From positions 1,770,001 to 1,802,000 of the forward strand of contig NC_014833.1 in assembly GCF_000179635.2 (NCBI RefSeq): DNA of 32,000 nt. The letters run 5' to 3'. A program made the position numbers and the translations under genes. Positions 1-32,000 of the stretch are shown in pieces. Origin of the DNA: Ruminococcus albus 7 = DSM 20455 (GTDB lineage Bacteria > Bacillota > Clostridia > Oscillospirales > Ruminococcaceae). The notes beneath the pieces are model-generated. The model was not told where the DNA came from. It searched no databases and saw only the letters and a program-made list of their open reading frames with translations. How positions within the stretch are numbered: position 1 is the stretch's first letter; each line of letters begins with the position of its first letter.

Positions 1-196
1 CAATCGGGGAGGTCTGATAGGCAAGTGCAGCTTTGCCTACGGTTTTTATGTAGTCCTCCCAGTTTGCCTGTACGCGTTGGTCATAGTCTATCATGGTCGG
101 GTCGGTCTGAGTTGCTGCCCATGTGGGTATGGAAGTAAATGCCATGCAAAGAGCAGCAATAACAGCAGTGATCCTTTTTATATTGTTTTTGTTCAC
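1..196 (-). CDS. secreted hypothetical protein, N-terminal part only (gene runs off the left edge)
   Basis: GTG at 196-194 is preceded by AGGAGG (210-205, 8-nt spacer). The translation VNKNNIKRITAVIAALCMAFTSIPTWAATQTDPTMIDYDQRVQANWEDYIKTVGKAALAYQTSPI has a basic n-region, a hydrophobic core and an AxA-like cleavage site. The frame stays open to position 1. It is absent from the ORF track because it has no stop in the window. Confidence 0.55.
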   Translation of the reverse strand, partial: MNKNNIKRITAVIAALCMAFTSIPTWAATQTDPTMIDYDQRVQANWEDYIKTVGKAALAYQTSPI

Positions 197-317
197 GATA
201 TAGGCCTCCTCGTGTATTGTTTATAGTGTATTAAAATAATCCAAATTCTAATTTTATTTTATCACAATTAATGAGTGAAGTCAATGGACTAAATGAAAAC
301 AAATATTACATTCTCGG

Positions 318-678
318 CCCTCGCGCGGGTACGCATCACGTCACGTACAAGGTGATTGAGGGAAGAATGTTTCTCGGTAACCATTGTCAGCTGTAGCGGA
401 GAGTTTGTTTCCCCTCGCGCGGGTACGCATCACGTCACGTACAAGGTGATTGAGGGAAGAATGTTTCTCGGTAACCATTGTCAGCTGTAGCGGAGAGTTT
501 GTTTCCCCTCGCGCGGGTACGCATCACGTCACGTACAAGGTGATTGAGGGAAGAATGTTTCTCGGTAACCATTGTCAGCTGTAGCGGAGAGTTTGTTTCC
601 CCTCGCGCGGGTACGCGTCACGTCACGTACAAGGTGATTGAGGGAAGCGTGTTTCACGGTAAACATTGTCAGCTGTAA
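318..678. repeat. tandem direct repeat, 94-bp unit, about 3.8 copies (three identical, the fourth diverged)
   Basis: The TCGCGC anchor recurs at 321, 415, 509 and 603, an exact 94-bp period. Copies at 318-410, 411-504 and 505-598 are identical. Copy 599-678 has 6 substitutions and then loses homology. The array is a GC-rich island in an AT-rich intergenic region. Each unit contains TGA, TAA and TAG, and 94 is not a multiple of 3, so it is non-coding. Confidence 0.97.
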
Positions 679-764
679 AGAAAAATGGCTATACCGTACG
701 TATTTGTAAACGGTATTATCAAAAATGTTCTGAACGGATATGAGCAAATATATCTCACAGTGTC

Positions 765-793
765 TTTACATTTTAAGAAATTTATGCTATAAT
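765..793 (+). promoter_or_regulatory. sigma-70 type promoter (TTTACA-17 bp-TATAAT with TGc extended -10)
   Basis: TTTACA at 765-770, TATAAT at 788-793, exact 17-bp spacer, TG at 785-786. It sits about 60 nt upstream of the ATG at 855. Confidence 0.7.
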
Positions 794-854
794 CTAAAAG
801 ATGATCCGAACGGGGTACACCCCCATTTGCAAATCTATAACGGAGGTAATTACA

Positions 855-1619
855 ATGGCTGAAAATACAGGAAACAACGAGAAAAAAGAGGGAAATGTTC
901 TTGCAGGATTTGTCCTCTATAAAGATGCCAACATGGATTGGGCAAGGTTCAGAAAATCTTTGAAAGAGGATTGGGGCATAGAAGCCGAGGGCGAAGACGA
1001 GGTCAAGGATAACGCCATAGTATTCCACACCGAAGGTATGGTAGTTGCTTGTTCGCTTATGCCGAACCCTGTACCCAACAATGAGGCAGAGGAATGTGCT
1101 AAGAATAATATTCTCTGGAAAGACGGTGCCGCTGAAGTTGCAAAGCATCAGGCTCACGTCATGGTAGCGGTAATGAACAAGTTCGATGCTATGGAACAGG
1201 CTATCCTTTTTGCGAAGATAGCTTACAGCCTGCTAAAACTTGACAACGCAATTGGTATATACAAGAATCCCACAGTATACGAGAAGAAGTTCTATATTGA
1301 TTTTGCAGAAACGATAAAAAACGGTGAGCTTCCGGTACCTATACTTCTTTATACAGGTATGTATCTTGCTAAAGACGGTCTTTGTGCATTCACACAGGGA
1401 ATGACCTTCTTTGGTAAGAACGAGATGGAGATCATCGATAGTAAGCAGCAGCCTGATCAGGTGGTCGGATTTATGTTCTCCATCGAGGAATATGTTCTGA
1501 GTGAGGATGTTGAACTGAAAGACGGCGAGACCATCGGTTTTTCAGAGGAGCAGAAGCTGCCCATAAGTGTGGGTGAAGGTGTCAGCGTAAAGGGCATCAC
1601 CGCAAAGATAGGTTTCTGA
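855..1619 (+). CDS. hypothetical soluble protein, possibly DUF4261 family
   Basis: ORF-track entry 801..1619 trimmed to ATG 855 (GGAGG at 842-846, 8-nt spacer). The promoter at 765-793 puts the TSS near 800, which argues against the 801 start. 254 aa with no signal peptide or TM segment. The DUF4261 resemblance is from memory only. Confidence 0.8.
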   Translation: MAENTGNNEKKEGNVLAGFVLYKDANMDWARFRKSLKEDWGIEAEGEDEVKDNAIVFHTEGMVVACSLMPNPVPNNEAEECAKNNILWKDGAAEVAKHQAHVMVAVMNKFDAMEQAILFAKIAYSLLKLDNAIGIYKNPTVYEKKFYIDFAETIKNGELPVPILLYTGMYLAKDGLCAFTQGMTFFGKNEMEIIDSKQQPDQVVGFMFSIEEYVLSEDVELKDGETIGFSEEQKLPISVGEGVSVKGITAKIGF

Positions 1620-1620
1620 T

Positions 1621-2271
1621 ATGGATATCACAGGATTCAAGGCTGCAGTATTTGATCTTGACGGAACGCTCATACGCTCAAAAGGAGTATGGAGCGAGAT
1701 AGACAGGCAGTTTTTCAGAAAGCGGGGGCTTGAAGTCCCCGATGATTACTGCCGTGCTGTATCCACTAAAAATTTCAGGTCTGCAGCTGTGTACACCAAA
1801 GAACTTCTCGGGCTGGAAGACAGTGTTGAGAGCATAATGCAGGAATGGCATGAAATGGCAGTATACGAATATACACATATCATCGGTGAGGTTGACGGTG
1901 CGGCTGATTTTCTCAGGTATCTTTCCGAAAAGGGGATAAAGCTGGGGCTTGCCACAGCAAACTCAGCGTCGCTTTATGAGCCTGTGCTGAAAAGGCTTGG
2001 GGTCTACTCTTTGTTTGACAGCTTTGCCACTACCGAGGAAGTTGAGCACGGCAAGGGCTTTCCTGATGTGTATGAGCTTGCTTGCGAAAGGCTTGGAGAG
2101 AGCTCTGATGATACCATAGTGTTTGAAGATCTGCCAGAGGGTATACACGGTGCAAAGCTTGGCGGATTTACTGCAGCAGCTTGTCTTGATGACCTTAGCG
2201 ATGAAAGCAGGGAGATCATGCAGCAGGATGCAGACATCTGTTTTGAAAGCTACAAAGAACTTTATGAATGA
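1621..2271 (+). CDS. HAD-superfamily hydrolase (subfamily IA, beta-phosphoglucomutase/phosphatase-like)
   Basis: 216-aa ORF with HAD motif I FDLDGTL, a motif II-like GLATAN, and a C-terminal acidic motif VFEDLPEGIHGAKLGG. The ATG lies 1 nt after the upstream stop, so the genes are operonic. Confidence 0.88.
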   Translation: MDITGFKAAVFDLDGTLIRSKGVWSEIDRQFFRKRGLEVPDDYCRAVSTKNFRSAAVYTKELLGLEDSVESIMQEWHEMAVYEYTHIIGEVDGAADFLRYLSEKGIKLGLATANSASLYEPVLKRLGVYSLFDSFATTEEVEHGKGFPDVYELACERLGESSDDTIVFEDLPEGIHGAKLGGFTAAACLDDLSDESREIMQQDADICFESYKELYE

Positions 2272-2316
2272 AAAGTAAATGAATATATAATAATTTGTAA
2301 AACTGCATTTTGCCTA

Positions 2317-2345
2317 TTGACAACACGCCTATATAATGCTATAAT
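2317..2345 (+). promoter_or_regulatory. consensus sigma-70 promoter for the tRNA gene
   Basis: TTGACA at 2317-2322, 17-bp spacer, TATAAT at 2340-2345, TG at 2337-2338. The tRNA 5' end is 16 nt downstream. Confidence 0.75.
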
Positions 2346-2360
2346 ATTAGAGTTGATTGA

Positions 2361-2437
2361 GCGCCAGTAGCTCAGCTGGATAGAGTGACTGGCTACGAAC
2401 CAGTAGGTCGGGGGTTCGAGTCCCTCCTGGCGCACCA
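2361..2437 (+). tRNA. tRNA-Arg (anticodon ACG), CCA encoded
   Basis: Hand-folded cloverleaf. Acceptor GCGCCAG/CTGGCGC, D stem GCTC/GAGT, anticodon stem ACTGG/CCAGT with loop CTACGAA (anticodon ACG). T arm GGGGG-TTCGAGT-CCCTC, discriminator A, then CCA at 2435-2437. Confidence 0.95.
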
Positions 2438-2447
2438 ACTAAAAATT

Positions 2448-2490
2448 CCCGTTAATATAGCGGAAACGCTGTATTAACGGGTTTTCTTTT
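2448..2490 (+). terminator. intrinsic terminator after the tRNA
   Basis: 15-bp stem CCCGTTAATATAGCG / CGCTGTATTAACGGG (one G-U pair), GAAA loop, followed by TTTTCTTTT. Confidence 0.85.
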
Positions 2491-2541
2491 GTTCATTAAC
2501 GATGGAGAGTATTATAATTGCTCCTGATTTATAGCTTGATG

Positions 2542-2603
2542 TTTCACATATCCATCACAAAAACATACAATAATTCCACGAACTATGTCCGCTATTCCAC
2601 ATT
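2542..2603 (+). promoter_or_regulatory. upstream motif copy A: TTTCACA-N5-ATCACAAA-N11-ATTCCAC plus a second ATTCCACATT
   Basis: The same 38-nt architecture recurs at 3361-3398. TCACA half-sites lie 11 bp apart (2544 and 2555), as expected for direct-repeat binding by a winged-helix response regulator. Confidence 0.45.
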
Positions 2604-2689
2604 GATTCTATTATCCTTTCAGATTTGTGCTGTACTATATAGCTACGGAAACAAATTCCGGACACAAAACAGAAAGGAACGTGAACACT

Positions 2690-3301
2690 ATGAGATCATT
2701 TTCAAAATCCGCTGCCTGCATTTGTGCTTTGGTAATGGCAGCATCGACCATGACTGCTGTCAGCGTAAGTGCAGAGCAGAACAAAGGTTCAGCTGCAGCT
2801 GTTACACAGGAGAACAGCAAGTCAGAAAATACTGACGTTAAGTTCGGAAAGGTAACTGCGGTGAATGGCAGCGAAATAACTGTTGCCCTCGGAGATTTTA
2901 CCAAAACGGAAAAATCTTCGGAAACTTCGGATGTGAAGGAAAAGAAAAAGCAGTCCGATGAAACATCTTCCACAGATGAACAGCAGACCGAGAAGATCAA
3001 AACAAAAGTCAAAGGTCATAAAGGCAAAGGCGGACATCGCGACAGTTTTACTGAAGACGGCACTACCGTTACGGTGACTGTCACTGATAACATTACCGTC
3101 AGCAGAAAGGGTGCAGAGGCTTCAGTATCAGACATCAGTGAGGGCGATATAATAAAGCTTGGATACAATGAAAATGCTGAACTTGAAATCGTAAAACTGA
3201 TGAAAGGCCATAAACACAGCGGATCAGGTACGGAAGGCAGTTCAAAAACCCGTCCCGCAAAGAAAGCAGGCAAGTCTTCGGAACAAAGTACCGAAGCATA
3301 A
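2690..3301 (+). CDS. secreted low-complexity (Lys/Ser/Glu/Thr-rich) hypothetical protein
   Basis: ORF-track entry 2627..3301 trimmed to ATG 2690. This gives MRSFSKSAACICALVMAASTMTAVSVSAEQ, a signal peptide with a VSA-E cleavage-like site. Two short beta-rich segments (KFGKVTAVNGSEITVALGDF and TVTVTDNITVSRKG...DIIKLGYNENAELEIVKL) are separated by charged low-complexity sequence. Confidence 0.75.
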   Translation: MRSFSKSAACICALVMAASTMTAVSVSAEQNKGSAAAVTQENSKSENTDVKFGKVTAVNGSEITVALGDFTKTEKSSETSDVKEKKKQSDETSSTDEQQTEKIKTKVKGHKGKGGHRDSFTEDGTTVTVTVTDNITVSRKGAEASVSDISEGDIIKLGYNENAELEIVKLMKGHKHSGSGTEGSSKTRPAKKAGKSSEQSTEA

Positions 3302-3328
3302 ATGACCCCGAATATTTTTGAACCGTGT

Positions 3329-3363
3329 TCCCGACAGTCATTATTGATTGTCGGGACTTTTTT
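3329..3363 (+). terminator. intrinsic terminator
   Basis: 8-bp stem TCCCGACA / TGTCGGGA, 12-nt loop, then CTTTTTT. Confidence 0.7.
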
Positions 3364-3401
3364 CACAATACTATCACAAAGTACGACTATGATTCCACAT
3401 T
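3361..3401 (+). promoter_or_regulatory. upstream motif copy B: TTTCACA-N5-ATCACAAA-N11-ATTCCACATT
   Basis: It aligns position for position with 2542-2579 (the distance from TTTCACA to ATTCCAC is 31 nt in both). Further TTTCCAC / TTTCAC half-sites occur at 3413-3426. Confidence 0.45.
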
Positions 3402-3508
3402 AAAAGCCCGACTTTCCACTTTCACTCCTTTATCTTCTCATAGAGATCATGTATCATTAGATCATAGAAACAAACAACAAGTTTCAATAACCGAAAGGAA
3501 GTGCTTTT

Positions 3509-4711
3509 ATGAAAAAGACTTATTTAACATCAATTATAGTGTCAGCTGTTATCGTTGCTTCTATGGCAGGCTGTGGAAATATCACATCTACGGACAAAAC
3601 AAACGCTGAAACATCAAAAGAGATCATCACCGAAAAGATCGCAGAGCTTTCATACAATACATCATCTGATGAGATCTTCACCGAGCGTGACCTTGAGCAG
3701 ACCGCAGATACAAGCGAGTCGCAGAGTATTGCCGTTGCCGATAACAAGACGATAGATATCACCGAGGAAGGTGTGTATGTCATCAGCGGCACAGCGGAAA
3801 ACTGCACCATAAATATCAATGCAGACGAAAATGCTAAGGTACAGCTCGTACTTGACGGAGTAAGCATTACCAATAACGACTTCCCTGCAATATACGTTGT
3901 TTCAGCAGACAAGGTATTTGTTACCACTACAGAAAGCGAAAATACACTTAAAGTCAGCGGAGAGTTTACAGCAGACGGTGAAACCAATACCGATGCAGTT
4001 ATCTTCTCGAAAGAAGATCTTGTCCTCAACGGTACGGGTACGCTGAATGTTACTTCTGATTACGGAAACGGTATTACCTGCAAGGACGAAATGAAGATCA
4101 CAGGCGGAACATACAATGTAAGTTCGGCACTTGATGCATTTGAAGCGAATGATTCTATCTCCATAAGTGATGGAAAATTCAATATCACCTCAAATAAGGA
4201 CGGTATCCACTGTGAAAATGATGAACTTGAAGGTACGATAACTATCACAGGAGGATCATTTGAAATAAACGCTGTCAGCGATGGTATCCAGGCTAGTGCA
4301 CTGCTGCAGATAGACAGCGGAGATCTCAATATAACAGCCGCTGAGGGACTTGAAGCTACATATATACTTATCAATGACGGCAATATCACAATAGATGCCA
4401 GCGATGACGGTATCAACGCTTCAGCGAATTCCGGCAGTTATGAAGCAGCTATAGTAATAAACGGCGGAGATATTAATGTGGCAGTAGGTCAGGGCGATAC
4501 TGATGCTATCGACTCAAACGGTTCGATCTTTGTTAACGGCGGAACTATAAATGTCACCGCACAGATGTCCTCTTTCGATTACGATAAAACTGCTGAATTC
4601 AACGGTGGAACTATCATCGTCAACGGACAGGAAGTCTCGGAGATACCACAAAGCATGATGGGCGGCGGTATGAGAGGCGGAATGGGCGGCGGAAAACACA
4701 GGGGTTTCTGA
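3509..4711 (+). CDS. lipoprotein with right-handed beta-helix repeats, Cthe_2159-like carbohydrate-binding family (PF14262-like)
   Basis: 400 aa. RBS AAAGGAAG lies 7 nt before the ATG. Signal peptide with lipobox SMAGC (Cys22). Periodic repeats of the type ITGGTYNVSS..DAFEAND, ITITGGSFEINAVSDGIQA, GNITIDASDDGINA, NGGDINVAVGQGDTDAIDSNG. Gly/Met-rich C-terminal tail. Confidence 0.8.
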   Translation: MKKTYLTSIIVSAVIVASMAGCGNITSTDKTNAETSKEIITEKIAELSYNTSSDEIFTERDLEQTADTSESQSIAVADNKTIDITEEGVYVISGTAENCTININADENAKVQLVLDGVSITNNDFPAIYVVSADKVFVTTTESENTLKVSGEFTADGETNTDAVIFSKEDLVLNGTGTLNVTSDYGNGITCKDEMKITGGTYNVSSALDAFEANDSISISDGKFNITSNKDGIHCENDELEGTITITGGSFEINAVSDGIQASALLQIDSGDLNITAAEGLEATYILINDGNITIDASDDGINASANSGSYEAAIVINGGDINVAVGQGDTDAIDSNGSIFVNGGTINVTAQMSSFDYDKTAEFNGGTIIVNGQEVSEIPQSMMGGGMRGGMGGGKHRGF

Positions 4712-4773
4712 TACCCATAGCTGAGGCTTCCCACGATTCAAATATCCCGAGCCTGTGGCTGACATATCGGAAA

Positions 4774-4809
4774 AATGCTCCCTTGAAGCTTTACAAAGGG
4801 GCATTTTTC
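4774..4809 (+). terminator. imperfect hairpin plus T-tract (possible terminator overlapping the next promoter)
   Basis: AATGCTCCCTTG / CAAAGGGGCATT (one G-U pair, one C-A mismatch), 8-nt loop, then TTTTT. The 3' arm overlaps the -35 of the promoter at 4790-4818. Confidence 0.4.
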
Positions 4810-4818
4810 GTGTATAAT
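4790..4818 (+). promoter_or_regulatory. sigma-70 type promoter for the two-component operon
   Basis: TTTACA at 4790-4795, 17-bp spacer, TATAAT at 4813-4818. Confidence 0.6.
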
Positions 4819-4847
4819 GATTACAATACTATTTCAGGAGGTGCACT

Positions 4848-5522
4848 GTGTCAAGAATACTTATCGTTGATGATGAGCCTGATATAATCACACTGATAAG
4901 CCGTTATGCAGAACGTGAAGGCTATGAAGTCGTTACTGCTGAAGACGGCAGTCAGGCTATAGATATCTGTCGGAAAGAAGATTTCGACCTTATAGTTATG
5001 GATATCATGATGCCCGATACCGACGGTTTTACAGCCTGTAAGAAAATAAAGGAGTTCAAGGATATTCCGGTTATCATGCTGTCTGCACGCGGAACAGAGT
5101 TTGATAAGCTGTTCGGCTTTGAGGTAGGTGTTGACGATTATGTTACAAAGCCTTTCTCACCCAGGGAACTTATGGCTCGTATCAAAGCTGTGATAAATCG
5201 GAGCAAGACCGATGTTTCAGAAAATGACAGCGGTATCGTAAATATTGGAGGTATGGAGATAGATACCTTCGGGCTTACTGTGACAGTTGACGGAACAAGA
5301 AACGAATTAACAGCTAAGGAATACGCTCTGCTGATGTTTTTTGTGAATAATCGCGGCATAGTACTCACCCGCGATCAGATACTAAACGAAGTTTGGGGAT
5401 ATGACAGCTTCGGAGTTGACCGCACAGTTGACTGGCAGATCAAATTGCTGAGAAGTAAACTCGGTTCTTGCCGTGACTGCATTAAAACAGTTCGAGGGGT
5501 GGGATATAAATTTGAAGTATAA
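4848..5522 (+). CDS. OmpR/PhoB-family response regulator
   Basis: GTG start with AGGAGG at 4836-4841. Receiver domain (ILIVDDEP, DLIVMDIMMPDTDG, KP motif VTKPFSPREL) plus a winged-helix output domain (LTAKEYALLMFF...VDWQIKLLRSKL...TVRGVGYKF). Confidence 0.93.
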   Translation: MSRILIVDDEPDIITLISRYAEREGYEVVTAEDGSQAIDICRKEDFDLIVMDIMMPDTDGFTACKKIKEFKDIPVIMLSARGTEFDKLFGFEVGVDDYVTKPFSPRELMARIKAVINRSKTDVSENDSGIVNIGGMEIDTFGLTVTVDGTRNELTAKEYALLMFFVNNRGIVLTRDQILNEVWGYDSFGVDRTVDWQIKLLRSKLGSCRDCIKTVRGVGYKFEV

Positions 5523-6945
5523 AGCCAGGACATTCCGCAAAAAGCTGCTGGGATATTTCATGCTGTTCACCGCGGTTATTTTTACTGTTCTATGGCTTTT
5601 GCAGACAGTATTTCTGCAAAGCTTTTACAATGGTATGATAATCAGGAACACCATATCCGCAGCTAATAAGATAATCGCATTTGACAGCGATATTACCGAA
5701 AAGCTTGATGAAATATCAAGGGACAATTCATTACTGGTATATGTCACTGATACAGACGGAAATATACTTTATTCTGCCGATGAATATAAAAAGGGACACC
5801 ATGGATCTGATGAAAATGACGGCTTCGCTCAGATGAAGGGTCATAAATATGGTCGATTTCATTACAGAGAACTTCCCGATAATTTTGATGAGTTCCGCAA
5901 AGACCTTTACGATTCGGAAAACGGAGAAGCAGAATTAAAGACCGAGCAGATGTATTTCTATGGCAAGTACATAGACTATAACGGTGATAAGGCGATACTC
6001 TACCTTGGAACAAATCTGAATCCGATAGGCTCGGCTGCCCGTATAATCCGCATACAGCTTCTTATCGTAACATTTCTCTCTGTAGCCGTAGGTTTTGTGC
6101 TTGCATTGTTCATTTCAAAGAGCTTTTCACGCCCGATATCTCAGCTCAATGATAAAGCGCATACATTGGGAGAAAACTCAGATAATACAGAATTTCACAA
6201 GGGTTTCTGCTTCGAGCTTGACGAGTTGAACGAAACTCTCGACAAGACAGACGGCAAGCTGAAACAGAACAAGGAATTTCAGAACGAACTGCTTGCAAAT
6301 GTATCACATGATCTGCGCACACCCCTAACTATGATAAAAGGCTATGCCGAGATGATACGTGATATATCTCATGAGGACGAACAGCAGTGTGCCGAGGACG
6401 TTGCAGTCATCGTCAGAGAAGCAGACAGGCTGACCGCTCTTGTGGGTGAGATACTTGAATATTCCGAACTGCAGATGAAGGAGTCAGAAGATATCCTTAC
6501 CGACTGCGATCTTAGTGAAGTTGTAAATTCTGTCACGGAAAACTTTGAGAGCCTTTTCTCAAAAGACGGATATATCTTTGAACGCAGTGTTGCAGAGAAT
6601 ATCCATGTCCGCGGGAATTCATCAAGACTTACAAGAGCAGTATATAATCTCATTGATAATGCAGTGCGTCATATTGGCGATGATAAGTGGATAGGCGTTA
6701 CTCTGAAAGCTGAAAACAACAAAGCAGTCATCGAGATAGCCGACCACGGGGAGGGAATTCCAGCAGATGAGCTTGAACGGATATGGGATAAATACTATAC
6801 TAACCGACAGCGTGGCGGTAAAGGTGTTTCGGGACTGGGTCTTGCTATTGTGAAACAGACTGTCACTCAGCACGGCGGATTGTGCAGTGCTGTGTCGGAG
6901 GTCGGAGCAGGCAGTGTATTTCGCATTGAACTTGCTAAGCTATGA
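5512..6945 (+). CDS. sensor histidine kinase (HisKA + HATPase_c), two TM segments flanking an extracellular loop of about 140 aa
   Basis: H-box ELLANVSHDLRTPLTMIKGYAEMI, N-box YNLIDNAVRH, G1 DHGEGIP, G2 GKGVSGLGLAIVKQ. The start is uncertain. I prefer TTG 5512 (GAGGGGTGGG lies 8 nt upstream), which overlaps the regulator stop. The ORF-track GTG 5473 has no RBS. Confidence 0.85.
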   Translation: MKYKARTFRKKLLGYFMLFTAVIFTVLWLLQTVFLQSFYNGMIIRNTISAANKIIAFDSDITEKLDEISRDNSLLVYVTDTDGNILYSADEYKKGHHGSDENDGFAQMKGHKYGRFHYRELPDNFDEFRKDLYDSENGEAELKTEQMYFYGKYIDYNGDKAILYLGTNLNPIGSAARIIRIQLLIVTFLSVAVGFVLALFISKSFSRPISQLNDKAHTLGENSDNTEFHKGFCFELDELNETLDKTDGKLKQNKEFQNELLANVSHDLRTPLTMIKGYAEMIRDISHEDEQQCAEDVAVIVREADRLTALVGEILEYSELQMKESEDILTDCDLSEVVNSVTENFESLFSKDGYIFERSVAENIHVRGNSSRLTRAVYNLIDNAVRHIGDDKWIGVTLKAENNKAVIEIADHGEGIPADELERIWDKYYTNRQRGGKGVSGLGLAIVKQTVTQHGGLCSAVSEVGAGSVFRIELAKL

Positions 6946-6963
6946 TCAAACAGATAACGTAAA

Positions 6964-6995
6964 CGGCATTCTCAGGATCGAGAGTGCCGCTTTTT
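6964..6995 (+). terminator. intrinsic terminator after the kinase gene
   Basis: CGGCATTCTC / GAGAGTGCCG (one G-U pair), 6-nt loop, then CTTTTT. Confidence 0.75.
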
Positions 6996-7010
6996 GATAT
7001 CGCAACATAA

Positions 7011-7044
7011 ATTTAAGGTTCATTTAAGCATGGTCGGATATAAT
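7011..7044 (+). promoter_or_regulatory. candidate activator-dependent promoter: ATTTAAG direct repeat (11-bp period) plus TATAAT
   Basis: ATTTAAG at 7011-7017 and 7022-7028, TATAAT at 7039-7044. The -35 position reads AGGTTC, a poor match. The predicted TSS near 7051 excludes the ORF-track start at 7043. Confidence 0.4.
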
Positions 7045-7102
7045 GGATACTGTCAATATTATAATTGACAAGAATGAGCGATATAAAAGGAGAATGATGT
7101 TT

Positions 7103-9223
7103 ATGAAAAACAATGGTTTACGTAGGTTTTTGGCAGGAATTTCAGCTGTTTGCCTGGCTTTAACAGCAACTCCTGTTATGAGCTTTGAAGCAGAAAATGC
7201 ATCATCGGGATTACCGGGAGATGCAAATTGCGATGGCACTGTGGATATTTCAGATGCAGTACTTATCATGAAAGCACTGAAAGATCCCGATAGGTTCGGC
7301 TTAGGCGGAACAAGTGCGCTGGCATTGACTAAGCAGGGCTGGATAAATGCAGACTGTGACGGCAAAGCAGACGGTGTTACTGCTGATGATGCACAGGCAC
7401 TGAAAATGTACCTCATGCATAATGGAGATCTCAGCACCGGAAAGACCGGGACTGCACAGCCATCTGTAACTGAGGACCTTATGATAACTTTGTCAGACTC
7501 AGGCATGACCACGAATGCAGTTAACGAAGCTAAGATAGAAAACAATATCTGCACTATTACTCAGCCCGGAGTTTTCACAGTTAAAGGTGAAATGACAGGC
7601 GGTCAGATAGTTGTTGATGTTGACAAGACAAAATATCCCGAAGGCGTAGTTGAACTGGAACTCAGTGGAATGAGCCTTACCAATACCAGCGATTCACCGA
7701 TCTATGTATCATCTATAGGAGATGAGGTCGTTATCAGCGTTAAAAAAGGAACTGATAATTACATTTCAGACGGAACAGACTATCAGAATGCTGACGGCGA
7801 TACAGGAGCAATATATTCCAAAGACGATTTAAAATTCAAGGGTAAGGGAAAGCTAACTGTAAATGGAAACTCATCTGACGGAATAGTTGGCAAGGATGAT
7901 ATCAAGATATATAACGGAACCCTTACAATAAACGCAGTTGACGATGGAATACGCGGCAAGGACAGCGTAACTATCGGAAATGCATCAGATGACGGCAATG
8001 AACAAGATTATTCAAATCTTGATGTTACTGTTAAAACTAAGTCGGGAGACGGCATTAAAGCAACTTCTGATGAAACTTCAGCATCGAAGCAGCTGGGTAT
8101 CGTCACCGTAAATGGCGGCACGATAAATATAGAATCATATGCAGACGGCATATCGGGCGAACAGTATGTCGTTATTAATGGAGGAAATCTGAACATCCGT
8201 ACTTATGAAGGAAGCAGCTTTACAGGTACATCAGCCGGCAGTCAGCAGGTCAGCACAGGCGGAAGACCCGGCGGCGGTTTCGGTATGGACGGAAATCCAA
8301 ATAAGACAGATATTTCTGCAAAGGGAATAAAGGCTGTAGGTCTTTTTGACGAAGCAGGTACTACATGGCAGAGTGCTGGCGATATTGTTGTAAACGGTGG
8401 TAAAATAACGATTGATTCTTCAGATGACTGCATTCACTGCGGCGGAAGTATGTACCTTTCAGGCGGAGAACTCATTCTTTCCTCTGCTGATGATGCCGCC
8501 CATGCAGATCACGATCTCACGATCGGTAACAAGAACGGAAGCTATGATGATATTGTTATATATGCCGAGAAATGTTATGAGGGTATAGAGGCTGAGAAAA
8601 TATATCAGAACAGTGGTTCGGTCATCGTGAACTCAACTGATGACGGCTACAACGCAGCAGGCGGAAACGATGCATCAGGCGTAAACACAGGTATGCCATG
8701 GGGACAGGGAAGAGGAAACTTCGGCAGCAGCAGTTCTGGAGATTATGTAATTCAGTTTAATGGGGGATTTGCTATAGTAAATGCCGCAAACGGTGACCAT
8801 GATGGCTATGATTCCAACGGTAATATCGAGATAAACGGCGGTTATATAATATCAAACGGAAATGAGCCGTTTGACTGCGGAGATCAAGGCAACTCTATAA
8901 TCGTAAATGGCGGAACATGGATATCGAATTGTCCTTCGGGAGGAATGAGCATGGGCGGCAGTAATATGACCGCTTCGGTCACAGCTTCTTCCAATATAAG
9001 CTCTAATACCAGACTTTCGCTTGTAGGCAACGATGGTAAGGTAATAGTATCATTTATAGTTGACAAGGCAGTAAGTCAGCTTAAAGCAGGTGGCAGTGAA
9101 ACCATTGGTGCATCATTCTTTACAGGCGGAACACTCAGTAACACCACATATTTCCAGCAGCTTGACCAGACACAGCCTGCTGCATACGGCGGTACGCTGA
9201 CAGGTGGTACAGCTATTAAATGA
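7103..9223 (+). CDS. dockerin-containing Cthe_2159-like beta-helix protein (secreted, cellulosome-associated)
   Basis: ORF-track entry 7043..9223 trimmed to ATG 7103 (AGGAG lies 10 nt upstream; ATGs at 7094 and 7097 are alternatives). Signal peptide MKNNGLRRFLAGISAVCLALTATPVMSFEA. Dockerin directly after it. Then repeats of the same type as gene 3509 (LTINAVDDGIRGKD, VTVNGGTINIESYADGISG, GGKITIDSSDDCIHCGG, SVIVNSTDDGYNAAGG). Confidence 0.82.
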   Translation: MKNNGLRRFLAGISAVCLALTATPVMSFEAENASSGLPGDANCDGTVDISDAVLIMKALKDPDRFGLGGTSALALTKQGWINADCDGKADGVTADDAQALKMYLMHNGDLSTGKTGTAQPSVTEDLMITLSDSGMTTNAVNEAKIENNICTITQPGVFTVKGEMTGGQIVVDVDKTKYPEGVVELELSGMSLTNTSDSPIYVSSIGDEVVISVKKGTDNYISDGTDYQNADGDTGAIYSKDDLKFKGKGKLTVNGNSSDGIVGKDDIKIYNGTLTINAVDDGIRGKDSVTIGNASDDGNEQDYSNLDVTVKTKSGDGIKATSDETSASKQLGIVTVNGGTINIESYADGISGEQYVVINGGNLNIRTYEGSSFTGTSAGSQQVSTGGRPGGGFGMDGNPNKTDISAKGIKAVGLFDEAGTTWQSAGDIVVNGGKITIDSSDDCIHCGGSMYLSGGELILSSADDAAHADHDLTIGNKNGSYDDIVIYAEKCYEGIEAEKIYQNSGSVIVNSTDDGYNAAGGNDASGVNTGMPWGQGRGNFGSSSSGDYVIQFNGGFAIVNAANGDHDGYDSNGNIEINGGYIISNGNEPFDCGDQGNSIIVNGGTWISNCPSGGMSMGGSNMTASVTASSNISSNTRLSLVGNDGKVIVSFIVDKAVSQLKAGGSETIGASFFTGGTLSNTTYFQQLDQTQPAAYGGTLTGGTAIK
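7217..7420 (+). other. N-terminal dockerin module
   Basis: GDANCDGTVDISDAVLIMKAL carries the first Ca-binding loop, DxNxDGxxDxxD. INADCDGKADGVTADDAQALKMYLMH is a second, atypical loop. Confidence 0.75.
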
Positions 9224-9275
9224 TTTGATCGTTTCCTGTAATTTATAAGTTTGGTTTTTATCTGATACATATAAT

Positions 9276-9322
9276 AAACCCCTTAGAGGTCACATCTTTT
9301 ATGTGACTGTTCTGAGGGGTTT
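9276..9322. terminator. bidirectional terminator between convergent genes
   Basis: Outer stem AAACCCCTTAGA / TCTGAGGGGTTT encloses an inner perfect 7-bp hairpin GTCACAT-CTTTT-ATGTGAC. The flanks are T-rich on both strands. Confidence 0.75.
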
Positions 9323-9356
9323 ATCTCATTTATTTTTTTGATTACCGAATGCTAGA

Positions 9357-10865
9357 TCATTCCTTTGTCAGGTTAAGGGTTTTTACGAGCATATCTTCAA
9401 AAGCTATAAATTTATCCTGGTAATCTTTCTTGACAGCTTCTTTGTCCGTATTTGAAAGGAAACTGTAGTCAATGCTGTTTTCCGTAAGCTTCTTGACGAA
9501 GGTATAGTCAAGGTCATATCGCTGTACAGCGAGTGTGAATTCTTCTGTCAGAGATGTACGCAGTATACCTGGATCATCTGTGCTGATTACCATCGGAACT
9601 TCATTATCCTTGTAGAGCATAAACGGATGTGTGTCATCTTTAACACCGAGTATAAACTCGTTGCTTGTAAGGTTGATCTCGACAGCGATATTCTTTTCTT
9701 TCAGCAGCTTGATGATATTGAAGCTGTTATGTTCAAATGCAATATCCACACCGTGACCGATCCTGTCTGCAAGGGAAATATAAGTAGTTGCGTTGCTTTG
9801 ATAGTTGACTGCAGCGCCTATATGATAGGTCAGATGCTCAGGGCGTATCAGTCCCATTGTAAGTTCACCTGCATGGAGAGCAGTATTCGGAGCTTTGGTA
9901 TACATAGTACGCATCAGATAAAACATAGCCATATGTGCTCTGTAGAAACGCATTGAGTTCTCAGAATTCTCTGCGGCAACAAAATTGCAGCCTACGAGTA
10001 TATCAGGGATTTTAGTCATTGCTTCATAAACGATATACAGCTGAGCCAGTACCATTACAGGATCACCTGTGCGTGATGCATAGCCCTGGAATCTGAACAC
10101 TACGTCATCTGCAGTGACCTGTGCGGTATCAAATCTGCTGGTAAGGAATTTGCTGCAGCCATCTGCATTACGTCCTGCATCTGCCAGTGCCACATTTCTT
10201 GCAACATAATTATCTATGCTGGTGTTCAGGCAACCTGTAGATTTAAAGATATCAACGACCCTTCTGGAAAGATCTTCTAACGCTACTTGCATATTCGGTG
10301 GATAATCATTATAACGATCGCAGAGATCTATGAATTTGCTGTTAAAGTCATTATAGTCCGCTTCACTTAGTCCTGCATAGTCAGGTGCTTTCGGAGAAAT
10401 ACCAATGATCTCAAGATACTGAACGTTCTCTTCCTTTGCTCTTAACATTGCCTCGTGAAGAAGATCAGGCAGATCATCATCTGACGCTGCAGCACCGAAC
10501 ATACCAAACTCGGAGAAGAAATACTCATCAGGACCCAGCGAGTACTTATAGGGCTGATAATTGCGGATGCTCCACTTGTCGATAAGTTTCATGCGTGATT
10601 CGTGCAGATCTTTAGGGTCAGGCGGAAGCTGTTTGACTTTGGAGATGTCACTAACTGTGCTCGGATCAGGCATTGAAGTGTATAATTTTCCTGTAGAATA
10701 GTCAACATATAATTTTTTCTTGCAGGCGATCTCGAAGTACAGTTCTGCATAAGCAGCACCGGTCAGATGGTTGTGAAGATCACCGCCCTTGGGCATTGCT
10801 GCTATAAACTGGCGTAGTTTTGCTTTGTTTGTTTTGATAGATTTGAAATATTCGTTGATTGTCAT
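9357..10865 (-). CDS. adenosine/AMP deaminase-family metallohydrolase (long, ADGF/ADA2-like form)
   Basis: 502 aa. Metal/catalytic motifs are in the canonical order: GGDLHNHLTGA (HxH), ALHAGE, IGHG, ISTDDPGI. No signal peptide. The RBS is weak. Confidence 0.78.
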   Translation of the reverse strand: MTINEYFKSIKTNKAKLRQFIAAMPKGGDLHNHLTGAAYAELYFEIACKKKLYVDYSTGKLYTSMPDPSTVSDISKVKQLPPDPKDLHESRMKLIDKWSIRNYQPYKYSLGPDEYFFSEFGMFGAAASDDDLPDLLHEAMLRAKEENVQYLEIIGISPKAPDYAGLSEADYNDFNSKFIDLCDRYNDYPPNMQVALEDLSRRVVDIFKSTGCLNTSIDNYVARNVALADAGRNADGCSKFLTSRFDTAQVTADDVVFRFQGYASRTGDPVMVLAQLYIVYEAMTKIPDILVGCNFVAAENSENSMRFYRAHMAMFYLMRTMYTKAPNTALHAGELTMGLIRPEHLTYHIGAAVNYQSNATTYISLADRIGHGVDIAFEHNSFNIIKLLKEKNIAVEINLTSNEFILGVKDDTHPFMLYKDNEVPMVISTDDPGILRTSLTEEFTLAVQRYDLDYTFVKKLTENSIDYSFLSNTDKEAVKKDYQDKFIAFEDMLVKTLNLTKE

Positions 10866-11306
10866 AGTTGTATCGAACCCGGATCAGTGTTTTGTTTAAA
10901 GTTATATTCCGTACTGATACGGGCTTTTGGCATTTACGGTATATAACTTATACTAATATTAAGAATGAATAAAAGACCTAATGCATTACTCAACAGAACT
11001 GCATTTGGTCAAAAATAATCAGAACTGTTCACCTCCCGGGAATTATGCGATAACATCAAATGATCTTTTTTACGTGTTTAAATATATCGCATTTATACTT
11101 TAAGTGTTTTTTCAATAATAGAATTGTAACACGTATTCCGGAAAATGTCAATATTTAATTATGAAAAACAACTACAATTTTAACATATAAACAAAATCTA
11201 ATTATATGTATTGTACAATTCGATAAATATTTCTGTTTTGCTGCTTTTCGAGCATCAAATACCGATGACACTGCAGAAACTGTGGCTTGTGAAAAAATGA
11301 TCTATC

Positions 11307-11335
11307 TTGATAATGATACGATCGTATGCTATAAT
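11307..11335 (+). promoter_or_regulatory. sigma-70 type promoter upstream of the first ECF sigma gene
   Basis: TTGATA at 11307-11312, 17-bp spacer, TATAAT at 11330-11335, TG at 11327-11328. Confidence 0.6.
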
Positions 11336-11480
11336 AAATACTGATGAAGCATTTTGCAGATACCATTCTTATTTATTTGAGATGGTCGCTGAAAATTTTT
11401 TTATAAAAATGCAATCAAACTGTTATGACATTCGTTTTATAAGTGAAAGCTTTCAAAATTATCCGCGGGGAGGTGAAAAG

Positions 11481-11963
11481 ATGACGATGAGCATAGAAGA
11501 AGTGGTTGATAATTATGCCGACCATATCTATCGTGCTGCTTACGCATATCTTTGTGATGCGCATGAAGCCGAAGACGTAGTCAGCGATGTGCTGATGAAG
11601 TATTTCTCCATGTGCGAAACACTTGATATCGAAACAGCGGAACATCTTAAAGCGTGGCTGCTTCGTACGGCTATAAACCGATGCAAGGACATTCGCAAGT
11701 CATTCCGCTGGAAGCACACTTCCACTCTGGAAGATGTACATAAAACAGAATTCGGGTGGACTGAAGCCGAACTTGATGTGAAACGGGCGGTAGATAAGCT
11801 TCCCGAAAAATACAGAGCCATCGTTTATCTTTACTATTATGAGGAGTACAAAACAGAGGAGATAGCACGTATACTCAGCCTGCCGAAAGGAACTGTGGTC
11901 TCGCGGCTGAAAAGGGCGCGGGACAGGCTGAAAGATGTGCTTTCGGATTACAGAGAGGAGTGA
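11481..11963 (+). CDS. RNA polymerase sigma factor, ECF (sigma-70 group 4) type
   Basis: ORF-track entry 11307..11963 trimmed to ATG 11481 (GGAGGTG lies 7 nt upstream). 160 aa. Region 2 (ADHIYRAAYAYLCDAHEAEDVVSDVLMKY...WLLRTAINRCKD) and region 4 HTH (YEEYKTEEIARILSLPKGTVVSRLKRARDRL). Confidence 0.88.
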   Translation: MTMSIEEVVDNYADHIYRAAYAYLCDAHEAEDVVSDVLMKYFSMCETLDIETAEHLKAWLLRTAINRCKDIRKSFRWKHTSTLEDVHKTEFGWTEAELDVKRAVDKLPEKYRAIVYLYYYEEYKTEEIARILSLPKGTVVSRLKRARDRLKDVLSDYREE

Positions 11964-11967
11964 GCTT

Positions 11968-13152
11968 ATGAGCGCGATAAAAGATATGTACGGCAAAGCA
12001 AAGCTTTCCGATGAGAAAAAAGCCGAACTGAAAAATGAGCTCGGTCAGCGATTTCCTCGATATGCGGACAGCATGGAAGATAAAACGGAGGTCATTGGAA
12101 TGAATGATAATAAAGTACATGAAAGCAACGGACATATAAAGGTACACAGCAAGCTGAGAACAGGTGCAGTAATTGCAGCGGCAGCTGTTGTGGCTGTGAT
12201 AGGCGGAATGAAACTGGCGAGAGATCAGTACACCGAAAAAGCGTTGATCCAGCCCGCAGGTCAGGGAGAGGATAATTATACAACAGACAGAGAAGATTCT
12301 GTAAAAGAAGATTATTCACCTCAAGAGGGTTATATCGAAATAGCAGATAAGACAATTCTCAGAAATATAAAAATTATATATAACTCAGCGCTTGAAGCAT
12401 ATGCGGATCTTATCGATAGCACAGGTGATGAGTTTGTTCTTGGTGAAGAAAAGATCATAACCGCTGAAATGGTCAGACAGTCAAGCAAAAACAATATAGT
12501 TCATGAGGATGGCAAATGTTCTGCAATGGAATTTGCAGCAGCACTCAACAAGTCTTTAGCTGATTTAGATGGATTTAATGCAGAACAGTATGATTTTGCT
12601 GTTGACTTCATGTTCAATGAGAGTGGTACTAAAACAGTAAGTGTAAACTATGTATACATATTTCTTGATGATGAACACAAATACTTTAACACTTATCCGT
12701 CGTATGGATCGAATGGCGGTGTAAGGGAAAATGGTATCACCAAAAGATTAAGTTATGATAGTTCTTGCGCAAAGAAGGTGTATGAAGAATTAGAGGCAGC
12801 TATCATAAAATATAACGAAAGCGGTAAGCCCTTAAATATAGATAGTATTCAAGCAGATACTTCAAAAGAATACCTATATTTGATCTGTGATTACGAGCGT
12901 GAGGGCTTAGAAGTAAATGATAAAATGAAATTTGCGCGTGAACTTATGAAGGATGGCAGCATAACTAGACAGTTTATTGAAGACGGCAATAATTTCGATG
13001 CGGATTTCAAACGTGACGAAAACGGTAATATCATTGGAGTCGAAAGGGTATATGTTGAGATATTCGATGATGAAAGTGCTGAATATGATGAAAACGGCAA
13101 CCGAAAGTGTGAACGCTTTGATTATCCCGATGAGAATAAAACTGAAAAATGA
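11968..13152 (+). CDS. single-pass membrane protein, putative anti-sigma factor with an extracellular domain of about 300 aa
   Basis: ORF-track entry 11935..13152 trimmed to ATG 11968 (GAGGAG lies 7 nt upstream), 4 nt after the sigma stop. One TM segment (TGAVIAAAAVVAVIGGM). No recognisable zinc anti-sigma motif. The call rests on position and topology. Confidence 0.7.
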   Translation: MSAIKDMYGKAKLSDEKKAELKNELGQRFPRYADSMEDKTEVIGMNDNKVHESNGHIKVHSKLRTGAVIAAAAVVAVIGGMKLARDQYTEKALIQPAGQGEDNYTTDREDSVKEDYSPQEGYIEIADKTILRNIKIIYNSALEAYADLIDSTGDEFVLGEEKIITAEMVRQSSKNNIVHEDGKCSAMEFAAALNKSLADLDGFNAEQYDFAVDFMFNESGTKTVSVNYVYIFLDDEHKYFNTYPSYGSNGGVRENGITKRLSYDSSCAKKVYEELEAAIIKYNESGKPLNIDSIQADTSKEYLYLICDYEREGLEVNDKMKFARELMKDGSITRQFIEDGNNFDADFKRDENGNIIGVERVYVEIFDDESAEYDENGNRKCERFDYPDENKTEK

Positions 13153-13607
13153 CCGTGACCATTCCCGATGTTGCAGGCAAAAACAAAACCGAAGCTATAT
13201 CAGAGTTAGAATCGCTGGGATTCAAAATAGACGTGCATCCGATAGAATATGAAGACGTTCCTGAGGATACTGTATTAATAACTAAACCTGAAGCAGGCAA
13301 TGAAATTGAGTTTGGAAGTCAAGTGAAAATATATTTCAGTGGCACGGCTTCTAAAGAACAGCTTGTTTCAATTCCTGATGTAGTTGGCAAAGATAAAAAT
13401 GATGCTGTATCAGAGATACAATCTCAGGGATTTAATACTACTATATATTGGATGTACTCCGATACAGTTCCAGAGGGGACTGTTATATTCACCGAACCTA
13501 GCTCAGCCAGATCTGTCAGACCTAATGAACGAGTTATGTTGGTTGTCAGCAAAGGGCACTTTGATCCGGCTGAAAAGAAATCAACAAAAGATACATTAGA
13601 AAAATAA
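13149..13607 (+). CDS. protein made of two PASTA domains, without any export signal
   Basis: 152 aa with two PASTA repeats: IPDVAGKNKTEAISELESLGFKIDV...VPEDTVLITKPEAGNEIEFGSQVKIYFSG and IPDVVGKDKNDAVSEIQSQGFNTT...VPEGTVIFTEPSS...RVMLVVSKG. The ATG overlaps the upstream TGA (ATGA) at an A5 run. Confidence 0.75.
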   Translation: MTVTIPDVAGKNKTEAISELESLGFKIDVHPIEYEDVPEDTVLITKPEAGNEIEFGSQVKIYFSGTASKEQLVSIPDVVGKDKNDAVSEIQSQGFNTTIYWMYSDTVPEGTVIFTEPSSARSVRPNERVMLVVSKGHFDPAEKKSTKDTLEK

Positions 13608-13627
13608 GCTATCGACTTAATAATAAT

Positions 13628-13670
13628 ATCAGGAGCCGCGATCCAGCATCGCGGCTCCTGATCGTTTTTT
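13628..13670. terminator. strong bidirectional terminator
   Basis: Perfect 15-bp stem ATCAGGAGCCGCGAT / ATCGCGGCTCCTGAT, 5-nt loop, CGTTTTTT on the plus strand and a T-rich tract on the minus strand. It lies between convergent operons. Confidence 0.9.
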
Positions 13671-13786
13671 ATAACACACTAGCTATGGCTGAACGCAAAG
13701 CTACAAGTCTTACAGTTGATCTCCTTGACAGATTGTTGGAGGTGCTTTGTATTTTCCTGCTGTGGATAAGGGATATGTAAGAAACG

Positions 13787-14800
13787 TTATTCCAGCGTAA
13801 AAGTGATCTCCCAATCTCCGGAAGTATAATCCTGTGCAGTTACAAATTCACCTTGCAGAGTGCATTTGCACAGCTCATCATAAGAAACAGGTATGATCTG
13901 TTCCGTATAATTGTCCTTGTTAGTATCATCAGAATAATCAAATCCAAATTCTGTGGTTTCACCTATTTGGACACCATTGGTGTTGCAAAGCTTGATAAAG
14001 CCGTGACTGTCGGTATGCGAATTGTCTTCATATCGTGTCAGGATATGAAGCGCACCGTCAATGTATCCGATATTCATTACAGAGACATTTGGTGCGGGAG
14101 TGCAAAGCGTTTGTTCGGAAGGAATCAAAAAACGATACTCATGGGGATCGGGAAGCTCGTCATAGGAAAATCCGCCACTGATTTCATTTCGTGTCATGGT
14201 CTGTGGTTCATAAGGGATACTGCTCATATCAATAGCTTCAAGTGCCGTCTTCGTTTTAATTTTGCCCGTCATCATCTCATGAACGGAGAAAGTGACCTTA
14301 CCATTTGGCATAGCGCTGCCGTCCATCGTTTCCAAATGCACCACAAAATAGGCAGTATGGGAATCAGCATCATATTCCGAGAAGCTGCAATGACCTGTCA
14401 TATCATGGGGAACATTGATGTGATAGCTGTCATACAGATCCCAATCACCGTCAGGACAAGTACCTGTTGTATCGTGCATTGCAAGATATACGCTCGCTTC
14501 ACTTCCATTACGTTCAGCGGAGATGACCGTCATTTCAATTCCATTATCTTCACACGTTTTCTGTACCGGTTTGAATGTCTGTGCAACAGAAGGAGCAATA
14601 TGGTATAGGATATTGTACGCAGGATCGACACCAAATGCTGTCAGTGTCGGGAGCGGACAAGTTATCAATGCTGCAGCAGCTGCAACTGAAACTATCCTTT
14701 TTGTCCACTTTCGATGTGTGATCGTTCTTTTCGGTATATCAACATCAAGATAACGGTCTTCTATCATTCCGACCGCATTCATAAATGTATCAGCATTCAT
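13787..14800 (-). CDS. single-pass membrane protein, putative anti-sigma factor (second module)
   Basis: 337 aa. The ATG overlaps the sigma stop (ATGA at 14797-14800). Cytoplasmic N-terminus MNADTFMNAVGMIEDRYLD, TM segment IVSVAAAAALITCPLPTL, and a beta-rich extracellular domain of about 270 aa. Confidence 0.72.
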   Translation of the reverse strand: MNADTFMNAVGMIEDRYLDVDIPKRTITHRKWTKRIVSVAAAAALITCPLPTLTAFGVDPAYNILYHIAPSVAQTFKPVQKTCEDNGIEMTVISAERNGSEASVYLAMHDTTGTCPDGDWDLYDSYHINVPHDMTGHCSFSEYDADSHTAYFVVHLETMDGSAMPNGKVTFSVHEMMTGKIKTKTALEAIDMSSIPYEPQTMTRNEISGGFSYDELPDPHEYRFLIPSEQTLCTPAPNVSVMNIGYIDGALHILTRYEDNSHTDSHGFIKLCNTNGVQIGETTEFGFDYSDDTNKDNYTEQIIPVSYDELCKCTLQGEFVTAQDYTSGDWEITFTLE

Positions 14801-15354
14801 AGATAATTCTCCTTTTTTAGTTTGGCATAGAGTTTTTTTCGTGTCCTGAACAGCATGGATTTTACCTTGCTTTCAGAAAAACCGTGATTCTCAGCAATCT
14901 CGGAAATTGACTGCATATACCAATAACGACGGACAAATAAATTACGTTCTGTATCAGATATGTTTTCAAGAAAATGCTCAATTTCTTCCGCAAGGGCTTG
15001 CTCGGATACCTGTTGTTCAACATTCTGATCAGATCTCAGCCACTCAGCAACTTCATCATATATGACTCTGACTTCATCTGCACCGCGTTTTATAGCTTTG
15101 TCAGAACGAACACGTTTCAAGCTGATGTTTCGTGTCAGTTTGCCAAGAAATGTTTGCAGACATTCGGGTATGTGTGGTGGAATACTGTTCCATGCTGCAA
15201 GCCAGGTCTCGTTAATTGCTTCATCCGCATCTTCGGGGATATGCAGGATATGTTTTGCGATCGTCCGACAATATTTTGTGTATTTCCGTTCGGTATGTAC
15301 AACGGCATTTTCATTTCGCTGTAAATACATTTCAATGATCTGCTGATCTTCCAC
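14797..15354 (-). CDS. RNA polymerase sigma factor, sigma-70 family (ECF-like)
   Basis: 185 aa. GTG start with GAGGAG 7 nt upstream. Region 2 (EDADEAINETWLAAWNSIP...FLGKLTRNISLKR) and region 4 (RRYWYMQSISEIAENHGFSESKVKSMLFRTRKKL). Confidence 0.85.
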   Translation of the reverse strand: MEDQQIIEMYLQRNENAVVHTERKYTKYCRTIAKHILHIPEDADEAINETWLAAWNSIPPHIPECLQTFLGKLTRNISLKRVRSDKAIKRGADEVRVIYDEVAEWLRSDQNVEQQVSEQALAEEIEHFLENISDTERNLFVRRYWYMQSISEIAENHGFSESKVKSMLFRTRKKLYAKLKKENYL

Positions 15355-15446
15355 TATGTATCTCCTCTCATATTTTATCAGAAGCTTCTACTATAATACT
15401 ACCCAAACAGAGTGCATTGGTTGCATATATTTCAAAATCTTTTTAA

Positions 15447-15475
15447 ATTATATCACATGAAAGCAGGAAAGACAA
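15447..15475 (-). promoter_or_regulatory. sigma-70 type promoter for the second sigma/anti-sigma operon
   Basis: On the minus strand, TTGTCT (15475-15470), 17-bp spacer, TATAAT (15452-15447), with TGa as an extended -10. Confidence 0.55.
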
Positions 15476-15545
15476 TACAATGCAGCGCATCAAAAAAATC
15501 ATTGTCCTTCTCTTAACTTTGATAATAAACTCAAAACCTAAATAT

Positions 15546-15585
15546 ATCAGCACTTTGATCCCGGCAAGATCAGAGTGCTGATTTT
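15546..15585. terminator. hairpin with flanking T/A tracts (terminator or insulator)
   Basis: ATCAGCACTTTGATC / GATCAGAGTGCTGAT (15 bp, one G-U pair), 7-nt loop. TTTT follows on the plus strand and ATATATTT on the minus strand. Confidence 0.5.
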
Positions 15586-15683
15586 CATAGGTACATCAGG
15601 CACACCGCTACGGATGTTATACGTCATAAGCTCCTATGTTTATGAGTATGGTTATCTGGTGCGCGATCTGTATGTAAAATACA

Positions 15684-15724
15684 AGACCTGCTATGTTTTA
15701 TATTCTCCCACAGCAGGTCTTTTT
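15684..15724. terminator. hairpin downstream of the flavodoxin operon
   Basis: AGACCTGCT / AGCAGGTCT 9-bp stem, 19-nt loop. TTTTT follows on the plus strand and TGTATTTT on the minus strand. It lies 60 nt past the flavodoxin stop. Confidence 0.45.
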
Positions 15725-15779
15725 GGTCATTGATAAATAATTACATATATATGATTCTATTTTATTATTCCATCAGGTT

Positions 15780-16244
15780 TTAATTCATATCTGCAAGTGC
15801 TCTGATATCCATATCCGACGGATTGACTTTGCCCTCAACGATCTCGGCATTCGGTGCGCTGTTTTTCAGATTTTCAACAGTCTTTCCGAAACCGCTGCCT
15901 CCCGATGTTGCAAAGAGAATGATCTTTTTACCAGAAAAATCACAGCTTTCAAGAAATGAATTGATGATCGTAGGGGCAATATACCACCATACGGGGAATC
16001 CTACATAGACGGTGTCATAAGCTGCAATATCAGCACTTTTGTCAGCAAGTTCGGGTCTTGAGCTGTGATCGCTCATCTCAATACTGCTGCGAGACTGCTT
16101 GTTCTGCCAGTTGAGATCTGCACTTGTGTAGGGAATAGCAGGCTTTATCTCGTAGAGATCTGCTTCTGCTGCTTCCGCCAGTTTCTTTGCAAGTCTGGCT
16201 GTGTTGCCGCTTGCTGAAAAAAACGCAACTAATTTTTTGCTCAT
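15780..16244 (-). CDS. flavodoxin-family protein
   Basis: 154 aa. N-terminal FMN-phosphate loop KKLVAFFSASGNTARLAKKLA and a WWY aromatic motif (GFPVWWYIAP). GGAGG lies 9 nt upstream of the ATG. Confidence 0.85.
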   Translation of the reverse strand: MSKKLVAFFSASGNTARLAKKLAEAAEADLYEIKPAIPYTSADLNWQNKQSRSSIEMSDHSSRPELADKSADIAAYDTVYVGFPVWWYIAPTIINSFLESCDFSGKKIILFATSGGSGFGKTVENLKNSAPNAEIVEGKVNPSDMDIRALADMN

Positions 16245-16259
16245 AGTTTATTACCTCCG

Positions 16260-16793
16260 TTATAATGATCTTCCTAATTTGTATGCTTGTTTGGGATAAA
16301 TGCTCGACGCTGTCATAGACGGACTTCCGCAGCCGTATCCCAGAACCATACCTTTATCCTCAAAATTTATATAGCGCACAAGTGTTTTGTAGTGTGCTGT
16401 CAGTGCATCAAATGTCCAGTCATCGGAATTCCAGGCAACTGTCAGAAGTGCCGATCTCAAATGTCTGCTGTTAAGACTGCTGTTGTATGCACAGAAACGG
16501 TCAAGCACTATTTTGAGCTGTGCGCTCATGCCGTAGTAATAAAGCGGTGTTGCAAACACCACCATATCACAGGAAAGCAGTGCTTTGCGGATACCCTCAT
16601 TATCATCACGCTGAACACAGTCGCCTTCGTAACCACAGGCAATACAACCGGTACATGGGTGGATATCTGCATGACAGACATCTACCACTTCGATATTGTG
16701 TCCGCTTTCCTCTGCACCTCTTCTGAAATTTTCGACAAGAATGCTCGTTGAGCCTTTTCGGTTAGGACTCCCCATCAGTATTACTATCTTCAT
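16260..16793 (-). CDS. NAD(P)H-dependent FMN reductase / iron-sulfur flavoprotein-like protein
   Basis: ORF-track entry 16260..16826 trimmed to ATG 16793 (GAGG lies 6 nt upstream). MKIVILMGSPNRKGST flavodoxin-like fold. Compact Cys cluster CTGCIACGYEGDC (CX2CX2CX5C), as in Isf-type 4Fe-4S flavoproteins. Confidence 0.82.
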   Translation of the reverse strand: MKIVILMGSPNRKGSTSILVENFRRGAEESGHNIEVVDVCHADIHPCTGCIACGYEGDCVQRDDNEGIRKALLSCDMVVFATPLYYYGMSAQLKIVLDRFCAYNSSLNSRHLRSALLTVAWNSDDWTFDALTAHYKTLVRYINFEDKGMVLGYGCGSPSMTASSIYPKQAYKLGRSL

Positions 16794-16801
16794 TCTGTAC
16801 C

Positions 16802-16999
16802 TCACTTTTCTTTGAACTGTAAACATTGTTCTTTTTGCGTGATCTCAGACAGCACATACCCCACAAGCACAAAGAACATCAGTATTGCAAGGTCTTGCAG
16901 GATCATCTCCTTTAAACTCATGGTCTGATAAAGCTTTTCACAGGCATTAACGATCTCTTCTCTGCGTGAAGCGGTAAGTTCGGGTGAACCCTTTGGCAT
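16802..16999 (-). pseudogene. TetR/AcrR-family N-terminal fragment (65 aa; ligand-binding domain missing)
   Basis: MPKGSPELTASRREEIVNACEKLYQTMSLKEM looks like helix 1-2 of a TetR DNA-binding domain. The ORF then stops at 16802, only 8 nt before the next gene's ATG. About 130 aa of a normal TetR are absent. The RBS is weak. Confidence 0.4.
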
Positions 17000-17070
17000 T
17001 GTACATTCTCTTTTTATAGTGCGGATTGAATTTACAATCGTAAATGCTGTTTATTGTGAATCAGCAATAT

Positions 17071-17125
17071 TATTCTGACATTGTGTCACTATAGATATTA
17101 TAACACTATTCTGACACTGTGTCAA
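17071..17125 (-). promoter_or_regulatory. consensus promoter overlapped by two palindromic operators
   Basis: On the minus strand, TTGACA (17125-17120), 17 bp, TATAAT (17102-17097). Palindromes are TGACA-ctg-TGTCA (17112-17124, covering the -35) and TGACA-ttg-TGTCA (17076-17088, just after the predicted TSS). Each is embedded in the 18-nt direct repeat TATTCTGACAyTGTGTCA, 36 bp apart. A related TGATA-ca-TATCA lies at 17183-17194. Confidence 0.65.
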
Positions 17126-17332
17126 TATATTGCGATGAATTTTTCTATTTTCGGCAATACATACAAAACGTTAATATTATTCTGATACATATCACACAAA
17201 GGTATTCTGTAACAAGAATACTATCCCAAAAGGAAAACGGCACATAGAGTGTTCTACGTGCCGCTTTATCGTATTTGCTGATATCATTCTGTCCATAGTA
17301 ATTGATCATATATAACCGATCGTGCAAATAAC

Positions 17333-17361
17333 TGGACAAAGTAATTTATCCGTGATATAAT
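17333..17361 (+). promoter_or_regulatory. sigma-70 type promoter
   Basis: TGGACA at 17333-17338, 17-bp spacer, TATAAT at 17356-17361, with TGa as an extended -10. Confidence 0.55.
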
Positions 17362-17433
17362 ATGGAAATGAATATCCGATCAACCGAGTACTTTTTGTGA
17401 AGTATGGCTGATATAAAGGAGGAGAAAACATTA

Positions 17434-18792
17434 ATGGGAAACTTTTCAAATACAGTGCATTTTAAAATCAAGGACAAAGAAAAATTTATCAAAGGTATCA
17501 ACGCATATATGAAAAAGAAAGGCTTCGTGCCATGTGATGACGATGAAGCCGTGAAAACTTATATCATTGCGTTATCTGTTGATCAGCAGTGGGCAACTCT
17601 TGCTGATATGGACAGCAGTGATGATTCAAGAGCGCTTTTTAATGATGCCAAAGCTATTTCAAAAAGCATGAAACTTCCGTGTATTACCGAGGAAGTAACA
17701 GACAGCGATATCGCAGTACTTGAACTCTTTGACAAAACAGGAGAGAGTGCAGATAGGATCGTTGTGGGCGATGGTGAGATCTACGGCATGGGAAATAATG
17801 AAATAAAGCCCGAATGCTGGAAACTATTGCTGAATAACAAAGCAGACATCGAAAAACTCATTGAGTTGACCGGTGAAAGTGATCTTTTGGCTGATGAAAG
17901 ACTTAGCAAAATATCATCGCTATTTGGCGTGGATATGCTTGCTGATAGTGATGAACTCGGCATAAGAAATGACGAAAGTATATTAAGACTCAGTTTTAAA
18001 AAGGCTGAAGAAAAAAAGCCAACATTAAACACTTTGTTTACTCAGATCTATGGTGAGGCACTTGAACCATTAGGCTTTAAAAAGCCAAAAGTTCGTATGC
18101 CGCTATACGTTCGTGTTATCAACGATGAGATCATACATATTGTCGGTATCCATGATATGAAATCGCATCTGGTGCCTTTTGGAGCGATCGCTACTGTTTA
18201 CCGCGAAGATCTTTGTATTGACCGTACATTCAGGCAAAACGAAATATGGTATAAAGATCTATGGGATTTCTATCATGAGTGGCATATAACAGACAAGCCA
18301 TTTGATAAGGGCGGATTTAAATACTATGCTGATTTTATGCCTTTATCAGACGCTGTTCAGAATTCATTGAATGAAACAATGACATGGATACTTCCTGTTC
18401 TGGATAATGTTAAAACGCTTAAAGATGTAGTAGATTATGATGCACGAACATTTAAAGAACATATTGCTATTATTTCATTGCCAATAAATGAATCTCTTGC
18501 TGCGCCATTCAGTGATACGGTTATCAGGTATATTTTAGATAATCCGCTAGCTGATCTTGAAAAGCGATACTCAGCTGAATTGAAACGTCGAAATGAAGCG
18601 AGCATACGAGCTTCACGTTCGCAGGAGAAAATATCACAAAATCTTTTAGAATTTGAACATCGATATAATGAAGCCCGCAAAAGAGTGCAGACATTTCTTG
18701 AAGATGAAGAAATACACAAGCAGACAATGGAAGAACTTGAAAGGAGAAAAGAGCATAACCTTGAATTACTCAGGAAATACAAGGTTTTATGA
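17434..18792 (+). CDS. hypothetical cytoplasmic protein with a charged coiled-coil C-terminus
   Basis: ORF-track entry 17404..18792 trimmed to ATG 17434 (AAGGAGGAG lies 9 nt upstream). 452 aa with no TM segment or signal peptide. The last roughly 80 aa are E/K/R-rich heptad-like sequence. I recognise no family. Confidence 0.7.
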   Translation: MGNFSNTVHFKIKDKEKFIKGINAYMKKKGFVPCDDDEAVKTYIIALSVDQQWATLADMDSSDDSRALFNDAKAISKSMKLPCITEEVTDSDIAVLELFDKTGESADRIVVGDGEIYGMGNNEIKPECWKLLLNNKADIEKLIELTGESDLLADERLSKISSLFGVDMLADSDELGIRNDESILRLSFKKAEEKKPTLNTLFTQIYGEALEPLGFKKPKVRMPLYVRVINDEIIHIVGIHDMKSHLVPFGAIATVYREDLCIDRTFRQNEIWYKDLWDFYHEWHITDKPFDKGGFKYYADFMPLSDAVQNSLNETMTWILPVLDNVKTLKDVVDYDARTFKEHIAIISLPINESLAAPFSDTVIRYILDNPLADLEKRYSAELKRRNEASIRASRSQEKISQNLLEFEHRYNEARKRVQTFLEDEEIHKQTMEELERRKEHNLELLRKYKVL

Positions 18793-18827
18793 TCTCCTGA
18801 ACGGATGCAGAACTTGTTTTATTCGGC

Positions 18828-20183
18828 TCACAGCGAAGTTTTTTCCGCTTTTCGATCGATACTTCTTTTGAACTGAACATATACTGCGAAACACATAATT
18901 ATCTGCAATACTGTAGAACACGGAGTTGCAAGTCCGATCAGGAACAATGAACCGCCTCCGAAGTGCTGCATCACGAATGCAACAGGTATCCTTACAAGAA
19001 ATGCACCTGCTATACCCTGTATCATTACGAAGCCGGTTTTGGCTATACCATTATAAAAGCCGATAAAGCAGAACAGGAAACAGGTCAGCAGACAGTCGAT
19101 AGCGTATGCTTTCAGATAGTCATAGGCAGCAGCAACTGTTCCGGGCTTGTTTGAGAATATACCTGCAAGCAGGTCTCCGCGGAAGAATGTCACAAAAAAC
19201 ATAACTACGCCAAAGAATACTGATACAGCTATTCCTGTTCTGAGTGTTTTTACAGCACGGTCATTGTGACCTGCACCATAATTCTGAGCAACAAATGCTG
19301 ACATCGATTGCATAAATGCAGCAGGGACGAGCATTATAAATCCACATACTTTCTGAGCAACACCTACTCCTGCTGATTCTGTCACGCCGATATTGTTGAC
19401 TATAGCAAGCATTACAAGAAAGGATATACCGACCAGAAAATCCTGCAAAGCGATCGGTGAACCTATACGGATAATATTCATAGCATAGTGATTTTCTATT
19501 TTCAGGTAAGTTCTGTTCAGCTCAAACGGCAATTCTTTCATTTTTATTATAAAAAACGAGATCACTACGCTGATAAGCTGTGCGATAACAGTAGCTATTG
19601 CAGCACCCGATGCTCCGAGATGCATTACCGATACAAAGAACAGATCTCCTATGATATTGAATACGCAGGCAATACCGACAGCTATCAAAGGTGTTTTGGA
19701 ATCTCCGAGTCCTCGGAATATACTTCCGAGAAGATTATAGGCTGTTATGATAAGAAAACCACCGCCGCAGATACGTATATAGCTTTTGGTAAGGTCAAAG
19801 GCTTCTTTTGGTGCCTGCATAACAAAGGCAAGTCCGCCTGCACCGATTATGCTTATCAGAGTGAATAATACACCTGTCAAAGCAAAAATAATTAGTCCTG
19901 TACCAATTATCTTAGAGGCTTCTTTAGGTCGGCCTTGTCCGATCTTCTGCCCGACAGCTACAGTGATGCCCATTGAAAAGCTGACTATCAGGTTTGTAAG
20001 GGTTTGTACTATCTGTGAACCTGTAGATACAGCTGAAACATCTGCGTCTGTGCCGAATCGTCCCACGACCAGCAGATCGACTGCTCCGTATAGCGACTGC
20101 AGGAACATAGCAAATAACACAGGCAGCATAAATCTCAACAGCTTCGGCAGTATCGCGCCCTCAGTAAAGTTATTGTTTTTCAT
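18828..20183 (-). CDS. MATE-family efflux transporter
   Basis: 451 aa, about 12 TM segments. Typical N-terminus ILPKLLRFMLPVLFAMFLQSLYGAVDLLVVGRFG and two internally related halves. GGAGG lies 8 nt upstream of the ATG. Confidence 0.92.
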   Translation of the reverse strand: MKNNNFTEGAILPKLLRFMLPVLFAMFLQSLYGAVDLLVVGRFGTDADVSAVSTGSQIVQTLTNLIVSFSMGITVAVGQKIGQGRPKEASKIIGTGLIIFALTGVLFTLISIIGAGGLAFVMQAPKEAFDLTKSYIRICGGGFLIITAYNLLGSIFRGLGDSKTPLIAVGIACVFNIIGDLFFVSVMHLGASGAAIATVIAQLISVVISFFIIKMKELPFELNRTYLKIENHYAMNIIRIGSPIALQDFLVGISFLVMLAIVNNIGVTESAGVGVAQKVCGFIMLVPAAFMQSMSAFVAQNYGAGHNDRAVKTLRTGIAVSVFFGVVMFFVTFFRGDLLAGIFSNKPGTVAAAYDYLKAYAIDCLLTCFLFCFIGFYNGIAKTGFVMIQGIAGAFLVRIPVAFVMQHFGGGSLFLIGLATPCSTVLQIIMCFAVYVQFKRSIDRKAEKTSL

Positions 20184-20197
20184 TTATATACCTCCAT

Positions 20198-20247
20198 AAA
20201 AAAGCCGGATAAAACCGCAGGCATTTCAGCCTGCGGTCTTATCCGGC
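20198..20247 (-). terminator. intrinsic terminator inside the MATE 5' leader (attenuator)
   Basis: On the minus strand, GCCGGATAAGACCGCAGGC - TGAAAT - GCCTGCGGTTTTATCCGGC (19-bp stem, one mismatch) followed by TTTTTT, then directly the SD GGAGG and the ATG. Confidence 0.8.
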
Positions 20248-20292
20248 ATTACATTTCCATCGAATGTTTTGCCCTCCGAACCGGCAGAACTT

Positions 20293-20321
20293 ATTATATC
20301 ACAACAGTTGCTGAAAGTCAA
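20293..20321 (-). promoter_or_regulatory. near-consensus promoter of the MATE leader
   Basis: On the minus strand, TTGACT (20321-20316), 17 bp, TATAAT (20298-20293), with TGa as an extended -10. The predicted TSS lies about 40 nt before the terminator stem. Confidence 0.7.
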
Positions 20322-20391
20322 GTCTTTGACCGGCTGAGATGTGCTTCATCATAAGCAAACATCTGCTTTTTAATTTTTTTACAAATACCTC

Positions 20392-20444
20392 TTGACAAAG
20401 TGTAACACAGCTGCTATAATTGTATACATAGTAGTTATACAATT
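20392..20444 (+). promoter_or_regulatory. consensus promoter plus inverted-repeat operator of the GntR-ABC operon
   Basis: TTGACA at 20392-20397, 17 bp, TATAAT at 20415-20420 (TGc). A perfect 9-bp inverted repeat AATTGTATA-N9-TATACAATT (20418-20444) overlaps the -10 and the TSS. Confidence 0.7.
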
Positions 20445-20511
20445 TAGACTTTGATGTTACAATCCGGAGTGTGCATCAAAGTGATATGACCACAAGGAGT
20501 GCACGAGTATT

Positions 20512-20886
20512 ATGAATATAAACATCAGCAACTCATCAGGTGAACCTATCTATTTGCAGATAGCGAACCAGATAAAGACGCTGATACTTGAAGGGAAGCT
20601 GGGAGAGGGTGAAGCGTTGCCATCAATGCGGCTCCTCGCTACGGAACTTCGTATCAGCTTCATGACGACAAAGCGAGCCTACGAGGAGCTTGAACGAGAC
20701 GGCTTTATCGAGTCGTATACGGGCAGAGGCTCTTTTGTAAAAGCGCAGAATTTAGAGATATATCGTGAGGAGCAGATCAAACGTGTAGAATCACTGCTTA
20801 TGGAGGCAGGAGATACAGCTCGTAAGGCAGGTATCACTATGGAGGAGCTACACGAGCTTCTTGACCTAGTAAATGGAGGAGAATAA
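20512..20886 (+). CDS. GntR-family transcriptional regulator, YtrA subfamily
   Basis: 124 aa. Winged HTH (PIYLQIANQIKTLILEGKLGEGEALPSMRLLATELRISFMTTKRAYEELERDGFIESYTGRGSFV) and a short helical C-terminus typical of YtrA-type regulators. Confidence 0.9.
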   Translation: MNINISNSSGEPIYLQIANQIKTLILEGKLGEGEALPSMRLLATELRISFMTTKRAYEELERDGFIESYTGRGSFVKAQNLEIYREEQIKRVESLLMEAGDTARKAGITMEELHELLDLVNGGE

Positions 20887-20887
20887 A

Positions 20888-21769
20888 ATGAATGAATATG
20901 AAAACGCCATAGAGTTACGCGGCGTAAGCAAGACTTATAAGGACTTTGGTCTGGAAAATGTCAGCTTTAAAGTTCCCAAAGGCTGCATCATGGGCTTTAT
21001 AGGACAGAACGGAGCAGGCAAGACCACTACTATACGCAGTATGCTGAATATCACTAAGATAAACAGCGGAGAGATAAGTCTGCTGGGGCTTGACCATGTA
21101 CAGAACGAAGCAGAGATCAAAAAGCGTATCGCTGTTGTATTTGACGATCTGCCATTTCATGATATGTTTACAGTAAAGGATATAGCAAAGATATTTGAGG
21201 GTCTGTATCCTGAATGGGACAATAATGTATATCTGTATTATTTAGATCTTTTTCAACTGCCTTACAAGAAGAAGATAGGAAAGTTTTCCAAGGGTATGAA
21301 AATGAAACTGCAGATAGCCTGTGCGCTGTCACATAATGCGGAGCTGCTTATAATGGACGAGGCAACAGCAGGTCTTGACCCTGTAGTTCGTGATGAGATA
21401 CTTCACATTTTTATGGAATATCTTCAGGACGGTGAGCGTTCTATCCTTATGTCATCGCATATCACTTCTGATCTTGAAAAGATAGCTGATATGGTCACAT
21501 TCATAGATAAGGGCAGGATACTGCTAACAGGCTACAAGGATGAACTGATCGAGCGACATGGTATCATAAAGTGCGGCTACGATAAACTGACAAAGATAGA
21601 TCCTGATGATATCGTCAGCATCCGTACCAATAACTTTGGCGCGGAGGTAATGGTGAATAATAAAGAGCAGGCTCTCAGCAAGTACAGTGACTGCATTATA
21701 GATCCTGCTAACATTGATGATATAATGCTGTTCTATGTTCATCGTTATGATGAGGAGTGGTTAAGATGA
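20888..21769 (+). CDS. ABC transporter ATP-binding protein
   Basis: ORF-track entry 20873..21769 trimmed to ATG 20888 (GGAGGAG lies 6 nt upstream, 1 nt after the GntR stop). Walker A GQNGAGKTT, signature FSKGMKMKL, Walker B LLIMDEATAGLD, H-loop SSH. Confidence 0.92.
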   Translation: MNEYENAIELRGVSKTYKDFGLENVSFKVPKGCIMGFIGQNGAGKTTTIRSMLNITKINSGEISLLGLDHVQNEAEIKKRIAVVFDDLPFHDMFTVKDIAKIFEGLYPEWDNNVYLYYLDLFQLPYKKKIGKFSKGMKMKLQIACALSHNAELLIMDEATAGLDPVVRDEILHIFMEYLQDGERSILMSSHITSDLEKIADMVTFIDKGRILLTGYKDELIERHGIIKCGYDKLTKIDPDDIVSIRTNNFGAEVMVNNKEQALSKYSDCIIDPANIDDIMLFYVHRYDEEWLR

Positions 21770-22515
21770 AAATGTACCGTTCTTTGATATACAGAAGTTT
21801 AAGGTTAAAGCGTACCAGAGACAGATTGTTTTTATTTTTGATACTGTTATTGGATGCTTTCTTTTCAGTGTTGTTTTTAGTGCCTGTTTCTGATCCGGCT
21901 AAAATGAAAGATCATATGCTGGTGTTCTGCGTCTTTTCTTTTATGCTTGCGATGCTTTGCGGTATGTTTGCGGGTGCAAATAACGGCGTTTACAGAATGG
22001 ATGCTAATACCGGCTGGAACCATTATATCCGCGTTCTTCCCCCGACACCTATGCAGCAGGCAGTAGCAGATCTTCTGATAAAGCTGATCTACATACTGAT
22101 CTACGGTACTATTATAATAGTATACTCACTCTTTATAGAAAATAATTTAGGTCAGCATCTGACGTGCTATGCGGTGAATATATTCCTGTTTTTCGCAACG
22201 CTCTTTGTGATCATTGATATTGTATACAGCTTTGTTGTCAGGTTCGCCCAAACCAGAGCACAGCTGGAGTTAATGGGTCTTGCTGCTATAGTATGCGCTG
22301 TGATCATAATAATCAAAGTTTGCACCATGGATTTTACTATACAAATGGATTCTCCTGTACCTTTCGGACATCCTTTATATGGTGACAGCTCGTACTTATT
22401 TGCATCATTTATTGCATCAGGCAAGGTAACTGCCGTTGCAGTATCATCCTTTGTGATCTCCCTTGGATCGTATTTTCTTACAATGTGGCGTTTGCACGAA
22501 AGGAGAGAACCATAG
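21766..22515 (+). CDS. ABC-2-type membrane protein (putative permease subunit)
   Basis: Trimmed to ATG 21766 (ATGA overlap with the ATPase stop; GAGGAG lies 8 nt upstream). 249 aa with about 6 hydrophobic segments. Confidence 0.75.
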   Translation: MKMYRSLIYRSLRLKRTRDRLFLFLILLLDAFFSVLFLVPVSDPAKMKDHMLVFCVFSFMLAMLCGMFAGANNGVYRMDANTGWNHYIRVLPPTPMQQAVADLLIKLIYILIYGTIIIVYSLFIENNLGQHLTCYAVNIFLFFATLFVIIDIVYSFVVRFAQTRAQLELMGLAAIVCAVIIIIKVCTMDFTIQMDSPVPFGHPLYGDSSYLFASFIASGKVTAVAVSSFVISLGSYFLTMWRLHERREP

Positions 22516-23204
22516 TGAAAGGACTTGTATATAAGGAATGGAAACAGAACCATCGTTCCATTCTTTCAATGATACTTTGTGCGTTTGCCCCTTTTGCCCT
22601 GATCACGCTCCTGGAAGGTGAAGATTCTGCTATGGTTTGCATAATAGCACTTATCATAGGCTTTGTTGTGGCTGGTGCTTTGCAGGTCAGTGTGCTTGAC
22701 GGTGATGACAAAAAACTCTGGAGTTACTGGGTATCATCCACAGCTGACGGTCACAAGGGCTTTTTGAGGAACAAATATATAATGATATTTGGTATGATAG
22801 CGCTGTTTTTGCTTTCTCTGCTGATTTTTGATACAGGTTATCGCAAATATCTCTCTTATGCAGAGCAAACAGATTTTTACAAGATCATGGCTGTCGCACT
22901 TCCGCTGAGCATTCTGCAGTTATTCCTTCGTGCGATAGATATTCCGTTTTATTATTTATTCGGCAAAAAGATCGGCAGTGTCATAAAAGTTATAATAATG
23001 TCAATAGGTGCTTTTATATTAATATTATATCTTATTGTGTATTCAGACAGCATGGATAAATTATTTGATTTTGGTAAGAGTCTGATAGATTCTAAATACA
23101 TAACGCTGTCTGTGGTGGTTTTGATAAACCTTGTGATGTACTATCTGTCCTACCGATTGTCCTGCCTGGTGTATCATAAAGGTGCAGAGCATTATGACCA
23201 CTAG
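22515..23204 (+). CDS. ABC-2-type membrane protein (second permease subunit)
   Basis: Trimmed to GTG 22515 (AAGGAGAG lies 7 nt upstream), overlapping the preceding TAG by 1 nt. The N-terminus MKGLVYKEWKQN is typical for this permease family. 229 aa with about 6 TM segments. Confidence 0.72.
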   Translation: MKGLVYKEWKQNHRSILSMILCAFAPFALITLLEGEDSAMVCIIALIIGFVVAGALQVSVLDGDDKKLWSYWVSSTADGHKGFLRNKYIMIFGMIALFLLSLLIFDTGYRKYLSYAEQTDFYKIMAVALPLSILQLFLRAIDIPFYYLFGKKIGSVIKVIIMSIGAFILILYLIVYSDSMDKLFDFGKSLIDSKYITLSVVVLINLVMYYLSYRLSCLVYHKGAEHYDH

Positions 23205-23322
23205 ATCAGATATAAAAAATTAATTACAATATAAAGATAGAAAAAATAAAACCATAATGCCGGTCATCAGCCGACATTAGCTATGTGTTAAAAACAAAAT
23301 GTATATAAATATAATATTACTG

Positions 23323-23359
23323 AAGGCAGTCTGTGCGATGTGTGCAGGCTGCCTTTTAT
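23323..23359 (+). terminator. intrinsic terminator of the GntR-ABC operon
   Basis: AAGGCAGTCTGTGC / GCAGGCTGCCTT stem (with G-U pairs), followed by TTTTAT. Confidence 0.7.
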
Positions 23360-23586
23360 ATGTAGTTAATGCGTGCTGGATGGTTATATTCGGATAATTT
23401 ATTGTTAGGTTATAGATTTTCAAATTGCTTAATCAAACGTTAATAAATTCGCTAATTAAGTGGTAGCAAAGTCTTTTGAAAGTAAAAAATCTTATCATAT
23501 ACTTAACAGTTTGGAAATTTTCATATAGAATCGACATTCACGTTGTATGATATTTACAAAGATACAGATTAATTAATCAGAAACTA

Positions 23587-23615
23587 TTGACAATGCTGTG
23601 AAAGTGTGATATAAC
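23587..23615 (+). promoter_or_regulatory. sigma-70 type promoter about 300 nt upstream of the giant gene
   Basis: TTGACA at 23587-23592, 17 bp, TATAAC at 23610-23615, with TGa as an extended -10. Confidence 0.55.
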
Positions 23616-23913
23616 TATTAATATGAAATACATAATCTGTCAAAATTATTAAGATTCATTAAAAAGGAGAGTGCGTAAATATGATGTTAAAGTTCTGCTA
23701 TGCGAACGGTGATTCATATGCTGATGCGTGCTTTTCGCGATATCTATTGATAGATGCGCTCTTTGGATGATTTATCTTTCAGAGCGTTTTGTTTATTCAT
23801 AAAAAGGAGGACGATTGAATGACAGAGATCGAACATTCAAATGTAGCGGTGCGTACCGCGAACGTACGCAAAATGAGTTAGTCAAAAATTTGAAAGGACA
23901 GGTGAATTTAATT

Positions 23914-26900
23914 ATGGCACGTAATTTGTCAAAAGATCTTAAGAGAATGGTAGCAGGACTGTGTGCAGTTCTTATCGTAGGCGGAGCAGTTCCACTGCAG
24001 CCACTGGTTAATTTCGGCGGCACTATCAAAGCGGCGGCTACTGATATTGAAGCTACCTACACCAAGGACAGCCCCGAACTTGTTGATGGCGTAATACTAA
24101 AAAAAGGTGAGTCGATCGATTTAACAGGTACGAACAATCGATGCCACTTCTATACTGATACAAAAGTCGACATGTATTCTGACGGGTCTTTTACTAGTCA
24201 TACGAACTGGTGGAATGGTGTTACCAGAATATATGTCGATGATCAGGGTAATGTCAAGGCTTATGTTGGTACTGGTAGTAATCCATATACAACTACTTTC
24301 ATTCCAAATGACGGCTACACTTTCAAGTTTAGGTATGACAAAATTGAAGAAATTATCGAAGCTTATCAGGTGCCCAATTATGTCAAGGCAGAATCTATTT
24401 CTGATCTTAATAAAATGATTGAATGCCCAAATGAAAATGAAGCATATGAATGGGCATTTAGTCACTTAAATGAGGTCGGTCACGATTCAGACTTCCTGGT
24501 AATAGTAAGAAAATTAGAGGATGACTACGATGTTTATTGGTATGATCCCTCATTAGAATCTATATATCACTGCAGTAAAACTGAAACAGAAATTTCCGAA
24601 TATATGGAAGTAGGCAACACTGTCTATTATATCCCCGATGTTGTAAAAACAGCCACTTTATCACCCGGTGGTTTTGTAGAAGGTGATGACTATGCGGTTG
24701 TAGGTAATGTTACTGAAGTATCCCCCGGAGATGTTGTAACTATCTATTCCAATAAGAAGTTCAAAACCGACAAGGACTATACTACTCTTGATTTTGAAAA
24801 GAATCCTGATACAGAGGGTGATTATGAAGATTTCAAGTACAAGTGCACAATGACCGTTAACGATCAGGCAACTTTCGGTGAAAACGAAGTCATTTCCTTT
24901 ATCGAAGAATATAAGGTAACTCTGAACTTCCAGGATCTGACAGAAACAGATTATGCTGTAGATTATGACAGCAACGATGTATATGTTACCGACTATGTTG
25001 ATATATACACCAACAAGCGTTTCTACCTTAATGATACAAATAAGGATTATATCCATTATGACTGGGGAACACAGGACGGTGGTTTTATATTTAATGGAAA
25101 CACATATCTGTACAAATATCATGTAACATTCCCTAATTATCCTCTTGAAGAAAATGGCACTGCTACTTTCATAGCTGAGAAGAACGTTGATCTGGAATTC
25201 AACGATATGGTTGAGGGCATGGATTATGTAGTTGAGGGCGGACTTGATTATGCTTATGTCAAGGACGGTTCTGTTATCTACTCCAACCAGAGCATCACAA
25301 CAGATATCAGCAAGGCACAGCTTGTGGAGAGCATAAGAAAAGACGGCTTTACTTATAATGAGAAGAATTATAAGTTTAAATACGATGTTACTTATCCGGA
25401 AACACTGAATACCGGTGATACGGTTACTTTCACCCACGTTCACGAATATGGCAATCCTCATGTTGATACCGTTAACAAGCCCGATACTATCCTTGCTGAA
25501 TGCATAGGTGAGAACGGCGAGAATGTCGGCACAGTAGAGCTTGCACTGCTCCAGCCCAAGGAGGTTTACCACTACGGTGATCTGCCTGTAGTTGAAGATG
25601 TAGTTATCAAGCCCGAGCAGGTTCCTAATGGTATAACCAAGATCGAACCTTTGAGCCTTTCTATAAGAAAAGCTGACAAGGCAACAACTCAGGAGACCTT
25701 TACCGATTTCGGTGAATATGAGCTCTCAGCTGTAGTAAATGTTGGATACGACGGAAAGGATGTACCTTGTACTATCACAAAGACCGTTATGTACGCACCT
25801 CGTTCACTGACAGGCGATGAGAACAGTTCTTCAACCGATCCTGGTTACACAGGTTGTCAGTTCTTCCTGAAAACAAAAGTTACATCCGAAGAACAGCAGA
25901 CACCTAAGTATGATGAAACTCTTCTGAAAGTTGAGAACGGCGTTGTAACTATCCCCGAAAATACCTTTACATATAACGGTGAAGAGCAGAAGCCCACTAT
26001 CGTTGTAAAGAACACCATAAACGGCACAGTTACCGAACTTACTCAGAAATATATCACCAGCACAGTTGAAGCTAAGGAGGGTGCTACTCCTGATAATGAG
26101 TTCTATGAGTTCAAGATCTCCGCAGTAGAGTCTGCAGATCCTGAGACCGACCCTGAAAAATACACAGGCGAAGCTACTATTAAGTGGAGAATTGAAAAGG
26201 CTGAGAACACCCTGGAACTGACTCCTAAGGATGATATCGTTTATGACGGTGAGAAGCTGGATATAAACGACTTCAACGCTGATGACAAGGATGATATCCT
26301 TAATGATGATAATATCAAGCTTGAATTTGAAGGCAGTAAGGGTTATGAGTATATTGCACCCGATGATGCAGAAACTCCTTACCAGTTGACCGAGGCTGAT
26401 AACGGCAAGCTGCTGACACCAACTGTTGGATTTACGTATAACGTGCCAACGGGTGAGAATGTAACTTATCAAGCAATTGAATATAGTGTTGAAAATAATG
26501 AAGTTAAATCAGAAGTAATTCCTAGTAATGAAGTAATTTCGAGAATTTCGATTGAAAATATAGAGGATCATGACTTTTTGGTAATCTATGGACTTGGTGA
26601 ATCACCTCTGGATGGATTCTATATTAAAGAAAATGTAAGGGATAGAGCATCTGTAACATTTGAAGATAACGTAGTTACTTTACACATATTCAACGATGAA
26701 GTTTACGAGCTGAAGACCGGATCCTCAGGCGATGATGATTACGACATCACCAGCGCAGGCGAGCAGAAGGGTAAGGTTACTATAACTTCCGATAACTATA
26801 AGACTAAGGTCATCGACTTTAATACTGCGATCGCCAAGAAGGAAGTAACCGTAGCACCCAACGGCATCAAGGACAATGAGAAGAACACCATAACATGGGG

Positions 26901-29670
26901 CGAACTCATCAAGGACAGCGATGTTCTGTATACCCAGGACGGCGTAGTAGAAAAGGATAAGCCCAATGGTGGCGAGTATAACTTCGGTCTGATTTTCACA
27001 CCTGAGGGTTATAACTTTGAAGATGCAAAAGAAAACGATGCAGGCGAGTACAAACTGGTTCCCAGCCAAATATTCGCAGAGTATAACGAGGCTGCTAACA
27101 ACTACCTGCTGGTACTGCCCAAGAATAATAACGATGAGCAGAACAATGACGGCGATGCTGAGGAAGATGTAAAGCTTGATACCCTGACAATAGTTCCTTA
27201 TGAGCTGACAAAGGATGATATCACTATCGTAGAAACCGAGTATCAGTATGACTCCAAGACTAAGGAACCTAAGGTAACAGCAACTGCACCTTACAGCGTT
27301 AAGAATTCCGATGATACCAAGTACTATACTCTGACCCTTGGTAATGTTGAAAGCCATGACGGCAAGGATGCGTTCATCGAAGGTGTTAGATACGATAATA
27401 CTGTAAGTGAAAAGAATATATCTGTCAAGACCGACGATACAACCAGCGGTAACTTCACCGCAGGCGAAAAGGGTGTGGAGTTCAAGTGGTACATTAAGAA
27501 TGGTACACTTGACGTTACTGTCGGTAATATCATTGACAAGGTCTACAACAGCAAACCAGTTCCCAATCCTACCATTACTGTAGTAAACCAGAACGAAGAA
27601 TCTGTAAAGGGAGTTACCACTAAGTTACAGTATCAGAAGAAGGATGAGGAAACAGGCGAGTTCGGTGAAGCATTTGACGATGCACCCAAGGATGCAGGCA
27701 CATACAGAGCAGTTGTAACAGCAAACGCAAACAGCTACGATGAGGGTGTCGGATACTCCAACGAATTTACTATCAGCAAGAGAACTGTAAAGGTAACTCT
27801 GACCGGACTGCCTGAAGTAGTTGGCTATAAGGATACAGAAGTAAGCTATACACTTAACAGGTATTCAAGTCATAATACTTCTTCTGGTATAATGAACGCA
27901 GATATAACAAGCGGTGAAGTTTCTGTTAACGGTAAAGTGATCATAGAAGCAGGCAAGCAGAACGGTGATCATATCACAAATGAAGATCTGCCCGAGATCA
28001 CAGAAGCACTGGGCAATAACTACACATTTGAATATGATGTAGTACTCAATCTGGCAAATGCTAAGCTTGCAAGGATCGAAGTATCCACAGCTTACATCGA
28101 TAAGGACGAAACGATCGATCCTGAGGATTACTTCAAGGCTTACGATGAGAACGATCTTGAGATCACCGATAGGTGCAAGGTCATCAACATTGATAATATC
28201 AACCAGGTTGGTGAGTACACCATCGAGGTAAAAGACGATTCAGTTGATACTGCTCTCACTGGTACCCTGATCGTTAAGGAGAAGTATGAAGAGATCAAGG
28301 ATCTGCTGGATACTCTGTCTCCCTCTGAAGATATAGCTCTTGTAGATAAGAAGGTAATAGAAAAGGCACGCGAATCTCTGGATAATATGTCAGATGAGCA
28401 GGCTGCTAAGGTTGATCCCGAAGATATCCAGAAGCTGGAAGATCTCGAAGAAGCACTGAAGAAGTATTCAGAAGATATTGCAGCAGTAGAAGCAGTTGAA
28501 AAAACCATAGATGAACTTCCTGCAGCAGAAGAAGTTACCAAGGACGATGCTGAGGCAATAGCAGCAGCACGCGAAGCTTATGATGCACTGACAGAAGATC
28601 AGAAGTCCGCAGTTAAGGATGACTTGGTCAATAAGCTGGCAGCTGACGAAAAGGCACTGCAGGATATAGCTGACAACGAAGCAGCTGATGCAGTTGAAAA
28701 TCTGATCGATGAGATAGGCGAAGTTGCTTTCGATGAAACAAGCAAGGCTAAGATCGACGCAGCAGATGAAGCTTATAATGCACTGACCGATGATCAGAAG
28801 GCACTTGTTGAGAACAAGCAGACACTTGATGATGCTAAGACAACATACGATAATCTGATCGCTGCTGATAACAATACTAAGGCAGGCGCAGTTGATGAGC
28901 TTATCAATGATATAGGCGAAGTTGCTTTCGATGAAGCAAGCAAGGCTAAGATCGACGCAGCCGATGAAGCTTATAATGCACTGACCGACGAACAGAAAGC
29001 ACTTGTTCAGAACAAGCAGACACTTGATGATGCTAAGACAACATACGATAATCTGATCGCTGCTGATAACAATACTAAGGCAGGCGCAGTTGATGAGCTT
29101 ATCAATGGTATAGGCGAAGTTGCTTTCGATGAAGCAAGCAAGGCTAAGATCGACGCAGCAGATGAAGCTTATAATGCACTGACTGACGATCAGAAAGAAC
29201 TTGTTCAGAACAAGCAGACACTTGATGATGCTAAGACAACATACGATAATCTGAAGGCTGCAGATGATAAGAATAAGGCAGATACTGTAAAGAACGCAAT
29301 AAGTGCTCTCCCTGCAGCAGAAGATGTTACTAAGGATAACGCTGAAGCTATAGCAGCAGCACAGAAGGCTTATGACGAACTTACCGACGAACAGAAGGCT
29401 CTGATCGATCCTGAAGTAGTTAAGAAGCTTACTGATGCAGCAGCAGCTGTGGCAGCTCTTGAAGATGATGACTTTGTCAAGGGTGATGTAAGCGGCGATG
29501 GTAAGATAACTGTAACTGATGTTTCTAAGGTATCAGCTTACGTAAAGGGCAAGAGCTCACTGACAGATGAAGAGATCAAGCGCGCTGACGTTAACGGCGA
29601 CGGTATGGTCAACATTTCTGATGTATCTCTCCTGTCTGCTCACGTTAAAGGACGCAAGGCCATTAAATAA
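23914..29670 (+). CDS. giant secreted dockerin-containing repeat protein (adhesin-like cellulosomal component)
   Basis: ORF-track entry 23815..29670. I prefer ATG 23914, giving MARNLSKDLKRMVAGLCAVLIVGGAVPLQP (signal peptide); TTG 23815 is the alternative. Three degenerate repeats of about 88 aa lie at roughly 24650-25450. Ig-like modules follow, with the pattern [FY]xY[ND][GS]xxxxP ... AGxY ... FxIxK (MBG/YDG-like). Then about six helical 66-aa repeats and a C-terminal dockerin. Confidence 0.85.
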   Translation: MARNLSKDLKRMVAGLCAVLIVGGAVPLQPLVNFGGTIKAAATDIEATYTKDSPELVDGVILKKGESIDLTGTNNRCHFYTDTKVDMYSDGSFTSHTNWWNGVTRIYVDDQGNVKAYVGTGSNPYTTTFIPNDGYTFKFRYDKIEEIIEAYQVPNYVKAESISDLNKMIECPNENEAYEWAFSHLNEVGHDSDFLVIVRKLEDDYDVYWYDPSLESIYHCSKTETEISEYMEVGNTVYYIPDVVKTATLSPGGFVEGDDYAVVGNVTEVSPGDVVTIYSNKKFKTDKDYTTLDFEKNPDTEGDYEDFKYKCTMTVNDQATFGENEVISFIEEYKVTLNFQDLTETDYAVDYDSNDVYVTDYVDIYTNKRFYLNDTNKDYIHYDWGTQDGGFIFNGNTYLYKYHVTFPNYPLEENGTATFIAEKNVDLEFNDMVEGMDYVVEGGLDYAYVKDGSVIYSNQSITTDISKAQLVESIRKDGFTYNEKNYKFKYDVTYPETLNTGDTVTFTHVHEYGNPHVDTVNKPDTILAECIGENGENVGTVELALLQPKEVYHYGDLPVVEDVVIKPEQVPNGITKIEPLSLSIRKADKATTQETFTDFGEYELSAVVNVGYDGKDVPCTITKTVMYAPRSLTGDENSSSTDPGYTGCQFFLKTKVTSEEQQTPKYDETLLKVENGVVTIPENTFTYNGEEQKPTIVVKNTINGTVTELTQKYITSTVEAKEGATPDNEFYEFKISAVESADPETDPEKYTGEATIKWRIEKAENTLELTPKDDIVYDGEKLDINDFNADDKDDILNDDNIKLEFEGSKGYEYIAPDDAETPYQLTEADNGKLLTPTVGFTYNVPTGENVTYQAIEYSVENNEVKSEVIPSNEVISRISIENIEDHDFLVIYGLGESPLDGFYIKENVRDRASVTFEDNVVTLHIFNDEVYELKTGSSGDDDYDITSAGEQKGKVTITSDNYKTKVIDFNTAIAKKEVTVAPNGIKDNEKNTITWGELIKDSDVLYTQDGVVEKDKPNGGEYNFGLIFTPEGYNFEDAKENDAGEYKLVPSQIFAEYNEAANNYLLVLPKNNNDEQNNDGDAEEDVKLDTLTIVPYELTKDDITIVETEYQYDSKTKEPKVTATAPYSVKNSDDTKYYTLTLGNVESHDGKDAFIEGVRYDNTVSEKNISVKTDDTTSGNFTAGEKGVEFKWYIKNGTLDVTVGNIIDKVYNSKPVPNPTITVVNQNEESVKGVTTKLQYQKKDEETGEFGEAFDDAPKDAGTYRAVVTANANSYDEGVGYSNEFTISKRTVKVTLTGLPEVVGYKDTEVSYTLNRYSSHNTSSGIMNADITSGEVSVNGKVIIEAGKQNGDHITNEDLPEITEALGNNYTFEYDVVLNLANAKLARIEVSTAYIDKDETIDPEDYFKAYDENDLEITDRCKVINIDNINQVGEYTIEVKDDSVDTALTGTLIVKEKYEEIKDLLDTLSPSEDIALVDKKVIEKARESLDNMSDEQAAKVDPEDIQKLEDLEEALKKYSEDIAAVEAVEKTIDELPAAEEVTKDDAEAIAAAREAYDALTEDQKSAVKDDLVNKLAADEKALQDIADNEAADAVENLIDEIGEVAFDETSKAKIDAADEAYNALTDDQKALVENKQTLDDAKTTYDNLIAADNNTKAGAVDELINDIGEVAFDEASKAKIDAADEAYNALTDEQKALVQNKQTLDDAKTTYDNLIAADNNTKAGAVDELINGIGEVAFDEASKAKIDAADEAYNALTDDQKELVQNKQTLDDAKTTYDNLKAADDKNKADTVKNAISALPAAEDVTKDNAEAIAAAQKAYDELTDEQKALIDPEVVKKLTDAAAAVAALEDDDFVKGDVSGDGKITVTDVSKVSAYVKGKSSLTDEEIKRADVNGDGMVNISDVSLLSAHVKGRKAIK
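28690..29283 (+). repeat. three near-identical in-frame 198-bp (66-aa) tandem repeats inside the giant gene
   Basis: GGCGAAGTTGCTTTCGATGAA recurs at 28717, 28915 and 29113, an exact 198-bp period. The unit is AV(D/E)ELI(N/D).IGEVAFDE(A/T)SKAKIDAADEAYNALTD(D/E)QKALV.NKQTLDDAKTTYDNLIAADNNTKAG. More divergent copies flank it from about 28280 to 29460. Confidence 0.95.
29482..29667 (+). other. C-terminal type-I dockerin module
   Basis: GDVSGDGKITVTDVSKVSAYVKG ... ADVNGDGMVNISDVSLLSAHVKG. These are two canonical DxxGDGxxxxxD Ca-binding loops, each followed by a helix. Confidence 0.9.
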
Positions 29671-29713
29671 TGATTTCTAGATTTACCATAAATTTCACGT
29701 CCTTCTAAAGATG

Positions 29714-29748
29714 TTCCCCCGTGTATGTTCACGGGGGAATGTCTTTTT
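29714..29748 (+). terminator. intrinsic terminator of the giant gene
   Basis: Perfect 10-bp stem TTCCCCCGTG / CACGGGGGAA, 6-nt loop, then TGTCTTTTT. Confidence 0.85.
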
Positions 29749-29762
29749 GTAAGAAAAAAATA

Positions 29763-29791
29763 TTGACGTTTTATATTTAGTGTGATATAAT
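29763..29791 (+). promoter_or_regulatory. near-consensus sigma-70 promoter
   Basis: TTGACG at 29763-29768, 17 bp, TATAAT at 29786-29791, with TGa as an extended -10. Confidence 0.7.
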
Positions 29792-29835
29792 ATATATGTA
29801 GTTAGTCAATACTAATCAACAAAAGGAAAGTGTTT

Positions 29836-30441
29836 ATGAAATCAGCAATAAAAATACTTGATTCCAAAAAGGAGTTCAGAGAAGAGATCGAAAAGATCCT
29901 TGAAAAGAAACAATGTGAAGAATTATGGCACAGGGCTGCATCAAGGCTTAACAGCTATCTTGAAAGATATAAGGATCTCCCTGAGGGTGTCCGATCACAT
30001 ACAGATGAAAAGATATTCCCTGCGGCTGCGATGTACCTTAGCGCTAAAGAATTCATGACTGATGAACAGGCTTATTCGGTCATTGAGAATTCATCCATTA
30101 AGATATGTAATAAGATAGGTCCGCTTAAAGCTTTAATGAAGATACCCTTTATGCCAGGATTATTCATAAAGATGTGGGACATTGTGACTAAGAAAAGCTT
30201 TGGGTCTGCCTGTGGATTTGAAAACAGATTTTACCCTAAAGAAAAAGGTGCTTACCGTATGGATATCCTTGAATGCCCGTACTGCAGATACTTTACTGAA
30301 CTTGGGTGCCCCGAGCTTACAAAGATATTCTGTGAGAATGATGAGCGAGTTTACGGGGATCTGCCCGGTATCGTATTTGAACGTAAAGGAACGCTGGGCA
30401 AGGGTGCAGACAGGTGCGATTTTTACATAAGAAAGACGTGA
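29836..30441 (+). CDS. L-2-amino-thiazoline-4-carboxylic acid hydrolase family protein (ATC_hydrolase, PF14196-like)
   Basis: Trimmed to ATG 29836 (AAGGAAAG upstream). The C-terminal signature CPYCRYFTELGCPELTKIFCENDERVYGDLPGIVFERKGTLGKGADRCDFYI matches the Cys-rich core of that family as I remember it. Confidence 0.7.
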   Translation: MKSAIKILDSKKEFREEIEKILEKKQCEELWHRAASRLNSYLERYKDLPEGVRSHTDEKIFPAAAMYLSAKEFMTDEQAYSVIENSSIKICNKIGPLKALMKIPFMPGLFIKMWDIVTKKSFGSACGFENRFYPKEKGAYRMDILECPYCRYFTELGCPELTKIFCENDERVYGDLPGIVFERKGTLGKGADRCDFYIRKT

Positions 30442-30462
30442 TCGTTTACCGATAATAATAAA

Positions 30463-30496
30463 AAGAAGTCTGTGAGTTCATGCTCGCAGACTTCTT
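30463..30496. terminator. bidirectional terminator between convergent genes
   Basis: AAGAAGTCTGTGAG / CTCGCAGACTTCTT (14 bp, one G-U pair), 6-nt loop. On the minus strand it is followed by TTTTATTATTAT. Confidence 0.75.
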
Positions 30497-30522
30497 TCCG
30501 TATTATCAAATTTATAATGTGT

Positions 30523-32000
30523 TCAGGCTTTCTTTACCTTTTTCACAAGCACAACAATCTCGTGTGCCAAAAGCGGCATTATGGAGAGCACAAGTACCAG
30601 TCCCCACATAGGAAGTGTCATCTGAACTGTATCGAATATATTTCTGAAAAACGGTATCTCGGTAACTGCAAGCTGACCAAGAAGACCTACTGCAAAAGCA
30701 AGTATCATTATCTTGTTATCCAGATGATTGAATTTGAACAGTGAAGTCTCTGTATCACGCATACCTATCGCATGGAAAAGTTCGGATACGGCAAGAGTGC
30801 AGAATGCAAGTGTCTGTGACTGCATGAGTATCTGCTTATCGGAAAAACGATCAATGATATTTTTAAGAGTGTATGCTGTTCCCGAAGCTGAAAGATCCCT
30901 GATAGGAGCGTACAGGAAAGCGATGAGAGTTACCACAGCAATTATCACGCTGTAAAGACCTACCTTGAAATATCCGCCGTCAGCGAAGATTGATTCGCCG
31001 TTCTTACGGGGTCTCTTGTTCATAACGTCAGATGACGAGTTGGGGTCAACACCCAGGGCAAAGCAAGGGAGGGAGTCGGTTAGAAGGTTTACCCACAGTA
31101 TGTGTACAGCTTTCAGCGGTGCTGCAAAGCCTGCAGCGATAGCCGCAAACATCACAACTACCTCGCTGATATTAGATGAAAGGGCAAAGAGGATAGACTT
31201 CTTTACGTTCTCATAGATGTTTCTGCCTTCCTTGACAGCCTTTTCTATGGTGGTGAATTTATCGTCCTGAAGCACGATATCTGCGGCACCCTTGGCAACA
31301 TCGGTACCTGTTATACCCATTGCAACGCCGACATCAGCTGCTTTCAGCGAGGGTGCATCGTTAACGCCGTCACCTGTCATAGAAGCGATATTGTTGTTAG
31401 CCTGTATCGCCTTGACTATCTTTACCTTATGTTCGGGTGAAACTCTTGCAAATATGGAGAGACCAGAAACTCTGTTACGGAGTTCTTCATCGCTCATCTC
31501 GTCAAGCTCGTGACCCATTACACACTCATCGGGTCTTTCTGCTATGCCCAGCTTTTTGGCGATAGCAAGGGCGGTATCCTTGTGGTCGCCAGTTATCATT
31601 ACAGTCTTGATACCTGCACGCTTGAAGGTCTTGATAGATTCCACTACCTCGGGTCTTTCGGGGTCTATCATACCTATCATGCCGATGTAGGTGAGTCCCT
31701 GCTCAACAGCGTCCCTGTTATCCTCACGTACAGCAAGTGAAAGCACTCTCAGCGCTTCAAAGGACATTTCAGACATAGCGTTTGATATAAGAGCCATATC
31801 CTCATTTGTTATCTCACGCACAGTGCCGTTTACCCTGATGTGGGTACAGCGCATGAGCAGTTCATCGGTGGAGCCTTTGGTGTAGGATATTATCTTTCCG
31901 TCCTCGGTGGTGTGGACGGTGGTCATAAGCTTTCTTTCCGAGTCGAAAGCCTTCTCGTTGATACGTGGTACAGACTTTTCTGTAACGGACTTTTCTATAC
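30523..32000 (-). CDS. P-type ATPase, Ca2+-transporting (P2 type), C-terminal part; the 5' end lies beyond the right edge
   Basis: The frame stays open upstream of the ORF-track Met (31926) to the window end (...NEKAFDSERKLMTTVH). Motifs: VMITGDHKDTA, hinge TGDGVNDAPSLKAADVGVAMGITGTDVAKGAADIVLQDD, and C-terminal TM helices. Confidence 0.9.
   Translation of the reverse strand, partial: IEKSVTEKSVPRINEKAFDSERKLMTTVHTTEDGKIISYTKGSTDELLMRCTHIRVNGTVREITNEDMALISNAMSEMSFEALRVLSLAVREDNRDAVEQGLTYIGMIGMIDPERPEVVESIKTFKRAGIKTVMITGDHKDTALAIAKKLGIAERPDECVMGHELDEMSDEELRNRVSGLSIFARVSPEHKVKIVKAIQANNNIASMTGDGVNDAPSLKAADVGVAMGITGTDVAKGAADIVLQDDKFTTIEKAVKEGRNIYENVKKSILFALSSNISEVVVMFAAIAAGFAAPLKAVHILWVNLLTDSLPCFALGVDPNSSSDVMNKRPRKNGESIFADGGYFKVGLYSVIIAVVTLIAFLYAPIRDLSASGTAYTLKNIIDRFSDKQILMQSQTLAFCTLAVSELFHAIGMRDTETSLFKFNHLDNKIMILAFAVGLLGQLAVTEIPFFRNIFDTVQMTLPMWGLVLVLSIMPLLAHEIVVLVKKVKKA

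Follow-up and report, generated by a model that had tools for sequence, protein, structure and literature searches.

The repeat array that occupies positions 318-677 of the window (the whole stretch of 32,000 nucleotides analysed here) is probably a DNA minisatellite, or VNTR, specific to one lineage and one locus in a single rumen Ruminococcus species. Arrays of at least two to three distinguishable units exist at this locus, and their composition differs among strains; this much is firm. Copy-number differences at the same locus, which a first-pass annotation of this DNA had named as a check, were found in public assemblies, where between one and four copies were counted (such counts are prone to collapse). 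These numbers and the differing unit variants fit a copy-number-variable spacer best among the three readings given in that annotation, the others being a tandem structured RNA and an array of protein-binding sites. The array is a possible strain-typing marker for this one species and its biological interest is limited; the locus also illustrates how short-read assemblies disagree on identical tandem copies.

Tandem Repeats Finder returned the sole non-coding array of the window as a head-to-tail repeat with a period of 94, 3.8 copies, 98% matches, no indels and a score of 685, in agreement with the 94-bp tandem copies described at first. In a pattern search, the first 45 nt of the unit occurred four times in 32 kb (starts at 318, 412, 506 and 600) compared to 0 expected from window shuffles. 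The unit table bore out that the first three copies are identical (Table 1). The fourth copy was indeed divergent and passed into unique sequence after unit position 78, its similarity to the other units ending at position 79. It carried five substitutions (unit positions 18, 49, 50, 57 and 64, all within the first 78 nt) and not the six reported earlier, because base 678 had also been counted. The GC content of 0.50-0.53 along the array (~51% overall), compared to 0.26-0.34 in the flanks, agreed with the earlier picture of a GC-rich unit in AT-rich surroundings, and the longest ORF within the array was 45 aa. The units abut without spacers and the 16-nt linker is constant from unit to unit. 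A head-to-tail array of units of ~10-100+ bp with no spacer between them is what defines a minisatellite, and the period, copy number and match rate found here correspond to that description. A CRISPR array was considered and rejected, because there are no unique spacers, the units directly adjoin one another and the linker does not vary.

Table 1. Features of the window around the array, and array copies in other alleles of the same locus; copy counts are from probably short-read assemblies, which can collapse repeats, and are to be read so.
Feature	Position	Strand	Array copies	Source or remark
5' end of 848-aa secreted gene, GTG start at 196, signal peptide	1..196	-		exact-protein look-up
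Promoter-like site TTGACT-17-TAAAAT with TG, 10/12, for transglutaminase-like gene	256..284	-		promoter scan; conserved in L020
Tandem array, 3 full units and 78-nt terminal unit	318..677	no strand	4	Tandem Repeats Finder, pattern search, unit table
Unit 1, 94 bp, identical to units 2 and 3	318..411	no strand		unit table
Unit 2, 94 bp	412..505	no strand		unit table
Unit 3, 94 bp	506..599	no strand		unit table
Terminal unit, 78 nt, 5 substitutions, without the 16-nt linker GCGGAGAGTTTGTTTC	600..677	no strand		unit table
Promoter-like site TTTACA-17-TATAAT with TG, 11/12, for DUF4261-HAD operon	765..793	+		promoter scan; conserved in L020
DUF4261 protein gene	855..1619	+		ORF list, Pfam
HAD hydrolase gene, next after DUF4261 gene	1621-2271	+		
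tRNA-Arg	2361-2437			plus strand, right of HAD hydrolase gene
Array in L001 (GCA_000621285.1)	2558-2823		3	
Array in L003 (Logan assembly of SRR1168361)	2652-2823		2	
Arrays in L002, L005 and L014			3 each	mutually distinct copies
Array in L006			2	
Locus in L029 and L030			1 each	metagenome contigs
Array in L004			at least 3	N gap
Array in L008			at least 3.3	contig end

The array lies between the start of the minus-strand gene and the plus-strand promoter, where it had been placed before. The 848-aa product of the minus-strand gene had no Pfam match; its R. albus homologues, 64-65% identical, are named transglutaminase domain-containing protein by their sources. The promoter scan found no sigma-70-like site within 318-677 and placed promoter-like sites only outside the array, as the first-pass annotation had judged. 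Measured from the edges of the array, the minus-strand site starts 33 bp to the left and the plus-strand site 87 bp to the right. The array is thus upstream of both divergent promoters, and neither would transcribe it. No terminator-like site was found in the array or adjoining it, and manual reading of the unit for ECF, sigma-H, sigma-54, cre, Spo0A, LexA and TnrA-type motifs gave nothing convincing.

Two features of the right-hand intergenic DNA were noted beside the array. A perfect 7-bp inverted repeat, ATACCGT-N12-ACGGTAT (691-697 and 710-716), lies between the array and the plus-strand promoter; its arms were constant in all strain alleles seen and its spacer was variable in L002. The DUF4261-HAD operon may have its operator here. 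Shortly 3' of the -10 element, the predicted leader of the DUF4261 gene holds a GC hairpin, GGGG-TACA-CCCC (812-823). Its counterpart at the same place in the related species L020 reads GGGG-TCTG-CCCC, the stem being kept and the loop altered.

Alleles of the locus were obtained by exact-protein look-up of the DUF4261 and 848-aa proteins in isolates, MAGs and metagenomes, and from one match of a metagenome DNA scan. About 10 alleles with flanks 98-100% identical to the window were compared. As in a VNTR, assembled copy number and unit composition differed between strains at one locus (Table 1). Independent assemblies of other strains contained two to three copies that differed from one another by 3-9 substitutions, and among all copies 15 of the first 78 unit positions varied. 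Because the internal copies of other strains are mutually different, the array must be older than the uniform copies of the window. The recent expansion from an older terminal copy that the first-pass annotation suggested is therefore plausible for this strain, while the array itself predates its homogeneous copies.

The flanks of L001 were 100% identical to the window over 4.2 kb and those of L003 99.97% identical (one mismatch in 3.1 kb), and yet the three assemblies contained three, two and, in the window, four copies. We believe that these counts probably reflect assembler handling rather than biology, because the internal copies are identical there, and the number of identical copies in this strain is accordingly uncertain. 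The single-copy contigs L029 and L030 could likewise be collapsed assemblies. The L030 unit combined one variant of the internal-copy type with one of the terminal-copy type, which is consistent with real unequal crossing-over as well as with assembly collapse.

Pairwise differences between strains in the terminal unit, which is positionally orthologous, amounted to ~2-3% (L004, which contains N, was removed by hand) compared to 0.7-0.9% in the flanking intergenic DNA. This indicates that the unit is not under tighter constraint than its flanks and speaks against strong constraint on its sequence. The 16-nt linker was seen only between units; neither the flanks nor the single-copy alleles contained it. 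Across the unit junction, a block of 30 nt (GCGGAGAGTTTGTTTC followed by CCCTCGCGCGGGTA; junction block GCGGAGAGTTTGTTTCCCCTCGCGCGGGTA) was invariant in all copies seen and could mark a constrained site; its invariance was marginally above chance (p ~0.04) for a block that was chosen post hoc.

Some of the substitutions among copies occurred together. A49C, A50G and T57A jointly complete CGTG-TTT-CACG (e.g. at 648-649 and 656 of the window), and G76A with A78G completes CCAT-N8-ATGG and abolishes CAGCTG (e.g. at 2633 and 2635 of L002). As read from the unit table, such clustered variants that complete inverted repeats look like the signature of quasi-palindrome template switching.

The same divergent gene pair was found in L020, whose transglutaminase-like protein is 71% identical. 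Both promoter-like sites were kept there almost base for base, and the spacer measured 296 bp compared to 298 bp in the window after removal of the array; its centre was AT-rich and held no trace of the unit. Since the gene pair and the promoters are kept in L020 without the unit, the array represents a net gain in the lineage of the present species. In species with an 88% identical DUF4261 protein, an esterase gene lies 100 bp upstream in place of the 848-aa gene, and the unit was not found at those loci; an origin of the unit as a remnant of this esterase gene was rejected for lack of similarity. R. albus-type homologues of the 848-aa gene stood in other contexts, where the unit was not found either.

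Searches beyond the locus recovered nothing akin to the unit. An nhmmer profile of the units, run on the remainder of the window and on 112 kb of related loci, gave no match. In a metagenome collection, a 21-base gapped pattern that is invariant in every copy seen matched a single contig, which was the same locus. Two scans of viral contigs gave 0 matches to the unit, and blastn found none in plasmids and phages. An invariant 20-mer had five matches in the GTDB representative genomes, none of which resembled the unit past the matched 20-21 bases, and they were taken as chance matches; they lay in mostly high-GC genomes, four of them clearly unrelated (Myxococcales, Acidobacteriota-type and similar MAGs) and one an unclassified MAG. 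The GTDB scan says little about this genome, because the species' own locus was not recovered by it. A literature search on the assembly accession and on Ruminococcus intergenic VNTRs returned nothing specific.

A coding origin of the unit was also considered and rejected, since its translated ORFs had no homologues. The 44-aa plus-strand ORF of the array had no word-sharing candidate. The 45-aa minus-strand ORF had two matches among 1.84 billion representatives, both of them long repeat proteins, and these were judged spurious because six weak stretches sum up in such proteins. A small minus-strand protein gene across the single-copy unit was rejected because it has no homologue, has a weak ribosome-binding site and is absent from L020.

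We envisage that a GC-rich segment of ~78-94 bp, absent from the nearest species that shares the gene pair, would have been gained between the divergent promoters and amplified head to tail. Copy number and unit composition would then shift between strains through replication slippage or unequal homologous recombination. The same turnover would homogenise copies within a lineage, which would explain the three identical copies in the window, and the short quasi-palindromes in the unit may gather clustered, template-switch-like substitutions. The unit is presumably not transcribed as a functional RNA, and its sequence as such would play no specific role. If the unit has any effect, this would be one of spacing, as every copy sets the upstream regions of the two promoters 94 bp (~9 helical turns) further apart; a modest effect of this kind may exist and is most probably small or nil.

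The array shares several properties with known bacterial tandem repeats. Intergenic minisatellites, or VNTRs, are reportedly used for MLVA typing, the MIRU-VNTR loci of M. tuberculosis ascribed to Supply et al. being an example. Like MLVA VNTRs, the present array consists of units of tens to ~100 bp set head to tail in non-coding DNA, with point variants, a variant or truncated end copy and alleles that differ between strains. Unlike MIRUs, which are dispersed over tens of loci and often lie inside operons, its unit was found at only one locus in one species, between divergent promoters. Tandem repeats of 54-58-bp units in M. tuberculosis promoters (dop, lpdA, cysG) differ in copy number both among strains and inside a single strain, and short-read assemblies tend to under-count them (PMC12817950). 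The array resembles these in lying upstream of genes with a copy number that is variable in assemblies; the M. tuberculosis unit carries the promoter itself, whereas the present unit has no promoter-like site and the conserved promoters lie outside the array. BrickBuilt of Porphyromonas gingivalis is a minisatellite within a MITE, with 23-nt units, leader and tail subunits and inverted-repeat ends, present 19 times per genome (PMC4596501). It is likewise a species-specific intergenic tandem repeat near promoters, but the array described here lacks inverted ends and occupies a single locus.

The reading of the array as a set of protein-binding sites, either upstream activating or operator sites or a centromere-like assembly, is unlikely but stays a rival on account of the high GC content, the between-unit linker and the invariant junction block. 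Under it, a protein would bind a site in each unit, with CCCTCGCGCGGG (a near-palindrome) and the TCACGTCACGT region as examples, and copy number would tune occupancy and the output of one or both divergent promoters, as in a contingency or phase-variable locus. The array lies 33 bp from the minus-strand -35 element and 87 bp from the plus-strand one, upstream in both cases; this position suits such a role, as does a unit length of what would be ~9 helical turns. Each unit contained one CCCNCGCGNGGG, which had no further occurrence in the 32 kb, the block at the unit junction did not vary among copies, and the first 45 nt were borderline-enriched in inverted repeats (p = 0.06). Against this, sub-motifs of the unit had no single copy elsewhere in the window, L020 retains both promoters without the unit, and the variable positions hit most of the inverted repeats that had been listed in the first-pass annotation.

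The centromere-like variant can be set beside sopC of the F plasmid, in which 12 tandem 43-bp units each contain an inverted repeat that is bound by SopB. Tandem direct repeats that each hold inverted repeats are common to iteron or centromere arrays of this kind and to the present array. Unlike sopC, however, the array is chromosomal, its palindromes are not conserved among copies, and it has neither a partition or replication gene beside it nor similarity to plasmid or phage DNA. A gene for a cognate binding protein (regulator, Rep or ParB-type) would be expected next to such an array and was not found there; the neighbours encode the transglutaminase-like, DUF4261 and HAD hydrolase proteins, and the nearest regulator gene is 4 kb away. 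A parS-like site at 650-665 was rejected, since its 14/16 match does not exceed chance and occurs in a single variant copy.

A more specific form of the same idea, which we hold to be quite unlikely, would make the array a contingency locus in a rumen commensal. A protein site would be present in every unit (e.g. the junction block with CCCTCGCGCGGG), and slippage in unit number would, within a population, switch or grade expression of the secreted transglutaminase-like gene and of the DUF4261-HAD operon. If unit number did vary within populations and alter expression of the secreted transglutaminase-like gene, the array would matter more, and long-unit promoter-region phase variation, a recent finding in M. 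tuberculosis, would extend to a gut anaerobe.

We think it very unlikely that the array goes back to a mobile or foreign element (a MITE, a BOX or MIRU-like repeat or an integrated remnant) that inserted here and was then amplified. The GC content of the array is foreign to the spacer, the array is a net insertion relative to L020, and Porphyromonas gingivalis offers a precedent for a minisatellite within a MITE (PMC4596501). In L029 and L030, the single-copy alleles, the unit nevertheless ran from CCCTCG to CAGCTGTA, bounded by TTCTCGG and AAGAAAAATGG, with no terminal inverted repeats and no target-site duplication. No recombinase, transposase, integrase, Rep or ParB-type gene was found in the 32-kb window. 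A REP, BOX, MITE or MIRU-like repeat is by nature dispersed over many unrelated loci, and no second locus appeared in the 32-kb window, the 112 kb of related loci, the metagenome scan or any other collection scanned. The dispersed BOX/MITE-like alternative, for which the first-pass annotation had proposed a search, was thus not borne out by the sequences covered, in which the unit was seen at this one locus only.

The minisatellite reading also has to be weighed against tandem copies of a structured RNA, the H-type pseudoknot that had been put forward from the sequence. Such an RNA would be transcribed from one strand and act as an sRNA or cis-regulator, a reading that we consider highly improbable. 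Three 5-bp complementary segments are present and interleave as the pseudoknot would require, and the nested symmetry described earlier is real in that the inverted repeats stand at the positions given for them. Their number is not statistically remarkable, since dinucleotide shuffles give as many: the 94-nt unit held three 5-bp inverted repeats compared to a shuffle mean of 2.8 (p = 0.5), and for the first 45 nt alone the shuffle mean was 0.68 with a borderline p of 0.06. The minimum free energy of a single unit was no better than that of shuffles (z of +0.48 on the plus strand and +0.07 on the minus strand, with a nearest-neighbour fold that ignores pseudoknots).

Covariation was assessed on the first 78 nt of the unit, for which 15 distinct natural variants were collected from other strains. 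The proposed stems paired in 97% of cells, which reflects the 95% identity of the copies, and this identity also leaves the test little power. None of the 15 pairs was changed on both sides, and the covariation score equalled that of shuffles. Helix 2 (positions 12-16 with 27-31) was unpaired at one position in five of the 15 copies (G28T in three, C31A in two), and RNAalifold preferred a different, non-pseudoknotted fold, likewise without covariation. The palindromes GGTAACC and CAGCTG, listed in the first-pass annotation among the symmetries of the unit, did not prove to be conserved features either: CAGCTG is CAGCTA in eight of the 15 copies and GGTAACC is GGTAAAC in the last copy of the window.

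Rfam gave only the tRNA in the window at the gathering threshold and no family match to the array even at E <= 10, as the lack of any recognisable RNA family had led one to expect; the best match in 150-900 at E <= 10 scored 14.9 bits compared to a gathering score of 37.3 and lay at the right edge of the array. There is no promoter- or terminator-like site in the unit, both conserved promoters face away from the array, and no homologue of the unit was found in any other species. In tandem sRNAs and riboswitches (e.g. LhrC1-5 of Listeria), every unit comes with its own promoter and terminator or with a conserved aptamer fold. The array is similar to LhrC1-5 in its intergenic position and its repeated units of ~100 nt; unlike LhrC1-5 or tandem riboswitches, its unit has neither promoter nor terminator nor conserved fold. 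The array is most probably not a new class of structured RNA.

We give almost no credence to an assembly artefact, in which the assembler would have made up or miscounted copies of a truly single-copy locus: the differing counts behind near-identical flanks (window, L001 and L003) and the single-copy metagenome contigs could be taken that way, but independent assemblies of other strains contain two to three copies with 3-9 mutual substitutions, the linker-plus-junction sequence is seen only between copies and could not be invented by any assembler, and the usual short-read error is collapse, not expansion (PMC12817950). The repeat is therefore real, and the doubt concerns no more than how many identical copies this strain has.

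Outside this locus, the window consists of ordinary chromosomal DNA from a cellulosome-bearing Ruminococcus; among its genes are those for a two-component system, for ECF-type sigma factors and transporters, and for a dockerin protein of 1951 aa. Straight after the terminator hairpin of tRNA-Arg (~2478), an additional non-coding segment of ~310-340 bp was present in L002 (4637-4944), L014 and L005 and missing from the window and L001, an indel polymorphism beside a tRNA gene. Another tandem repeat, of 198 bp in three copies with 93% match (28690-29281), lies inside the gene of the dockerin-bearing protein (23815-29670) and is an in-frame coding repeat of 66 aa. Two genes encode ECF-type sigma factors (plus strand, 11307-11963; minus strand, 14797-15354). 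Each is followed by an ORF of 336-405 aa without Pfam match, and these ORFs may encode anti-sigma factors. A PASTA-domain ORF was located at 13149-13607.

What the first reader, a model, noticed from the sequence alone, without database searches (positions are those of the whole stretch)
11481..13607. ECF sigma / anti-sigma-like membrane protein followed by a leaderless double-PASTA ORF joined at an A5 run: possible -1 frameshift fusion giving a PASTA-sensing anti-sigma factor
- **PASTA ORF:** ORF 13149-13607 is two textbook PASTA repeats that begin at residue 4. There is no room for a signal peptide, lipobox or TM helix.
- **Topology problem:** characterised PASTA domains (PBP2x-type PBPs, PknB/PrkC/StkP-type kinases) are extracytoplasmic and bind muropeptide or lipid II. 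A cytosolic stand-alone PASTA protein therefore does not make topological sense.
- **Upstream gene:** gene 11968-13152 is a single-pass membrane protein. Its C-terminal domain of about 300 aa should be outside the cell, and it occupies the anti-sigma position right after an ECF-type sigma gene.
- **Junction:** its stop TGA (13150-13152) overlaps the PASTA ATG (13149-13151) within G-AAAAA-TGA (A-run 13145-13149). The PASTA frame is closed by TGA at 13143-13145, so the A-run is the only place where the frames can be joined.
- **Mechanism:** a -1 slip of tRNA-Lys from AAA 13147-13149 to AAA 13146-13148, with the stop codon waiting in the A site, would continue ATG ACC GTG... This would append the complete PASTA pair to the extracellular C-terminus (...DENKTEK-MTVTIPDVAGK...).
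- **Alternatives:** a genuine 1-nt indel, a homopolymer sequencing error, or plain ATGA translational coupling.
- **Significance:** any fused version would couple PASTA-type cell-wall sensing to an ECF sigma factor. I do not know that architecture as described.
Basis: partly seen in the sequence, partly recalled or inferred. Interest (0 to 1): 0.62.

Follow-up and report, generated by a model that had tools for sequence, protein, structure and literature searches.

The report
Frameshift-split PASTA anti-sigma sensor gene
The two reading frames are halves of one gene, a membrane sensor with cell-wall-type PASTA domains encoded next to a stress sigma factor. Loss of a single base has cut it in two in this Ruminococcus strain and in one wild relative, and nothing suggests the cell is programmed to read across the break.

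Summary

In nearly all relatives found, including four other species genomes of the genus, the last two ORFs are one gene of 450-547 aa with 1-2 PASTA repeats. One distant homologue has none. The closest in-frame relatives (96-98% nt identity) read ACT GAC AAA ATG ACC where the window reads ACT GA- AAA ATG ACC. One C was lost, and that loss created the A5 run.

The deletion is genuine. The same junction is in a second genome assembly, in at least 9 single-run assemblies, and in a metagenome contig from a different strain (99.25% identity).

Programmed frameshifting is not supported. The slippery run is not conserved, there is no stimulatory structure or SD, and A_AAA tetramers alone shift at about background level.

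Best reading: a naturally circulating frameshift allele that makes a PASTA-less anti-sigma-like protein plus a remnant ORF.

The intact ECF sigma plus PASTA-bearing membrane partner was absent from the papers I searched. It recurs at two other loci in this clade, and earlier notes of this scan report it on other DNA.

The parts
11307..11335 (+). Sigma-70-like promoter (TTGATA-17-TATAAT with TG extension) upstream of the operon. It is conserved only in the window and its closest relative.
   Evidence: Single-run contigs of the locus begin at 11291-11397.
11410..11439 (+). Conserved ECF-type promoter motif, TGCAAT-N17-CGTTTTA. It is probably the autoregulated promoter of the operon.
   Evidence: Invariant block in all 8 orthologous upstream regions. 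It is the only match in the own genome at up to 3 mismatches. Promoter function is inferred.
11481..11963 (+). ECF-type sigma factor gene (160 aa).
   Evidence: Pfam Sigma70_r2/r4_2, TIGR02937, and PDB matches to SigW, SigL and SigH. It is 91-100% identical and always directly upstream in orthologous loci.
11968..13152 (+). 5' part (394 codons) of the split gene. It has a conserved N-terminal cytoplasmic module (residues 1-64), a TM helix (residues 65-84, nt 12160-12219), and an orphan ectodomain of about 300 aa. It sits in the anti-sigma position, 4 nt after the sigma stop.
   Evidence: No known anti-sigma Pfam domain was found.
13143..13152 (+). Junction TGAAAAATGA. One C is missing after GA (13144-13145) compared with GAC AAA ATG in relatives. 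The 0-frame stop is at 13150-13152, the -1-frame stop at 13143-13145, and ATG at 13149-13151.
   Evidence: the only coding indel in 7.5 kb. The same junction is present in L003-L012 and L032.
13149..13607 (+). 3' part of the split gene: two PASTA repeats (152 codons), now a leaderless remnant ORF without SD, signal peptide or TM segment.
   Evidence: It is 99% identical to the C-terminus of the fused orthologue P0001.
13628..13662 (.). Bidirectional intrinsic terminator (15-bp stem) shared with the convergent second sigma operon.
   Evidence: Single-run contigs end at 13611-13667. A compensatory stem change is seen in L032.

Best explanation
**What the gene is**
- ORFs 11968-13152 and 13149-13607 are the two halves of one ancestral gene.
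- That gene encodes an ECF-sigma-associated, single-pass (N-in/C-out) membrane sensor: a short conserved cytoplasmic N-terminal module, a TM helix, a lineage-specific ectodomain of about 300 aa, and a C-terminal pair of PASTA repeats.

**What happened to it**
- In the lineage of this strain a single C was deleted from ...ACT GAC AAA ATG ACC..., giving ...ACT GAA AAA TGA.
- The deletion created the A5 run, a premature stop and the ATGA overlap all at once.
- The allele is real and heritable. It is also present in a second, slightly diverged strain from a metagenome.

**Inferred consequences**
- The operon is still transcribed from the promoter to the terminator.
- The main product is a 394-aa PASTA-less anti-sigma-like protein. 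It probably still folds and still holds the sigma factor, because natural PASTA-less and one-PASTA family members exist, but it has lost whatever input the PASTA pair provides.
- The 152-codon PASTA frame is a recent remnant. At most it is translated weakly by termination-reinitiation into a cytosolic, probably functionless protein.
- Unprogrammed -1 slippage at A_AAA_UGA could give only trace full-length protein, and only codons 13144-13149 are productive for such a slip.
For: **Shown by tool results**
- 14 of 16 homologues are single ORFs of 426-547 aa with PF03793. The alignment runs straight through the junction.
- Four other species genomes of the genus carry one open frame without stops. 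Only the own genome shows TGA stops inside the match. The membrane part and the PASTA part are in the same frame wherever both are matched.
- Junction DNA in relatives reads GAC AAA ATG (L001, L002, L026, L027), AAT GAA ATG (L020, L021) and TAC GAA ATG (L022), against GAAAAATG in the window.
- Against L001 (97.8% identity over 7.5 kb), the missing C is the only indel inside a coding region.
- The split junction is identical in an independent draft genome assembly (GCA_000621285.1) and in 9 listed single-run Logan assemblies. 24 contigs were read in all.
- L032, an ENA metagenome contig with 18 mismatches over 2400 nt to the window, carries the same junction.
- Eight distinct fused sequences in the same 90% cluster read NKTDKMTV in all that were read.
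- The family naturally includes 2-PASTA, 1-PASTA and 0-PASTA members. The 0-PASTA gene, P0016/L024, has its own terminator.
- There is no SD before the PASTA ATG and no TM segment or signal peptide in the PASTA ORF.

**Inferred**
- Transcription of the whole operon is inferred from contig boundaries. The short single-run contigs run from about 11291-11397 to 13611-13667, or on to about 15550, which matches promoter-to-terminator or promoter-to-promoter spans.
Against: - A minority A6 population in DNA or RNA therefore cannot be excluded, since Logan contigs drop rare variants.
- The allele occurs in two strains and the PASTA frame is still intact in both. This would also fit a tolerated or even useful two-ORF state, although the divergence (2 differences in 1.56 kb) is far too small to test for decay.
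- The anti-sigma function of the 5' product is inferred from position, topology and conservation only. No known anti-sigma domain was detected, and the AlphaFold N-terminus has low confidence.
Confidence: 0.8

Rival explanations
1. Programmed -1 ribosomal frameshifting, or transcriptional slippage, at the A5 run regularly restores the full-length PASTA-bearing protein. On this reading the two-frame layout is a regulated way of making two products.
For: - tRNA-Lys can re-pair perfectly from AAA 13147-13149 to AAA 13146-13148 with a UGA stop waiting in the A site, a 'shifty stop' context (sequence; concept in PMC5009743).
- The product would match the orthologue junction.
- The allele is present in two strains.
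Against: - The slippery run is absent from every in-frame relative and was created by the deletion itself.
- There is no downstream structure: MFE -17.1 kcal/mol against -20.3 for shuffles, z = +1.0.
- There is no SD-like stimulator upstream.
- In E. coli, Z_ZZN tetramers without a stimulator shift at 0.147% against a 0.112% background. A_AA.A is the weakest of the responsive tetramers even with a pseudoknot (PMC4066793).
- Bacterial transcriptional slippage is described for runs of about 9 A or T (PMC5009743), and the run here is 5.
- The two split alleles are near-identical, so they are shared by descent rather than independently conserved.
Confidence: 0.04
2. Sequencing or assembly error at a homopolymer: the real genome is in frame.
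For: The defect is a 1-nt length difference next to an A-run, which is the classic error type of older platforms.
Against: - The same junction appears in a separate draft assembly, in 9 listed de novo single-run assemblies from at least three run series, and in a metagenome contig of a different strain.
- The missing base is a C, not an A of a longer run.
Confidence: 0.02
3. A functional two-gene state: the truncated sensor and a separately translated cytosolic double-PASTA protein (ATGA coupling) both have roles, and the split is maintained by selection.
For: - An ATGA stop/start overlap allows termination-reinitiation (established knowledge).
- The allele is found in two strains, and the PASTA frame has no further lesions.
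Against: - There is no SD, and no export signal for a domain type that is extracytoplasmic in all characterised cases.
- No other homologue found has this layout.
- The only two changes separating the window from L032 in this gene are non-synonymous hits at conserved hydrophobic positions: V to D at 13121 and V to F at 13335. That fits relaxed constraint rather than maintained constraint, although n = 2.
Confidence: 0.06
4. A phase-variable contingency locus: the A-run expands and contracts reversibly, switching the PASTA module on and off in the population.
For: - Both in-frame and out-of-frame alleles circulate among close relatives.
- Another relative (P0002) has a separate 1-nt A-run deletion near the 3' end.
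Against: - The in-frame alleles read GACAAAATG (an A4 run interrupted by C), not A6. The difference is therefore a C deletion, not a run-length change.
- A5 is short for slipped-strand switching (established knowledge).
- No A6 allele (TEKMTV) was found in any database protein.
Confidence: 0.03

Closest known systems
Classical ECF sigma / membrane anti-sigma pairs released by regulated proteolysis (B. subtilis SigW-RsiW, SigV-RsiV; E. coli RpoE-RseA)
   Same: - A two-domain ECF sigma gene is followed immediately by a co-transcribed single-pass membrane protein with a short cytoplasmic N-terminus and a large extracytoplasmic C-terminus.
- A conserved ECF-type promoter motif lies upstream, as in autoregulated ECF operons.
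   Different: - No recognisable anti-sigma domain (zf-HC2, RskA, DUF4179) was detected.
- The ectodomain is an orphan with only 8 representative clusters among 1.84 billion proteins.
- In relatives the C-terminus carries PASTA repeats.
- Sigma binding and proteolytic release are untested.
PASTA Ser/Thr kinases (M. tuberculosis PknB, B. subtilis and S. aureus PrkC, S. pneumoniae StkP) and PBP2x-type PBPs
   Same: The C-terminal repeats are bona fide PASTA domains by sequence and by fold: PF03793, PDB 2kui, 3m9g and 5e10, Foldseek E = 6e-10. By topology they are extracytoplasmic in the intact orthologues.
   Different: - There is no kinase or transpeptidase domain. The cytoplasmic output would be sigma-factor sequestration.
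- The repeats are only 31-32% identical to the PASTAs of the genome's own 740-aa open frame that carries the best other PASTA match, probably its PASTA kinase.
- The ligand is unknown.
M. tuberculosis PknB -> RseA -> SigE pathway
   Same: It links PASTA-type envelope sensing (lipid II) to release of an ECF sigma factor (PMC10027907).
   Different: There the link is indirect: kinase phosphorylation of a separate anti-sigma factor, followed by ClpC1P2 degradation. Here, in intact orthologues, the PASTA repeats and the putative anti-sigma module are on one polypeptide.
SigI/RsgI systems of cellulolytic clostridia (modular anti-sigma factors with swappable extracellular sensor domains)
   Same: Both are a family of membrane partners that keep a conserved N-terminal module and vary the extracellular modules. 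Here the variation is 1-5 ectodomain repeats and 0, 1 or 2 PASTA repeats. Both occur in fibre-degrading Clostridia.
   Different: - The sigma factor here is ECF-type, not SigI-type.
- No RsgI N-terminal domain was detected.
- The sensor modules are PASTA or orphan domains, not CBM, PA14 or GH domains.
'Compensatory' low-level frameshifting on indel alleles (e.g. G-run indels in herpesvirus thymidine kinase) and non-programmed suppression of 1-bp deletions in E. coli
   Same: A 1-nt deletion next to a homopolymer could be leaky. Aggregate non-programmed -1 suppression of 1-10% has been measured in E. coli test genes (PMC10861913; PMC5009743).
   Different: Only two codons (13144-13149) lie between the -1-frame stop and the 0-frame stop. 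The many-site aggregate therefore does not apply, and single A_AAA tetramers are near background (PMC4066793).

Membership tests
Programmed -1 ribosomal frameshift site (dnaX / IS3 / IS911 type) | A slippery motif conserved among orthologues that share the two-frame layout. | tested here: not met
   Orthologues are in frame with GAC AAA ATG, AAT GAA ATG or TAC GAA ATG. The A5 run exists only in the deletion allele.
Programmed -1 ribosomal frameshift site (dnaX / IS3 / IS911 type) | A stimulatory element: a downstream hairpin or pseudoknot, and/or an upstream SD-like sequence. | tested here: not met
   Folding 13125-13260 gives z = +1.02, with 172 of 200 shuffles folding at least as well. No SD-like sequence lies upstream.
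Programmed -1 ribosomal frameshift site (dnaX / IS3 / IS911 type) | Measured trans-frame product. | not testable with these tools
   This needs proteomics or a reporter assay.
Frameshift (indel) allele of a normally single gene | Close relatives carry one uninterrupted ORF, and a single indel explains the difference. | tested here: met
Frameshift (indel) allele of a normally single gene | The lesion is reproducible in independent sequence data, so it is not an assembly artefact. | tested here: met
   The same junction is in GCA_000621285.1, in 9 listed single-run assemblies, and in the diverged metagenome contig L032. Individual reads were not seen.
ECF sigma factor (TIGR02937 sigma70-ECF) | Sigma-2 and sigma-4 regions only, with a score above the family cut-off. 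| tested here: met
   78.5 bits against a cut-off of 42.9. Sigma70_r2 and r4_2 are both above the Pfam cut-offs, in a protein of 160 aa.
Membrane anti-sigma factor of an ECF sigma | Gene directly downstream of the sigma gene and co-oriented with it, with conserved synteny. | tested here: met
   The gap is 4 nt. The sigma gene lies directly upstream in all 8 orthologous loci examined.
Membrane anti-sigma factor of an ECF sigma | A recognisable anti-sigma domain (class I ASD/zf-HC2, RskA, DUF4179, class II CnrY-like). | tested here: not met
   - No Pfam or NCBIfam hit at E <= 0.1, and no PDB match to the N-terminus.
- Searches find the N-terminal module only in this family and, more distantly, in P0138-P0142.
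- It resembles the N-terminus and TM region of the second PASTA partner in the genome only weakly (E = 0.002).
Membrane anti-sigma factor of an ECF sigma | Physical binding and inhibition of the cognate sigma factor. | not testable with these tools
   No complex prediction or experiment was available.
PASTA domain (PF03793) | Sequence match above the gathering score, and the PASTA fold. | tested here: met
   100.2 bits against a cut-off of 23.2, with two repeats. The profile matches PknB and PrkC PASTAs. The model of the 99%-identical orthologue has pLDDT 75-90 in the PASTA part and matches 5e10, 3py9 and 3ouv.
PASTA domain (PF03793) | Binding of muropeptide, lipid II or beta-lactam. | not testable with these tools
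   This needs a binding assay.

The most novel reading that the evidence does not exclude
In the intact orthologues this protein is a true anti-sigma factor whose own PASTA repeats sense peptidoglycan precursors or fragments. Cell-wall status would then be wired straight to an ECF sigma factor without a kinase. The split allele would be a naturally circulating 'sensor-blind' variant, possibly with trace rescue by slippage at A_AAA_UGA, which makes it a ready-made natural mutant for testing what the PASTA input does.
Probability: 0.3. Interest if true: 0.55.

Novelty: new variant of a known kind. Interest (0 to 1): 0.35.

Why it matters
- **For annotation.** The two ORFs should be annotated as one frameshifted gene, not as a cytosolic stand-alone PASTA protein plus a hypothetical membrane protein. 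This removes the apparent topology paradox.
- **For biology.** The interest lies in the intact form. An ECF sigma factor whose membrane partner carries PASTA repeats would be a kinase-independent route from cell-wall sensing to transcription.
- **Prior description.** I found no paper describing this arrangement. It nevertheless recurs at three kinds of locus in the Ruminococcus albus clade, and according to earlier notes of this scan also in other lineages.
- **A natural comparison.** The sequenced strain and its in-frame relatives differ at this gene by a natural loss of the PASTA module, which gives a clean comparison.

Tried and rejected
- **Read pile-up or RNA reads at 13140-13155.** I did not use read laying, because it takes ids only from that tool.
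- **Plasmid collection search.** No match.
- **Fold of the ectodomain.** The AlphaFold model from a 15-sequence alignment has mean pLDDT 58.5. Foldseek against the PDB returned only PASTA hits and nothing credible for residues 125-392.
- **Distant homologues of the ectodomain.** Only 8 representative clusters were found, with no informative domain.
- **Other partners of the N-terminal module.** The search found only the same family.
- **Regulon search with the conserved promoter motif.** Only the operon's own promoter matched at up to 3 mismatches.
- **L025.** This contig is 99.1% identical to the window but breaks at 12700 into an unrelated lipase gene and does not reach the junction.
- **Testing decay of the PASTA ORF.** There are only 1-3 substitutions against the nearest relatives, so the test has no power.
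- **Literature.** No paper combined a PASTA domain with an anti-sigma factor on one protein. The ECF re-classification paper has no 'PASTA' in its main text, and its supplements are not held.
Full report
**1. The observation**

The stated features are all present.
- Gene 11481-11963 encodes a 160-aa ECF-type sigma factor: Sigma70_r2 and r4_2, and TIGR02937 at 78.5 bits against a cut-off of 42.9. Its PDB matches are SigW, SigL and SigH.
- Four bases later, 11968-13152 encodes a 394-aa protein with one hydrophobic segment (residues 65-84, Kyte-Doolittle mean 2.05) and no known domain.
- ORF 13149-13607 encodes 152 aa that are two PASTA repeats from residue 3 (PF03793, 100.2 bits). It has no hydrophobic segment and no Shine-Dalgarno.
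- The junction is ACT GAA AAA TGA with ATG at 13149. The PASTA frame is closed by TGA at 13143-13145.

**2. Relatives have one gene**

- A search with the 394-aa protein returned 16 homologues, those that carry names being from Ruminococcus albus or Ruminococcus sp. Fourteen are single proteins of 426-547 aa that carry PF03793.
- The closest, P0001 (546 aa = 394 + 152), reads ...YPDENKTDKMTVTIPDVAGK... straight through the junction. The alignment is continuous there.
- Among the 38 other species genomes of the genus, four have a full-length match in one open frame without stops. Only the window's own genome shows TGA stops inside the match.
- In every locus where tblastn matched both parts, the membrane part and the PASTA part are in the same frame. 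The sigma gene (91-100% identical) lies directly upstream.

**3. The lesion**

- Codon-level comparison shows GAC AAA ATG in the closest relatives (L001, L002, and also L026 and L027). More distant species read AAT GAA ATG or TAC GAA ATG. The window reads GA-AAAATG.
- One C is therefore missing, and its loss created the A5 run, the stop and the ATGA overlap together.
- Over 7.5 kb aligned with L001 (97.8% identity), this is the only indel inside a coding region.

**4. It is real and not confined to one culture**

- The exact 152-aa ORF is on record in 27 blocks of the assembly collection. Of the 24 contigs read, the 10 shown all carry the 394 + 152 layout.
- These include an independent draft genome (GCA_000621285.1) and de novo assemblies of single runs (SRR1168528, SRR4055029-45, SRR6829570).
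- They are 100% identical to the window apart from contig-end artefacts, and they carry the same junction.
- Cluster look-up revealed a second 152-aa sequence, P0149. Its contig L032 is from an ENA metagenome. It differs from the window at 18 of 2400 positions with no gaps and has the same ACTGAAAAATGACC junction. The deletion allele therefore exists in at least two strains, one of them uncultured.
- The own genome has 4,482,087 bp in 5 contigs, and the window is C1:1770001-1802000.
Minority variants therefore remain untested.

**5. Why not programmed recoding**

- The slippery run is not conserved. It is a by-product of the mutation.
- The 136 nt around and downstream of the site fold no better than shuffled sequence (z = +1.0).
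- There is no SD-like element upstream.
- In E. coli, Z_ZZN tetramers without a stimulator shift at 0.147% against a 0.112% background. A_AA.A is the weakest responsive tetramer even with a strong pseudoknot (PMC4066793).
- Non-programmed suppression of 1-bp deletions can reach 1-10%, but that figure is summed over many sites (PMC10861913). Here only codons 13144-13149 lie between the two stops.
- Bacterial transcriptional slippage is described for runs of about 9 A or T (PMC5009743).
- I therefore expect at most trace full-length protein. This is an inference.

**6. What the gene is**

- **N-terminal module.** It is conserved (MSAIKDMYGK.KLS.EKKAELK...TEVIGMND...), as is the TM helix. The same module heads more distant proteins whose ectodomains are 2-5 copies of an orphan repeat ending in YxYPDExH, with or without a terminal PASTA.
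- **Ectodomain.** It has only 8 representative clusters among 1.84 billion proteins and no credible structural neighbour.
- **PASTA number.** It varies across the family:
  - two PASTA repeats (532-547 aa);
  - one (426-472 aa, and a divergent one in L019);
  - none (P0016, 402 aa, with its own terminator).
- **Selection.** In in-frame orthologues dN/dS is 0.26-0.60 for the PASTA part, 0.16-0.45 for the ectodomain and 0.25-0.31 for the N-terminus. The PASTA module is constrained, but it is the most plastic part.
- **Promoter.** An ECF-type motif, TGCAAT-N17-CGTTTTA (11410-11439), is invariant upstream of the sigma gene in all eight loci. It is the only match in the genome at up to 3 mismatches. 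This suggests a small, autoregulated regulon.
- **Topology.** N-in/C-out is inferred from the single TM segment, the 64-residue charged N-terminus without a signal peptide, and the C-terminal PASTA repeats of the orthologues.
- **Anti-sigma function.** It is inferred from gene position, topology and conserved synteny. No known anti-sigma domain was detected, so membership of a known anti-sigma class is not established.

**7. What probably happens in this strain**

This section is inference.
- The short single-run contigs begin at 11291-11397. They end at 13611-13667, or at about 15550 on the far side of the convergent operon. That matches the promoter (11307-11335) and the terminator (13628-13662) found.
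- They therefore look like transcript assemblies, and the operon is probably expressed as one sigma / membrane protein / PASTA mRNA with A5 as the consensus.
- The main product should be a 394-aa PASTA-less protein. Because natural PASTA-less members exist, it is probably stable and still able to act on the sigma factor, but without the PASTA input.
- The only two differences between the window and L032 within this gene are non-synonymous and hit conserved hydrophobic positions: V to D at 13121 in ERFVYPDE, and V to F at 13335 in PASTA-1. This is compatible with relaxed constraint near the lesion, but n = 2.

**8. Comparison and novelty**

- A frameshift allele is ordinary. The intact architecture is less so.
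- Literature searches found PASTA domains linked to ECF signalling only indirectly, through PknB phosphorylating RseA in M. tuberculosis (PMC10027907). No paper had PASTA on an anti-sigma factor.
- The pairing is nevertheless recurrent.
  - The same genome has an intact ECF sigma gene whose end overlaps a long open frame containing a 533-aa single-pass protein with three PASTA repeats and an NPCBM-like domain (L016).
  - Three other R. albus-clade genomes have a third locus type, a 174-aa sigma gene overlapping a 507-608-aa PASTA protein.
- Earlier notes of this scan report the L016 locus (e1-3018409) and PASTA-bearing ECF partners in other lineages. Those are unchecked AI notes. I verified only the L016 locus.
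- I rate the finding as a new variant of a known kind, ECF sigma with a membrane partner.

Noticed in passing
window 12250-13000: The ectodomain-coding part of the split gene is a local divergence hotspot against the closest relative L001. It has 17-40 mismatches per 250 nt, against 0-9 elsewhere in 7.5 kb. This suggests recombination or diversifying selection on the sensor domain.
   Followed up: partly
window 13787-15354 (minus strand): A second ECF sigma gene (185 aa, 14797-15354) overlaps a 337-aa single-pass protein (13787-14800) that has only a weak DUF4179 hit (E = 0.03). This pair converges on the same bidirectional terminator as the PASTA operon, and the arrangement is conserved in L001 and L026.
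   Followed up: partly
L016 826-2914 (own genome, G000:C1 about 3174076-3176164, minus strand): An intact second ECF sigma gene (160 aa) is followed by a 533-aa single-pass protein with three PASTA repeats and an NPCBM-like domain. Matching regions, about half of its length including the PASTA repeats, are 55-69% identical to Ruminococcus Stk1/PrkC-type kinases, which suggests domain capture from the kinase.
   Followed up: partly
L028, L029, L030 (GCA_000526775.1, GCA_900112155.1, GCA_017619875.1): A third locus type occurs in related genomes. A 174-aa sigma gene overlaps by 4 nt a 507-608-aa PASTA protein, in conserved synteny (AP endonuclease, FMN dehydrogenase, sigma, PASTA protein, hydrolase).
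   Followed up: no
L026/L027 about 3090-3126 (P0002), equivalent to window 13575-13607: A relative with the in-frame junction has a different 1-nt deletion in the AAGAAATCA stretch near the 3' end. Its C-terminus reads ...AEKNQQKIH* instead of ...AEKKSTKDTLEK*. A-rich stretches of this gene therefore collect single-base indels.
   Followed up: partly
window 13628-13662 against L032 1585-1619: The shared terminator hairpin differs between the two split-allele strains by a compensatory stem change (A-T to G-C at 13631/13659) and a largely rewritten loop (ATCCAGCAT against ATGCTGGAA). Divergence is 0.13% across the sensor gene but 1.9% downstream of it, which hints at a recombination boundary near the terminator.
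   Followed up: partly
L025 3598-4386: A metagenome scaffold is 99.1% identical to the window up to position 12700. It then continues into an unrelated class-3 lipase gene on the other strand. This is either a rearrangement in that strain or a chimeric scaffold.
   Followed up: no
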